From a virus (taxonomy: Duplodnaviria; Caudoviricetes), in the IMG/VR virus record IMGVR_UViG_3300048575_000428, positions 1 to 53,267 of that record: DNA of 53,267 nt, one strand, 5' to 3'. Positions within the stretch are counted from its first letter, which is position 1, and each line of letters starts with the position of its first letter. The position numbers were made by a program, and so were the translations under genes. The notes beneath the pieces were generated by a model. That model searched no databases. It saw only the letters and a list, made by a program, of their open reading frames with translations, and had not been told where the DNA came from. Positions 1-53,267 of the stretch are shown here, in pieces.

Positions 1-297
1 TCACTTCGCCGCACCGATCCCCGCGTCGCGCTCCTGGATAATCTTGACGGTCGCGCTCTTCGTTTCCCGGCACCACGCGTAGTTCACGCGATACCAGCCA
101 AGGAGCTTGCCGCCCCCGCCCTCGCTCAGCCCGACAAGATCCGCCTCGGCGGGGATCTCGGGCTCATCGGGACAGTCCTTGGTCAGCGACCGATCGAGCG
201 GTTGCGCCAGCGGCTGCAGCTGCGGCGAGATCGGCAGTTCGCGAGCGCCGGCGCAGCCGCCCAGAGCGAGCGCGACGAGCAACAGGGGCCGCATCAT
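1..297 (-). CDS. Outer-membrane spanin (Rz1-like lipoprotein)
   Basis: Signal peptide with lipobox LGGC, Pro-rich; last gene of the lysis cassette; 4-bp overlap with the upstream gene. Confidence 0.7.
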   Translation of the reverse strand: MMRPLLLVALALGGCAGARELPISPQLQPLAQPLDRSLTKDCPDEPEIPAEADLVGLSEGGGGKLLGWYRVNYAWCRETKSATVKIIQERDAGIGAAK

Positions 298-839
298 TTC
301 TTCCTCCCGATGGCCCGCAATGCCTTGACTGTCGCGGGGGACCAGCCACCGCCGTACGTCTTCCCTGGCGCGAGCGCCGGGCCGGCCGGTATCAGCATCA
401 GCGCGTCGTGCAACGCGCCTTCGGCCGCCTCACGGCGGGCGTCGGACTTTTCGGCCGCGTCGCGCATCTTGGTCAGCGCGTCGGCGGTCTCGCCGGCCAC
501 ACGCGCGCGTTCCTTGTCGGCCGCGTCCTGCATGTCCTGGCGCAGTTGCGCCATCTCCGCCTTGTGCTGGGCGTCGGCACCGTGCTTGGCGATATCCATG
601 CCGAGCAGCAGGATGGCCACGGCGAGCGCGACGACGCCGACGACGCGCGCCGCGGCGATCGAGAGACGGCCGCCGGCGAGGTCGAGCAGGGCCGGCAGCA
701 GCCAGCCGGCGAGGCAAAGCACGACGCCGGCGACACCGACGATCCACCAGCTCCAGGACAGCAGGGTCAGCAGCTCGCCCGGGCCGACCTCAAGGGTCGC
801 GAGGCGATGCAGCCACACCAGGGTGGATAGCCACTCCAT
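294..839 (-). CDS. Inner-membrane spanin (Rz-like)
   Basis: N-terminal hydrophobic segments then an Ala/charged coiled-coil; directly upstream of the lipoprotein. Confidence 0.65.
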   Translation of the reverse strand: MEWLSTLVWLHRLATLEVGPGELLTLLSWSWWIVGVAGVVLCLAGWLLPALLDLAGGRLSIAAARVVGVVALAVAILLLGMDIAKHGADAQHKAEMAQLRQDMQDAADKERARVAGETADALTKMRDAAEKSDARREAAEGALHDALMLIPAGPALAPGKTYGGGWSPATVKALRAIGRKK

Positions 840-966
840 GGGGATCTCCGATCGTCAGGTCTCTCAGCCATGTCACGAGGAGCGCGCCGCCGACGACATA
901 GGTCAGGACGGCGGCGACGACGGCCGCGGCCACCATGCGCTCGCGACGCGTGATGGGCGGGGTCAA
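790..966 (-). CDS. Small single-TM protein in the lysis cassette (58 aa, MTPPITRRERMVAAAVV...)
   Basis: TTG start overlaps the holin TGA stop; one hydrophobic helix; 3' part of track ORF 790..1461. Confidence 0.45.
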   Translation of the reverse strand: MTPPITRRERMVAAAVVAAVLTYVVGGALLVTWLRDLTIGDPHGVAIHPGVAASPRDP

Positions 967-1298
967 TGCTGTCCGTCGTCGATGTAGGGCGCCGGGCCGG
1001 ACGGCGGCGCAGCGGAGGCCGGGGACATCGGCGGCGGCCGATAGGGCGGCGGAGCCTGCGACCCGCCATAGGGCGCGCCGTCCATGCGGCCGTGGATCAT
1101 GCGGTTGCGATCGTCGTAGGCGGCGCCGCCGATGTAGCTGGCGACGGTGGCGCCGACCAGCAGCAGCTCGCCGTTGGCGATCGTCCGTGTCAGCTCGGTG
1201 TCGACGCCGGCGACGAGCAGATAGGTCAGGTGCCAGGCGCAGCAGACGAGCACGCCGAAGACGGCGACGCGACGCCACCACCATGAGGTTTCGATCAC
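963..1298 (-). CDS. Putative holin
   Basis: Two TM segments and a hydrophilic Pro-rich C-tail; immediately downstream of the endolysin. Confidence 0.6.
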   Translation of the reverse strand: MIETSWWWRRVAVFGVLVCCAWHLTYLLVAGVDTELTRTIANGELLLVGATVASYIGGAAYDDRNRMIHGRMDGAPYGGSQAPPPYRPPPMSPASAAPPSGPAPYIDDGQH

Positions 1299-1325
1299 GC
1301 CGCCACCCTCCCCGCGCCCGGCCGG

Positions 1326-2033
1326 TCAGAGCCGGGCGGCCTGCACGTGCATCCAGTCGAAGTTCCGGGCGCGCCCGAGGCTGACCCAGCCCTCGTCTTC
1401 CCAGATGCGCCAGAAGGTTTCGGCGTCGGGCTGGGCGAGGCGCGCGCGGTCCGCACCCCACTTGAGCTGATTGCGATCGGGGTCGAAGTCGATCGCGATA
1501 CCCCAGGCGTGCATCGACGGCCGCGAGCCGCCGCGCATCGGCCGGACGTTGAGACAGCCGCCGAACTGGTCGATGCCGAGGTCCGCCCGGGCGGCCTCGT
1601 CGTAGGCATCGCCGATGCGGCTGAGGCAGCGCAGCACCGAGTCGGCGACGCGTTCATGGCAGGTGATGCGCTGGACGGCCGGGCGGTCGTCCCACGCGAG
1701 GTACATGGTCCACGGCAGGTTGATCGAAACCTGATGCTCGCCGACGGCGCCATAGAAGCTGTCGCACTCAGCCTGGCGCGGCCAGATCGGCGCGATGTGC
1801 GCAGGCTCGGCCGAGGGCGGATCGACGTCGCGACCGAGCGCGGGGTCGATGGCCTCGGGGAAAAGGTGCGATTGCGTGACCGGCCCCGGCAAGCCATCGG
1901 CGACAAGGCCGACGGAGGCCTGAAACTGCTTCACGGCGGCGATCGTCTTCGGGCCATTGATGCCGTCGGCGCGGCCGCCATAGAGCCCGAGCTGGGCGAG
2001 GCGAGCCTGAATTTCCTGCAGGCTGTGCGACAT
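1326..2033 (-). CDS. Endolysin: PG-binding domain plus M15-family peptidase
   Basis: DGINGPKT...ADGLPGPVT PG_binding_1 motifs; R..R...SMHAWGIAID and DWMH Zn-peptidase motifs; GGAG RBS. Confidence 0.9.
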   Translation of the reverse strand: MSHSLQEIQARLAQLGLYGGRADGINGPKTIAAVKQFQASVGLVADGLPGPVTQSHLFPEAIDPALGRDVDPPSAEPAHIAPIWPRQAECDSFYGAVGEHQVSINLPWTMYLAWDDRPAVQRITCHERVADSVLRCLSRIGDAYDEAARADLGIDQFGGCLNVRPMRGGSRPSMHAWGIAIDFDPDRNQLKWGADRARLAQPDAETFWRIWEDEGWVSLGRARNFDWMHVQAARL

Positions 2034-2046
2034 GACGTGCTCCATG

Positions 2047-2073
2047 AAAAAGCCCGGCGCGAGGGCCGGGCTT
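2047..2073 (-). terminator. Intrinsic terminator-like hairpin upstream of the endolysin
   Basis: AGCCCGGC-loop-GCCGGGC followed by TTTTT on the minus strand. Confidence 0.6.
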
Positions 2074-2108
2074 GGTGTCGAGAAGGGGGAGAGCCCCCAC
2101 AGACGATG

Positions 2109-2288
2109 TTAGGGCGTGGGGGGCACCGCTTCCGCCTTGCGGGCGTCGATCCAGGCGACGATCTGCGCGTCGCGCTCGATGGCCGACAGGGTCGGCGGGA
2201 CGACGAGCGGCGACGTATGGCCGTCGACAACGGAAACCCTCGTCGTGCCATCGACATCGACGTGAACAGCGATTTCGATTTCATCCAT
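2109..2288 (-). CDS. Small hypothetical protein, possibly a chaperone of the upstream appendage protein
   Basis: 59 aa, starts 2 nt after the upstream stop. Confidence 0.5.
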   Translation of the reverse strand: MDEIEIAVHVDVDGTTRVSVVDGHTSPLVVPPTLSAIERDAQIVAWIDARKAEAVPPTP

Positions 2289-2290
2289 GA

Positions 2291-3091
2291 TCAGCCCGCC
2301 TTGAAGAGGATGCCACAATAGGCCGTCGAGTTGCCCTTTACCGGGGCCACCGCCGTGAGATCAGGCCACGTCGGATAGGTCGCGGTGTACGCCAGGTACG
2401 AGATCGACGTGGCTGCGTTGCTTGCCACCTCGGCCGCTGTGCCGCCGAGGATCGAGGCCATCAGCGTGTTGGCGTCGTACACCTGGAAAACGGCGCTGCT
2501 GCTGCTGCCGAGTGCCGCGAAGAAGAAGAGGCCCGGGACGAGAGACACCGTTGACGAGAGGGCGGCGGTAATGACGCCCGTCGAGGCCGTGGTGATGTCG
2601 GCCGTGGTTGCAAGCGGGGTCCCGGTTGGATACTTCGTCGCCGGATCGCAGGCATAGATGCCGAACTGCACGTTCTGGCTGGCCTGGGCCGTGGTGATAC
2701 GACAGGCGAGTTCAGGGACGCCGAGCGCTTCCTTGATCGGGACCAGGAAGCCGCGCAGGCTGTTTGCCGGGAGTGCCGAGCCGGCTACAGGCTTAACGTT
2801 GATGCCCTGGTAGAAGCGACCAGAGACGTAACCGAAGAAGTCCGCGTTGTCCATGCGAACCCACTTCGCGGCGCCGTTCGTCGCATCCCGACAGACGAAG
2901 GCGATGCCGGTGACAACGTTGAGCCATCTAGAGCCGGCAACATAACCCTGCGAATTGTCATTCGCCGCGGTCGGATCGACGATCGCAGTAAGGTTGCTGG
3001 GCGGCAGAGCATTAACAGCGCTGATGGCCGCGTTGATCTTGTTGCGGGCCGACAGGCCACCCTCACCGTTATCGAGCAATGAGAGCGCCAT
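2291..3091 (-). CDS. Putative virion appendage or second receptor-binding protein
   Basis: N-terminal NGEGGLSARNKINAAI and DPTAANDNSQGYVAGSRWLN motifs typical of phage fibre proteins; beta-rich C-terminus. Confidence 0.55.
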   Translation of the reverse strand: MALSLLDNGEGGLSARNKINAAISAVNALPPSNLTAIVDPTAANDNSQGYVAGSRWLNVVTGIAFVCRDATNGAAKWVRMDNADFFGYVSGRFYQGINVKPVAGSALPANSLRGFLVPIKEALGVPELACRITTAQASQNVQFGIYACDPATKYPTGTPLATTADITTASTGVITAALSSTVSLVPGLFFFAALGSSSSAVFQVYDANTLMASILGGTAAEVASNAATSISYLAYTATYPTWPDLTAVAPVKGNSTAYCGILFKAG

Positions 3092-3249
3092 CAGCTGTCC
3101 CTCCAAGTGGCAGTATCATCCCATGCACCGGCGTCATCCCAGACGCCGGCCGCGAGGATCCAGACCAAGAGCACGCGTACGCCCTTGCCAGGGGCGTGGC
3201 CGATGCGACCGAGGCGGCCGAGTTGGCCGATGTTGCCGAGAGCGGTCAT
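3091..3249 (-). CDS. 52-aa microprotein with Trp/Asp repeats (MTALGNIGQLGRLGRIG...WDDAGAWDDTATWRDS)
   Basis: Translated by hand, below the ORF-track cutoff; fills the gap exactly; TGATG coupling to the next gene. Confidence 0.65.
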   Translation of the reverse strand: MTALGNIGQLGRLGRIGHAPGKGVRVLLVWILAAGVWDDAGAWDDTATWRDS

Positions 3250-3250
3250 G

Positions 3251-3631
3251 TCAGGCCACCGGGATCGCGCGGAAGACGCCGTCGGCGCTGTCGCGGATGA
3301 CGCGGTAGTGCGTCTCGCCCGCCTTGAGCTTCAGGTGGAACTTCTCATCCGCCGCGACGGGCAGAACGGCCGCGTTCGCGCCAGACGCCGCGCCCACGCC
3401 CTCCCCGCCGATGGCGACGTAGCACCGCTCCGTGCAGGTCAGCATCACCTCGCGGCTCTCGCCGAGCGCGCCGAAGGCGACGGCGGCCGAGGAGGCCGCG
3501 CCGGTCACCGTGCGCGTCGCCTCGGCGAGATTGTAGTCGCGCGTGCCGTCGGCGCCGGCAAGCCGGAACTTGTCGGGAGCGATCTGTTCGACCTCGAGGC
3601 CGCCGAGGGCGTGCAGCGGAACGGACGTCAT
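3251..3631 (-). CDS. Hypothetical virion-associated protein
   Basis: AAGGAG RBS before MTSVPL; beta-strand-rich; in the late operon. Confidence 0.65.
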   Translation of the reverse strand: MTSVPLHALGGLEVEQIAPDKFRLAGADGTRDYNLAEATRTVTGAASSAAVAFGALGESREVMLTCTERCYVAIGGEGVGAASGANAAVLPVAADEKFHLKLKAGETHYRVIRDSADGVFRAIPVA

Positions 3632-3641
3632 GGGAGGCTCC

Positions 3642-4685
3642 TTATTTGCGGGTGTCCTTGCCGGTCTTTTCGCCCGGCTTGACGAGGTCGAGGCTGCAGA
3701 TCCAGCCCCTGCCCCGCTCCAGATTGTCGGTGACGGTCTCGATGGTGTAGCCGCCGTCGGTACCCGGCCGGGTGCCGCCGACGATGCAGGGAGCCTCGGC
3801 GATGGCGGTGGGCGTGCCGACGATGTCGACGCGACCGCCACCCTTGTCGCGCGCCGCGTCCTTCGCTTCGCCGGTCGCGCCGCCCTTGGCTTCGTCCTCG
3901 TCGGCGCCGGAGCGCTTCAGCGCGTCGCGCCGTCCGCCGCCGCCGCCCTCGATCTGGACATCCGTCGAGCGGTAGCGGGCGGCGGCGACGTCGTACCAGC
4001 GGCCGCGCACCGTCTCGAATTCCGGCCGGCCGCGGAACGGCGCCAGATCCCAGGAGATGAGATTGTCACCGACGGTCGCATAGACGGTCGCGAGCGCCTT
4101 GCCGCTCGCCGACAGGCCGGCGGAGCGGGGCACGAACAGGGCCTTGCGGCCGACGATCTTGAACGTCGCCCCGGTCTCTGCCGCGACGCGACGGCCCCAG
4201 GCGATGAAACTTTCGCCGTCCATCGCCCAGTAGGGACGGCGGAGGCTGGCGAGATCGGCGTGGACGCTGACGCCGTCGAGGCCGGCGGCGCGGGCGAAGT
4301 CGCCGGCGGCGTCCTTCAGCGTCGCGTCGTCCTTGTGCTTGCGGCGCGGCTCCTTGGCGCCGCTCGTCGTATCCATGCCCTTGGCGTTGACCTCAAGGCG
4401 GCGCCCGCCGCCCCGGTCGCCCTGGCTGCGGACGGTGTCGACGAAGCCGCCGAAGCGCTGCACGATGCCCTGCGCGGTGTTGCCGAGGTAGATCGAAACC
4501 GGCTCGCCCTTGTCGGGCATGATGATGCGGCCGCCGGTATCATCGAGCGTGAAGCGGGCGGTGTCCGACGTCGCGCCGGCCTTGTCGACGCATTGCAGCG
4601 AGATCAGCACCGGGGCGACGCGCGCGGAAATGTCCGCGCCGCCGACGATCAGCCGGAACACAGAGCGCGACCAGGGTTGCGCCAT
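3642..4685 (-). CDS. Baseplate hub, P2 late control D family
   Basis: DKAGATSD..FTLDD and ESFIAW motifs; U-X-D synteny. Confidence 0.88.
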   Translation of the reverse strand: MAQPWSRSVFRLIVGGADISARVAPVLISLQCVDKAGATSDTARFTLDDTGGRIIMPDKGEPVSIYLGNTAQGIVQRFGGFVDTVRSQGDRGGGRRLEVNAKGMDTTSGAKEPRRKHKDDATLKDAAGDFARAAGLDGVSVHADLASLRRPYWAMDGESFIAWGRRVAAETGATFKIVGRKALFVPRSAGLSASGKALATVYATVGDNLISWDLAPFRGRPEFETVRGRWYDVAAARYRSTDVQIEGGGGGRRDALKRSGADEDEAKGGATGEAKDAARDKGGGRVDIVGTPTAIAEAPCIVGGTRPGTDGGYTIETVTDNLERGRGWICSLDLVKPGEKTGKDTRK

Positions 4686-4687
4686 GG

Positions 4688-4918
4688 TCAGTCGCCGAGC
4701 CGGATGATATCGACGGCGCGCGCCTCGTCGGCGGCCGTCGGCTGCGGCACACGGACGACGGTCCCGACCGGCAGGCGGATGCCGTGCGCCGCGACGCCGG
4801 GATTGGCGGCGAAGGTCGCCTCGACCATGCCCGGGATGTAGCGGCCATGCTGGCGCACGACGACGTCGGCGAGGCTGAAGCCGTCGTCGCGCACGGTCAC
4901 GGAGACGTAGTCGGTCAT
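4688..4918 (-). CDS. Tail protein X (P2 gpX, LysM-like)
   Basis: AANPGVA...LPVGTVVRVP...IRLGD. Confidence 0.88.
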   Translation of the reverse strand: MTDYVSVTVRDDGFSLADVVVRQHGRYIPGMVEATFAANPGVAAHGIRLPVGTVVRVPQPTAADEARAVDIIRLGD

Positions 4919-4922
4919 CGGC

Positions 4923-5342
4923 TCACCCGAGGAGGGAGATCAAGGCGGCGAAGATGTCGGCGGCGGACGGCTGGTCGCAGCGCTGGCACGTGACGGTCAT
5001 CTCGACCATGCGGGCGTGGCCGTCGGCGGCGAGATACGTCCCCTTCTCGCGCGTCTCGGTCACCAGCCACCAGCCGGCGACGCTGCCGTCGCCCCAGAGG
5101 ATGAGCTGCGGCGTGCGCTGATCGGCCATGGCGCGCAAGAGTGCCGGCGCCGAGCGGCCGCCGAGATGGTCGGGGAACACGGCGCCGTTGATGGTCAGCG
5201 TGTCGTCGCCGGGGCCGACGTCCTCGAAGCCCTTGCGGGCGCTGATCACGTCCTTGCGCGCGAAGTCTTGCGCCGTCGTGCGCTCGTAGTCGGTCGCGTT
5301 CACGACCTGGTCGAAGATGACGGGGCCGATCGAGAGGAGCAT
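4923..5342 (-). CDS. P2 gpU-like tail tube initiator
   Basis: MLLSIGP..F, GPGDDTLTINGAVFP, GDG...GWW. Confidence 0.88.
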   Translation of the reverse strand: MLLSIGPVIFDQVVNATDYERTTAQDFARKDVISARKGFEDVGPGDDTLTINGAVFPDHLGGRSAPALLRAMADQRTPQLILWGDGSVAGWWLVTETREKGTYLAADGHARMVEMTVTCQRCDQPSAADIFAALISLLG

Positions 5343-5364
5343 GGAGGACCTTTCGGCGCCTCCG

Positions 5365-5871
5365 CTATCTCAGGAGGCCTTTCTGTTGGCAGAAAGAGCG
5401 AACGCGGTCGACGGCGCTATCGCCGTCCGCGATGTCGAGGATGGCAAAGGTCTTGTCCTCAGGGTCATAGACCCCGAAGAACGGCCGGCGACCGACGAAC
5501 GCTCCGAATCGGTTCTTAGCGTTGACCAGCCCACACACATGGAGACGGCCGGTTCGGCTGGTGACCGCGCCGAGCATGCTGAAAACGGCGCTGTAGGGAT
5601 CGTAGAGGCGATCTCCGATCGTCTCCTTGATGACGTCGATCTGCCCCGCAGTCAGGATTGCCGGGCCACCCTCTTGCGGCAGAGATGGCGCGCTGTCGCC
5701 CCTTTGCGGCGGCAGCAATAGGCTGGGGAGGATGTCGAGCGGCGCATTTGGATCGTCAGGCGCGGGCGGAATGCTATCGATCGGACCGAGGGGCGGGAGC
5801 GGCTGGCCCGTCGACGTCGTCGCAGACAGCACCTCTACGGCTAGCAGCCCGATGAAAAGCAACGTGCGCAT
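5365..5871 (-). CDS. Moron: exported protein inserted between tape measure and gpU
   Basis: Signal peptide, Pro-rich linker, DPYSAVF...VCGLVNAKNRFGAFVG motif; GGAGG RBS; own promoter. Confidence 0.75.
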   Translation of the reverse strand: MRTLLFIGLLAVEVLSATTSTGQPLPPLGPIDSIPPAPDDPNAPLDILPSLLLPPQRGDSAPSLPQEGGPAILTAGQIDVIKETIGDRLYDPYSAVFSMLGAVTSRTGRLHVCGLVNAKNRFGAFVGRRPFFGVYDPEDKTFAILDIADGDSAVDRVRSFCQQKGLLR

Positions 5872-5888
5872 GCGGACCTCCGCCCGCA

Positions 5889-5917
5889 ACTATATGGCGA
5901 CGGAACAGAACCGGCAA
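5889..5917 (-). promoter_or_regulatory. Sigma70-type promoter of the moron
   Basis: TTGCCG-N17-TATAGT immediately after the tape measure stop codon. Confidence 0.65.
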
Positions 5918-7774
5918 TCACCGCCGCCCGCTGTTGTCGGAATAGGAGCCGTCTAGTCCCGACTGAACTTCGCGGCCGATCGCCGCACCGATGCCGGCGA
6001 CGGTGCCGGCGCGAACCGGGATTACGATCGGATTGCGGTCGACATAGGCCTGTGCCTTGCGCCGGATCTCGTCGGCGGCGGCCATGACAGAAGCTTCGTC
6101 GACATTGGTGCCGAGCGATACAGGCTTGGGCGCCTCCACGCCGCGCTCGCCCTTCGGCGGCTTCGGCCGAGGCATCGGCGGCATCAGTTCCGACGGAATG
6201 CCGGGCTGAGCGTAGTCGACCCACTCAGGCTGTCCAACTTGGCGGTTAAAGTACGGGCCGAACGCAGCATCATAAGCCTTCTTGAGACCATCCATTTGCG
6301 CGCGGATATCCGCCATTGTCTTTTGGCGCGCATCAAGATCTTGCTTGAGCTGCCCGAGGACAGCATCGCGTCCCGCGCCCGGCGGGCCTTCCGCAACGCC
6401 GTTGTACTGACCGACCGTTTCGTTGAACTTCACACGCTCGGCTTCATACGCCGACTTCAGGGCCTGATATTTCTTGGCATAAGCGGTCAGCGCAGTAACC
6501 TGCGCGTCTTCTTCCTTCTTTTTGTTGAACGCCGCCCTTTTTTCGGGAGTATCACCAACGCCCGACAAATACTGCGCAGCGATCTTTGCCGCGTCAGTAT
6601 ATTCACCATTGCTTAGCTTCTCCAAAAGATCGGAGAGGACTTTGAGCGACGTCGTCACACCACCGAAGTTGGCAGTTTTACCCAGTGAGATGAGAAACTG
6701 AGCCCACGAATTGGATAAGCCGTCCAGTTGGGCCTTCGCGTCTCCCGACACCCGGGCAAGATCCCTAATCGTGCTTCCATCGACGTTCTTCAACTCGCCT
6801 TCGAGCTTCGCCGTTGCGTCGCGCATCTGGAGCAGCGCGCGGGCGCCCTGAAGAAACTGGGCGTCGGCGAACAGCTGCGGCAGCTTGGATAGATCGCCCT
6901 TCACCGCCTTGACGGCGAGATCGAGGAAGACCTCGATCAGGTCCTTGCCACTCTTGCGTGCTTTGTCCATCTCCTTACGGAGATTAATGCCGAACTTCTT
7001 GAACTTGTTGGCGGTCTCTTCCGTCTCCATTTTCTGAAAAACGTTGGCCATCGCGGTGGCGGCTTCGCCGGACGTGCCCGACTGGGTGCGGATGGTCTGC
7101 AGCATCGCGACGAGCTTGCGCAGGCCCGCCTCGCCCTTGAGGCCGGTCGCTGCGGCGGCGGCGGCAAGCGACGGCAGCTCGCTGGCCATGTCCTTCAGCT
7201 CGAACTTGCCGGCCTTGCCGCCGGCGACCAGGATGTCGAAGGCCGACTGCATCCGATCGGGCATGATCTTGAAGGATGTGCCCAATGCATCGGCGGTGCG
7301 GGCAATGTCCGCAGTGGCCGCGCCGGCAGCCTGTGCGGTGGCCGCAACCGACGGCAGCAGCGTCAACGACTCGTCGAGCGTCCGACCTGACGACACGAGA
7401 GAGTCTAGGCCCTCAACGATGTCCGGGATCTGGGCGCCGGTGCCAGAGGCAACGTCACGGACCTTCTTGCGCACTTCGTCAGCCCGGGTCGAGGCTGCAT
7501 CAGCCGTGATGAGGATCCTCGTGATACGGCGATCCCAGTCGGCGGCATCCACGACCGCCTTGCGGGCCGCAAGGCCACCACCGACGGCGCCAAGCGTTCC
7601 CGCGATGCCGCCCATCGCTGTCAGGCCCCCGCCCGCCAGCATCCGCGCCGCCCCTCCCTTGCCGATGCCGCGCAACGTGCGGTCCATCGACTTCGCGTCG
7701 CGCTCGACAGTCTTCGCCCCTCCCGAGAAGTTGTTCTTCAGGCTGAGGAGGAGCGTCGAGGTGAGGTTAGCCAT
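5918..7774 (-). CDS. Tail tape measure protein
   Basis: Ala/Gly-rich helical protein with GKAGKFELKDMA TMP-core motif; follows tube and chaperone. Confidence 0.92.
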   Translation of the reverse strand: MANLTSTLLLSLKNNFSGGAKTVERDAKSMDRTLRGIGKGGAARMLAGGGLTAMGGIAGTLGAVGGGLAARKAVVDAADWDRRITRILITADAASTRADEVRKKVRDVASGTGAQIPDIVEGLDSLVSSGRTLDESLTLLPSVAATAQAAGAATADIARTADALGTSFKIMPDRMQSAFDILVAGGKAGKFELKDMASELPSLAAAAAATGLKGEAGLRKLVAMLQTIRTQSGTSGEAATAMANVFQKMETEETANKFKKFGINLRKEMDKARKSGKDLIEVFLDLAVKAVKGDLSKLPQLFADAQFLQGARALLQMRDATAKLEGELKNVDGSTIRDLARVSGDAKAQLDGLSNSWAQFLISLGKTANFGGVTTSLKVLSDLLEKLSNGEYTDAAKIAAQYLSGVGDTPEKRAAFNKKKEEDAQVTALTAYAKKYQALKSAYEAERVKFNETVGQYNGVAEGPPGAGRDAVLGQLKQDLDARQKTMADIRAQMDGLKKAYDAAFGPYFNRQVGQPEWVDYAQPGIPSELMPPMPRPKPPKGERGVEAPKPVSLGTNVDEASVMAAADEIRRKAQAYVDRNPIVIPVRAGTVAGIGAAIGREVQSGLDGSYSDNSGRR

Positions 7775-8213
7775 CGATCATCAGGCCATCGGTGCGGTGC
7801 AGGAAGTCGGTCATGTCGGGCGCGTCGGTCGGGGCCGGCTCGAAGGCGGGATCGGCGGGCGCGTCGGTGACGACCGGCTCCGCGTCCGCATCCGGCTGAG
7901 CGGCCGCGAGCGCGGCGGCGAAGTCGGCGCGGATGTCGTCGGGCAGCATGTCGAGGCCCGCTTCGATGACACGGGCGGCATCGAGCCAACGCATCTGGCC
8001 GACGATGTAGGGGCCCTCGCCGATCAGCGCCACGACCAGGTCGGCCGGGCGCGGCTCGGCGACCGCCCGATAGGTGTCGAGCGCGTCGAGCGTCGGCGGC
8101 GCGACGACGACGGAGGCGATGCGCCGCCGATCGACGGTGAAGGGATAGGCGAGCGGGACGCGCGCCGGCCGTGGCACCCCGCCTTTGTCTTGCCCCCTCT
8201 CTGGCGCGGCCAT
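7767..8213 (-). CDS. Tail assembly chaperone
   Basis: Between tube and TMP; VPLAYPF...PTL and D..RV pattern like P2 gpE/Mu gp41. Confidence 0.65.
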   Translation of the reverse strand: MAAPERGQDKGGVPRPARVPLAYPFTVDRRRIASVVVAPPTLDALDTYRAVAEPRPADLVVALIGEGPYIVGQMRWLDAARVIEAGLDMLPDDIRADFAAALAAAQPDADAEPVVTDAPADPAFEPAPTDAPDMTDFLHRTDGLMIDG

Positions 8214-8743
8214 CAGCCGAAGCCCAGCGCGGCGCGCTCGTCGGCGGTGTAGTCCGTGCCGCCGGCGATGCGGGTGTGGGTCTCGTTGTCGACCTTGAAC
8301 CAGGACTTGCCTTCGACGACCAGCTCGTACTGGTCGATATCGATGAAGCCGTGATCGTGGCCGAACGCCTCGCCGCGCTTGAAGCCGTCGGGCGTCAGCT
8401 TGCCGAAGCAGCCGCGCGCCGTCGCCTCGGCCCTGGCGACGCGGCCGGTCGTCGTCGAGCGCAGCACGCCGCGCCAGGTCGTGATGAGGCGACGCGACGG
8501 GCCGGCGGCGATGAGGGCGTAGGCCTGTTCGTCGAAGCCCTCGAGCTTGAAGGTGATCTCCAGCGGCTTCAGCACGCCCATATTGAAGTTGCGCGTGATC
8601 AGCGCGCCGCCGGCCTTGAACTCGGCGGTGTCGTATTCGAGGTTCGGCAGGGTCGCCGTCTCCATCGACAGCGCCTTCGAGAGGTCGGGCGCGTCCTTGT
8701 CAAGGAAGAGGTTCACCGCTTCGAGCTTGAAGAATTCGGCCAT
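8213..8743 (-). CDS. Major tail tube protein (P2 FII-like)
   Basis: 176 aa directly after the sheath; TLPNL...AGG and IAGGTDY. Confidence 0.85.
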   Translation of the reverse strand: MAEFFKLEAVNLFLDKDAPDLSKALSMETATLPNLEYDTAEFKAGGALITRNFNMGVLKPLEITFKLEGFDEQAYALIAAGPSRRLITTWRGVLRSTTTGRVARAEATARGCFGKLTPDGFKRGEAFGHDHGFIDIDQYELVVEGKSWFKVDNETHTRIAGGTDYTADERAALGFG

Positions 8744-8783
8744 GATCGGCTCCGTTGGGTGCGGGTGTGACGGGCGGCGACGA

Positions 8784-10310
8784 TCAGCCGAGGTCGGTGA
8801 TCATCTCGGCGAGCGACTTGGTGATGGCCGTCTGGTAGGGCCGCGACGTCAGGCCCATCTTGCGGAACATCGGCACTTCCTGCGCCCGGTAGTCGACGTG
8901 GAAGATGCCCGAGCCGAGGTCGGAGACGTTGTTGAGATCAGGGTCGAAGCGGCAGACGAAGTCCGGGTAGATCTCGCCGCGCCCGGCCGCCGTCGAGCCG
9001 ATCTGCTTCATGGTGTCGATGACCGACTTGATCATCTGCGTCGTCAGCTTGTACTTGCCGAAGAAGTACCGGACGGTGCGGATCAAGGTCAGCTCGGTGA
9101 AGTCGCGCCCGCGCGCGGCGTGCATCTGCACCCAGGCGCTCGACGTGTCGGATACCTCGAAGCCGAGGAAGACGTAACCGCCGTCGCTGATGGCGAAGTC
9201 GTCGCCGGCTTCGCCGCGCACGATCGGGCCGATCTGGTTGGCGAGCAGCTGCTGGCCCTCGTAGGAGCCGTCGAGCAGGTGGAACGGAATGGCCCTGCCG
9301 ACGCCGACGATGCCATTGACCTGCCGGTTGCAGATCGGGCCAAACGGGCGGCCGTCGTTCTGGAAGTCGATGGCGACGTGCAGGCCGAGTGCGATGCCGA
9401 CGGGGTCGGCGGTGGCGATGGTGCCGTCCGACGCCATGACTTTCACGTTGGGCGACATGACCGCGATGCTGTCGTCGACCACCGTCTCGCGGAAGGCGAG
9501 GTCGCCGTCATAGCTGACGCCGGGCGCCGCGACATAGGCCTTCGCCTTGATGGCGTTGAGCACGGCCGGCAGCGCGGCGACGACGGCATTCGACGTCGTG
9601 TCGACGGCGATGGTCGCGGTCGGCAGCACCTTGCCGGCGTCCGTGCCGCCACCGGTGAAGGTCACCGTGACGCTGCCCGAGAGATCGGAACCGGGCGTGT
9701 CGAGCACCAGGTTCACCACCTTGCCGGCATCGGCGCCGGTGCCGAGGACGGCATGCGCGGTCGGTAGCACCTTGCCGGCGGCCGAGCCGCCACCGGTGAA
9801 ACCGACGGTGGGCGCGACCGTCATGTTGGAGCCGGCGGTGACGAGGGTCAGGTCCTTGGCATGGTTGACCGTCTGCGTCGTGTAGCCGGGCACGCCGATG
9901 AGGCGCGGATAGACGCCGACATCGGCGCCGGCGCGCTTGAAAGCGTGGATGCCGGTGCCGGCCGAGGCGTTGCCGATGATGTTGGCGATCGTCTCGGCGT
10001 CGTCGTCGCCCTCCTCCGTCGGCAGGAGCACGACGAGCGCCGCCATCTGGTAGTCGGCGAGCTGCGCGTTGATCAGGCTGAGGGTACGGCCGATGGCGCA
10101 GTCGGGCGAGATCAGCGCCGCGACCTTGTCCGTCGAGTTGAAGCGCTTGAGCTTGCCCAGCTCGAACGCGGCGTCGAAGTCGGCCTGGCTGGCCTTCGTC
10201 GCCTTTTCGATCGGGCCGGCGAGGCCGATGACGCTCATGGACGCGTTGGACGCCGCCCGCGGATCCGTGCTGCTGCGGTCGAGGCTGAAGCCGAGGTAGG
10301 CGGAGGTCAT
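8784..10310 (-). CDS. Contractile tail sheath protein (P2 FI-like)
   Basis: SVIGLAG, TGIHAF, PRLIGVPGYT motifs. Confidence 0.9.
   Translation of the reverse strand: MTSAYLGFSLDRSSTDPRAASNASMSVIGLAGPIEKATKASQADFDAAFELGKLKRFNSTDKVAALISPDCAIGRTLSLINAQLADYQMAALVVLLPTEEGDDDAETIANIIGNASAGTGIHAFKRAGADVGVYPRLIGVPGYTTQTVNHAKDLTLVTAGSNMTVAPTVGFTGGGSAAGKVLPTAHAVLGTGADAGKVVNLVLDTPGSDLSGSVTVTFTGGGTDAGKVLPTATIAVDTTSNAVVAALPAVLNAIKAKAYVAAPGVSYDGDLAFRETVVDDSIAVMSPNVKVMASDGTIATADPVGIALGLHVAIDFQNDGRPFGPICNRQVNGIVGVGRAIPFHLLDGSYEGQQLLANQIGPIVRGEAGDDFAISDGGYVFLGFEVSDTSSAWVQMHAARGRDFTELTLIRTVRYFFGKYKLTTQMIKSVIDTMKQIGSTAAGRGEIYPDFVCRFDPDLNNVSDLGSGIFHVDYRAQEVPMFRKMGLTSRPYQTAITKSLAEMITDLG
9616..9800. repeat. Internal 44-bp direct repeat in the sheath gene (FTGGGxxAGKVLPTA twice)
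   Basis: 9616-9659 vs 9757-9800, 41/44 identical, 141-nt period. Confidence 0.85.
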
Positions 10311-10330
10311 GGGCTAGGTCTCCTGAGACG

Positions 10331-10353
10331 AAAAAGCCCGCCGGGGGGCGGGC
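10331..10353 (-). terminator. Intrinsic terminator-like hairpin upstream of the sheath
   Basis: GCCCGCC-CCCC-GGCGGGC-TTTTT on the minus strand. Confidence 0.6.
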
Positions 10354-10379
10354 ATGTGAGCGGCGGATGGTGGGCGGGG

Positions 10380-10871
10380 TCAGTCCGGCCAGCCCGTTTC
10401 GATATCGATGGCCGCGAGCGCCGTGGCGTCGGCGGCGGCAAGCACGGCGTCCTTCAGGGTGCGGCGGCGCTGGACGACACGAGCGTACCAGTCGCCGACG
10501 GCGGCGGCGAGCACGAGGCCGTCGGCTGGCCCGGCGAGCGGCAGGCGGATGTTCTCGACCGTGATCCAGCCGAGGGCGTAGCTCTCCGGCCAGTCGATCG
10601 ACTGCGACGCGGCGGCGAGCGCCGTCGTCGCCATGGCGCCGAGATCGGCGCGACTGCCGTCGTCCACGGCGATGTGCAGCCCGCCACCGATGGGCGCGCC
10701 GGCGGCAAGCCGTGCGGCCGCGAGCGCGGTGATGGCGGCGACCGCCGCCGCCTGCAGATCCGCGAAGGATGGCGCGGGGGCCAGTTCGGCCTCTTCGTCC
10801 GGCGTCGCATCACGCTCGATGGTGGTGCGTTCGCCGCTGGCCGGATCAATCGCCGAAATGAGCAGCTTCAT
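10380..10871 (-). CDS. Tail fibre assembly or associated protein (DUF4376-like)
   Basis: After the fibre; WITVENIRLPL...LKDAVLAA...AIDIETGWP C-terminus. Confidence 0.7.
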   Translation of the reverse strand: MKLLISAIDPASGERTTIERDATPDEEAELAPAPSFADLQAAAVAAITALAAARLAAGAPIGGGLHIAVDDGSRADLGAMATTALAAASQSIDWPESYALGWITVENIRLPLAGPADGLVLAAAVGDWYARVVQRRRTLKDAVLAAADATALAAIDIETGWPD

Positions 10872-12166
10872 TTCCGCCCCCAGAGTGAGAAGTTGCCGGA
10901 GATCGTTCCGCTGCTCATCATCACGCGAAGGGCGTTGTGCGCTGCGGCGGTGTCATGACGCCCGGTGACGACGCCCATAAAGGTATCGGTGGTGACGGTG
11001 GAGCCCATCACACCGTCGACCGTCGTGCGCTTGGCGGCATCGTTGACGCGGTGGAAGTAAAAGGTACCGTGGCCCCTCTGCCCGGCAGCGCTTGCGTTGG
11101 TGACGGTACCGATCCCCGCGATGATGGCGCTCGATATGACGCCTGTCGATAGCGAGCTACCAGCCGCGGCCATGATTCGCGTGACATAACCAGAGGTCAG
11201 CCACGATGCTCCGTTGTCGGTGGACAACTGCACCACTAACGACACCGCTGAGGCGCCACTTGTGGCGGCTTCGATCACGTCGAGGCGCAGATCCGAGTAC
11301 GCGGACAGATCGGTGAAGCTGATCGACGCCGCTCCGGCCGGGTTCAGCTCGCCGATCAGCGACCAACCGTGATCGGCGAAGGCGATAGCGCCGTCGGCCT
11401 GCACCGTCGGCACCTGGCCTGCCGTGCCGGAGATCTTCGCCAACGTGCCGGGCGCCGAGCCGACGAGCATCGAGCCCTTGACCACCGCCAGCGCGGCCGC
11501 CAGCACTGCTTGCGGGTCATCCAGCGCCAGCGTGTTCGCCGCCGTGAACTTCAGAATCTTGTTCGCCGTAGCCGCGCCGGCGACACCCGCGAGCGAGGTG
11601 AGCACGGCGGCGAGCGGCTGCTTGCCGCCGAGCGCCGCCGTCATGGTCGCGGCGAAGTTGGCGTCGTTGCCGAGCGCGGCCGCCAGTTCGACGAGGGTAT
11701 CGAGCTGGCCCGGCGCGGCGCCGAGCATCGCGTCAAGCGCCGCCTTGACGAAGGCCGTGGTCGCGATCTGCGTCGTGTTGGTGCCGGAGGCCGCCGTCGG
11801 CGCCGTCCGCGTGCCCGTGAAATCCGGGCTGACCAGGATCGACGCCAGCGACCACGCGCCGGCGAGGAAGATCGGCACCTGCCCCGACGTCGGCGCCGCC
11901 AGCCCGCCGGTGTCGCTGAGGCCGGCGAGCGCGTGGGTGTGCGCCTGCGCCGCCTTGCCGTTGAGCGCCGATTGCAGGCCGGTGATATCAGCGATGGCGT
12001 GGCCGTGCACGGCGAGCGCGCGCAGGCCGATGGCGACGAGCGCCGCGGCCATATCGGCGTCGATCATTTCCATGGCGGTGATGAGCCGGGCGAATTCCTC
12101 GCCGCGCGTGTTGTCGACGTGCGGCTTCGGGTAGTTGCGCGTGTCCGTCCGGGCGTCGGTCACCAT
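10868..12166 (-). CDS. Tail fibre protein
   Basis: HGHAIADITGL, SPDFTGT..APTA...TQIATTAFV, LDTLVELAAALGNDANFAATM fibre motifs. Confidence 0.9.
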   Translation of the reverse strand: MVTDARTDTRNYPKPHVDNTRGEEFARLITAMEMIDADMAAALVAIGLRALAVHGHAIADITGLQSALNGKAAQAHTHALAGLSDTGGLAAPTSGQVPIFLAGAWSLASILVSPDFTGTRTAPTAASGTNTTQIATTAFVKAALDAMLGAAPGQLDTLVELAAALGNDANFAATMTAALGGKQPLAAVLTSLAGVAGAATANKILKFTAANTLALDDPQAVLAAALAVVKGSMLVGSAPGTLAKISGTAGQVPTVQADGAIAFADHGWSLIGELNPAGAASISFTDLSAYSDLRLDVIEAATSGASAVSLVVQLSTDNGASWLTSGYVTRIMAAAGSSLSTGVISSAIIAGIGTVTNASAAGQRGHGTFYFHRVNDAAKRTTVDGVMGSTVTTDTFMGVVTGRHDTAAAHNALRVMMSSGTISGNFSLWGRK

Positions 12167-12179
12167 GATCTCTCTCCGA

Positions 12180-15100
12180 TCACCAGGGGTAGCCGCGCAG
12201 CTGCGCGATCTGCGGCCGCGACAGCGGCGTGCCGGTCAGGGTCAGCTTCAGCCGGCCCTCGGTCGCCGTGATCTCGCCGCCCTCGAAGAGCGTCTCGACC
12301 CAGCCATTGCCGAGCGCCGTCGTGTCCGCCGGCGACATGGTCAGCCAGGTGTCGTCGGCCTTGTCGTGCGCCATGGTCAGCGACGAGCCCGACGGCAGGA
12401 AGGCCTCGACCAGCGCCTTGACCGTGACCGCGCTGCCGAGCGGCCAGACGCGGCTGACATAGGTGCCGGTCGTGCGCAGCCGGCCGGTCAGCACGGTGAC
12501 GCCCGGCCACAAGGTGGGCGCCACCTTGGCCGACCCGGCGAGCACGGCCCGGAGTGTCGCGGTCTCGGTGACGAAGCTCGAAAATTGCAGCGTCTGCCCG
12601 GCGGCGAGCGGCACCACCTCGCCCGAGGCGCGCACCAGCTCGAAGCGCGCCGTCGCCGCCTCGGTCGGCAGCTCGGCCGTGCCGCGCACCACCAGGTCGG
12701 AGATGGTGTCGAGGTCGATGGTGCCGAGCGTGACGGTGCGGCTCGTCGGGGCGAAATCGGCGACCACGACCTCGAAGGCGACGTCGGAATTCGGATCGAG
12801 CAGCCACGAACGACTGTTCGAGCCGGAGAACAGATCGCCGACGATGTAGGGCTGGGCGCCGACATTGGTCTGCCGGCCGGTGTCGGGGTCGACATAGACG
12901 TCGCCGAGGCGGGCGATCGAGATCGCATGCGCGGCGTCATCGGTCATCCAGACGAAGGCGTTGAAGCTGTTGGGCGACACGAACACCGGCGCGGCGAAAC
13001 GCGCCTCGATCTTGTCGCCGACGGCCACCGCGCTCATGTCGATGACGGCCTCGGCAAGGATCTCGGTCGTCGGATAGCCGTTGGCCGTCGCCACCATCTG
13101 GACGCGGACGACGCGGGTCGGATCGCCAAGCGCCGCGACCCAGAAGTTGACGCCGACGACATGGCGCGCCTCGTCGAGGGCGAAGGTCTGGGCGAGCGGG
13201 TCGCCGCTGTCGGAATGGCTGTCGGGCACGACGACACCGGCGGAGACTTCCCGGATTTCGGCGCGCGTCACCAGCGTGACGCGGCGCATGACGTCGACCT
13301 CGATCGTCGTCTGTCCGACGAAGATGGCGCTGGCGAAGCTGCCGGCCTGCCCTTCCGCCCGCACGCGGCGGGCGCCGGCCGGCACGTTGGCGGGAATCGT
13401 CAGCGTGCCTACGATCTGGCCGGCGCCGTTGGCGACGAGCGCCGGATCGGGCGTGATGTCGACGCCGTCGAAGGTCAGTTCCTCGAGGATCTCGCCGGCG
13501 CCGAAGCCGGTGATGGTATAGGCGACCTCGACCTCGGGCATGAAGGCGCCGATCTCGGTGCGCTCCGACACGACCTCGTTGATCACGGTCGTCGACAGCA
13601 CCTGGCCGGAACCGCCGAAATTCTGCGTCTCGCCCGATGTCCACACCGTCGCCTGCTCGGCGGCGAAATAGACCGGCGGCTCCAGCTTCAGCCCGCCCGC
13701 CATTCGCGTGAAGTTGGCGTAAGGGTTGATCTTCATGGCGCTGGTGCGCAGCGGCTGCAGCGACAGCACCGCCTCGGTCCAGGCAAGCGTGATCGGCTCG
13801 GCCACGAACTGCTGGACGCCGATCAGATCGACGGCGAGCTGCAGCGTGTTGCCGACGATCGCCGCCGTCTGCGCCTCGCCGGCATCGCGCAAGCCGTCAT
13901 CGGCGAAGTGGTCGATGAAGACGTTGCGGGCGCTGACGCGGTCGGGGACATTCGAGGCGAGGTTGGCGCGGCTGAACTGCTGCACCACCAGCTCCAGCTG
14001 GTTGATGCGGCGCCACAGCATGTCATACGTGACGCGCGTCGTGCCGTTGTTCTTGATCGCCGGCGTGCCGAGCCAGTCGTTGTCGATCTCGGCGAGCTTC
14101 AAGAGCGTCGTCGGCGCCGGCGGCGCGAGGCGGCCCTTGCGGGCGGCGATGCCGGGCACATAGCGGGTATTGCCGTCGCTATCGAGGCACAGGATGTCGG
14201 TGCGCGGGATCTTGGACTTGTAGCTGAGGCGGGCCGGCTGGCCGATGGTGCCTCCGGCGACGGTGACGGTGGTGTCGGTGATCGCCGAGGGCGTGACCGC
14301 GTCCTCGTAGCGATAGACGACGGTGTAGGTCGACGACGCGACCGGCTCGGCGCCGGCCGGCGCCCACGAGATGGCGTCGCCGGCGAGCACGAAGTCGGTG
14401 CTCGCGGTGTAGGTGGTCGCGCCCTGCGTCACCGACACGATGGCGCTGACCGAGGCATGCGCCAGCTCGTCGATGCCGCCGGCGATCGAACCGCGCGTCA
14501 CAGTCTCCGTCACCGTCTTGGTGACGACGGCGAGCTGCACCGAATGGATCGCGGGCCGGTTGGTCTCGATCACCATGGGGTTGGCGGTGACCGTGTGCGT
14601 CTCGGAGACGATGGTCTCCAAAGTCGGCGCCTCGGTCTCGACATGGCGCAGCGCGGCGTCGCGGGTGCGCTTCTGGCCCATGATGTTGGCGGTACCGGCC
14701 TCGACGGCGAAGATCTGCGCCGAGCCGAGCTTGCCGAGCGCCGTCACCTGACAGCCCTCGACGATGTAGTTGCCGTGGGCATGGCGGTCGTAGAGCGCGA
14801 TGGCGGCGTTGATGCCGCTGAGGCTGGGCGGCTCGGTCTGGTCGATGATGACGCCGTCGACGAGGCTGTAGACCGGGTAATAGTCGCCGGCGCCGTCATC
14901 GCCAGGCAGCGCCCAGGCGATCGTTTCGTCCTCGCGCGCCATGCCGGGCTCGCCCTCGGCGTAGCTGCCGGGCTCGTTGCCGAGGGCGGTGACGTCGTCG
15001 GGATAGTCGACGAGCACGGTGCGGAGCCGGATGCCGATCGTCGTCGAGCCGGTCATCGGCACGTCTTCCAGAACGGCGGCCGCGACCGGGCGCACATCGC

Positions 15101-15368
15101 CGCGCACATAGATCGAGCCGGCGTCGAGGCTGGCGGTACCGGCCTCGGTGTCGATCAGCACGCCGGCGCCGGCGACGCGATCACCATCGGCGGCGGTAAG
15201 ATTGCCGACGCGACGGCCGCGCCGCTCAAGGATGCGCTGCATCTCATTGAGGTTCATGCCGAGCACGAAGCGGCCTTCGGGCATGACCATGCGGCCGGCA
15301 TTGGGCAGGAGCCCGGCGGCGGCGCGGTCATAGGCCTTCGGCAGTCCGGACGGGTGCGCGTAGGGCAT
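12180..15368 (-). CDS. Large baseplate/structural protein (DUF4815-like)
   Basis: 1062 aa; LNEMQ N-terminal motif, DPLAQTF motif; between gpI-like gene and fibre. Confidence 0.8.
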   Translation of the reverse strand: MPYAHPSGLPKAYDRAAAGLLPNAGRMVMPEGRFVLGMNLNEMQRILERRGRRVGNLTAADGDRVAGAGVLIDTEAGTASLDAGSIYVRGDVRPVAAAVLEDVPMTGSTTIGIRLRTVLVDYPDDVTALGNEPGSYAEGEPGMAREDETIAWALPGDDGAGDYYPVYSLVDGVIIDQTEPPSLSGINAAIALYDRHAHGNYIVEGCQVTALGKLGSAQIFAVEAGTANIMGQKRTRDAALRHVETEAPTLETIVSETHTVTANPMVIETNRPAIHSVQLAVVTKTVTETVTRGSIAGGIDELAHASVSAIVSVTQGATTYTASTDFVLAGDAISWAPAGAEPVASSTYTVVYRYEDAVTPSAITDTTVTVAGGTIGQPARLSYKSKIPRTDILCLDSDGNTRYVPGIAARKGRLAPPAPTTLLKLAEIDNDWLGTPAIKNNGTTRVTYDMLWRRINQLELVVQQFSRANLASNVPDRVSARNVFIDHFADDGLRDAGEAQTAAIVGNTLQLAVDLIGVQQFVAEPITLAWTEAVLSLQPLRTSAMKINPYANFTRMAGGLKLEPPVYFAAEQATVWTSGETQNFGGSGQVLSTTVINEVVSERTEIGAFMPEVEVAYTITGFGAGEILEELTFDGVDITPDPALVANGAGQIVGTLTIPANVPAGARRVRAEGQAGSFASAIFVGQTTIEVDVMRRVTLVTRAEIREVSAGVVVPDSHSDSGDPLAQTFALDEARHVVGVNFWVAALGDPTRVVRVQMVATANGYPTTEILAEAVIDMSAVAVGDKIEARFAAPVFVSPNSFNAFVWMTDDAAHAISIARLGDVYVDPDTGRQTNVGAQPYIVGDLFSGSNSRSWLLDPNSDVAFEVVVADFAPTSRTVTLGTIDLDTISDLVVRGTAELPTEAATARFELVRASGEVVPLAAGQTLQFSSFVTETATLRAVLAGSAKVAPTLWPGVTVLTGRLRTTGTYVSRVWPLGSAVTVKALVEAFLPSGSSLTMAHDKADDTWLTMSPADTTALGNGWVETLFEGGEITATEGRLKLTLTGTPLSRPQIAQLRGYPW

Positions 15369-16495
15369 CAGAACCTCAACAGCATCAGGACGCGGTCGCG
15401 GACGGTGCGACCGAAGGGGATGGTGACGGCGCTGGCGGCGACCTCATGGCCACCACTCAGACCGGTCGGCCCAAGCCAGAGCGTGCCCGGACCGGCACCG
15501 CCCGACCGGGTGGCGCCGAAGACCAGCGACGCGGTGGCGGCGGTGGCGCCATCGCCATCGCCGAAATCGGTGCGGGCGTGCGCCAGGACCGCCGTCGGCG
15601 ACGACGTCGTGGCGGTCCATCGTCCGGCGCCGAAGCTGAACTCGCCGCTCGCCGACGGCGCGACCGGCAGGATGGTGGCGCGCCGATGGCCGATGATGGC
15701 GCCGCCGGAGGCGCGAAAGCGGACATAGACGGTTGCCGGAGACGTGGCGAAGGCGACGAGCGCGGCGGAGATCGCGGCGGCGCGCGCGGCCATGTCGACC
15801 GAGAACCACAGGGCGTCGTCGTCGACCCATAGGCCGGTATCGCCGAACCACAGGATGTCCTCGCCGTCGCCGGCCGGGATCCAGGTGCCAAGCGCCGTCA
15901 GCTCGGTCTCGTCGAGCGTGTGCTCGACCTGATGGCAGCGGCCGAACGACCATTTCGGGGCGATGCCGTCGAGAGTGACGCCGGAATGATCGCCGGCGAG
16001 CGTCTCAGACGCCCGGCCATAGCTCGCCTCGCAGGCGCGGACGTCGTAGCCGGAGAAGCCACGCGCGAAGCGGCTGCGCTCGCAGAGCGACAGCTGCACG
16101 GCGCCGGCGATGCGACCAAGGTCGGGATCCTCGACATCGCGAATGCGATCGAGGGCGAGCTGCAGCCGGTTCCAACGCCGGCGGCGTGTCGGCTCTTCCT
16201 CGAGGGTGGCGCTATAGCCGAGCCAGCCGAGCGCCTTGGCGACGGCGGCGGGCGTGCCGCGCACGCGCTGCCAGCGCACGCCGTCGTCGATGAGGTCGTA
16301 GAGGTTCGGGATGTAGGGCGACAGCTCGCCGAGGCCGTACTGCCAGACGAGATAGGGCAGCATCATGCCCGGCGGGTTCCAATCCGCCTCAACGATGGCT
16401 TCGAAGGCGGCGATCAGCCGGGCATGAGGGTCGATGACACGCGCCGCCGCCAGCTCACCCGGCGTCGGATGCGGCAGCAGCGGCACGAAGCTCAT
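15368..16495 (-). CDS. Baseplate wedge protein (P2 gpI-like)
   Basis: LPYLVWQYGL...RVRGTPAAVAKAL. Confidence 0.85.
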   Translation of the reverse strand: MSFVPLLPHPTPGELAAARVIDPHARLIAAFEAIVEADWNPPGMMLPYLVWQYGLGELSPYIPNLYDLIDDGVRWQRVRGTPAAVAKALGWLGYSATLEEEPTRRRRWNRLQLALDRIRDVEDPDLGRIAGAVQLSLCERSRFARGFSGYDVRACEASYGRASETLAGDHSGVTLDGIAPKWSFGRCHQVEHTLDETELTALGTWIPAGDGEDILWFGDTGLWVDDDALWFSVDMAARAAAISAALVAFATSPATVYVRFRASGGAIIGHRRATILPVAPSASGEFSFGAGRWTATTSSPTAVLAHARTDFGDGDGATAATASLVFGATRSGGAGPGTLWLGPTGLSGGHEVAASAVTIPFGRTVRDRVLMLLRF

Positions 16496-17358
16496 CAGAA
16501 GGCCCGCCCGGCGAAGCTGAGGGTGACGGTGCCGATCTGCGCCGCGCCGCGCGGCACCATGGAGACGTCGGCGGTCGGCGCGGTCAGGGTGACGCTGTGG
16601 ACACCGTCGGCCATCAGGCGCGCCCGGATCCAGTCGAGGGTGAGATCGCGGCCAAGGCCGGCGGCGTCGTTCCAGGCCGACTTGAGGCTCGCCGCGATGC
16701 TGTCGAGCACCGTCGTCGGCGTGTCCGGCAGAAGCTTCAGCGCCGCCGTCACCGTCACCACCTCGATGACGGCGCTCTCGACGATGATCGTGTCGTTGAC
16801 CATGCGAACGTCGGTGGCGTTCAACGCAGCCGCGACGGCGGCGAGCAGGTCGGCGTCGGCGATGCCGCCATCGGCGGCGAACACCGCGACGCGCACGGCC
16901 GGACTGGTCGTCTCGACGTAGACGATGGCGTCGCCGACATCGAGGGTCGTCGACAGCGCGACGAGGCGATAGCGCGCGGCGGTGCCGCCGGTCGACCGGC
17001 CCTGGCAGGCGAGGATGACGCGCACCTTCAGGCGATCATCCGTCTCACCGGCCATGCGGACGACGTCGTAGAACGCCGCCATATGATCGATGGCCGAACC
17101 GGTCGCGAAATAAAGGTAGCGGGCGAGCGCGATCTCGTTGCCGCGGGCGCGGAGCGCCAGTTCCTTGAACGCCGCCTCTTCCAGCAGCGCGACGACGGGC
17201 TCGACCTCCAGGTCGCCGGCGTCGAACGAGATATTGGCCGCAGCGAGCAGCGCCAGAAGATCGGATTTGCGGCCCGCCAGGATCGCCTCGAAATCGAGCT
17301 GCTCGACGATCTCGGGCGTGCCGAGGGCGCCGAGGTCGGTGAGCGTGATGCTGGTCAT
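16495..17358 (-). CDS. Baseplate assembly protein J
   Basis: LDFEAIL, ATGSAIDH, GETDDRL, STGG..ARY. Confidence 0.92.
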   Translation of the reverse strand: MTSITLTDLGALGTPEIVEQLDFEAILAGRKSDLLALLAAANISFDAGDLEVEPVVALLEEAAFKELALRARGNEIALARYLYFATGSAIDHMAAFYDVVRMAGETDDRLKVRVILACQGRSTGGTAARYRLVALSTTLDVGDAIVYVETTSPAVRVAVFAADGGIADADLLAAVAAALNATDVRMVNDTIIVESAVIEVVTVTAALKLLPDTPTTVLDSIAASLKSAWNDAAGLGRDLTLDWIRARLMADGVHSVTLTAPTADVSMVPRGAAQIGTVTLSFAGRAF

Positions 17359-17368
17359 GCCCCTGCCC

Positions 17369-17770
17369 TCAGCTCATCGTGCCGGCGATCGTGCCGGCGC
17401 CGCCGTCGAGCGCCAGCGACTTCGCCTGACCGCCCGTGAAATCGCCCTTGTGGCCGCGCGGATAATAGACGCCGTCGACCGTCCAGCCGGCGGCACCCGT
17501 CTCGTCGAGGCTGACGATGCCGATGCGCGTCGGCTTGAAGTTCGGCACGAACAGGAGCAGCGCCAGCGCCATCGCCCAGCGGGTGCGCTGCACGTTGCGG
17601 GCGTTGGCGAGGCGGCCGATCAGGCCTGGGATGCTGGAGCCGACATGCGGACGCATGACTCGGCTGAAGTAACCAGTGGTGAAAATCACCTCGACGCACT
17701 GCAGCACGTAGGGCCAGCCCGACAGCCGCTTCAGCGTGCGCCGGTCCATGCCGGAGACTTCATTCGGCAT
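17369..17770 (-). CDS. Baseplate protein W/gp25-like
   Basis: GMDRRT...IFTT..SRVMRP..GS. Confidence 0.85.
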   Translation of the reverse strand: MPNEVSGMDRRTLKRLSGWPYVLQCVEVIFTTGYFSRVMRPHVGSSIPGLIGRLANARNVQRTRWAMALALLLFVPNFKPTRIGIVSLDETGAAGWTVDGVYYPRGHKGDFTGGQAKSLALDGGAGTIAGTMS

Positions 17771-17779
17771 CGTTCGCCC

Positions 17780-18364
17780 TCAAAGCGGAATGCTGGAATT
17801 GCCGCCGCCGGGGACGACGCCGGTATGCCTGTGCGTGTCGCCGATGGACTTCGTGTTGTGCTTCAGCGTCGTGCCGGAGACCTGCACCAAGTCGCCGGTC
17901 AGCGTGATCTTGCCGTCCTCGATCGCGATGACCGTGTCGCCGCTGATGATTTTCAGCTTCGGCGTGGTGACGGTGATCTCGTCGCCCTTCGCGTCGATGT
18001 TCCAGTCGCCGAATGTCAGCACCGGATGATCGTCCGACCCCGGCGCCGGCGCCTGATCCGACCAGGTGAACGGCACAGCCACCGCCTGGCGCAGTTCGCC
18101 GGCGGGAGCGAAGATCGTCACCGACTGACCGACGGTCATCGGCGTGTGCGCCTTCAGCCCCTTGCCCGGCGCGGCGAACTGCGCGGCGGGCATCCAGCCC
18201 GACTTGAACGGCTCGGCGCCGGGCTCATCCAGCATCACGCGGACGCGATGCTTGGTGTTGTCGACGTCCGAGATCGTGCCTTGCCGGATCTGGCTGGAAA
18301 CGCGGTGCTCCAGCGCGTGCACGCGCTGCACCATGTCGACAATCAGCCGCACGAGGTCGGTCAT
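17780..18364 (-). CDS. Baseplate spike protein V
   Basis: OB-fold N-terminus (SGWMP...VGQSV), C-terminal HRHTGVVPGG; ATGA overlap at the start. Confidence 0.9.
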   Translation of the reverse strand: MTDLVRLIVDMVQRVHALEHRVSSQIRQGTISDVDNTKHRVRVMLDEPGAEPFKSGWMPAAQFAAPGKGLKAHTPMTVGQSVTIFAPAGELRQAVAVPFTWSDQAPAPGSDDHPVLTFGDWNIDAKGDEITVTTPKLKIISGDTVIAIEDGKITLTGDLVQVSGTTLKHNTKSIGDTHRHTGVVPGGGNSSIPL

Positions 18365-19212
18365 TCCGGGAACTCGGGCACGTCGCCACAGACGGCGATA
18401 CTGGCGGAGTCGATCCGATCGCCGGCGACGCTGACGGCGGTGAAGTCGGCCGCCTCGGCGTCGGGCATGACCAGCGGGTGCGGCGTGATGCCGAGCCCGA
18501 CGGCGGTTTCCGCAGCGATGCCGAGCCGTGCCGCGACCGAGCGCCACGAGCCGCCGAGCGGCGCGCGGATCGCCGCCTCGATGGCATCGGCGAGCTGCGG
18601 ATAGACCGCCATCTCCGGGTCGGTGCCGAGCACGGGATCGTCGGGGATGGCGCGCAGCGCGACGAGGAAGTCGCTCCACGGCGTGACGGCTAGGTCTGGG
18701 TCCAGCACGCTCTCGTCGGGCTCGGCAGGCGGCGCGATGTCGAGCACGATCTGACGCAGGGCGATGCGCTGTCCGTCGAGCACGCCTCGGATGGCCGCGG
18801 CGGAGACGAGCGGACCGTTGCGAAAGCGACGGAACAGGTCACCCCAGCCGTCCGCGGTGTCGAGCGCGCGGGCAATCTGGTGACCGAGAATGTCCAGCGA
18901 CCATTCGAGCGCGGGATCGGTCGCGGGAATGACGATCTCCCGGAAGGTCTCGCCCTCCTGGCCCGTGACCGTCATGGCCTGGCCGATCGCCGCCTCAATG
19001 ACAAGCGTCACCTTTTCCGCCGCCGTCATGAGGCCGGCGGGCTTCTGGCCCATGGCCTCGTCGACATAGAGCGTCAAGAACGCCTGTGGGTCATCGCCGG
19101 CGAGGTCGTCGACCGGGGCGATGGCACTCTCGTAAACGCGCGTGCCCGCCATCGTCTGCCGGTAGAGCGCCAGGAAGGCACAGACCCGGAGTGCGAGCGC
19201 GGCGAGGAACAT
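18361..19212 (-). CDS. Putative tail completion/terminator protein
   Basis: Between head closure and baseplate genes; AGTRVYES...LYVDE. Confidence 0.55.
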   Translation of the reverse strand: MFLAALALRVCAFLALYRQTMAGTRVYESAIAPVDDLAGDDPQAFLTLYVDEAMGQKPAGLMTAAEKVTLVIEAAIGQAMTVTGQEGETFREIVIPATDPALEWSLDILGHQIARALDTADGWGDLFRRFRNGPLVSAAAIRGVLDGQRIALRQIVLDIAPPAEPDESVLDPDLAVTPWSDFLVALRAIPDDPVLGTDPEMAVYPQLADAIEAAIRAPLGGSWRSVAARLGIAAETAVGLGITPHPLVMPDAEAADFTAVSVAGDRIDSASIAVCGDVPEFPE

Positions 19213-19222
19213 GGGCGGGCCT

Positions 19223-19639
19223 TCAGGGCTTGAGCGGGCCGACGGTCAGGGTGACCAGGCCGCGCTCGTCGACGTGCGGCGGCTTGTTGACACGGCGGCG
19301 CGGCAGGCCGGGGCGCGCCAACAAGACGACATGATCGCCGTCGGCGAGGTCGTAGCCAAGGCCGGCGGCTATGGCCGGCGACAGCTGCACCGTCTCGCCG
19401 TCGCTCTCGACCTTGGTCGGGCCGAGCGCTGCGGTGCCGCCACGGCGGCCGCTGAGCGCGATGTCCTCGACGGGCTCGCGCATGACGGTCGCCATGACGT
19501 CGCGCGCCGGGCGGGCGGGATCGGCCGAGGCGGCGGACACGCGCCCGCCCGCCATCGGCTCGATCCTGATAGCCTCGGCGTTGAGCCGGTCGACGGCGGC
19601 GTCCATGCGCGCCGCCGCCCGGTCGAAGGGCGTCGGCAT
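19223..19639 (-). CDS. Putative head closure or head-tail joining protein
   Basis: Immediately after the MCP; TGATG coupling. Confidence 0.55.
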   Translation of the reverse strand: MPTPFDRAAARMDAAVDRLNAEAIRIEPMAGGRVSAASADPARPARDVMATVMREPVEDIALSGRRGGTAALGPTKVESDGETVQLSPAIAAGLGYDLADGDHVVLLARPGLPRRRVNKPPHVDERGLVTLTVGPLKP

Positions 19640-20673
19640 CAGGTCCGCCTGCCCTTCATCAGGGTCTTCGGCCGGGTGCAGATCTGCAGCGCGTTCATCT
19701 GCACGTCGAGATGGCGGCCCTTGCCGTTCTGGGACGAGTACTGCTTGGCGTAGAGGCGCTTCGCGATCGTGTTGACGGTCTCCTCGTAGTCAGCCGGCGA
19801 GTAGACACTATCGAACAGGCCGGGGACGCCGAGCGGGAACAGATGACACTTGTCGGCGTCGATGAAGGACGTCGAGCCGACCGCGCCCCGGTAGTTCTCG
19901 AAGATGAGACCGCCGAAATCGAAGATCGGGTAATTGTCACGGTTGGGGCCGATGTAGCCTTCCCGCAGGATCTTCGCATCACCCCAGCCGTCATACGTCG
20001 CGCGCACTTCGGGATGGGACAGCACGTCATCGAAGAAGTTGTCGCCGCACAGCACATGGATGCCGGTGAACGGCACGCCGCCCAAGATATCCTGCATCTT
20101 GCGCGTGATGCCGGCGCACTTCTTGCGCAGCGCGCCGGGCGTGGGATTGCCGTTGTCGAGGTCGAAGTCGATTTCGGCTTCCTGACTGACGCCGAATTCG
20201 GCGAACAGATCGAGCGTCGAACCGTCAGCATAGGTGATGATGCCCTTGACGGCACCGATGCGGGCGTATTCCTCGGTCGCGGCGAACGAATTGACGTGCG
20301 TCGCCATGCGCCCCGCGACCTTGCCGACGAGCGTCATGAGCTGCGTCGCCGAACCGAAAGCGCGAACGTTCTGAACGGAGTCCGCCTTGACAAAATCATT
20401 GATCTCGAAGTGCGGCACGACGAACGGCCGGAGCGTCCGGCCCGGGTCCGCCTGCACGGTCGTGCCGGGGCCGCCGCGAGGCGACGGCGGAACGAGCACA
20501 AGAAGGTCGCCCTTCTTCTCGTAGCTCGCGATGGTCACGTCCAGGTTCTGCGTGGCGAACAGGCCGAGTTTCGCCAGCCGGCCGGGCACATAGGTGATGT
20601 CGTTGATCGCCCCGGTGAGAGAGGCCACCGAGAAGGCGTCGTCGTTGAAGAGATCGATCATGGGTTCGGGCAT
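19639..20673 (-). CDS. Major capsid protein (lambda gpE family)
   Basis: DAFSVASLTGAIN...LGLF, TEEYARIGAVKG, ICTRP; GGAG RBS. Confidence 0.93.
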   Translation of the reverse strand: MPEPMIDLFNDDAFSVASLTGAINDITYVPGRLAKLGLFATQNLDVTIASYEKKGDLLVLVPPSPRGGPGTTVQADPGRTLRPFVVPHFEINDFVKADSVQNVRAFGSATQLMTLVGKVAGRMATHVNSFAATEEYARIGAVKGIITYADGSTLDLFAEFGVSQEAEIDFDLDNGNPTPGALRKKCAGITRKMQDILGGVPFTGIHVLCGDNFFDDVLSHPEVRATYDGWGDAKILREGYIGPNRDNYPIFDFGGLIFENYRGAVGSTSFIDADKCHLFPLGVPGLFDSVYSPADYEETVNTIAKRLYAKQYSSQNGKGRHLDVQMNALQICTRPKTLMKGRRT

Positions 20674-20695
20674 GGTGGCTCTCCGGGCCGTAACG

Positions 20696-20719
20696 AAAAG
20701 GGCGCCTCTCGGGCGCCCT
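20696..20719 (-). terminator. Terminator-like hairpin between decoration and capsid genes
   Basis: AGGGCGCC-loop-GGCGCCCTTTT on the minus strand. Confidence 0.5.
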
Positions 20720-20756
20720 ACCAAGGGGGAGCCGACGCCTCAGCGTCGGCCGTGGA

Positions 20757-21428
20757 TCAGCGGACGAGAATGTGACGGCTCGCGAGCTGCGCGATGGCGG
20801 CGGCCTTCTGGGCGGCCGTGATGCCGGCCGGCCACGTCAGGTTGGCGCCGATGACCTCGCAGATGCGCCGCAGCACCGGCGTCTTCTTCGTCTCGCCGGC
20901 GCCGGTCACCACCGGATAGAGGGCGATGGCATCCGCGATCTCGGAGCCATCGGTGCCGCTCGGGTCGAACGGCACATAGGTGTAGTCGCTCGGGGCCTCG
21001 ACGCCGACGAGGATATCGAACGCGTCGCCGACGACGAAGTCGGTGGCGCCGTCGGCGATCGTGAACTTCACCTCCTTGTTGAAAGGGGTGCCGACCGTCG
21101 CGTTACCGATCTGCACGCCATCCGGCCCCTCGACGCGGAAGGTGCCGCCGTTCGTGGCGACGGCCGTGCACACGGCGCGATAGTTGCCGTTCTTCACCTT
21201 CGAGTTCACGGCCGGGTCGGCCATGGTCAGGACGCCGTTGCCGGTGTTGCCGGCCGAAGCCGCAGCCGAAACGGTGATGGCGGCGGGCGTGGCGAGCCGG
21301 CCGAGCACCATGTTCGGCGTGATGGTCTTCGACGCCGGAATGGTGACGTTGTCGTAAGAGATGTTGCCCGGCGCCTCGCTCAAGAGGCAATCGCCGGGGT
21401 GGGCACCTTCGGTGAAGACGGTCGACAT
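20757..21428 (-). CDS. Head decoration protein with inserted beta domain
   Basis: LLSEA...S.D..TI, DGSE.A.AI, LTWPAGITAAQKAAAIAQL; upstream of the MCP. Confidence 0.85.
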   Translation of the reverse strand: MSTVFTEGAHPGDCLLSEAPGNISYDNVTIPASKTITPNMVLGRLATPAAITVSAAASAGNTGNGVLTMADPAVNSKVKNGNYRAVCTAVATNGGTFRVEGPDGVQIGNATVGTPFNKEVKFTIADGATDFVVGDAFDILVGVEAPSDYTYVPFDPSGTDGSEIADAIALYPVVTGAGETKKTPVLRRICEVIGANLTWPAGITAAQKAAAIAQLASRHILVR

Positions 21429-21503
21429 GATGGTCTCCGATGGGTTCGGGTGCGGCGACTGCCGCTCGGATAGGGTCGCCCAGGAGTATCGGGCGAACGA
21501 GGA

Positions 21504-22010
21504 TCAGCGGCGGCCGCCAGCCGCCTCCTGGGCGCGATTGATGTCGGCGATGGCGGCCTTCCAGGCCGATGCGCCTTCACTCTGACCGCCAGTGGCGCCC
21601 GGTGCCGCACCGATCTGGACGGCGGCGACCTGGCTGGCGAGCTGCGCGACCGGATTGGCGGGCGGCGGGGGCGACGCGCTGGCGCCGACCTTCGGCGCGG
21701 CGGCGAGCGCGGCGGCGGCCGCCTCGACGGTCATCGTCGTCTTGAAGGCGAAGTGCTGCGCCAGCGCCTCGCGGCCGGCCGCCTCGGCATGGCCGATGAT
21801 GCCGCCAATGCGGGCCTGCTCGGCGACGCGGGCCTGCTCGGCAACGTCGGCGCCGGCCTGCGCGATGACCGCCGGAGCGGCGGCAGCCGGCGCCTGGGCG
21901 GCGGGCGCGGGCGGCGCCGGCTGACTGATGGCGCCGACGATGGCCGCGGCGGCGGCGACCTCGGCAAGCGACGACCCGGCGGCGCCGGGCAGCGGAACGG
22001 TATTGCTCAT
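21504..22010 (-). CDS. Capsid scaffolding protein (Nu3-like)
   Basis: Ala/Pro-rich; EQARIGGI...EAAGREALA..A....MTVEAA resembles the lambda Nu3 segment; AGAGGG RBS. Confidence 0.7.
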   Translation of the reverse strand: MSNTVPLPGAAGSSLAEVAAAAAIVGAISQPAPPAPAAQAPAAAAPAVIAQAGADVAEQARVAEQARIGGIIGHAEAAGREALAQHFAFKTTMTVEAAAAALAAAPKVGASASPPPPANPVAQLASQVAAVQIGAAPGATGGQSEGASAWKAAIADINRAQEAAGGRR

Positions 22011-22915
22011 GCTGTCCCTCTCTTGTTGACGGCCTCGCGGAAGGCGGCGAAGGCGTCGTGCGGGTTGCCGACGATGTCGGCGAGGCCGATGCGAACCGCC
22101 TCGCGGCCGCGATAATCGAGCGCTTCGGTCTTGAGGACGCCGGCCTTGTCGATGGCCTTGCCACGACCGCGCGCGACGTGTCCGGCGAATACCTGCCGCA
22201 TGGCCTCCAGGTCGGCGCGGATGCGCGCCGCGACGTCGTCGCCGAGCGGTGCGTAGGGCCAGCCATCGCCCTTGTGCGCGCCGGCGGTCAGCACGGTGAC
22301 CTTGACACCGGCCTCGTCGCAGGCGCCGGACATATCCATGTGCAGCATGAGGCAGCCGATGGAGCCGCAGCCGCCGTTCTCCGGCACGACGATCTTGCGC
22401 GCCTGGCTGGCAAGCCAGTAGGCGGCGGAATAGGCAGCGTCGGTCAGGATCGCCATCGTCGGCTTCACCTGCGACAGGCGATAGATCAGGTCGGCCGTGT
22501 CGGCCACGCCCGAGATCTCGCCGCCGCCGGAATCGACCTCGAAGACCACGCCGCGCACGCCGCTGTCGGCGGCGGCGCGCACGACCTGCGCCTGAAGGCC
22601 CTGATAGGACGTCAATCCGCAGGACTGGCCGATCCAGCCACCCTTATGAACCAGCGCGCCCTCGATGGTGATGACGGCGACGCCATCCACCATGCTGTAG
22701 GGCTGGACACGGGCGGCGTCGTAGGAACGGCCGATGCGATCGTCGAGCGTGCCGGCCTGGGGCCGGATGACGCGGTGCTCGCCCGACGGTAGGGTCAGCG
22801 ACACCGGGCCGCCGACGGCGCGCGCGATCAGCCAATCGAGGGCAACGGCGGTGCGTTCCGAGACGGCGAGCGGCTGGTTGAAGAGCCGCTCGGCGACCTG
22901 TGCCATGCCGATCAT
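22007..22915 (-). CDS. Prohead protease, S49 family (lambda gpC-like)
   Basis: VDSGGG, AYSAAYWLASQA, GSIG, AGAHK. Confidence 0.93.
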   Translation of the reverse strand: MIGMAQVAERLFNQPLAVSERTAVALDWLIARAVGGPVSLTLPSGEHRVIRPQAGTLDDRIGRSYDAARVQPYSMVDGVAVITIEGALVHKGGWIGQSCGLTSYQGLQAQVVRAAADSGVRGVVFEVDSGGGEISGVADTADLIYRLSQVKPTMAILTDAAYSAAYWLASQARKIVVPENGGCGSIGCLMLHMDMSGACDEAGVKVTVLTAGAHKGDGWPYAPLGDDVAARIRADLEAMRQVFAGHVARGRGKAIDKAGVLKTEALDYRGREAVRIGLADIVGNPHDAFAAFREAVNKRGTA

Positions 22916-24531
22916 GCGCCGGTCCCCGCGTTGCTGTGCTGCTGGTCGGACGGGTAGCCGCCCGACGACGTCATGGCGATTTCGGTGCCGGCGAAGAGGC
23001 GGCCGGGCTCGAGGCCGTGCTGCTGTTCCAGTTCCTTCGCCCGGGCGATTTCGCGGGCGCGCTGCTCCAGCGTCTCTTCCCAGTCGTCGCCCTGCTCGGC
23101 CGCTTCGCGCTCCTGGCTCGACAGGTTGAGCGCGATGCGCTTGCCGGCGGCCTCGGCTTCCTTCAGCGGATCGACCCAGCCACGGCCCGGCATCAGCCAG
23201 CGCGCGCGTGTCCAGGCGAACCGCGCCTCCTCGAACGAGGGGGCGCCGGCCGGAATGCGGACGCGGCCGCGGGCGAAGGCCTCCTCGATGACGCGGACAT
23301 AGATCGGCTGCACGAACTGGGCGGCGAAGGCGCTGGCGCGCGAGGAGAAGCCTCGCCAGATCTCCAGCAGGGCGGCGCGGGCGCTCGAATAGTTAACCTG
23401 GCTCCAGTCGGCCGACAGCTGCTCATAGGTCAGGCCGAGAGCGCTGGCGATGTTGCGCAGCGCCGCGCGGACGAAAGCGTCGAACACCGCGTTCGGGTGC
23501 GCCGACGGCGTGAATTCGATCTTCTCGCCCTCATAGAGGTAGTTGATCATCGCGCCATCGAGGCGCACGCCACCGCTTTGCTCAAGGTACTCCGCCCGCC
23601 GATCGGCATAGCCGGCGTCCTTGTCAGACGCGCCAGTGGCAATGGCCTCATCGATCGCCTTCGGGTCGTAGGGCGAGGTGACGAATGCGCCGAGCACGGC
23701 GTTCAGCACCGCCGCCTGCAGCTCCACCTCGCTGTAGCGCCCGAGCATCCGCACGCTCTTGACGACGCTGGAGAGCATGGACACGCCACGGATCTGCCCG
23801 GCGCGCGTCGCCTCGAACGCGTGCACGACGAGGCGGCGGCCATTGATGAAGCGCGGCACGCGGACGTGACGGCTGTCGCCGATGCCGGTGGCGACGGGGT
23901 CGCCGGGATGGGCAACGCGGAAGTGATAGGCGAGCGGCTCGCCATGGCCGCCGAGTTCGATGCCGTCGCGAAACGACGCCGTCGGGGTGTTGAGATCGGG
24001 CTGCGACAGGCGATCGGGGTCGACAATCTCGACCGCCGTCGACCACGGCCCGCCGCGATCGAGCCACTGGATGATGGCGAGAGCCTCGCCATCCATGGCG
24101 CGGTGGCGATAGGCGAGCGCCAGCAAACCGCCGAAAGTGTTGCGCTGCGCCGCGTCGCACCAGCAGTCGGTGTCCTCCGCCCACTCGGCGAAGGCGCTCT
24201 TCAGCTGGGCGGTGACCTCGGTCACCTGATCGGCGGTAAGGCCGAGCTGGCGGCGATCAGGACGCGGATTGAGGCGCCAGCCGGCGCCGATGATGTTGTC
24301 GACCAGCCGGTCCATGCCGGCGGACGCCCAGCCGTCGTTACGGGCGAGGTCCTGAACACGGCGGTTCAGCAGGTCGCGGTCGCCGGAGATGGCGGCCTGC
24401 GCCTGATAGGAGCGCGGCCGGTAGGCGGCGAGATCCTGATGGGTGCGCGACGCACCGGTATAGGCGCTGTCGGCCTTCGCCTTCCGCCAGGGGCGGCCGT
24501 GCGGGTCGGCGGTCGCGGTGGTCGCGGTCAT
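22912..24531 (-). CDS. Portal protein, lambda family
   Basis: DLARNDGWA, GQIRGVS, DWSQVNYSSARA, GWVDPLKE. Confidence 0.95.
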   Translation of the reverse strand: MTATTATADPHGRPWRKAKADSAYTGASRTHQDLAAYRPRSYQAQAAISGDRDLLNRRVQDLARNDGWASAGMDRLVDNIIGAGWRLNPRPDRRQLGLTADQVTEVTAQLKSAFAEWAEDTDCWCDAAQRNTFGGLLALAYRHRAMDGEALAIIQWLDRGGPWSTAVEIVDPDRLSQPDLNTPTASFRDGIELGGHGEPLAYHFRVAHPGDPVATGIGDSRHVRVPRFINGRRLVVHAFEATRAGQIRGVSMLSSVVKSVRMLGRYSEVELQAAVLNAVLGAFVTSPYDPKAIDEAIATGASDKDAGYADRRAEYLEQSGGVRLDGAMINYLYEGEKIEFTPSAHPNAVFDAFVRAALRNIASALGLTYEQLSADWSQVNYSSARAALLEIWRGFSSRASAFAAQFVQPIYVRVIEEAFARGRVRIPAGAPSFEEARFAWTRARWLMPGRGWVDPLKEAEAAGKRIALNLSSQEREAAEQGDDWEETLEQRAREIARAKELEQQHGLEPGRLFAGTEIAMTSSGGYPSDQQHSNAGTGA

Positions 24532-24539
24532 GGCCAGCC

Positions 24540-24743
24540 TCAGAAGGACACGCGGCGGGACGCGCGGCGCGGCGTGCCGTCGCGCTGGGCGGTGAGTTCG
24601 TCGCGACGGCGGTTGATCTCGCCCTCGCTCACCTTGGCCATCTCCACCTCGCGGCCGCGATCGCGGACGCGCGTCGTCTGACCACCGGTCACACGCTCGG
24701 TCATGGCGGCCTCGATGGCCGCGAGATCGTCGTCGATGCCCAT
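24540..24743 (-). CDS. Head completion protein (lambda gpW-like)
   Basis: 67 aa immediately before the portal; helix, TGG..RV...GREVE, helix. Confidence 0.8.
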   Translation of the reverse strand: MGIDDDLAAIEAAMTERVTGGQTTRVRDRGREVEMAKVSEGEINRRRDELTAQRDGTPRRASRRVSF

Positions 24744-25024
24744 CAGGCGCTCCGGTACTTCTTGGCGGTGGCGAGCGGCACGCCGACCGCCTTGGCGATG
24801 GCGGCCGAGGTGTTGCCGAGCTTGGCGAGCGTGCGGATGGTCCGCTTCTGCGCTTCGGTCGGCACGAACTCCGGCGTGATCGCCGGCACCGGCGACGGCG
24901 CTGGCGGCTGGGCTTGCTGCCGGGTGAGGAGGCCGAGCCGCTCGGCGGCGGGCCGCGCGACGGCGCAGTGGGGCGCGACGGCCACCATCTCGGCGCCATC
25001 GGGACGGGTGTAGCTGTCGAGCAT
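24743..25024 (-). CDS. Small HTH protein
   Basis: PTEAQKRTIRTLAKLGNTSAAIAKAVGVPLATAKKY helix-turn-helix; GAGG RBS; coupled to gpW. Confidence 0.7.
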   Translation of the reverse strand: MLDSYTRPDGAEMVAVAPHCAVARPAAERLGLLTRQQAQPPAPSPVPAITPEFVPTEAQKRTIRTLAKLGNTSAAIAKAVGVPLATAKKYRSA

Positions 25025-25039
25025 GGGCGCCTCGCGAAG

Positions 25040-25652
25040 GTCGGTTGGCGGCGATGTCTGGGAGGTCGGACAGCTTCGGGCCTGACACCCTATCCCTCGC
25101 GGGACCGCCGCCGCCGGCCGGGACTTGCAACCGAGCCGACGGTTCGCCGCACGGGGTCAGGCCGCGCGGCTCGGGAAAGGTTGACCATCCATGCGGCCCG
25201 GTCTCGCTCCGGCGACGCAGGTCTTGCGTTTGCTGTCCGCTCTTCGCACGGATGGTCCATCCCGTTGTCGGGACCTGTGACGACTGCTACCCCGGGCGCA
25301 CTGCCGCCGGGGGCTGAAGGCCGGATTTCACCCCGGCCCTCAGCCCCGCCGCGTTCGCTCTCTGGGGTTATTGCTGTGCCCGTTTGGGCGAAACTGATGT
25401 CCGTCTCTCCGGACCGTCACGCCTAGCCCACGGCGTTCTTGTCTGCCTTTCAGGTGAGCGGGCAGCTGCCTGCGCAAGATCCATCAGCCCTTGCCTTACG
25501 GCCTACGCATGTCCCTCGCCTTGCGGTGCTTTTCAGAGGAACTTCGGGGACATCGGTGCCCGTTCGGGCGAAACTGGTGGGCCGATTTTCGCGGCCCTGC
25601 CGGATCTCGCTCCGGCTGGCGGCCCTCAGCGGGCGGTGATGCCATTCGACGG
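25040..25652 (-). ncRNA. Putative structured ncRNA cluster (three units)
   Basis: About 600 nt with no credible CDS in a gene-dense operon; many stems with GNRA or T-loop-like loops; G-U pairs work on the minus strand only. Confidence 0.6.
25376..25576. repeat. 21-bp direct repeat GTGCCCGTTYGGGCGAAACTG, two copies 180 bp apart
   Basis: 25376-25396 and 25556-25576, one mismatch; related hairpin at 25976-25994. Confidence 0.9.
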
Positions 25653-25961
25653 TCAGGACACGCGAATGTGCGGGTCGATGACCGCGAAGCCGAGGCCGGC
25701 GGCGGCGCGCCAGGCCTGGCCGGGCTGGTTCCAGACGACATAGCGGCGGGTGTGACCATCGAACGGTGCGACGCTCGACAATCGCTCCTCCGCCACGGCG
25801 ACATGCGGCGCCTCGGCGATGATCGGCATCATCACCGGCGCCATGTCGACGACGGCAATGACATCCGGGCCGTAGCGCTGGATCGGGCTCGCCGTGAACG
25901 ATACGGCCATGAGGGCGGCGAGGATGCCAAAGGTGAAGAGGAAGAGCTTGCTGGTCCGCAT
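25653..25961 (-). CDS. Hypothetical exported or membrane protein downstream of the tRNA
   Basis: CAGGAG RBS; N-terminal signal/TM segment. Confidence 0.7.
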   Translation of the reverse strand: MRTSKLFLFTFGILAALMAVSFTASPIQRYGPDVIAVVDMAPVMMPIIAEAPHVAVAEERLSSVAPFDGHTRRYVVWNQPGQAWRAAAGLGFAVIDPHIRVS

Positions 25962-26008
25962 GAGCTTCTCCTGTGGTGCCCGGGTCCGCCGGGCGCGGTC
26001 TTCAAAGG

Positions 26009-26085
26009 TGGTTGCGCCGGCCAGATTCGAACTGGCGACCTCCAGCTTATGAGGCTGGCGAGCTACCGGGCTGCTCTACGGCACT
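26009..26085 (-). tRNA. tRNA-Met(CAT), initiator-like, with encoded CCA
   Basis: 77-nt cloverleaf: AGTGCCG TA GAGC AGCCCGGTA GCTC G CCAGC CTCATAA GCTGG AGGTC GCCAG TTCGAAT CTGGC CGGCGCA ACCA. Confidence 0.95.
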
Positions 26086-26096
26086 GAAGCGCTGTG

Positions 26097-26402
26097 TTAC
26101 TCGGTCGCCGGCAGATCGCGCGGCGCGGCGGGAACGAAATCGAGGTAGAACACTTCGCCCTCGGTGAACTTCTCGAAGAGCGCCGGATTGGCCACCGTCA
26201 TGTCGAGACCGAGGTTGGGCGTGAACTTGGCGAAGGTGTTGTCCTCGTCGAGACCGTCAGCGGGATAGGCCTCATTGCGGCCGACGGCGGCAAAACGCAG
26301 CCGCTGTTGCAGGATGGTGCCGTCGTCCGACCGCATGGTGTCGATCCGACCGATGCGGACCTTCGCGCGCATCTTGACGAAGACGGGCTCCACTTCCGAC
26401 AT
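26097..26402 (-). CDS. Conserved-looking phage hypothetical protein
   Basis: MRAKV...DEDNTFAKFTP...NPALF...FYLDF; GGAGAG RBS. Confidence 0.8.
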   Translation of the reverse strand: MSEVEPVFVKMRAKVRIGRIDTMRSDDGTILQQRLRFAAVGRNEAYPADGLDEDNTFAKFTPNLGLDMTVANPALFEKFTEGEVFYLDFVPAAPRDLPATE

Positions 26403-26418
26403 GTGTCTCTCCATCTGG

Positions 26419-28464
26419 TTAGCCGCCCCTCGCCCGCCGCGCGATGGCGGCGAGGCGAGCGGCGGCGGATGTCGTTTCCGTCGGCGGCCTCAACGCCTGG
26501 GTTTCGGCGGGCGCGGACGCTTCCGGCTCGGCAGCAACAGGGCGAGACGGCTTCTCCAGCGGCCCGCTGAACAGGTCCTGTTGCCCCTTCCGCGCCCCGT
26601 GCCGGTCCTCAAGGATCTCCGTCCATTGCTGGCGGTCGATGCGGTCGATGCCGAGCCCGTTCGGGAAGGCGCCGAAGGCGAAGGCGCGGGCGTAGACGGC
26701 GAGGTCGAGACCCTCGTTGCGCTGCCCGGAGATCGGTTGCCAGATCATGTCCGACTTGCCGTTGCGACGATCGATGCGGATCAGCACCTCGGCGGTGAGC
26801 TGCCGGACATAGGCCTCGTCGACTAAGTCCTGCGCCAGGTGAATACGGCCAGGGTAGTCGTGCTTGCCCTCTTCCAGCGCCTTGAGCGCGTGGCTCAACC
26901 ACGTCTTCAGGTCGTGGGTATTGGTGAAATAGAGCGGCACCCGATAGAGCAATCGCCCCGTCGCGCTCTTGACGTCGACCCGTCGCGGCGTGCCGATGAT
27001 CGGCGCGTTACGATCGCTGGCGCCCTTGAGCGCGCGCCATTTCCGCTTCCCCCGCACGAACTTGTAGACGTCTTGCGTCCAGTGGCCACCGGAATCTATC
27101 ACACACAGATCGGGCTCGATCATCTTGCCGCCGGCGTGCGGCCAGGCCCGACCCGCCGTATCCGCTAGCTCCTGCCACGGCGCCGGCGTCGCCAAGTCGC
27201 CAGGGATGACGCCGCCGGCGATCAGCCACTGTTCCGGTGTCACCGACGTCGCCGGCGGACCGAAGCCCCAAAGCGCCCACTCGAACCGGTCATCCTGTGT
27301 ATCGACCGCGAACACCAACCGGCCGACGGTCGGCGGCACTACGTTGCGCGGGTAGTCCTCGGCCGCCTTGACGATCTTGGCCGGATCGAGATCCGATGCG
27401 TACTCCTCGTAGCTCTCGCCGAGGGTGAGATTGACGAAGCCTTTCTCCTGGTCGGGCTTACCTTCGACCTCGACATAGGTCGCGGCGATGGTGTCCCAGT
27501 CGGTCAGAAGCGACGACAGCGCGTTAATGAAATAGCTCGGCTGGCGGCCCTGGCCCGGCTTCGTCGGCTTCCACCGACCCGCCAGCACCATGGCTTCCTG
27601 CTGCCAACTGTCGATCTGCGCGCCACAGCACTGCGCCATGTAATGCGCGTTGTGCGGCGCGTGCCGCTCGAAGCGCAAGTGCTCGAAGCGGAAGTCGATT
27701 TCCGCTCCGCAGTGCGGGCACGGCATGACCCAGATGCGTTGATCGCCGGCTTCGTAGGCCCGATCGATCCGGCTCTTGCCCTTCAGCGCCGGCGTCGAGA
27801 TGACAAGTTTCTTCTGTTGGCGCAGGCGGGTGTACGAGAGCTGACGCGCGTCGAGCATCAGCATCGGATCGCCCTGCCCGTCCAGGTCGTCCGGCCAGCG
27901 ATCGACCTCGTCGGCGACGGCGAAGCGACAGACCTTCGACGATAGGTCCGTTGCCGAATTGGCGCCCGTCAGGATCAGCGGGCCGCCGGGAAACATCTTG
28001 GTCCGGGTGGTGGACCCGGTGCCGTCACGCGAGCGCTGTGGCGCGATCCTCTCGGCGATGGGCTTGCAGCCCTCGATCGCCGGCGTCAGGCGCTCCTTGA
28101 CGAAGTCGACCACCGACTGCACCGTCGGCAGGACGTACATCGCCGCGTCGGCGTCGTCGCTGTCAAACAGCGAGAACAGCCAGGCAATACCGCCCGTCGT
28201 AAAGGCCGTCTGGCTCGATTTCTTGACCGCAACCACCGTCCAGGGGGAGTCCGGCGACAGCATGTCGAACGGCTCGCGCAGGTGCGGCGTTCTGGCGAAG
28301 TCGATCAGCTTGCCCTTGTGCGGGCCGGCCGGGACGACAAAGTTCTTCTCCATCCACTCCGACGTGCGCCAGCGCTTCTTCGGCCGGATGCCGCGCGCAA
28401 ACGCCTCAAGCCAGAGTTGCCTTTCGCTCTGGAAGCTATTGGGGTCTGGTTGATGTGTCATCAT
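26419..28464 (-). CDS. Terminase large subunit (lambda gpA family)
   Basis: KSSQTAFT Walker A, AVADEVD Walker B, STP motif, CPHCG, VDTQ and DSGG nuclease motifs. Confidence 0.96.
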   Translation of the reverse strand: MMTHQPDPNSFQSERQLWLEAFARGIRPKKRWRTSEWMEKNFVVPAGPHKGKLIDFARTPHLREPFDMLSPDSPWTVVAVKKSSQTAFTTGGIAWLFSLFDSDDADAAMYVLPTVQSVVDFVKERLTPAIEGCKPIAERIAPQRSRDGTGSTTRTKMFPGGPLILTGANSATDLSSKVCRFAVADEVDRWPDDLDGQGDPMLMLDARQLSYTRLRQQKKLVISTPALKGKSRIDRAYEAGDQRIWVMPCPHCGAEIDFRFEHLRFERHAPHNAHYMAQCCGAQIDSWQQEAMVLAGRWKPTKPGQGRQPSYFINALSSLLTDWDTIAATYVEVEGKPDQEKGFVNLTLGESYEEYASDLDPAKIVKAAEDYPRNVVPPTVGRLVFAVDTQDDRFEWALWGFGPPATSVTPEQWLIAGGVIPGDLATPAPWQELADTAGRAWPHAGGKMIEPDLCVIDSGGHWTQDVYKFVRGKRKWRALKGASDRNAPIIGTPRRVDVKSATGRLLYRVPLYFTNTHDLKTWLSHALKALEEGKHDYPGRIHLAQDLVDEAYVRQLTAEVLIRIDRRNGKSDMIWQPISGQRNEGLDLAVYARAFAFGAFPNGLGIDRIDRQQWTEILEDRHGARKGQQDLFSGPLEKPSRPVAAEPEASAPAETQALRPPTETTSAAARLAAIARRARGG

Positions 28465-29056
28465 CCACCAGCGACTTGACTATCGCATCCGCTGCGTTGT
28501 TCTTGGCTTCCGCAACTTTCTTCCGCATGAATGCATCGATCGCGTCCACGCCGCCCGTCTTGGATAGCGCGTCGAGTTGCTCGGATAGGTGCAGGAACGT
28601 GTCGAACTCACGACCGCAAACCTGCCCGGCCTTTTCCGCGCCGGAGAGGATGGGAGCCTTCTCCACAACCTCGCCGCGCTCTCGCGCGAGCCGGAGGTTG
28701 AGGAGGGCTAGGCGAGCCTTTTCACTTTCCGATCGCGCGCCGTAGAACGCGTCTGCTGCCGGAGGCGTTGTTGCCTTGTCTTCCGGCGGCGGGGCGATTG
28801 CTTCGGCCAAATCCCGCTCTAGTTCGGCCGCAGCCGCTACAAGAGCCGCATCATCGATGCGCGCCCGAGAAAGCTTGAACGCCTCGAAAGCCTCGTCGGG
28901 ATTGACGAACTTCCGCCCTTCATAGGAGGCGTCGACCCGCAGGCCGGCCTCGTCGTAGACCGGAATACGGCCGACCTTGATTGCCTTCGCCACCCCCTGG
29001 CGCGTGATCCCGACCTTTCTGGCGAATTCGGCAGGCGTGATCATGAGGCGTGTCAA
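28436..29056 (-). CDS. Terminase small subunit (Nu1-like)
   Basis: N-terminal wHTH (AEFARKVGITRQGVAKAIKVGRI), coiled coil, RERGEVV; start may be 29044. Confidence 0.85.
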   Translation of the reverse strand: MTRLMITPAEFARKVGITRQGVAKAIKVGRIPVYDEAGLRVDASYEGRKFVNPDEAFEAFKLSRARIDDAALVAAAAELERDLAEAIAPPPEDKATTPPAADAFYGARSESEKARLALLNLRLARERGEVVEKAPILSGAEKAGQVCGREFDTFLHLSEQLDALSKTGGVDAIDAFMRKKVAEAKNNAADAIVKSLVDDDTSTRPQ

Positions 29057-29130
29057 CTCACCGGGTTGCCGTCAACCTCCGCAACCGTGTAAACTCTATT
29101 TTTCGGCACAAACACTAGCGTTTTTTCGGG

Positions 29131-29172
29131 CTGCGCCGGCAGCGCGGGGCGTCGTTTTTGGGGGAAGGACCC
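29131..29172 (-). other. Predicted cos site: cosQ GGGTCCT (29166-29172) and cosN 12-mer CTGCCGGCGCAG (29131-29142)
   Basis: cosQ identical to lambda; 23 nt to a dyad-symmetric 12-mer, the lambda spacing; directly upstream of terS. Confidence 0.75.
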
Positions 29173-29225
29173 GTGAAACATCGATGTTTCACAGGCGGAG
29201 CGGGCCGTGAAACACCGCGTTTCAC
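29173..29225. repeat. Two tandem inverted repeats GTGAAAC-N5/6-GTTTCAC
   Basis: 29173-29192 and 29207-29225. Confidence 0.85.
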
Positions 29226-29247
29226 ATGCCGCAGCAGGGTGCGTCGG

Positions 29248-29892
29248 TCATGCTCCGCCGCCGGCGAGGATGCGGGCCAGGCGGCGCCAGATCTGCAGAT
29301 CGAGTTCGCGAGGGCCATCCCGGTTGAAGGCGGCGGCAGTCTCCGCCTTGACGATCTCTTTCGCGGGCGACGGGCCGAACAGCCGTCGCCCCTTTCCTCT
29401 CGGATGTTCCGGCAGGATCGCCCGAAAAATCCCATCACGGCCTTCATACGACCGTTTGAAGCGGTGCGCCACGCCCCAGACGTTCGCCGAGACATTGTCG
29501 CCGAGCGGCTTCAACCCTTTGAAGCGCCCCATCTTGTCGCGCTTCTGGATCTGCCAGATCAGTTTCGGATGAAACCGCCTCGGATCGACCTTGCGTGCCC
29601 GCACCGGAAAGTCGGTGATCGGCAGGCCTTTGCCCGAGCCGTCGATGGCGTACTGCATTCGACCCGGGATATAGGACCGCGTCGCCTTCACGATGACCGC
29701 GTAGCGCTTGACGCCTGTTTGCCGCTGCAGCGCCTTCCGGACGACTGTGCGGACCTTGTCGCCAGCCGCGCGCGCGCCCTCGTGCAGCGCCCGCTCGTAG
29801 CGGGCCGGGCTCGCCAGCGTCTCCGCCGACCGCATCATGGTCAGCAGGCCCGAGCCATCGTAGCGGGCGACGATCTGGATCGCGTCAGCCAC
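29248..29892 (-). CDS. Putative lambda gpZ-like minor tail protein
   Basis: Basic 214-aa protein with RLFGPSPAKEI motif; first gene after the late promoter; GGAG RBS and GTG start. Confidence 0.55.
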   Translation of the reverse strand: MADAIQIVARYDGSGLLTMMRSAETLASPARYERALHEGARAAGDKVRTVVRKALQRQTGVKRYAVIVKATRSYIPGRMQYAIDGSGKGLPITDFPVRARKVDPRRFHPKLIWQIQKRDKMGRFKGLKPLGDNVSANVWGVAHRFKRSYEGRDGIFRAILPEHPRGKGRRLFGPSPAKEIVKAETAAAFNRDGPRELDLQIWRRLARILAGGGA

Positions 29893-29910
29893 CTGCCGCT
29901 CCAGTCACGC

Positions 29911-29940
29911 AAAAGCCCCGGCGGCTTTCGCTCCGGGGCT
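29911..29940 (-). terminator. tR'-like terminator in the late leader
   Basis: AGCCCCGG...CCGGGGCTTTT shortly after the predicted transcription start. Confidence 0.7.
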
Positions 29941-29965
29941 CGAATTTCTCTATTGGGACGCTGGG

Positions 29966-29994
29966 AATATGCGTCAAGATGCGACCGGTGTCAA
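29966..29994 (-). promoter_or_regulatory. Late promoter (pR'-like)
   Basis: TTGACA-N17-CATATT. Confidence 0.7.
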
Positions 29995-30012
29995 CTTCGG
30001 TCTTTTTGGTTG

Positions 30013-30744
30013 TCAACTCAAGGCGTTGACGTCAACCGGTCCACGACGGGTTTCCGCCATTCTTGGGACGTCCCACGGCGCGGGCGACGCGGCTGGTCCA
30101 GTGATTTGGTGCGCCTCCAGCTTTCCAGCGAGCCGATCCGCCACCCGGACAAGGCCAGCCCGCCACGCGGCATAGAGCCCGCGCATTCGAATGACGTCGT
30201 CCAGCGACCGCCGATAGGCGTCGCGGTCGGCGATCCATCGGCCGGAACTGTCGCGCGGCCGCTCGGAGAAGTCCGCGACGAAATCGTCCACCACGTCGGG
30301 CCGCTCGGCATTGCGCGCGTTGGTGATGATCAGGATAGCCGGCTCGATCGTCTCGCCCAGCACCACCACGCCATCCCGCACCAAGGCGCCATCGCTGCGC
30401 TCGCGGAGCCCGGCGGCGGCGAATTCATCCTGCCACGTCAGACGGATAGCCCCGTCCGCTCCGATCTCCATCAGCATCGCCGGCAGGGCCAGCACGGCCT
30501 CGTGCAGCGTCAGCGCGTCATCGGCGACCGCCGACGCCGACGCGACACTGCCCGGCCCGCCGCCGCGCCAGCCACCGCCATCCACCCGCACACCAAGCCC
30601 GGCGATGGTGCCGAGCGTGCCGGCCCCGATCCCAGCCGGCCCGCGCCGCCCGACGGCGGCGAAGATGGCCGCCGTCATCCGCTCGACAGCCTGATCGCGG
30701 TACGCCCACACGGCCAGCTGCTCAATATCCACGATTTCCGCCAT
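30013..30744 (-). CDS. Putative late-gene regulator or antiterminator (Q position)
   Basis: AAAGGAG RBS; last early gene, directly upstream of the promoter-terminator pair; function from synteny only. Confidence 0.5.
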   Translation of the reverse strand: MAEIVDIEQLAVWAYRDQAVERMTAAIFAAVGRRGPAGIGAGTLGTIAGLGVRVDGGGWRGGGPGSVASASAVADDALTLHEAVLALPAMLMEIGADGAIRLTWQDEFAAAGLRERSDGALVRDGVVVLGETIEPAILIITNARNAERPDVVDDFVADFSERPRDSSGRWIADRDAYRRSLDDVIRMRGLYAAWRAGLVRVADRLAGKLEAHQITGPAASPAPWDVPRMAETRRGPVDVNALS

Positions 30745-30757
30745 TTTTCGCTCCTTT

Positions 30758-31085
30758 GGGAGGATAGGGATGATGTGGGAGGATCGACACAAGCCGACCC
30801 GACGAAAACAACGCACCGCAACCCTCTGTTCTTTCTTCTCTTTTCTCTCTCATTCGGATGATAGGGAGTATAGGGAGGATGAAATCCATAGACGCGCATG
30901 AACCGACTTCACCCTTTTTCACGCCTGCCAGTCGCCACAGGAGCCCCGCTCCCCATCGCGCATATGTAGCGCGCGCGAAAAACCGTCCCTGGCGTCCCTA
31001 CACTCCCGGTGGCGGCCGAAAACGGCTGAAATCCGCCCCCTGTCCCCCGCCGCAGATATCCTCCCAGCCGTGCCATTATCCTCCC
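30758..31085. repeat. Putative replication origin with GGGAGGAT iterons
   Basis: Near-copies at 30758, 30767, 30777, 30855, 30864, 30873; inverted copies at 31058, 31078; pyrimidine tract between; next to the helicase gene. Confidence 0.65.
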
Positions 31086-31140
31086 TAGGATCCCAATCGT
31101 CGCTCGCACCCGATGGGGGAAGCCGGGGGCGCGCTTACCG

Positions 31141-33072
31141 TCATGGGTCGGGAACGAAGTAGTCCTGCCGGATCAGGACGCCGAGGTAGAAGATCGAGGA
31201 CGACTTTTGCTTCTCGAAGCCCGCGCGAGCGGCGGCATCCGGGAAGCGGCGCGAGAACGCCGTCTTGTTCAGCGGCGTCTTGACCGCCTGGTTGCACCAC
31301 ACCTCGTAGGCCTTGTAGAGGCTGGCGAAGGCCGTCTGGTGCTCCGGCTTGAGCGTCACCTCCAGCGCCTCCCGGATGAAGCGGCCGAGGTCGTCGCTGT
31401 CGGCGCGATAGTCCTCGGTCGCGGCCACCACCTCCTCCGGCGGCCTGAGCCCGCCGTTGTTCAGGTAGTCGAGCAGGCCGTCGACGAGCCAATTGAGGAT
31501 GCCGGAGCGCTCGGCCGCGAGCTTGTCGGGCAGGCGCTTGTCGCGCTCCTCCTTCGGGATGATGACCGTGAACGGCACCAGGTGGACGCGGCGCCAGATG
31601 CCGAGGTCGTCGCCGCGGATGGTCGGCTTCTTGTTGACGCTGATGAACAGCTTGAAGAGCGGCCGGACGGCGTTCGATTCCTGGTTCAGGCGGCGCAGCA
31701 GGATCGGCTCGCCGCCGGTCAGCTGCTTGATCAGGCTCTCGTCGAGCGGCAGACCGGCCTTCGGCTCGGAGGCGCGCACCATGCGGGCGCCGGGGATACC
31801 GTTCAGGTCCGGCGTCGGCTGGGCGCCCTGGCGCGGCTGGTCGTTGACCAGCGACATGACCGGCACCGTCGTCGCGTAGTCGCCGAGCAGCTCGGCGATG
31901 GCATCGGCCAGCGTCGATTTGCCGTTGGCGCCCTCGCCGTGCCAGATCCAGAAGCATTGCTCGGCGACGATGGTCGTCAGCGTCAGGCCGAGAGAGCGCT
32001 GGTTGAAGCCCCGGACGCTCTCGATCGGCATGATGCGCCGGATGAAGCCGTCGAACACGGTGGCCACGGCGTCGCGGTCATATGTGACCGGCGCCAGCTT
32101 CGTGTTCAGGTCGTCGCGCCGATGCGGGTCGAGCTGCACCCGCCACTCCCACGCCTTGCGCGGCACGTCGGGATCGGGATTGTCGGGGTCGTCGACCTCG
32201 ACCTTGCGGAAGCGCAGCGTGCCGTTGAGCACGTTGAACGCCATCTCCTCGGCGTCGAAGTCCTCGAGCGGCCGCGAGCGGTAGGGCAGCGCTTCCGAGA
32301 TCATGGCGTCGAGCTTGCCGGCGTTGCCGGACGACAGGGCGAAGCGGCGGCGCTGGCCCTTGCGCGCCTGAAACTCCTTCCGGGCGCCCTCGCCCGCCGC
32401 GATCGTCTCGTCGAGCGCGAGTTCCTCGAGCCTGAGCGCCCGCTTCAGGCGGGCCTTCTCATCCTTGCCTGTCTCGCTGTCGTCGATCTCGGCGATGCGC
32501 TGGGCAATCTCGCGACGGCGCTTCTTCGCATCCCTCATCGCATCGATCAGGAGCTTTTCCTGCGGCGTCGCCTCCATGACATACGCCTCGCGGCCGATCG
32601 CTTCGGCGACCTGATGGGCCAAGGGCCGCAACACCCGGCCGTCGACGTCCTCCGCCCAACGGCGGGCGTCGAAGACGTACCAGCCGATGCGCGGGATATG
32701 GACGATGTCGGCGCCGTTCCGGTGCAGCATCCGCCGGCCGTTGCCGATGTCGTTCGTCGGCTCGTCGATGCAGGCGCGCAGGTGCGGATCTTCCTCGAAG
32801 ACGTCCGGATGCGGCGGCGGCTCATCACCACCATGGCCGCCACCATCGGCGAACGCGGCCATATCTTCTCCGGCATCCTCCCCATCGTCTTCCGGTTCCA
32901 TCGGGGGATCGCGGGGGGCCTCACCCTTGAACGGGATCGCTTCGGCGCCCTCGACGGCGTCGGCGACGAAATCGGCGATGGACCAGGGCTTGCCGCCGGC
33001 GGCCTCGCCCCCGGTCTCGGGGCTGTTCTCGGGCTCGGGCTCCGCCCCGGGGGCCTTCGGATCGTCCGTCAT
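31141..33072 (-). CDS. P4-family/D5-like SF3 helicase
   Basis: NDIGNGRR D5_N, FNVLNGTL, GEGANGKST, IKQLTGGE, GIWRR. Confidence 0.93.
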   Translation of the reverse strand: MTDDPKAPGAEPEPENSPETGGEAAGGKPWSIADFVADAVEGAEAIPFKGEAPRDPPMEPEDDGEDAGEDMAAFADGGGHGGDEPPPHPDVFEEDPHLRACIDEPTNDIGNGRRMLHRNGADIVHIPRIGWYVFDARRWAEDVDGRVLRPLAHQVAEAIGREAYVMEATPQEKLLIDAMRDAKKRRREIAQRIAEIDDSETGKDEKARLKRALRLEELALDETIAAGEGARKEFQARKGQRRRFALSSGNAGKLDAMISEALPYRSRPLEDFDAEEMAFNVLNGTLRFRKVEVDDPDNPDPDVPRKAWEWRVQLDPHRRDDLNTKLAPVTYDRDAVATVFDGFIRRIMPIESVRGFNQRSLGLTLTTIVAEQCFWIWHGEGANGKSTLADAIAELLGDYATTVPVMSLVNDQPRQGAQPTPDLNGIPGARMVRASEPKAGLPLDESLIKQLTGGEPILLRRLNQESNAVRPLFKLFISVNKKPTIRGDDLGIWRRVHLVPFTVIIPKEERDKRLPDKLAAERSGILNWLVDGLLDYLNNGGLRPPEEVVAATEDYRADSDDLGRFIREALEVTLKPEHQTAFASLYKAYEVWCNQAVKTPLNKTAFSRRFPDAAARAGFEKQKSSSIFYLGVLIRQDYFVPDP

Positions 33073-33284
33073 GATGCGCTGTCCTTAAGGTCCGCCCCAG
33101 GCCGGCCGGGGCGATGCGCGCCGCAGTACCAGCGGCCGCGTTGATCGAGGAGCATCCGCACGCCGTAGCCGAACAGGCCGACGCCGCCGCAGATCTCGCA
33201 AGGGTGGGTGAAATGTGCCGCCGAGGCGGGCTTGTCTGGCTGAGTGGGCGCGCGGACGCCGGCGGAGATGAAGAGGTCGGTCAT
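33069..33284 (-). CDS. Small Zn-finger hypothetical protein
   Basis: CEICG...WYCGAH; ATGA overlaps on both sides. Confidence 0.7.
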   Translation of the reverse strand: MTDLFISAGVRAPTQPDKPASAAHFTHPCEICGGVGLFGYGVRMLLDQRGRWYCGAHRPGRPGADLKDSAS

Positions 33285-35167
33285 TCCGCCGCCTCCGCCA
33301 CCAGCTCGCGCCGGCCGTTGCATTCGGCGAGCAGCCGCACCATGCGCGGCGGCACGCTGTTCCCGACGAGGTGGTACTTTTCGGTCTTGGTCAGCCGGCG
33401 CGTCTTGCCGTCGATCGTGATCTGATCGGGCAGCGAGCCCGGCGCGAACCCGTGCGCCGCGGCACCCTCTTCCGGCTCCAGCATCCGGATCAGGATGTCC
33501 GTCATCACCATCTCGACGCCGCGCACGTCGACCGTCACCAGCCCATGCCGGGCCTTGGCGGTCAGCGCCGTCAGCGGATCAACGATGTCCTGATCCTGCC
33601 CGCCCTCGCTGTAGTAGCGCTGCAGGAACGCGAGGATCAGGTGTTCATGGCCACCGCCGGCGGTCTGCGTCGGCATTGGGCTATCGATCGGCTGGCCATG
33701 GGCATCGGCGCCACGCATCCGGCCGAGGGTCACGGCCGCGACACCCTGCTGGCCGCCGTTGGTCATCAGGGTCGATATCGGGTCCACTGGATCACGGGCC
33801 GGAGCGCCGGCGTGCGATCCTGCGGTGTGCTGCTGGAGAAATGCGGCGACGAGTGCCGCCTTTCCACCCCCCGCGACCTGCGTGGCTGCCGGCTCCTCAA
33901 TATCGAGCGCCCGCGGCGCCTGCCCCGCGCGCTCGCCGTAGCCGGTCGCCACGAGATGCGCGGCGACGACAATCCGATCTTCTTTCGTCGCCTGCGACCC
34001 GGCGGGGTCTTCCAGGCTTCGCGGCTCGGACTGAGCGGCACGTCCGCCGGCGCCGGCGGTGAGCGGAGCCAGCGCTGCACCGGCGACGCCGATCGGAATG
34101 GCACCGCCGGGACGTATCTCGAAGCTATTGGCCGTGACCGTCGGCATCGGATCGAACATGTCGGCACCGGTGGCCCCACCGCGAAACTTGGTGATGTGCG
34201 GCGCCACCAGCGCCAGCTCGCCGCGATGCGCCGTCGTGATGGTGCGGAACGGCTCGTCGGTCGGATGGCCGCGCCGATCGCCGCCGGAATGCGTGATCGG
34301 TACGATGAACGGTCGCTTGGCGCCGATGACGTAGCGCATGACGCCGCGCGCCGTCCGACGCTTGGTCGCGTCGGCCAGTTCCTTCGGCCGGCCGAAGATC
34401 GAGCGCATCGGAATCGACCAGTCGATGCAGGTATGCGCGCCGACCCACGGCCGGAGCTTCAATCCGCGCGCGAGGTGGCGCGGCGCGTGGGTCCGCTCGG
34501 GCCAGACGATCGGCGAGCCGTCCGCCTGGGCGACGCCGAAGAACCGCTTACGGATGGTCGGCACGCCGAAGTCGGCGCAGACCAGCACGCGACCCTCGAA
34601 GCTGTAGCCGAGGCCGGCGAGGTGATGCAGCCAGGCGCGCCAGATGCGGCCGCGATGACGCGGATCCGGCACCAGCCACTGCTCACCGACCGGCACCCGC
34701 TCGCCCTTGGCGGCGACCGTTCCGTCGAGCCGGATCACACGCCCGGTCGCCGGATCGCGCTTGGCGATCAGCGGCCCCCAGGTCTGGATTTCGGCCACGT
34801 TCTCCAGCGTGATCGTCTCCGGCCTGACCGTGCCGGCCCAGCGGCAGACGATCCAGGCGAGCGAGCGCCGCCGCTTGCTGACGGGCTTGCCGCCCTTGGC
34901 GACGCTGAAGTGCGTGCAGTCGGGCGAGGCGTGCAGGATCCTCACGCCGCGTCCCTTACAGACCTTGCGCGGATCGGCCTCGAACACGTCGCAGCGCAGG
35001 TGCGTCGTGTGCGGGTGGCGCAGCTGGTGCACCGCGACCGCGACGGGATCGTGGTTGATGGCGATGTGGACTGGAAAGCCGGCGGCCTCCAGCCCGTCGC
35101 AGCCGCCACCCATTCCGGCGAAGAGGACCACCGTCAGACGGTTGTCGAGCGCGAACGTCTGGTTCAT
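33281..35167 (-). CDS. DNA (cytosine-5) methyltransferase
   Basis: FAGMGG (I), SPDCTHFS (IV), ENV (VI), TIRKRFF (VIII), GNSVPP (X). Confidence 0.95.
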   Translation of the reverse strand: MNQTFALDNRLTVVLFAGMGGGCDGLEAAGFPVHIAINHDPVAVAVHQLRHPHTTHLRCDVFEADPRKVCKGRGVRILHASPDCTHFSVAKGGKPVSKRRRSLAWIVCRWAGTVRPETITLENVAEIQTWGPLIAKRDPATGRVIRLDGTVAAKGERVPVGEQWLVPDPRHRGRIWRAWLHHLAGLGYSFEGRVLVCADFGVPTIRKRFFGVAQADGSPIVWPERTHAPRHLARGLKLRPWVGAHTCIDWSIPMRSIFGRPKELADATKRRTARGVMRYVIGAKRPFIVPITHSGGDRRGHPTDEPFRTITTAHRGELALVAPHITKFRGGATGADMFDPMPTVTANSFEIRPGGAIPIGVAGAALAPLTAGAGGRAAQSEPRSLEDPAGSQATKEDRIVVAAHLVATGYGERAGQAPRALDIEEPAATQVAGGGKAALVAAFLQQHTAGSHAGAPARDPVDPISTLMTNGGQQGVAAVTLGRMRGADAHGQPIDSPMPTQTAGGGHEHLILAFLQRYYSEGGQDQDIVDPLTALTAKARHGLVTVDVRGVEMVMTDILIRMLEPEEGAAAHGFAPGSLPDQITIDGKTRRLTKTEKYHLVGNSVPPRMVRLLAECNGRRELVAEAAE

Positions 35168-37698
35168 GCCGCCCGCTCCTCTTCCGCCGCCAGCAGGTCG
35201 AACAGCGTCGGCACCGCGATCTCGCGCGCCATGGCTTCGACCCAGCGACAGCCGTCGACGAAGTAACCGGGGTTCAGTTCGCACCCCACGCCGAAGCGAC
35301 CGTGCTTGACCGCCAGATAGGGCACCGTCATCAGGCCGCCGAACGGGTCGTAGACCACCTCGCCCGGCTCGGAGCGCTGCAGCATGACGCGCTCGACGAT
35401 GTCGAATGGCAGCGGGCAGAGGTGCTTTTCCGCCCCCTTCGCCGCCTGCATCGTGTTGAGCGAGCGCATCTGCGCGATGTCGGTCCACACGTCCGGGTGC
35501 CAGGAATGCACCGGCAACAGCGCAAAATCCGGCGGCAGTTGGCCAACGATCTCGCGCGCCTCGCCGATCTTGACGTGGTGCTCCAGGTCGTAGACGGCCT
35601 GAAGGTTGAACCGCTTCCACATGCGATAGGCGATGTCCGCGTCGACGCCGACGAGGGCGTCGGGCTCAAGCAACCGATCGCCCGACGAGCGCCAGAAGCC
35701 CGCCGCATCGAGCTGCCAGCGGGCGCGGGTGTACGTGGCCTTGTCCTTGGCCACCGGCGCATCGGCATAGCCGTTGGTCGCGTCGGTCACCGGCTTGCGG
35801 AACACGAGAACGTATTCCGGCATGCCGTTGCCCATGCGCGTGCCGTCCTTGCACTGCTCGGACCAGCCGAGGCGATAGGTCTGGGCGTTCTCGCGCACGA
35901 CGTCGGTGACGTTCGTGATCCGCGACAGGAACGCCCAGCCGTGCCGGCGGAAATGCGCCACGCACTCGTCGGAGAACGGCGCCACCGTCTGGAAGCCGAG
36001 TCCTGTCAGCCCGCCGGGCACGATCCGGTCCTTGACATGCACCACGGCGCAGCGGCCGGGCTTCACCACCCGCAGCAGCTCCGGCGTCAGGAAGTCCATC
36101 TGGCGCCAAAAGTGTTCGTTGTCGTCGGTGTGGCCGAAGTCGTTGAAACTCGGCGTGTACTCGTACTGCGTCGAGAACGGGATCGAGGTGACGACCAGAT
36201 CGACCGAGTTGTCGGGCATGGCCCGCGTCTCCTCGACGCAGTCATTGTTGATGAGGCGATAGCGCTCGCCGGACACCTCGACCCGCTCGACGCCGAGGGA
36301 GCGCGTCAGCGTCTCGGCCATGGCGGCGTGGCTGAGGCCGTATTCCCGCATAATCCGCGTCATGTTCTCGGCAAGCTCCCTGTGGCGGCTCCACTTCGCC
36401 TCGAGGTCGCGGCGCACCTTCTGCTCGGCCTCGGTGTAGATGAGGTCGATCCGGACCCGGAACCGCTGGCCGAAGCGCTGGATGCGGTGGATGGCCTGAA
36501 TGAAGTCGTTGAACTTGAAGCCGATGCCGAGGAACACGGCCCAGCTGCAGTGCCGCTGGAAATTGCAGCCGGAGCCGGCGATGACCGGCTTCGCCGCCAG
36601 CTCCGCGAACTGGCCATCGGAGAAGCTGACGATGGTCGCCTCGCGGACGTCGAGATCCTGGCTGCCGTAGACCGAGCGCGCCGACGGGATCGCCGCCTCG
36701 ATCGCCCGGCGCTCATCCTCGAGGTCGTGCCAGATGATGCGATGCGCCGTCGGGTCTTCGGCCCTGATCGCCATCAGCCGATCGATGCGGGCGGCGAGGC
36801 TGCGGCGCTTCTCCTTCGCCGCGTCGACGACACCGATCGCGGCTTCCGTGAAGAGCCGCCCCTGCCCCGACTTCTCCTCGCCGGCGGCGGAATAGTCCGA
36901 GGCGATCTCGTGCCAGCGGATGTCGATCTCCGGCAGGATGTAGCCGTCGTCGGAAAAGCCGAGATCGCTCGGCCGCTGGATGTAGAGCGCCCAGCTCGCC
37001 ACCCACAGCCAGAACTCGCGCTCCTTGTGCGGATGCAGCGTCAGCTCGTCGGCGGCTTCCGAATTGCGCTTGAAGAACCGGGTCTTGGCCTCGCCGACGT
37101 CCATGACGCCCAGGAAGGCGGCATAGGCGAGCAGCTCAATGAACTCGTTGGGCGACGGCGTCGCGGTCGCGACGAAGCGATAGGGCACGGACTCGAAGAC
37201 CCGCATGAACTCGCGGAAGGTCTTGGTGCCGCCGAAGCCGCGCAGACACGAGGCCTCGTCGAGCGAGACGCCGACGAAGGCGGAGGCGTCGATCTTGCCG
37301 TCGCGCGCCGTCTCGTAGTTGGTCAGGTGGATGACGCCGGGCTCCAGCTCCGCCATGGAGCGGATGAATTTCAGCCGCACGGCATAGGCGCCGGTGAAGC
37401 GCAGCGCCGCCTCGATCATGAATTCCTGGCGCACGCCGAGCGGCAGCACGATCAGCGCGGCCTCGCCCGGATGGCGGGCGAGGATCAGCCGCAGCGCCTC
37501 GATCTGCATCCAGGTCTTGTGCAGGCCGAATTGCGCGAACAGCGCCCGCCGGCCGCCCTGCAACATCCACGGCACGATGGCGCGGCAATGCGGCTTGCCG
37601 CTCGGATTGACGTCGGCGGGGTCGACCGCGAAGCCGCGCTCGGGCGCCAGCCGGATCTTCGCCTTCAGGAAGTCGAGGTAGTCGGGCTGGGCGGTCAT
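35164..37698 (-). CDS. SNF2-like helicase fused to an N6A/N4C DNA methyltransferase
   Basis: FGLHKT, LDEAS, TATP, QAIHRIQRFGQ helicase motifs; TSIPF and DPFGG methylase motifs (beta order). Confidence 0.9.
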   Translation of the reverse strand: MTAQPDYLDFLKAKIRLAPERGFAVDPADVNPSGKPHCRAIVPWMLQGGRRALFAQFGLHKTWMQIEALRLILARHPGEAALIVLPLGVRQEFMIEAALRFTGAYAVRLKFIRSMAELEPGVIHLTNYETARDGKIDASAFVGVSLDEASCLRGFGGTKTFREFMRVFESVPYRFVATATPSPNEFIELLAYAAFLGVMDVGEAKTRFFKRNSEAADELTLHPHKEREFWLWVASWALYIQRPSDLGFSDDGYILPEIDIRWHEIASDYSAAGEEKSGQGRLFTEAAIGVVDAAKEKRRSLAARIDRLMAIRAEDPTAHRIIWHDLEDERRAIEAAIPSARSVYGSQDLDVREATIVSFSDGQFAELAAKPVIAGSGCNFQRHCSWAVFLGIGFKFNDFIQAIHRIQRFGQRFRVRIDLIYTEAEQKVRRDLEAKWSRHRELAENMTRIMREYGLSHAAMAETLTRSLGVERVEVSGERYRLINNDCVEETRAMPDNSVDLVVTSIPFSTQYEYTPSFNDFGHTDDNEHFWRQMDFLTPELLRVVKPGRCAVVHVKDRIVPGGLTGLGFQTVAPFSDECVAHFRRHGWAFLSRITNVTDVVRENAQTYRLGWSEQCKDGTRMGNGMPEYVLVFRKPVTDATNGYADAPVAKDKATYTRARWQLDAAGFWRSSGDRLLEPDALVGVDADIAYRMWKRFNLQAVYDLEHHVKIGEAREIVGQLPPDFALLPVHSWHPDVWTDIAQMRSLNTMQAAKGAEKHLCPLPFDIVERVMLQRSEPGEVVYDPFGGLMTVPYLAVKHGRFGVGCELNPGYFVDGCRWVEAMAREIAVPTLFDLLAAEEERAA

Positions 37699-38081
37699 GC
37701 CGCTTCCCCCGCGTCGGCGTCGAGATCGGCGCCCGTCGCTTGCAGCCACGCGGCGGCGTGCATCCGCTGCCACGCGACGGCGTCGATGCCGGCGCGCTCG
37801 GCCGCGATCAGGGCGAGGCCTGGGCCGACGGCGACGCACCACGCATCGCCGATGACCACGATCCGCGACGACGCCACCAGCCAAGCGAACCCGCCGCCGC
37901 GCCGCGCCACCACCTCGGGGAACCGGTCGAAGTCGCCACCGATCACGTCGGACGCAAGGAGATCGTCGAGGATCGGCCATGGCAGGCTGCGCCGCGACCC
38001 GGCGACGAAGCGCACGGCGCGGCCTTCGTGCGGCACAGTCGCGACGATGCGCTCGGGGGCGATCGGGAGATCATGCATCAT
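37695..38081 (-). CDS. Hypothetical protein
   Basis: Overlaps both neighbours in the operon. Confidence 0.6.
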   Translation of the reverse strand: MMHDLPIAPERIVATVPHEGRAVRFVAGSRRSLPWPILDDLLASDVIGGDFDRFPEVVARRGGGFAWLVASSRIVVIGDAWCVAVGPGLALIAAERAGIDAVAWQRMHAAAWLQATGADLDADAGEAA

Positions 38082-39294
38082 CGCCCTTCCTTTCAGCCGA
38101 GGCCGGCCGGTAGCCGCGCAAGCCCAAATCGTTGAAGTCCCAGCCCTCCGGCGGCCAGGCGACGCGCTGCGTCCGACCGTGGCGGGCGTTGCGGGCGACG
38201 GCGCGGTCCATGACGATGCGCGTCGTGAACGGGTCGCTGTCGCCGTCGGCCAGCCAGGTCATGTCGATGACGCTGTCGGGCACCGGCATCGCCGGCTCGT
38301 CGAGGTCGGGCGTCGGGCCGGGCACCGAGCGGGCGCGGCCGAGCGCGCCCTTCAGCGTCGGGTGGCGGATGCGATCCGACGTGTCGGCGGGGCCGGCGAG
38401 GTTGCCCATGTCGACGCCCGACCACCACGCCGCGCCGTCGCGCAGGCGACCGGCGGCCTTCAGGCACGTCCAGACGAAGCCGACCGTCTCGATCCCCTCG
38501 CCGGCGTAGAGCAGGCGCGGCCGGGGCACGCGGATCAGCTCGATGCGGCCGCCCTTCTTCGAGCCGCGCACCTTCTTCGCCGGCAGCAGCTCGCCGGTGT
38601 CGGGGTCGAAGATCTCCGCCTTGCCCTTCGGCTTGGTCAGGTCGAGATAGGTGATGTGCAGCCCGCCGAAGTGATGGTCGGGGCGAAGGATCGGCGCCAG
38701 CATCGCCGGGCCGACATGGATGACGCGCGGCCGCTTCTTGCCGGGCTTGGCCGCATCCGGATCGTCCTCCTCGCCGTGGAAGTAGGAGAACGCCGGGGCG
38801 AAGCGCAGCCGCGCATGCCGCACGAACTCCGGGTCGATGTGCCGGATCTCGCAATAGCCCTCGATCGGCGAGCCGGTGCCCGGAAGCGCGCCCTGGTACG
38901 CCTGCCACAGCCGGCGCCGCTCCCACTCGCGGAACTTGTTGTCGTCGCGCGGCGCGGCTGCCGGCGCCGCCGGGCCCGGAGCGACGGACGCCGAGCCGCC
39001 GAGCCATTCGGCCGCGTCGACGAAGCTCAAGCCGAGCTTCCGCTGCACCAGCGCGATCGTGTCGCCGCCCTCGGAACAGGCCGCGCACATCCACGCGCTG
39101 TCCTTGACCTTCAGCTCGAAGCACGTCGCGGTCTTCGGGTGGCCGGAGCCGACGCCGCAGATCGGGCACGCCCCGATGAGCTTACCGCCGGAGCGCCTGA
39201 GCGGGCCGACGCCAAGGCGATCGGCGACCTTCGCGATATCGAGGCGCTTCAGCCGGTCGAGTTCGGCGGGCGAGAACCGCTTGGGCGCGCTCAT
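38071..39294 (-). CDS. DNA primase (Zn finger plus Toprim)
   Basis: CPIC...CAAC..GGD; GEGIET; ADGD; DFND. Confidence 0.88.
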   Translation of the reverse strand: MSAPKRFSPAELDRLKRLDIAKVADRLGVGPLRRSGGKLIGACPICGVGSGHPKTATCFELKVKDSAWMCAACSEGGDTIALVQRKLGLSFVDAAEWLGGSASVAPGPAAPAAAPRDDNKFREWERRRLWQAYQGALPGTGSPIEGYCEIRHIDPEFVRHARLRFAPAFSYFHGEEDDPDAAKPGKKRPRVIHVGPAMLAPILRPDHHFGGLHITYLDLTKPKGKAEIFDPDTGELLPAKKVRGSKKGGRIELIRVPRPRLLYAGEGIETVGFVWTCLKAAGRLRDGAAWWSGVDMGNLAGPADTSDRIRHPTLKGALGRARSVPGPTPDLDEPAMPVPDSVIDMTWLADGDSDPFTTRIVMDRAVARNARHGRTQRVAWPPEGWDFNDLGLRGYRPASAERKGDDA

Positions 39295-39301
39295 CTGCCC
39301 C

Positions 39302-39634
39302 TCACTTGCGCGTCGCGCAGTAGAGATAGAGGCTCGGGCCGAGCCGGATCTGGCTGAGCGCCACCCGGCCGGACGCCGCCAGCTCCATGGCCGTCTGGCG
39401 GTAGCGCCGGGCCATCAACTGCCACTCCTCGCCGGCGACGGCATTGTCGGGGCCGCAGTCGTAGGCGAGGTCGCCCACGTGGTAGACGACCCGGTCGCCC
39501 TTCGCGGCCGAGCGGTCGAGCCACTGCGCCATGCCTATGGGCCCGGCGAAGGGCTGGCGCGCCTCGAACAGCGCGCGGATCGCCTCGACCATCGGCGGCA
39601 GTTGGTCGCGGTCATGGGCGGCATAGTCGGCCAT
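39302..39634 (-). CDS. Hypothetical protein (MADYAAHD...)
   Basis: GGAGG RBS, TGATG coupling; 3' part of track ORF 39302..40870. Confidence 0.7.
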   Translation of the reverse strand: MADYAAHDRDQLPPMVEAIRALFEARQPFAGPIGMAQWLDRSAAKGDRVVYHVGDLAYDCGPDNAVAGEEWQLMARRYRQTAMELAASGRVALSQIRLGPSLYLYCATRK

Positions 39635-40350
39635 CACGCCACCTCGACCTGGCGCGCGGCGGCCGGCGCCGTCCGCTTGACCCACGGCTGGCCGGTACCC
39701 TTGGTGTAGATCAGCTTCAGGTGCGCCCGGCAGTAGTCCCGCGCCACCAGCCCCGCCCGCACGAGCATCACGGCCGCAGGCGCGCCGCAATAGCGCTGCC
39801 GCTGCCCGAACGGCGCGGCGGCGTCGTAAGTCGTCGGGCAGTGGCAATCCGCCATAGTCAGATCGTAGAGCGCGACATGGCGCGGCTCGGTCGACACGGG
39901 ATCGGCGAGCGCCGCGCCATCGATCGGCAGCGGCGGCAGCGAGACGCCCTTGCGCCACGACCCGGTGTTCACCGCTGCGACCTTCGGCGCGGCCGGCTTG
40001 CGCGTCGGCACCTCGTCGCGCCGCAACAGCCCCTCCTCGACCGCCATGTCGATCAGGCGCTTCGCCTGCGGGCCACCGATGCCAAGGCGCAGCCGCATGT
40101 CGTGCAGCGACACGCCGCCGCGAATGAGCGACACCAGCCGGTTGAAGCGCGGATCGTCGCGCGTGATCTTGTTCGACGGGCCGGACTTTTCCGCCACCTT
40201 GCCCTTGGCCTGGCGGTCCCGGTAGAGCACGCCGAGGACGGTGTTGCGCGAGATGCCGCCGATCTCCTTCAGGATTTCGGCGGTTGAGCGCCCGGCGGCC
40301 GCCAACGCCACGATGCGCTCGTTGCGCGCGGAGATCTCCATGCTGCTCAT
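39634..40350 (-). CDS. GcrA-family regulator
   Basis: N-terminal G.S..EI...IGGISRNTVLG..YR; C-terminal L.DLT...C..P...YCGAP...YCRAH...Y. Confidence 0.8.
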   Translation of the reverse strand: MSSMEISARNERIVALAAAGRSTAEILKEIGGISRNTVLGVLYRDRQAKGKVAEKSGPSNKITRDDPRFNRLVSLIRGGVSLHDMRLRLGIGGPQAKRLIDMAVEEGLLRRDEVPTRKPAAPKVAAVNTGSWRKGVSLPPLPIDGAALADPVSTEPRHVALYDLTMADCHCPTTYDAAAPFGQRQRYCGAPAAVMLVRAGLVARDYCRAHLKLIYTKGTGQPWVKRTAPAAARQVEVA

Positions 40351-40913
40351 CGTGCCCCCCTGGCCTGATCGAGAATGGCGCGCACGGCGCGGTAGGTGAG
40401 ACCGGACGCCCGGGCGAGGCTGCTTTCGCTCTCGCCGGCGAGGCCGCGGCGCTGGACATCGGCGACAACATCGGCCCCGGCCAGCCGCGGCTCGCGGCGA
40501 AGCGCGCTGTCGTCGCGCCAGGCCGGTGAGGCGCCATCGACGAGGCGATACCCCCGGCCATAGACGTTCTCGACGCCCAGGCTGAGGGGCGCGAGCGCAC
40601 GACGCAGCCGCACCGCGTAAACCGCGAAAATCTTGTCGTTGTCGGGACCGCCATCAGCGCGGGCGCCGTAGAGCGCGGCGAACAGCGCGTCGCACATAAC
40701 CGCTGCCGGGTGATGGCTGAGGAGGATGGAGAAGATCTGCACTTCCTGCGGCCTGAGCCGGGCGGCTCGGCCATGCCGGACGACGACGCCCGATGGCTCG
40801 TCGACCAGGATCTCAAGCGGATCGACCGGCGCGCCGCAGCACGGGCAGCGCGCGGGGCGATCCGCCTCATCTTCCGGCGGTGCCACGGCCGCGACCTTCA
40901 GCGCCAGCGCCAT
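40347..40913 (-). CDS. OmpR/CtrA-type winged-helix protein without receiver domain
   Basis: CPCCG then L..QE..I..IL, LYG, V...RLRRAL, VENVYGRGYRL. Confidence 0.8.
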   Translation of the reverse strand: MALALKVAAVAPPEDEADRPARCPCCGAPVDPLEILVDEPSGVVVRHGRAARLRPQEVQIFSILLSHHPAAVMCDALFAALYGARADGGPDNDKIFAVYAVRLRRALAPLSLGVENVYGRGYRLVDGASPAWRDDSALRREPRLAGADVVADVQRRGLAGESESSLARASGLTYRAVRAILDQARGAR

Positions 40914-40915
40914 GA

Positions 40916-41425
40916 TCAGCGCTCCCGGCCGGCGACGACGCGCGGCCCCTTGGCGGCGGCGAGGTCGTCGCGGAACGCGTCGATGGCGCGGGCGACCGTG
41001 CTCGCGGCGCGGTCGAGCACCTCGGCCTCGGCCGTCGTGACGTGGCCATCGGCGAAGGCGGCCGCCGCCGACGCCACCATCTCGCCGATCGACTGCAGCA
41101 CGCCGGCATGCCGGGCGATGATGTTCGTCGCCGAGCCACCGTCGCGGTCGCCATCGGCGAGGCGTCGGCCGTTGAGGTCCGCCATCACGGCGGTGATGAG
41201 CGGCTCGCCGCACTCGGCCTCGAGCGCCAGCGCGGCGGGAAGCGGGATCACGGCGGGGTCGCCGGTCGTCTGCCAGCGCGACACCTCGGTCTTCGAGGCG
41301 CGGGCGATCTCGCCGGCGCGGATGACACCGCCGCAGCGCGTCACGGCATCCCGCGTCGCCGCCTTGATACGGTAGAACCACGCATCGGAAATCGGGCTGG
41401 TGTCTGACGTGACGCTGTCGCGCAT
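40916..41425 (-). CDS. CII-like regulator
   Basis: After cro; HTH (AGEIARASKTEVSRW), LEAECGEPLIT, DGHVTTAE. Confidence 0.65.
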   Translation of the reverse strand: MRDSVTSDTSPISDAWFYRIKAATRDAVTRCGGVIRAGEIARASKTEVSRWQTTGDPAVIPLPAALALEAECGEPLITAVMADLNGRRLADGDRDGGSATNIIARHAGVLQSIGEMVASAAAAFADGHVTTAEAEVLDRAASTVARAIDAFRDDLAAAKGPRVVAGRER

Positions 41426-41446
41426 TTTCGCGGATCCGGGCAAGGG

Positions 41447-41491
41447 CTTCCCGTCACGGGAAAACGCCGAAGCGTTTCCCGTATTGGGAAG
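41447..41491. promoter_or_regulatory. Double TTCCC-N5-GGGAA element, also a long cUUCGg hairpin, upstream of cII
   Basis: Dyads at 41448-41462 and 41476-41490. Confidence 0.55.
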
Positions 41492-41571
41492 CGGAGCTGT
41501 GTGAGAAGTTCCGTTGCCTGAGGGGCGCGGACGCCCGTCAGGAGATCACGGGGGAAGCCGACGATGACGGA

Positions 41572-41898
41572 TCATGGAACGGCCTCGCGATGGACGGGGG
41601 AACCCGCCGCCGCGCCGGGCTGGGTCGGGGGCGCGGCGGCGGGCGCGGCGTCGACAGGGTGCGACGCCGAAGGGATGGGACGCGGAACAGCCTCAGGCCA
41701 GGCGGCGCCCTCGGGCCAGTGGTCCGAGAACCATTGCATGGCCGCCTCGAACCGGCGGGTGTTGAGATCCGCGCCATTGCTCAACGACGTGAGCTTCTGA
41801 CCGTCTCCGAACACGAGCTTCGACACACGGGACTCTGACAAGTGCCGAGCCCCGCCGTAGGCGGCCGCCGTGGTGAGGAGCTGAAGAACCATTCGCAT
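41572..41898 (-). CDS. Cro-like repressor
   Basis: Divergent from cI; S..VFGDG.KL..L..G.D...RRFE.AM.WFSDHWP. Confidence 0.8.
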   Translation of the reverse strand: MRMVLQLLTTAAAYGGARHLSESRVSKLVFGDGQKLTSLSNGADLNTRRFEAAMQWFSDHWPEGAAWPEAVPRPIPSASHPVDAAPAAAPPTQPGAAAGSPVHREAVP

Positions 41899-41904
41899 GG
41901 GGCG

Positions 41905-41982
41905 AGTATGGGATATCCATATCCCGTGTCAAGCTACATTTAGCGCTTCGCCCATGGGTCTACGAAAGGATAATGCTATCCC
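41905..41982. promoter_or_regulatory. Rightward operator/promoter region (OR-like)
   Basis: Operators GGGATA-N4-TATCCC at 41910-41925 and AGGATA-N4-TATCCC at 41967-41982; cro promoter TTGACA-N16-CATACT; GATAAT just before the cI ATG. Confidence 0.8.
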
Positions 41983-42624
41983 ATGAGCGAGATCGACAAG
42001 GCGCACGTCCTCCAGCGCATAGCGACGTGGCTCGAGGAAAACGACGTTGCCGAGAGCGTGCTGTCACAGCGCGCCGGCCGATCCACGTCCTACATCAAGA
42101 ACTTGCGCACGAAACCGAAGCAACGCGTGACCTTCGATTTCGTCGAGGCCGTCGCCCGCGCCATGGGCAAACCGTTCGAGTGGCTGGCCTATGGACACGA
42201 GCCGGCGATCGGATCGGCCGGCGACACCTCCGGTGCAATACCGATCATCGGCATCGTCGCCGGGTCGATCTCCGGCCGGCCGTCGCTCGCTTCGGCCATG
42301 GGCTTCATTCATCGCCCGCCGGCGCTCGCCTTGGCGCCGAACGCCTATGCGATGTACGTCAACGGCTCCAGCATGGTGCCGAAGTTCGATCACGGCGACC
42401 TGATCGTGGTCGACCCCGACCGAACGCCCAAGCCGGGCGACGCCGTCGTGTTGCAGCTGCGCACCTTCGACGGCGACCACATCGCCACATCCATCAAACT
42501 GCTGGTGTCGATTTCTGATACGGTTGTGACCGTGCATCAACTCAACCCGGCCGGCACGATCCAGCACGCCCGCAGCGCGGTCGCCGCGATCGACAAGGTT
42601 CTGAAGCTGGCCGAGATCCTCTAG
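41983..42624 (+). CDS. CI-like repressor (HTH plus S24 peptidase)
   Basis: N-terminal HTH; VAG cleavage site, GSSMVP catalytic Ser, IK catalytic Lys. Confidence 0.92.
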   Translation: MSEIDKAHVLQRIATWLEENDVAESVLSQRAGRSTSYIKNLRTKPKQRVTFDFVEAVARAMGKPFEWLAYGHEPAIGSAGDTSGAIPIIGIVAGSISGRPSLASAMGFIHRPPALALAPNAYAMYVNGSSMVPKFDHGDLIVVDPDRTPKPGDAVVLQLRTFDGDHIATSIKLLVSISDTVVTVHQLNPAGTIQHARSAVAAIDKVLKLAEIL

Positions 42625-42635
42625 GGGGAACGGCT

Positions 42636-43145
42636 ATGCGTCGCAGCACCGCGCTTTTTCTGTTCGGCCTCGCCGCGCTGGCGGTCTATCGCTATGGCGG
42701 GTTTGAGCCGGGATCGAGCGCCCAGATTGGTCAGGCGACGGTGACCCCAGGCTCCACGGGCGGCCGACTCGAGATCAACTTCGGCAATCAGGTTGGCTCG
42801 GTTCCCTTGATGGTCGTTGGCGTTGCGTCGAAGTACGGCGCGGCGGGCCTCGCCGAGAAATGGGCCTTCCATGATACGGCGCCGACCGTGCTGTGCGGCA
42901 AGACGTCCGTCGCCCTGGCGCTCGTCGGCAACCGGTACATTGCTCTCAACGGCAGGACGTCGGGCGAGCGCGCCCGCAGTCGGCTCTACGACGGCGCCGG
43001 CAATCTCCACAGCTTCATCGGCACCTCGGACAATCGCGGCCTGCGCAATGCCGGCCTGACTTCGCCCGGCGCCTCCGACATCGCGATCAACGAAACCACG
43101 GACTTCATGCTCCGCATGGCACTCGCTCAGCCGCGCTGCCAATAG
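42636..43145 (+). CDS. Exported protein, YebY/DUF2511-like, downstream of cI
   Basis: Signal/TM segment; KWAF....LC...YIALNG...terminal Cys pattern recalls YebY. Confidence 0.55.
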   Translation: MRRSTALFLFGLAALAVYRYGGFEPGSSAQIGQATVTPGSTGGRLEINFGNQVGSVPLMVVGVASKYGAAGLAEKWAFHDTAPTVLCGKTSVALALVGNRYIALNGRTSGERARSRLYDGAGNLHSFIGTSDNRGLRNAGLTSPGASDIAINETTDFMLRMALAQPRCQ

Positions 43146-43148
43146 ATC

Positions 43149-43201
43149 GGGATACGCATATCCCATTTAGCGCTTGACGGGATATTCGTATCCCGTATAG
43201 G
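43149..43201 (+). promoter_or_regulatory. OL/pL-like region
   Basis: Operators GGGATA-N4-TATCCC at 43149-43164 and 43179-43194; TTGACG at 43174 and TATAGG at 43196. Confidence 0.8.
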
Positions 43202-43240
43202 CTTCCGCTCCATTCTCACCTCGCACCGAGGATGGAGCTT

Positions 43241-43498
43241 ATGCACCCCCATCAAATCCATGGTCGCGCCGTAGGCCTGCCGGGGATGGCCATCGCCATC
43301 TCCGGCGCTTTTTCGGGTGACTTTGTCGCCGCGCTCCGCAGCTGGGCGTTGTCGCCTCGGCGCCGCTGGCAGGGCTGGCGCCCCGCGAAGTGGTGGCATC
43401 GCCGGATGCGGGCCAAGTCGCACGCCGTCGCGCCCATGCCCGCGCCGATCCGCCGCAGCGCGCGGCATCGCGCCACCCGCGACTGGCGGAGGGCGTGA
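43241..43498 (+). CDS. Arg/Trp-rich hypothetical protein, first gene of the pL operon
   Basis: GGAG RBS; TGATG coupling to the next gene. Confidence 0.55.
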   Translation: MHPHQIHGRAVGLPGMAIAISGAFSGDFVAALRSWALSPRRRWQGWRPAKWWHRRMRAKSHAVAPMPAPIRRSARHRATRDWRRA

Positions 43499-43761
43499 TG
43501 GGCAATGCACTCGAAGCCCAGCGTCACATGATGATGGCGGACCTCGCCCGTCTCGACGCGGCGCTGTGCGGCAAGCTCGGCGGCGACCGCCGCGCGATCG
43601 CGAACGATCCGCTCCACGCGAGCATCTCCGCGGCGACGGATATCGTTGAGGTCAGCAACAACATCGAGCGCATGCGCGCCGTCATGAAGACGCTGATCGA
43701 GCAGGCCGTTATGCGCGGCCTGCCGAGCCCACCCGCCGAATGGCGGAGGCCGCAGGCATGA
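43498..43761 (+). CDS. Hypothetical protein
   Basis: GGAGG RBS; coupled on both sides. Confidence 0.7.
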   Translation: MGNALEAQRHMMMADLARLDAALCGKLGGDRRAIANDPLHASISAATDIVEVSNNIERMRAVMKTLIEQAVMRGLPSPPAEWRRPQA

Positions 43762-44177
43762 TCTACGTCGCCAGCCCCTACAGCCACACCTCCGCCGCCG
43801 TCCGCCATATCCGGCGCCGCTGGGCCGAGGCGTTCGTCTACGAGCGCTTGTCGGTCGGGCAGGCGGCAGTCTCGCCGCTCGTTTCCATGGCGCCGCTCCA
43901 CCTCGACGGGCTGGCGATGGCGTGGCGGATGCCGCCGCACGACGGCCTCGCCGCCGAGTGGCGCCGCGACCTGATGCGCCACGCGGACGCCCTCGCCCTC
44001 CTCGCCCTGTCCGGCTGGGAAACGTCCGCCGGCGTCGCGGCCGAACTGGCGTGGCGCCGCGAATTCCACCTGCCGATCGAGATCTGGTTGCCGCGCGGGT
44101 CGGTCACGACCGACGGCTTCCGCCGCGTCGCCCAAGGCGACCCCACCGACGCCGCCCTTCTGGAGGCCCTGACATGA
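43758..44177 (+). CDS. DUF1937-like (nucleoside deoxyribosyltransferase-fold) protein
   Basis: IYVASPYS, SPL, GWETSAGVAAE motifs. Confidence 0.75.
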   Translation: MIYVASPYSHTSAAVRHIRRRWAEAFVYERLSVGQAAVSPLVSMAPLHLDGLAMAWRMPPHDGLAAEWRRDLMRHADALALLALSGWETSAGVAAELAWRREFHLPIEIWLPRGSVTTDGFRRVAQGDPTDAALLEALT

Positions 44178-44575
44178 TCGTCGGATCGAACGCCATCCTC
44201 ATCAACCGCGCGAGCATCCTGCAGGCGGTGCAGCGCTGGCTCGACGCCACCGTCATGGAGAGCGTTGACCTGACCCACCTGACGATCCTGCAGGTCGACG
44301 CCACCCACGAACTGACGTCGGGCGCGCCCGAGGACCTGATCGCGCGCATCGAGTTCGTGCCGCGCCCGATCGCCGTCGAGCCCGACCACGACGTCGCCGA
44401 CGATATCCGCGCCGCGATCACCGAGCAGCGCGCCCTCGCCCGCGCGGCGTTCGCGCTCGACCCCGCCCTGTACGCCGGCCTCCCGCCGGACTGCCCCATC
44501 ATTCCGCTGGCCGAACCGCTGACCGCCGACACGGCGGCCGTCGTCGCCGCGATCCAGGAGGCGAACCATGGCTAA
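44174..44575 (+). CDS. Hypothetical protein
   Basis: GGAGG RBS, ATGA overlap. Confidence 0.7.
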   Translation: MIVGSNAILINRASILQAVQRWLDATVMESVDLTHLTILQVDATHELTSGAPEDLIARIEFVPRPIAVEPDHDVADDIRAAITEQRALARAAFALDPALYAGLPPDCPIIPLAEPLTADTAAVVAAIQEANHG

Positions 44576-45173
44576 TCTGAAGTTCTATCCGGGCGACACC
44601 GCGATGACCCGCGACGGGCGCCGCGCGACGGTCGAGAAGAGCGACGGCGGCGTGCGTGGCTGGCCGATCCGCATCTGCCTGCCGAAGGGCGGGGCCATGA
44701 CCGCGCGCCGGAGCGGTCGCACGAGCGATCTCAGGGAGATGCCCGAGGACCTGGTCGCCATCGTCGAGCGCGCCAAGCCGAAGGTATTGCCGACGAATGC
44801 CGAGGTCACCGCTGCCCCTAAGCCCGAGAAGCCGGCAAGGTCCGCGCCCGTCTTGAACCGCGTCAAAGGCGTCGGCACGCACATGCTGAACGTGCTGCCG
44901 GAATACGTCGAAGCCGCGTGCATTCTGGCGGAGGCGCTGGACGACCTGCAGATTGGCAAGGGATCGGATCGCCACACGACCGCCGCCGCGAGCATCGATT
45001 TCGCCGAGCAGGACTCGGCGTTGGCGACGCGGATGATGGGCATCGCCGGCCCCGGCTTCCAGATTATCAAGAAGACCGGCGAGGCCCGCCGCATGTTCGG
45101 CCGCGACGATCTCGCGGCCGCGCGCCTCGAGATGATCGGCGTCATCGGCTACGCGGTGCTCGCCATCATCTAA
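44568..45173 (+). CDS. Hypothetical protein with an all-alpha C-terminal domain
   Basis: AGGAGG RBS; GKGSDRH...QIIKK..E...EMIGVIGY motif. Confidence 0.75.
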   Translation: MANLKFYPGDTAMTRDGRRATVEKSDGGVRGWPIRICLPKGGAMTARRSGRTSDLREMPEDLVAIVERAKPKVLPTNAEVTAAPKPEKPARSAPVLNRVKGVGTHMLNVLPEYVEAACILAEALDDLQIGKGSDRHTTAAASIDFAEQDSALATRMMGIAGPGFQIIKKTGEARRMFGRDDLAAARLEMIGVIGYAVLAII

Positions 45174-45250
45174 ATCGACCGCAACAGCATCCCGTTCTGA
45201 CCGCCGGCGCCGCCGGCCGTCGGCGGCGCTCCCACCCATGGGAGCATGCC

Positions 45251-45397
45251 ATGCGTCATCCCGTCTTGCTCGCCATCCCGCCCCAGCCCGGCCTCATCCG
45301 CGCGACGCTCGCCGCCGCCGCGATCCTCGCCGCGCTCGCCCTCAACGCCGCCTGGCTCGACGCCGTCGCCCAGGCCTTGACCATGGTGGGTCCCTGA
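45251..45397 (+). CDS. Small single-TM protein
   Basis: GGAG RBS; hydrophobic helix. Confidence 0.5.
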   Translation: MRHPVLLAIPPQPGLIRATLAAAAILAALALNAAWLDAVAQALTMVGP

Positions 45398-45398
45398 C

Positions 45399-45968
45399 AT
45401 GCCCAGCATCGCGACCCCGAAGGACCACGACCCGCGCCAGCACTTCCACGGCTACGCCATCGTGCGCGGCGGCACGCTGTACCCGTTCGAGGGCGAGACC
45501 TACGACGTCATCGGCGTCGAGGTCCTGAAGCCCGACGGCAGCATCGCCGGCCCCTATGTTGGCGGCCACGGCCTGCCCCGCCGGCGCAACGCCGTGAAAG
45601 TCGCCGCCGGCGACGTCGCCGCCCTGGTGCCGAAGTACCCGACGCAGTCGACGGTGTTCCGGATCCTGCGGGAGCGCTCGACGATGAAGACCCGCGCCGA
45701 GCCGACGCCGACGAAGCCGCGCCGCGTGGTGCCGCGAGTGGCGCCTAGGCTGTCCGCAGTGATGTTGTGGTCGACGGTGCTCCGTGATGCAACGAATTGG
45801 CGCCTTGATTTGATCCCGCTTCGCCGGCGTGCGCCGATGCTCGGCTTTTTAGCTGCGCTGCGGTCGCTGGGCATCGTCACGGGTCACAAGTCGGCCGCGG
45901 TCGGTAAGTCGACAACGCCGATGGTCATCATCCCTCACGATCGCGCGCGGAGGCGGGCTCATGCCTGA
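45399..45968 (+). CDS. Hypothetical protein
   Basis: In the operon, overlaps the next gene. Confidence 0.65.
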   Translation: MPSIATPKDHDPRQHFHGYAIVRGGTLYPFEGETYDVIGVEVLKPDGSIAGPYVGGHGLPRRRNAVKVAAGDVAALVPKYPTQSTVFRILRERSTMKTRAEPTPTKPRRVVPRVAPRLSAVMLWSTVLRDATNWRLDLIPLRRRAPMLGFLAALRSLGIVTGHKSAAVGKSTTPMVIIPHDRARRRAHA

Positions 45969-46311
45969 CCCCGCCCTCACCTCGGCGAGCGACGGCATGG
46001 CCGAGGCGCTCGCCCGCCTCGCCCTGATCGAGGGCGATATCGCCACGCTGCTGACCGACGCGCATCGCCGCGCCGGCGAACTCTATGGCTTGACCAAGGC
46101 CGCCGCCGTCTGGCCACGCCCCGAGCGCGCGCCCGGCATCGAGCAGCTGCTGCGCGAGATGGAGGAGACGGCCGAAGGCATCGCCACCATCCCGAAACAG
46201 ATCCGCCTTCGGCTGGCGCGCCTGCAGGCCGCCCGCGCGCCCGCCGCGCAACCCGCCCCGCCGCCAGACAACAGCTTCCGGGCCCGCCACCGGGCCGACG
46301 AGAGGACGTGA
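45961..46311 (+). CDS. Hypothetical helical protein
   Basis: GGAGG RBS. Confidence 0.65.
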   Translation: MPDPALTSASDGMAEALARLALIEGDIATLLTDAHRRAGELYGLTKAAAVWPRPERAPGIEQLLREMEETAEGIATIPKQIRLRLARLQAARAPAAQPAPPPDNSFRARHRADERT

Positions 46312-46967
46312 CCATGACCGCCGCATCCGGCAACTCCCGCGCCGCCGACGAACTCATCTCCTTCCGCGATCGCTTCACCGTGCTGTTTCTGGAGCAGGAG
46401 GACTTGAACCGCCGGATCGGCGAACTGGTGACCGAGGCCAAGAGCCGCGGCTATGTCGTCAAGGCGATCAAGACGCTGGCGAAGCGCAAGCTGGAGACCG
46501 AGACGGAGCGCGCCAACCGCCGCGACTACGAGGCGCAGCTTGAACTCTACGCCATGACGACTGGCCAGGCCGAGGCGCCGCTTTCCGACGATGCGCGTCG
46601 ACGCATGAGCCCGCCCGAACCTCCGGCCGACAATGGCCCTGATCATCAGGACGATGATGCGCCGCTCGCCCCCCCGTCGGACGGCGGTCTCGGCCCGACA
46701 GAGGCCGATATCACGGCCGCACATGCCGAGGGTGGGGTCGCATTCCAAGCCGGTGCCAAGGTCACGGACAACCCCTACCCGGCAGGCGACCCGCGTCGCC
46801 GCGCCTGGGATCAGGGCTTCTGCCTGTCGTCGGGATCGGACGGCATGGATATCCCCGCGCACCTGCGCCGGCCGGAGCGCCCGAAGAAGCCGGCCGCGCC
46901 GCCGACGGAGGAACCGGCCGCGCCGGAGGAGCCGGAGGTGCAGCCGGAGCCGGAGGACGCTGAATGA
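46308..46967 (+). CDS. GapR/DUF2312-like domain fused to an Rmf/CrpP-like motif
   Basis: ADEL.SF..R...L..E.......I.E...EAKSRGY..KAI...LELY...G; AEG..A..AG....NPY......AW..GF. Confidence 0.75.
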   Translation: MTMTAASGNSRAADELISFRDRFTVLFLEQEDLNRRIGELVTEAKSRGYVVKAIKTLAKRKLETETERANRRDYEAQLELYAMTTGQAEAPLSDDARRRMSPPEPPADNGPDHQDDDAPLAPPSDGGLGPTEADITAAHAEGGVAFQAGAKVTDNPYPAGDPRRRAWDQGFCLSSGSDGMDIPAHLRRPERPKKPAAPPTEEPAAPEEPEVQPEPEDAE

Positions 46968-47908
46968 GCCCGCGTGACGTCGTCGACATGACCCCTACCC
47001 GTCTTGACCGTAGCGCCGAAGGGCAGCGCCAGGCTCTCGTGAGGGCACTCAGTGGCATCGGCGATGTGCTGATGCCGAGCGACGCCGAAGAGCCGATCTT
47101 GGCGACGGACACGCGCGCCGCTGTGTTCAATTGGCTGGCGGAACTGAATTTCCGCGTCGAACTGGCGGAGGCGAAGCTGAAGCCGCGCACGTCGGCCCTG
47201 TTCTTCGGCCCGCCCGGCTGCGGCAAGACGATGCTGGCACACCACATCGCCGCCCGGCTCGGCTTGCCCATGCTCAGCGTCGGCGCCGAGCACATGACGT
47301 CGAAGTGGGTCGGCGAAGGCTCGGAGAAGATGGCGAAGCTCTTCACCGCCATCGACGCCGCCGGGGGCAAGGCGCTCCTGTTTATCGACGAGATCGACGC
47401 CGTCGGCGTTCGGCGGTCTTCTGATGGTCAGGCGTCATCGCGCGAGCATGGCACGGTCATGACCGTCTTGCTTCGGCGGCTGGAACGATCCTCCGCCATC
47501 GTCATCGCCGCGACGAACCGCGAGGACGATCTGGACCCGGCACTGTTTCGCCGCTTCAACCTGCAGATTTCCGTCGGCTTGCCCGGCTTTGAGGAGCGGT
47601 GGGCGATCCTTCGCCACTACTTCACGCCCTATGCGCCCGACGAGGAACTCCTCGATACGCTCGCGCTCGCCACCGAGGGCACGCCGCCGTCCGTGCTGCG
47701 CCAGGTTGTCGAGACGCTGAAGCGCGCCATCGTGCTCGCCAAGCCGCTGCGCCAGCCCGTGCCGGGCTTCGCCGCTGACGCGCTCCGCCCCGTCGTCGGC
47801 GCCGTGCGGCCGCCGTCCGACTTCGGCACCCCGCCCTTGTGGGAGGCCAACGGCCTTTCCGACTTCACCGCTTTCCCTTGGCCGCCTCAGATGGACGCCG
47901 CCTCATGA
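46964..47908 (+). CDS. Classical-clade AAA ATPase
   Basis: GPPGCGKT, LFIDEID, SKWVGE pore loop, ATN...LDPALFRRF. Confidence 0.92.
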   Translation: MSPRDVVDMTPTRLDRSAEGQRQALVRALSGIGDVLMPSDAEEPILATDTRAAVFNWLAELNFRVELAEAKLKPRTSALFFGPPGCGKTMLAHHIAARLGLPMLSVGAEHMTSKWVGEGSEKMAKLFTAIDAAGGKALLFIDEIDAVGVRRSSDGQASSREHGTVMTVLLRRLERSSAIVIAATNREDDLDPALFRRFNLQISVGLPGFEERWAILRHYFTPYAPDEELLDTLALATEGTPPSVLRQVVETLKRAIVLAKPLRQPVPGFAADALRPVVGAVRPPSDFGTPPLWEANGLSDFTAFPWPPQMDAAS

Positions 47909-48177
47909 CACAGCCCCTCACCCGCCAGCCCGACGACCCCAGCGCCGGCACCAGAACGGTTTCCCCCGCCGACTACGCGGCTCACATGCGCACGCGCACC
48001 ATCATCCATAACCTTCAGTGGATCCGCGCGACGACCTCGGGGCTGACGCCTGTCGACCGCGCCATCCTCGCTGAGGCGGCTTCCCGCCTCAACAGCATCG
48101 ACCGCGACAACGTCCTGTTCGCGGTGATGGGATCCGGCCTCACCATCTTCGCGCTCTGGCTTGTGGGAGTTCTCTGA
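47905..48177 (+). CDS. Hypothetical protein with C-terminal TM helix
   Basis: Coupled to both neighbours. Confidence 0.65.
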   Translation: MTQPLTRQPDDPSAGTRTVSPADYAAHMRTRTIIHNLQWIRATTSGLTPVDRAILAEAASRLNSIDRDNVLFAVMGSGLTIFALWLVGVL

Positions 48178-48710
48178 TGTCCGGCAGCGTCAACAAGGTC
48201 ATTCTCGTCGGCAACCTCGGCGCCGATCCCGAGATCCGCCGTACCCAGGACGGCCGGCCCATCGCCAACCTACGCATCGCGACGTCGCAGAGCTGGCGCG
48301 ATCAGGCGACCGGCGAGCGCCGCGAGCGCACCGAGTGGCATCGCGTCGTCGTCTTCACCGAAGGTCTGGCCAAGATCTGCGAGCAGTACCTGAAGAAGGG
48401 CATGAAGGTCTATCTGGAAGGCCAGCTGCAAACGCGGGAATGGGACGATAACGCCGGCACCAAGCGGTACACGACGGAAATCGTGCTCGCCAGCTTCAAC
48501 GCGACGCTGACCATGCTGGACAGCCAGCGCAACGGACCGCCGCCGGCCAGCTCGCCGGAGGAGTACGGCCGCCCGTCCGGTCGCGGCGCCACCGGCGGCG
48601 GCAACGCCTACCGCAACGCCAAGGATGGCGAGGGCGGGCGCGGCGGCGGCTTTGGCGCCCCGTCGACCGGCGGCGGCGCCGGCGACATGGACGACGAGAT
48701 CCCGTTCTAA
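48177..48710 (+). CDS. ssb: Single-stranded DNA-binding protein
   Basis: SVNKVILVGNLGADPE, TEWHRV, acidic tail DDEIPF. Confidence 0.97.
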   Translation: MSGSVNKVILVGNLGADPEIRRTQDGRPIANLRIATSQSWRDQATGERRERTEWHRVVVFTEGLAKICEQYLKKGMKVYLEGQLQTREWDDNAGTKRYTTEIVLASFNATLTMLDSQRNGPPPASSPEEYGRPSGRGATGGGNAYRNAKDGEGGRGGGFGAPSTGGGAGDMDDEIPF

Positions 48711-48723
48711 AACGAGGTGCGCC

Positions 48724-49179
48724 ATGGACATCGGAACCCACGTTCGCATTCTCCGCCCCGGCTTAGTCATCGGCCACGTGCTGCCGCAAAACCGTCTCGA
48801 CGGCACCATTGATCCCGATCGACCCTCACTCATCGTCGCGATGGAAGACCGGTTCGAGCTGCGCCAGCATCGTCGGTGTGCGCGCCGTGCCAAGGGTCCG
48901 GTCATCTCCCGGGAGAGGAGCATCATTCTTCGGCTCGCGCCGAACGACCTCGAGCCGATCGTCGAGCAAACGCCCGGCCAGCCGCTCGACGTCGTCGCGG
49001 CCGCCGATGCCGGCGAGCTGCGCCACGCCATCCGCTACGCCCTGGTCGCCGACGAGGGCTTCGAGTGGCTGAAGTCCTACGCCGCCGGCGAGCCCGGCGC
49101 GTGGGAGGAGCTTGCCGCCTGGGATGGCCGCACCGATCGCCCGAAGCCCGCCACCGTCAGGGACATGACCCATGGCTGA
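48724..49179 (+). CDS. Hypothetical protein
   Basis: GAGGT RBS. Confidence 0.6.
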   Translation: MDIGTHVRILRPGLVIGHVLPQNRLDGTIDPDRPSLIVAMEDRFELRQHRRCARRAKGPVISRERSIILRLAPNDLEPIVEQTPGQPLDVVAAADAGELRHAIRYALVADEGFEWLKSYAAGEPGAWEELAAWDGRTDRPKPATVRDMTHG

Positions 49180-49444
49180 CACCAACCACCGCCGGCGGTT
49201 TTTCGCCGAGGGCTCCCAGAGCCTGAACCACATGCTGGTCGGCCTCGGCAAGGTGCCCGGCGCGACCGCCCTCGAAGCCCTCGCCGATGCCGCGCGCGGC
49301 CTGGGCGGTGCCTTCGGCGCCGCGATCCTCGACAACGCCCCCGCCGCCGAACGCGACGCCTGGCGCGATCGCATCCTCCTCGAACTGCTGCACGGCGCCG
49401 GCGACGTCATCGCCAGCGAGACCGGGAAAGGGACAGAGCCATGA
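49172..49444 (+). CDS. Hypothetical protein
   Basis: Overlapping operon gene. Confidence 0.65.
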   Translation: MADTNHRRRFFAEGSQSLNHMLVGLGKVPGATALEALADAARGLGGAFGAAILDNAPAAERDAWRDRILLELLHGAGDVIASETGKGTEP

Positions 49445-49668
49445 AACTCTCGGAGCTGATCGCCCGATATGGCGATGAAAACGTCACGTTTCAGAAGCTC
49501 GACGACTGCGTCTCGTCGTCGCAGATAACGAAGCAGGGCTCCCGGGCGACGTTTGTCACGCCCGAGAAAATCGACCTCGACGGCTTCGCCAAGCTCGGGC
49601 TGATCGTTTGGTTCGATCGTGCTCGCGTCGCCGAAATCATCGCCGCCGAGAAAGGTGGTGCCGCATGA
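49441..49668 (+). CDS. Hypothetical protein
   Basis: ATGA overlaps on both sides. Confidence 0.7.
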   Translation: MKLSELIARYGDENVTFQKLDDCVSSSQITKQGSRATFVTPEKIDLDGFAKLGLIVWFDRARVAEIIAAEKGGAA

Positions 49669-50057
49669 ACCCCGATCATTCCTCGAACATCGGAAACCCG
49701 CCGGAGCGGGTGGCGCGCCGGCATGGGACCAGCGAGGTCGATCGCCTCGCACTCGCCAAGGCGGAGATGAAGCGGGCTCGCCGGCGCACGCGGAACGCGC
49801 GCATCGCTGGCGATGACGTCATCGAGTGCGAACTGTGCTGCGAGCCGATCAGACTCGGCCAGCCCTGCCACTACGGCTTCGAAATGGTCGTCTGCGAGGC
49901 CTGCGCGCCGACCTACGAGGAGATCCGCGAGCCCGGCTTCTGGATCAACATGGACACCGGCGATCCTGTCCCGGAAGACGAGATCGAGGCACAGATCGCC
50001 GCCCATCTCGCCGCCGGCGGCAAGCTGACCGACAAGATCGTCGAGCCGAGGACCTAG
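49665..50057 (+). CDS. Zn-finger hypothetical protein
   Basis: CELC...CEAC; ATGA overlap. Confidence 0.7.
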   Translation: MNPDHSSNIGNPPERVARRHGTSEVDRLALAKAEMKRARRRTRNARIAGDDVIECELCCEPIRLGQPCHYGFEMVVCEACAPTYEEIREPGFWINMDTGDPVPEDEIEAQIAAHLAAGGKLTDKIVEPRT

Positions 50058-50059
50058 CC

Positions 50060-50704
50060 ATGACTGACCATCCCGCCCTCTTCCAGACATCCATGGTGCT
50101 AGCCATTCTGCACGACCTGAAGAACCAGACGCGCCGGGAGAAGCACCTGCGGCGATTTCGCCGCTTCGGTCGGATCAGCGAATTCGGTCGTAGCACGACC
50201 GCCGGCTATGACTGGCATTTCCGGGACCAGCAAGGGCGCTGGCAAGACCTGAAGCATGAGCAGATGCTGGCCTATCTGCCGTGGCACGTTGGCGACCGAC
50301 TGTGGGTTCGCGAGACCCTACGCCGCTCCAACAATCAGCCGGATCTGTTCGTCTACGCCGCCGGCGGTGCCCTCGTCGAGTGCGGTGGCATGAACTACCC
50401 GACGATGGTGGAAGGGCGCGGTCATGTCGCGTCGATCCACATGCCCCGCTTTGCTTCTCGCTTCACGCTGAACGTCACCAACGTCCGGATCGAGCGGTTG
50501 CAGGACATCAGCCGAGGCGATGCAATGGACGAAGGTTGCCCGTTCTCAAATATGGCGGCTGGCCCAAACCCGAGAGATTGGTATCGCGACCTTTGGGACA
50601 GCATCAACGGCGCCGGCGCCTGGGATGCCAACCCCTGGGTGCCGGCCTACACTTTTACGGTCGCGCGACGCAACATCGACGAGGCCGCCCATGCAGCCGC
50701 GTAG
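50060..50704 (+). CDS. ASCH/PUA-like phage protein
   Basis: MV.AIL...K.QTRR, GDRLWVRET, SIHMPR.ASR, ERLQDIS, W.ANPWV. Confidence 0.85.
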   Translation: MTDHPALFQTSMVLAILHDLKNQTRREKHLRRFRRFGRISEFGRSTTAGYDWHFRDQQGRWQDLKHEQMLAYLPWHVGDRLWVRETLRRSNNQPDLFVYAAGGALVECGGMNYPTMVEGRGHVASIHMPRFASRFTLNVTNVRIERLQDISRGDAMDEGCPFSNMAAGPNPRDWYRDLWDSINGAGAWDANPWVPAYTFTVARRNIDEAAHAAA

Positions 50705-51128
50705 CGCCCTCCTCGCCCTCGCCATCCTCCTCGCGGCCGCACCCGCCGAGGCCGAGACGATCTCCGGCGACCGCATCCACGTGATCGATGGTGACACCGT
50801 CGTCCTGCCGCCGATCGGCGGCGCGCGGGGTGAGCATGTCCGCCTCGTCGGCATCGACGCGCCCGAGCTGTCGCACCCGCGCTGCGCCACCGAGACCATC
50901 GCCGCCCGCGAGGCCACCGCGAAGCTGCGCCAGCTGCTCGCCGGCCAGCCGGTGACCGTCGAGCGCCACGGCCTCGACCGCTACGGGCGGACGCTCGCCC
51001 GTCTCACGACCCCCGCCGGCGACGTCGAGGATGCGATGCTCGCCGCCGGCCTCGCCCTGCCCTACGAGCCCGGCCGCGAGGCCTGGGCACGCCGGGCGGA
51101 CTACTGGTGCAAGGAGACCATGCCATGA
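50691..51128 (+). CDS. Secreted thermonuclease (SNase family)
   Basis: Signal peptide; VIDGDT, RLVGIDAPE, DRYGRTLA. Confidence 0.92.
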   Translation: MQPRSALLALAILLAAAPAEAETISGDRIHVIDGDTVVLPPIGGARGEHVRLVGIDAPELSHPRCATETIAAREATAKLRQLLAGQPVTVERHGLDRYGRTLARLTTPAGDVEDAMLAAGLALPYEPGREAWARRADYWCKETMP

Positions 51129-51775
51129 ACGACTTCGCGACGTGCAAGATCGCAGCCGAGATGCCCGAGACCGATCCGTCCGTTGCTGTGTACTTCGACT
51201 TTTCGCGCATGGACGACGCCGATGCCTTCTTCGAGATCCTCGGCAAGGCCATTGAGAACGGGTCGATCAAGATCGGTCCGCTGCAGTTCCCGCCGGCAAA
51301 GACCGTTAGTGGAGCGGCAGACGAGACGGCGCCCACCGAGCTGACGGACATCGGCGACGTGGCGCAAGATGAGCGATGGAACGCTGGCGTGGACTTTGCG
51401 CTGCACCAGCTGTGCGCGTTTCTGTCGGTTGACCCGAGTTTGGTGCAGTGGGACGGCGGCACCGAGACGGCGGAAGGCGACGTGCGCGACGTCGTTGCCA
51501 GCGTTTTCCGCAGCTATTTCGGCGACGATTGGGAGCCAGGGGACTTGTCCGACACGCATCGGGTCGACCTCCTGCAGCGCGAGTATCTCAAGGTCGACCC
51601 TTTTCCGATGCCCACGCCCGGCGGTGACGATGCAGACGTCGGCTGGCGAGTGAGCCAGTACCACATGGGCAAGCCGGCCGAGCGCGTCGTCGCCGAGGTC
51701 TATATCGATGACGTCCGGAAGGCGATTGATGCCTCCGCCAATCAAATCAATCGCGCCGCAGCGCACGAGACCTGA
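51125..51775 (+). CDS. Acidic hypothetical protein
   Basis: AAGGAG RBS; ATGA overlap. Confidence 0.7.
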   Translation: MNDFATCKIAAEMPETDPSVAVYFDFSRMDDADAFFEILGKAIENGSIKIGPLQFPPAKTVSGAADETAPTELTDIGDVAQDERWNAGVDFALHQLCAFLSVDPSLVQWDGGTETAEGDVRDVVASVFRSYFGDDWEPGDLSDTHRVDLLQREYLKVDPFPMPTPGGDDADVGWRVSQYHMGKPAERVVAEVYIDDVRKAIDASANQINRAAAHET

Positions 51776-51777
51776 CC

Positions 51778-52020
51778 ATGCCGCCTCGCCGCGCCAGCCC
51801 CTCGAAGATCCCGGAAGGCGCCTGGCCGCGCCGGATGCCGGCCGCCATGGCGGCGGGCTATTGCGGCGAGGCCTCGGTCGATGATTTCTTGTCGCGCGTG
51901 GGCACGGAATATCCCCGTCCCCGCGTCGACGAGGGCTCACGCAAGCTATGGCTAAGGGACGATCTGGACCGGGCGATCCTGCCGGAGACGCGCCCCTTCG
52001 ACGCCGCCGAGGTGTTGTGA
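51778..52020 (+). CDS. Putative excisionase (HTH)
   Basis: WPRRM.A.MAAGYCG..S...F...YPRP....RKLW.R.DLD; overlaps the integrase start. Confidence 0.7.
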   Translation: MPPRRASPSKIPEGAWPRRMPAAMAAGYCGEASVDDFLSRVGTEYPRPRVDEGSRKLWLRDDLDRAILPETRPFDAAEVL

Positions 52021-53267
52021 TGATCGAGCACCAGCTGCCGCGCTTCACCCGCGCCAAGCGCCTGAAATCCGGCGCGACCGCGTTCTTCTGGGAAGTACCA
52101 AGCGCCTATCGCAAGCTCGGCTGCGCCATCAAAGCCGAGCCGCTCGGCAGCATCATCGCCGTCGCCTTCGCCCGCGCCGCCGGCCTGAATGCCCAGTTCG
52201 ACGAGTGGAACATCACGCGCAAGGGCGACACCCTGCCGGAAAAACGCACGCCCGTCGGCACGGTCGCGTGGCTGTTCCGCACCTATCGCACCTCGCTCGG
52301 CTTCCTCAACAAGGTCTCGCCGCGTTCGCGACCGGACTATGAGCGGGTGATGCAGGAGGTCGAGGACTGCCGGACGAACGACGGCCGCACCGTCGGCCAG
52401 CTGCGCATCGACTCGATCTCGCCCGCCGCCGTCGACAAGATCTATCGCCGCATCATCGAGCAGCCGCGGCAGCGTGGCCGCGCCGGCGCCGGCCGTCGCA
52501 CGGCCGACGAGAAGGCCTCCGGCGGGTCGGGTGAACGCCTGCGCCAGGCGGAGAAGGCGGTCACCATCGCCGCCCGCGCGTGGAAGGTGGTGCAGCGGCT
52601 GCATCCCGAGTTCTTCGCCGAAGCCGTGCCGAACCCGTGGGCCGGCGTGGAGAAGCGCAAGCGGACGATCCGCGTCAAGCCGGCGGTCACACGGGCGGAG
52701 GTCTACGCCTTCGCGCGCGGCGCCATCGCGCTCGGCAAACCCGAGGCCGGCGCGGCCGCCGTGATCTGTTTCGAGTGGCTGCAGCGGCCGGAGAACGTGC
52801 TGGCGGGCTACGTCCAATGGAGCAACTACCGGTCATCAGCGCACCCGGCCGAGGTGAAGATCGAGCACCACAAGACCGGCGCCGTCGTCTGGCACTGGCT
52901 CGAGGATCCCGAGACCGGCGAGCGCTACTACGACGAGGCCGAGGCGATCCTGGCGGCGACGCCCAGGCGCGGCATCGCCATGGTCCTGAAGCCGAAGCCG
53001 GACGGCACGGCCGAGCCCTACACGCCGAACCTGATGGGCAATCTGGTGCGCACCCTGCGCGGCCAGATCGAGGGCGTGCCGCCATATTTCTCGCTCGACG
53101 CCTGTCGCCACGGTGGCATGACCGAGCTGGAGGAAGCCGGCCTCACCGATGGCCAGGGCCGCGCCCTCTCCGGCCACCGCTCGCGCCGCGCCTATGAGGG
53201 CTATGCCAAGGACACCGCCAAGCGCGCCCTGACGGCGACGCGGAAGCGGTTCGGAGCGGGAGACTGA
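52020..53267 (+). CDS. int: Tyrosine recombinase (integrase)
   Basis: Catalytic R (QRP), K (HHKT), DACRH, SGH, Y. Confidence 0.93.
   Translation: MIEHQLPRFTRAKRLKSGATAFFWEVPSAYRKLGCAIKAEPLGSIIAVAFARAAGLNAQFDEWNITRKGDTLPEKRTPVGTVAWLFRTYRTSLGFLNKVSPRSRPDYERVMQEVEDCRTNDGRTVGQLRIDSISPAAVDKIYRRIIEQPRQRGRAGAGRRTADEKASGGSGERLRQAEKAVTIAARAWKVVQRLHPEFFAEAVPNPWAGVEKRKRTIRVKPAVTRAEVYAFARGAIALGKPEAGAAAVICFEWLQRPENVLAGYVQWSNYRSSAHPAEVKIEHHKTGAVVWHWLEDPETGERYYDEAEAILAATPRRGIAMVLKPKPDGTAEPYTPNLMGNLVRTLRGQIEGVPPYFSLDACRHGGMTELEEAGLTDGQGRALSGHRSRRAYEGYAKDTAKRALTATRKRFGAGD

What the first reader, a model, noticed from the sequence alone, without database searches (positions are those of the whole stretch)
25040..26085. 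tRNA-headed array of structured non-coding RNA units inside the packaging operon
Seen: between terL and portal the order is a tRNA, a 102-aa ORF, then about 600 nt with no credible CDS that folds densely on the minus strand. Unit A (25575-25652) has three hairpins and ends GGGCCG-CGAAAAU-CGGCCC-ACCA. Unit B (25395-25555) has GCAA, GUAA and GAAA-type capped stems and ends GUCCG-GAGAGA-CGGAC-AUCA. Unit C (about 25040-25375) has a 15-bp hairpin, a 13-bp long-range stem and crossing stems. The two long stems have G-U pairs on the minus strand that would be A-C mismatches on plus. Known: phages carry large ornate RNAs near tRNAs (GOLLD, ROOL). I cannot match these units to a named family. Inference: a late transcript cut into several tRNA-mimic or ornate RNAs, perhaps decoys for anticodon-nuclease defences or packaging cofactors.
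Basis: partly seen in the sequence, partly recalled or inferred. Interest (0 to 1): 0.88.

Follow-up and report, generated by a model that had tools for sequence, protein, structure and literature searches.

The report
Phage RNA array with punctuation motif
A 628-base non-coding stretch inside a prophage's DNA-packaging operon holds small hairpin-ended RNA units, each followed by an invariant 18-base signal that in other phages sits exactly at the end of transfer-RNA genes, which points to an undescribed signal that marks RNA ends.

Summary
The order on the minus strand is terL, ORF105, tRNA-Met, ORF102, a 628-nt gap with no coding signal, ORF93, gpW-like and portal.

Units A and B are each followed directly by the same 18-mer (GTTTCGCCCRAACGGGCA, at 25557-25574 and 25377-25394).

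This motif has an AU-rich pentamer followed by an invariant GCCC-GAAY-GGGC hairpin and an A. It recurs in well over 60 phage contigs and in cultured Caulobacter, Brevundimonas and Rhizobium phages, always on the sense strand. In 8 cases it starts at offset 0 or -1 from the CCA end of an ARAGORN-called tRNA. Elsewhere it follows a hairpin plus a 2-5-nt tail.

It is not in Rfam, it was not found in the papers searched, and it is essentially absent from 400 alphaproteobacterial genomes. No phage protein co-occurs with it.

Unit B's 3' module recurs at 9 other places in 8 contigs, with compensatory stem changes.

Best reading (0.5): a co-transcribed array of tRNA-Met and small RNAs whose 3' ends are set by a punctuation signal that a host factor reads. 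Which enzyme reads it, and what the units do, remain unknown. The decoy and packaging ideas are untested.

The parts
26419..28464 (-). terL (gpA-type large terminase), upstream gene of the operon
   Evidence: Pfam GpA_ATPase 8.4e-58 and GpA_nuclease 2.2e-64
26097..26414 (-). ORF105, small protein of unknown function. Part of the block that terL relatives lack.
   Evidence: phrog_6978 at 6e-9; strong codon periodicity; no tblastn match in 8 terL-relative loci
26009..26085 (-). tRNA-Met (anticodon CAT), head of the array
   Evidence: ARAGORN; Rfam RF00005 58.7 bits. The first acceptor pair is marked non-standard in the Rfam alignment.
25653..25961 (-). ORF102, predicted small membrane-like protein with no relatives found
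   Evidence: ORF list; periodicity; no Pfam or PHROG hit; no relative in viral contigs
25575..25652 (-). Unit A (78 nt). It has two local hairpins (about 25599-25616 and 25579-25597) and then the tail ACCA (25575-25578).
   Evidence: Sequence; MFE equals centroid. 82% identical over 70 nt to an element in Synechococcus phage Yong-M2-251. 0 differences in a roughly 95%-identical metagenome contig, against 14 in ORF102.
25557..25574 (-). Punctuation motif, copy 1 (GTTTCGCCCGAACGGGCA)
   Evidence: A covariance model built only from other loci scores 40 bits, E 7e-13, over 25549-25582.
25395..25556 (-). Unit B (162 nt). Its 3' module is hairpin H1 (25432-25436 with 25419-25423), GAC, hairpin H2 (25410-25414 with 25399-25403, loop GAGAGA at 25404-25409) and the tail ATCA (25395-25398).
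   Evidence: Sequence. The module recurs at 9 other places in 8 contigs, and both hairpins form in 10 of 10 with at least 6 different stem sequences each.
25377..25394 (-). Punctuation motif, copy 2 (GTTTCGCCCAAACGGGCA)
   Evidence: Covariance model 28 bits, E 3e-8, over 25369-25402.
25025..25376 (-). Unit C (352 nt). It contains the 15-bp hairpin 25310-25347 and the 13-bp-stem domain 25183-25257. Its 3' end is the leader of ORF93.
   Evidence: z -2.8. Its first ~20 nt resemble the stretch after the motif in L024 (87% over 39 nt including the motif). A near relative lacks about 25181-25289 and carries two 1-nt indels.
24743..25024 (-). ORF93, a small protein, the first gene after the RNA block
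   Evidence: phrog_12540 at 2.8e-5; periodicity

Best explanation
The terL-portal interval of this provirus carries an inserted block of about 1.6 kb. Besides three small ORFs, the block encodes tRNA-Met and at least three non-coding RNA units (A 78 nt, B 162 nt, C about 350 nt), all on the operon's sense strand.

Units A and B each end in a stable hairpin plus a 4-nt tail ending in CA. Each is followed at once by a conserved punctuation element: an AU-rich pentamer, the invariant hairpin GCCC-GAAY-GGGC, an A, and often ACGA.

I read this element as an RNA-level 3'-end-formation signal used by phages of alphaproteobacteria:
- The long operon transcript is cut in the short unpaired AU-rich linker between the upstream helix and the invariant hairpin.
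- After trimming of one or a few bases, the upstream RNA (a tRNA, a tRNA-like RNA or a hairpin-ended small RNA) ends in helix-N-CCA or helix-NNA.
The cut may be made by RNase E, which prefers single-stranded AU-rich sites, with the invariant hairpin as a specificity or protection element.

Shown:
- The anatomy, the repeat, and its recurrence.
- Its exact abutment to tRNA CCA ends and its strand bias.
- Its sequence invariance.
- The absence of a linked phage protein and the absence of the motif from host genomes.
- The conservation of unit B's module.

Inferred:
- Co-transcription and cleavage.
- The position of the cut and the enzyme.
- Any function of units A to C.
For: (1) The repeat is real. 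There are 2 matches in the window against 0.01 expected. A model built from 58 sites in other loci finds exactly these two, at 40 and 28 bits; the next best hit scores 14 bits and lies inside the portal gene.

(2) It abuts tRNA ends. There are 124 distinct instances of TTYGCCCRAAYGGGCA in viral contigs.
- 8 begin at offset 0 or -1 from the 3' end of an ARAGORN tRNA on the same strand (Cys, Met x3, Asn x2, Asp, one undetermined).
- 27 more have a same-strand tRNA within 1.5 kb.
- 5 have only another tRNA in the locus.
- 84 have none; this last group includes chance hits.
- In cultured Caulobacter phage CcrBL9 the match starts at the last bases of an annotated tRNA-Asp.

(3) Non-tRNA copies follow a helix plus a short tail.
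- A terminal helix ends 1-7 nt upstream in 55 of 109 instances, against 27-37 of 109 at four shifted control positions.
- The base before the motif is A in 47 of 109 viral hits against 16 of 86 genome hits, which are mostly chance.
- The next three bases are ACG in 28 of 109 against 5 of 86.

(4) It is on the sense strand in all 5 of 5 non-coding loci of cultured phages that I opened. It lies upstream of the major capsid gene (CcrPW, Brevundimonas Kabachok), between the tail tube gene and the tape-measure chaperone (RB23), after tRNA-Asp (CcrBL9), and after glutaredoxin (Rhizobium RHph_N1_10).

(5) It is specific to phages.
- The genome-contig scan gave 93 hits, about the chance number by my own estimate. 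About 7 looked real by eye.
- In 400 sampled alphaproteobacterial genomes the motif is in 1, while the reversed control pattern hit 6 times.

(6) No phage-encoded reader is evident.
- No protein cluster is shared by more than 4 of 49 motif loci within +-6 kb.
- None is shared by more than 3 of 6 whole motif-bearing phage records.

(7) The nucleotides are under constraint.
- One contig of a relative in run X1 shows 0 differences in 25553-25648 and 14 in the 309 nt of ORF102.
- Between Caulobacter and Brevundimonas jumbo phages the capsid-leader copy is kept while the hairpin before it differs.

(8) No sigma-70-like promoter or terminator-like site lies on the minus strand between 24400 and 26600. 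This fits read-through transcription.

(9) RNase E prefers AU-rich single-stranded sites even in a 69% GC alphaproteobacterium (PMC6238624, passages read). A uridine two bases downstream of the cut is its main signature in Salmonella (PMC5222698, abstract in the listing). The pentamer is AATTC, GTTTC, TATTC or ATTTC in genomes of 58-69% GC.
Against: - No RNA data exist for this or any motif-bearing phage that I could reach, so transcription and cutting are unproven.
- The hairpin stem never covaries. With the three inner pairs left free, 10 of 44 distinct hits were CCC/GGG, 3 were single deviations from it, and the rest were unrelated. RNase E alone would not require this. It calls for a sequence-specific reader that I could not name, and a DNA site would explain it equally well.
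- An outer helix that would pair the AU-rich pentamer is sterically possible (79.7% of cells paired). It has no covariation support (shuffles give 79.3%; 127 of 500 reach the observed score). If it forms, the linker is not single-stranded.
- In one protein family the two-hairpin-plus-motif element lies inside real ORFs, in one frame. The family comprises the Synechococcus phage Yong-M2-251 gene and L164, L222 and L230, two of which have a GapR-like N-terminus. A cleavage signal inside an ORF is awkward.
- The window's own tRNA-Met is not followed by the motif.
- 84 of 124 viral instances have no tRNA in the fetched locus.
- Units A and B do not fold better than shuffles.
Confidence: 0.5

Rival explanations
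1. The invariant hairpin is a binding site for a protein acting on transcription, such as a nut-boxB-like or leader-hairpin site that loads an antitermination factor. That factor would keep RNA polymerase going through long untranslated, structured stretches in the middle of late operons. Cutting would not be its purpose.
For: - The GC stem is sequence-invariant with a GAAY, GCAA or GAAA loop and no covariation.
- It is always on the sense strand and lies in untranslated stretches ahead of strongly expressed structural genes.
- It is repeated after each untranslated unit in arrays: 2 copies here, and at least 7 in L134.
- Untranslated RNA of 0.6-1.4 kb inside an operon would be exposed to Rho (general knowledge).
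- Rhizobium and Sinorhizobium phages with a similar tRNA-Met near terminase encode NusG-like antiterminators.
Against: - The zero-offset abutment to CCA ends in 8 tRNAs is not needed for a loading site.
- No phage protein is shared by motif-bearing genomes.
- No NusG-like gene was seen among the window proteins scanned.
- phiLM21 and RHph_TM3_3_3, which do have NusG-like genes, lack the motif after their tRNA-Met (read by eye).
Confidence: 0.15
2. The motif acts on DNA. It would be a conserved junction or recombination sequence at which tRNA and small-RNA gene cassettes, and other modules, are exchanged between phages, or a site for a DNA-binding protein.
For: - The sequence is invariant, including both stem arms (TGCCC..GGGCA is a near inverted repeat).
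- The units between motifs are mosaic and differ between related phages: the window against L211.
- terL relatives lack the block altogether.
- A near relative has a deletion of about 105 nt in unit C.
- The motif also occurs inside ORFs, at a joint between different N-terminal domains and a shared C-terminal module.
Against: - Orientation relative to tRNAs is strict: 35 on the same strand against at most 5 otherwise.
- It is on the sense strand in 5 of 5 cultured-phage loci.
- The asymmetric loop and flanks are conserved.
- No recombinase or other protein is linked to it.
- The capsid-leader copy is kept in place across Caulobacter and Brevundimonas jumbo phages, which looks like vertical conservation of a working site rather than a scar.
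Confidence: 0.12
3. The motif is the conserved core of a small self-cleaving ribozyme that cuts at its own 5' edge and so frees the upstream CCA end. This would be analogous to theta (HDV-like) ribozymes next to tRNAs in gut phages.
For: - Its position right at tRNA 3' ends mirrors that of theta ribozymes, which lie within 5 nt of tRNAs (PMC10879173, passages read).
- No protein partner was found.
- Its nucleotides are invariant, as in catalytic cores.
Against: - No Rfam ribozyme family matched at E<=10 in the window, or at gathering score in 28 motif loci.
- Nothing beyond about 24 nt is conserved downstream, which is too little for any known self-cleaving fold.
- By inspection there is no room for the second helix strand that the HDV fold needs between the first strand and the hairpin.
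Confidence: 0.08
4. The gap is decaying DNA: a remnant of a GapR-like or other gene plus degenerate tRNA fragments, with no present function.
For: - Unit A matches a coding segment of other phages' genes.
- tRNA halves lie next to motifs in L007 and L029.
- The 3' part of unit C evolves fast and carries indels in a relative.
Against: - Protein-level similarity of the window to those genes stops at 17 residues, E 4.3.
- Unit A and motif 1 show 0 differences where the neighbouring ORF shows 14.
- Unit B's module shows compensatory changes across 10 copies.
- The motif is kept unchanged in very different phages.
Confidence: 0.05

Closest known systems
Theta (minimal HDV-like) ribozymes next to tRNAs of gut phages (PMC10879173; title, abstract and passages read)
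   Same: - Both are phage elements placed directly at tRNA ends.
- Both are thought to shape tRNA 3' ends.
- tRNA-Met is among the commonest partners of theta ribozymes, and it heads this array.
   Different: - Theta ribozymes have the HDV double-pseudoknot fold with a catalytic C. Here only a hairpin motif of about 24 nt is conserved, and no HDV-type model matches.
- Their hosts are Bacteroidota and Bacillota, and only 4.5% of their tRNAs encode CCA. Here the hosts are alphaproteobacteria and the CCA is encoded.
- The search descriptor for theta ribozymes is in a supplementary figure that I could not open.
Host-RNase processing hairpins that punctuate phage polycistronic transcripts, such as the RNase III sites of T7-like phages (recalled; no paper opened)
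   Same: Both are conserved intercistronic elements, read by a host nuclease, that leave upstream RNAs ending in a protective hairpin.
   Different: Those sites are long, irregular double helices cut within the stem. Here the hairpin has 4-5 bp, is invariant in sequence, and is preceded by an AU-rich linker.
tRNA clusters of T4-like phages that also yield small stable RNAs of unknown function (recalled)
   Same: tRNAs and non-tRNA small RNAs are co-transcribed in one array and matured by host enzymes.
   Different: - No shared sequence is known between units there.
- Here a common spacer motif separates the units.
- Here the array sits inside a packaging operon of a temperate phage.
Lambda-type nut boxB hairpins (recalled)
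   Same: Both are short GC stems with a purine-rich loop, read by sequence rather than by shape, on the sense strand, in more than one copy per phage.
   Different: - No boxA-like partner or N-like protein was identified.
- The position at tRNA CCA ends has no counterpart in nut sites.
GOLLD and ROOL large RNAs near phage tRNAs
   Same: Both are structured non-coding RNA next to tRNA genes in phages.
   Different: There is no Rfam match at E<=10. The region is a string of small units with a shared spacer, not one large fold.
3'-end formation by cleavage at a downstream tRNA-like fold, as in MALAT1 and mascRNA (recalled)
   Same: In both, a downstream structured element would define the 3' end of the upstream RNA.
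   Different: - That system is eukaryotic and uses a full cloverleaf mimic read by RNase P.
- Here the element is a tetraloop hairpin, and RNase P involvement is only a possibility.

Membership tests
tRNA (Rfam RF00005), for units A to C | Cloverleaf scored by the tRNA covariance model or by ARAGORN | tested here: not met
   Only 26009-26085 is called. At E<=10 the only tRNA match in 24700-26200 is that gene.
Any Rfam 15 family, including GOLLD, ROOL, C4 antisense RNA, Y RNA-like RNAs and the self-cleaving ribozymes | A match to the curated covariance model | tested here: not met
   At gathering score only the tRNA matches in the window. At E<=10 the other hits are miRNA-type models that land on the 15-bp hairpin. 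In 28 motif-bearing loci only tRNA, mmgR and tmRNA matched.
Theta / HDV-like ribozyme | Lies within about 5 nt of a tRNA end | tested here: met
   Offset 0 or -1 for 8 tRNAs
Theta / HDV-like ribozyme | Nested double pseudoknot with a catalytic cytosine | tested here: not met
   No HDV-type Rfam hit. Only about 24 nt are conserved. Threading was done by eye only, because the published descriptor is in a supplement that was closed.
Structured RNA hairpin (the motif) | Compensatory changes that keep the stem | tested here: not met
   The inner pairs are CG in 58 of 58 sequences. A free-stem scan gave no alternative complementary stems in true contexts. The stem is invariant, which is neither for nor against pairing.
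Structured RNA (unit B 3' module) | Compensatory changes in both hairpins among homologues | tested here: met
   In 10 of 10 copies H1 and H2 form, with at least 6 different stem sequences each, a constant GAC linker and a GAGAGA-type loop. The copies were picked by a sequence pattern that fixes the linker and loop but not the stems.
RNase E processing site | A single-stranded AU-rich segment that is cut in vivo | not testable with these tools
   The AU-rich pentamer lies between two helices. No RNA reads were available.
CRISPR-like array | Repeats of 28-37 nt with spacers of about 30-40 nt, and cas genes | tested here: not met
   The spacing is 180 nt here and 110-335 nt elsewhere. No shared neighbouring protein was found.
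Lambda nut site | boxA plus a boxB hairpin read by a phage N-like protein | tested here: inconclusive
   The hairpin architecture is similar. No conserved second box appears in alignment A2 apart from ACGA. No shared phage protein was found. N-like proteins are too small and diverse for these searches.

The most novel reading that the evidence does not exclude
Phages of alphaproteobacteria share a roughly 24-nt, sequence-invariant RNA 'full stop', read by a conserved host factor. It defines exact CCA-type 3' ends for tRNAs, for families of hairpin-ended small RNAs of unknown function, and for some mRNA segments. That would make it a new RNA-processing signal, possibly a minimal substrate for RNase P or for a still unnamed nuclease. 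The small RNAs it releases, including the GAC/GAGAGA two-hairpin module of unit B, would be a new class of phage effector RNAs with tRNA-like ends.
Probability: 0.3. Interest if true: 0.85.

Novelty: new variant of a known kind. Interest (0 to 1): 0.7.

Why it matters
How phage tRNA arrays and the non-coding RNAs next to them are matured is known for only a few model phages. A short invariant signal has several uses:
- It marks RNA 3' ends in many uncultured and cultured alphaproteobacterial phages, so it gives a simple handle for finding such RNAs in sequence data. It already delimits several recurrent, unnamed RNA modules.
- It can serve as bait to identify the host factor that reads it.
- It offers a portable part for making defined RNA ends in Caulobacter or Rhizobium.

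Tried and rejected
- Rfam at gathering score and at E<=10 gave nothing beyond the tRNA.
- Covariation in the motif stem: none.
- An outer helix pairing the AU-rich pentamer with the bases after the hairpin was no better than shuffles (79.7% paired against 79.3%; 127 of 500 shuffles reach the score).
- A partner protein near the motif: at most 4 of 49 loci share a cluster.
- A partner protein anywhere in six whole records: at most 3 of 6 share one, and that one is a helicase-like protein.
- Homologous terL-portal intervals: 8 terL relatives at 25-63% identity have neither tRNA, motif nor the small ORFs there. Their portal match starts about 0.2-0.5 kb after terL, so no covariation test of units A to C from syntenic relatives was possible.
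- ORF102 has no relatives in viral contigs.
- Unit A as a pseudogene: tblastn of three ORF-embedded relatives against the window gave only a 17-residue match at E 4.3.
- The differences of the X1 relative were laid on the unit C fold. Of the 13 listed changes, 8 are unpaired, 3 keep the pair through a one-sided change, 2 break long-range pairs and none is a double compensatory change. This is too weak to use.
- Folding energy of units A and B alone is not better than shuffles.
- The promoter and terminator scan found nothing on the minus strand.
- Public runs: no RNA holder listed. The four runs laid are contigs. Bins 25208-25515 had no cover in any of them, which says nothing.
- Papers:
  - The exact motif strings appear in 0 papers.
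  - The phiCbK / intergenic / stem-loop / tRNA search gave nothing relevant in the 12 papers listed.
  - The theta-ribozyme search found the paper used above.
  - The RNase E search found the two papers cited.
  - A claim that the motif is unpublished rests only and on Rfam. Subscription journals and supplements were not searched.
- By eye I rejected integron attC, alphaproteobacterial SOS-box, sigma-54 and permuted T-arm readings of the motif. These rest on recalled consensus sequences and were not tested.
Full report
**What is at the site**

The window is a 53,267-nt provirus record. Its minus-strand order is as follows:
- a small-terminase-like gene, 28436-29056
- terL, 26419-28464
- ORF105, 26097-26414
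- tRNA-Met(CAT), 26009-26085
- ORF102, 25653-25961
- a 628-nt gap, 25025-25652
- ORF93, 24743-25024
- a gpW-like adaptor, 24540-24746
- a lambda-type portal
- an S49 protease

The gap shows no coding signal. None of its six longest ORFs hits Pfam. The strong third-position GC periodicity of the three small ORFs (0.30-0.55) collapses to 0.07-0.20 across 25660-25060.

Folding energy is only moderately unusual:
- The whole gap has z -3.3 on the minus strand and -1.4 on the plus strand.
- Unit A has z -1.3, unit B -0.6 and unit C -2.8.

**The feature that was missed**

Units A and B are each followed directly by the same sequence. It is GTTTCGCCCGAACGGGCA at 25557-25574 and GTTTCGCCCAAACGGGCA at 25377-25394. 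Each follows the tails ACCA and ATCA (2 matches against 0.01 expected).

A blastn search against cultured phages unexpectedly matched this stretch:
- Two Synechococcus phage records matched at 82% over 70 nt.
- Caulobacter phage CcrPW matched at 86% over 36 nt.

**Distribution**

An exact scan of viral contigs for the 18-mer gave 29 loci. In many of these the motif begins immediately after a tRNA's CCA or after a hairpin plus a 2-5-nt tail ending in A.

It showed that the first five bases vary but stay AU-rich: AATTC is commonest, followed by GTTTC, TATTC and ATTTC. The core YGCCCRAAYGGGCA is fixed and is often followed by ACGA.

The tally over 124 distinct instances, chance hits included, is as follows:

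| Context of the instance | Instances |
|---|---|
| Starts at offset 0 or -1 from an ARAGORN tRNA on the same strand | 8 |
| Same-strand tRNA within 1.5 kb | 27 |
| Only some other tRNA in the locus | 5 |
| No tRNA in the fetched locus | 84 |

Measures taken at the motif compare with controls as follows:

| Measure | Viral hits | Control |
|---|---|---|
| Helix ending 1-7 nt upstream | 55 of 109 | 27-37 of 109 at shifted positions |
| Base before the motif is A | 47 of 109 | 16 of 86 genome hits |
| ACG after the motif | 28 of 109 | 5 of 86 genome hits |

Bacterial genomes give a chance-level count by my estimate: 93 hits, of which about 7 look real by eye. A sample of 400 alphaproteobacterial genomes has the motif in 1, while the reversed control pattern hit 6 times. 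So this is a phage feature, not a host tRNA trailer.

A covariance model built from 58 sites, none of them from the window, finds the window's two copies at 40 and 28 bits and nothing else above 14.4 bits. The window's own tRNA-Met is not followed by a copy.

**Cultured phages**

The motif lies in non-coding DNA on the sense strand of the flanking genes in all five non-coding loci I opened:
- upstream of the major capsid gene in CcrPW and in Brevundimonas phage Kabachok
- between the tail tube and tape-measure chaperone genes in RB23
- directly after tRNA-Asp in CcrBL9
- after glutaredoxin in Rhizobium phage RHph_N1_10

Further hits that I did not open are six more Brevundimonas records, five more Caulobacter phages of the RB23 group (C1, C2, J4, BL47 and Bertelyvirus sp.), and one Microcystis phage. 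The 16 mycobacteriophage hits fall in or under annotated genes at 95% identity over 20 nt, and I take them for chance.

The capsid-leader copy is kept between Caulobacter and Brevundimonas phages, although the hairpin in front of it has a different sequence.

**Nature of the motif**

The GCCC/GGGC stem never covaries:
- With the three inner pairs left free, 10 of 44 distinct hits were CCC/GGG.
- 3 were single deviations in otherwise typical contexts.
- The rest were non-complementary chance hits.

The loop is GAAC or GAAT, and rarely GCAA or GAAA. The motif is therefore read by sequence.

An outer helix that would pair the pentamer with the bases after the hairpin is possible but gains nothing over shuffled partners.

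No phage protein goes with the motif, either within +-6 kb (at most 4 of 49 loci) or across six whole motif-bearing records (at most 3 of 6).

**The units**

Unit B.
- Its last ~45 nt form a module: hairpin H1, then GAC, then hairpin H2 with a GAGAGA loop, then a 3-5-nt tail.
- The module recurs at 9 further places in 8 contigs.
- In all 10 copies both hairpins form, with at least 6 different stem sequences each. That is genuine compensatory variation.
- In 7 of the 10 copies a copy of the motif with the usual loop follows. In 2 a loop variant follows, and in 1 no motif follows.

Unit A.
- Its two hairpins, tail and motif match a segment that lies inside real genes in four other phages, always in the same frame. 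Two of these genes have GapR-like N-termini.
- Among three of those genes the element's 22 codons show 0 synonymous differences. The adjacent block shows 3 in the one pair that aligns without gaps.
- Protein similarity to the window stops at 17 residues.
- The element therefore looks constrained at the nucleotide level even inside ORFs, which no explanation here handles well.
- In a roughly 95%-identical metagenome relative (one contig, one run), unit A plus motif 1 has 0 differences against 14 in ORF102.

Unit C.
- It has no detectable homologues apart from its first ~20 nt.
- The same metagenome relative, represented by another contig of that run, shows at least 13 substitutions and two 1-nt indels in 25025-25180.
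- By my reading of a loose end in that contig, the relative also lacks about 25181-25289, which holds the 13-bp-stem domain.
- The substitutions neither support nor contradict the predicted fold.

**Context**

- terL relatives go from terL to portal within about 0.2-0.5 kb and lack the tRNA, the motif and the small ORFs. The block is therefore an insertion of about 1.6 kb.
- Contig L211 has a related terL. It carries tRNA-Met, a 69-nt hairpin-ended unit, the motif, a 170-nt unit ending hairpin-ACC, and the start of another motif at the contig end, all in the same slot.
- A prophage-like region of an Ancalomicrobiaceae MAG (L134) has a non-coding stretch of about 1.4 kb with tRNA-Met and at least 7 motif copies on one strand.
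- No promoter-like or terminator-like site lies on the minus strand of 24400-26600.

**Mechanism**

These facts fit an RNA-level 3'-end or 'punctuation' signal:
- The motif is always on the sense strand.
- It starts exactly at CCA ends.
- It follows a terminal helix plus a short tail.
- It carries an AU-rich linker in GC-rich genomes.
- It has no phage partner protein.

The cheapest enzymatic reading is a host RNase E cut in the linker followed by trimming. RNase E prefers AU-rich single-stranded sites in a 69% GC alphaproteobacterium (PMC6238624, passages read). It has a uridine two bases past the cut as its signature in Salmonella (PMC5222698, abstract only).

That reading does not explain why the hairpin is invariant, so a sequence-specific reader is still missing. 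Rivals that remain open are an antitermination-type protein-binding hairpin, a DNA-level junction and a very small ribozyme. I put 0.5 on the processing-signal reading and much less on any particular enzyme.

What units A to C do is unknown. The decoy and packaging ideas were not testable.

**Comparison and novelty**

The closest described system is the theta (HDV-like) ribozyme next to tRNAs of gut phages. It has the same position and the same supposed role but a different fold, different hosts and different CCA status (PMC10879173, passages read). Host-RNase sites in T7-like phages, the stable RNAs of T4 tRNA clusters and lambda boxB are partial analogies from memory.

The motif is not in Rfam 15. 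Its exact strings occur in none of the roughly 8.4 million papers searched. That search does not cover subscription journals or supplements. I file this as a new variant of a known kind: signals that mark RNA ends next to phage tRNAs.

**Limits**

- There are no RNA data.
- The hit sets contain chance matches that I separated partly by eye.
- Alignment A2 was filtered on flanking bases.
- The relative in run X1 rests on single contigs of depth about 6.
- The tool holding earlier findings was closed.

Noticed in passing
window 25970-26008 (minus strand): The trailer of the window's tRNA-Met has no motif copy. By eye it holds a longer hairpin with the same outer bases (GCCCGG..CCGGGC then A) about 14 nt after the CCA, preceded by a T-rich stretch. 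It may be a diverged version of the motif.
   Followed up: partly
window 26009-26085: The first acceptor pair of tRNA-Met is flagged as non-standard in the Rfam alignment (A opposite A). I did not work out whether this is an initiator-like, elongator or Ile2-type CAT tRNA.
   Followed up: no
L134 3745-5170 (minus strand; Ancalomicrobiaceae MAG contig): A non-coding array of about 1.4 kb with tRNA-Met and at least 7 motif copies 110-210 nt apart, lying between an ORF and a small membrane-protein gene. It is the richest example found.
   Followed up: partly
L012 about 1710-1830 (minus) and L031 about 14320-14450 (plus): A shared element of about 120 nt just after a tRNA in both contigs (79% over 73 nt; sequences). 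It has no Rfam match.
   Followed up: no
L024 and L026, 230-350 nt after their motifs: Two contigs share another conserved non-coding segment (85% over 47 nt; sequences). It has no Rfam match either.
   Followed up: no
L031 13900-13971 and L277 (Rhizobium phage RHph_N1_10) about 1430-1500: A two-hairpin unit before the motif is shared by an uncultured contig and a cultured Rhizobium phage. By eye, both stems carry compensatory changes.
   Followed up: partly
L002 2342-3364; L164 8369-9835; L222 6126-6971; L230 3992-4777: Phage proteins with different N-terminal domains (GapR-like in two; a methyltransferase-like stretch in L164, by eye) share a C-terminal module with a Cys-rich end. The RNA-like element is embedded in this module in frame. 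The window's own GapR-like protein (46308-46967) lacks it.
   Followed up: partly
L007 850-1700 and L029 560-700: Halves of tRNAs (a 5' half before a motif in L029, a 3' half after a motif in L007) lie beside motif copies in a 279-kb phage contig and a 39-kb one. They could be split, permuted or broken tRNA genes.
   Followed up: no
window 22912-24999: The 695-aa ORF listed for the portal overlaps ORF93 and the gpW-like gene. The Pfam portal match starts at residue 189, so the real start is probably near 24540.
   Followed up: no
L136 (Sinorhizobium phage phiLM21) 2495-3136 and L135 (Rhizobium phage RHph_TM3_3_3): A similar tRNA-Met (82-89% identity) sits near the terminase genes, next to a NusG-like antiterminator gene. 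In phiLM21 it lies beside a small protein that resembles ORF105 by eye. Neither phage has the motif after the tRNA.
   Followed up: partly
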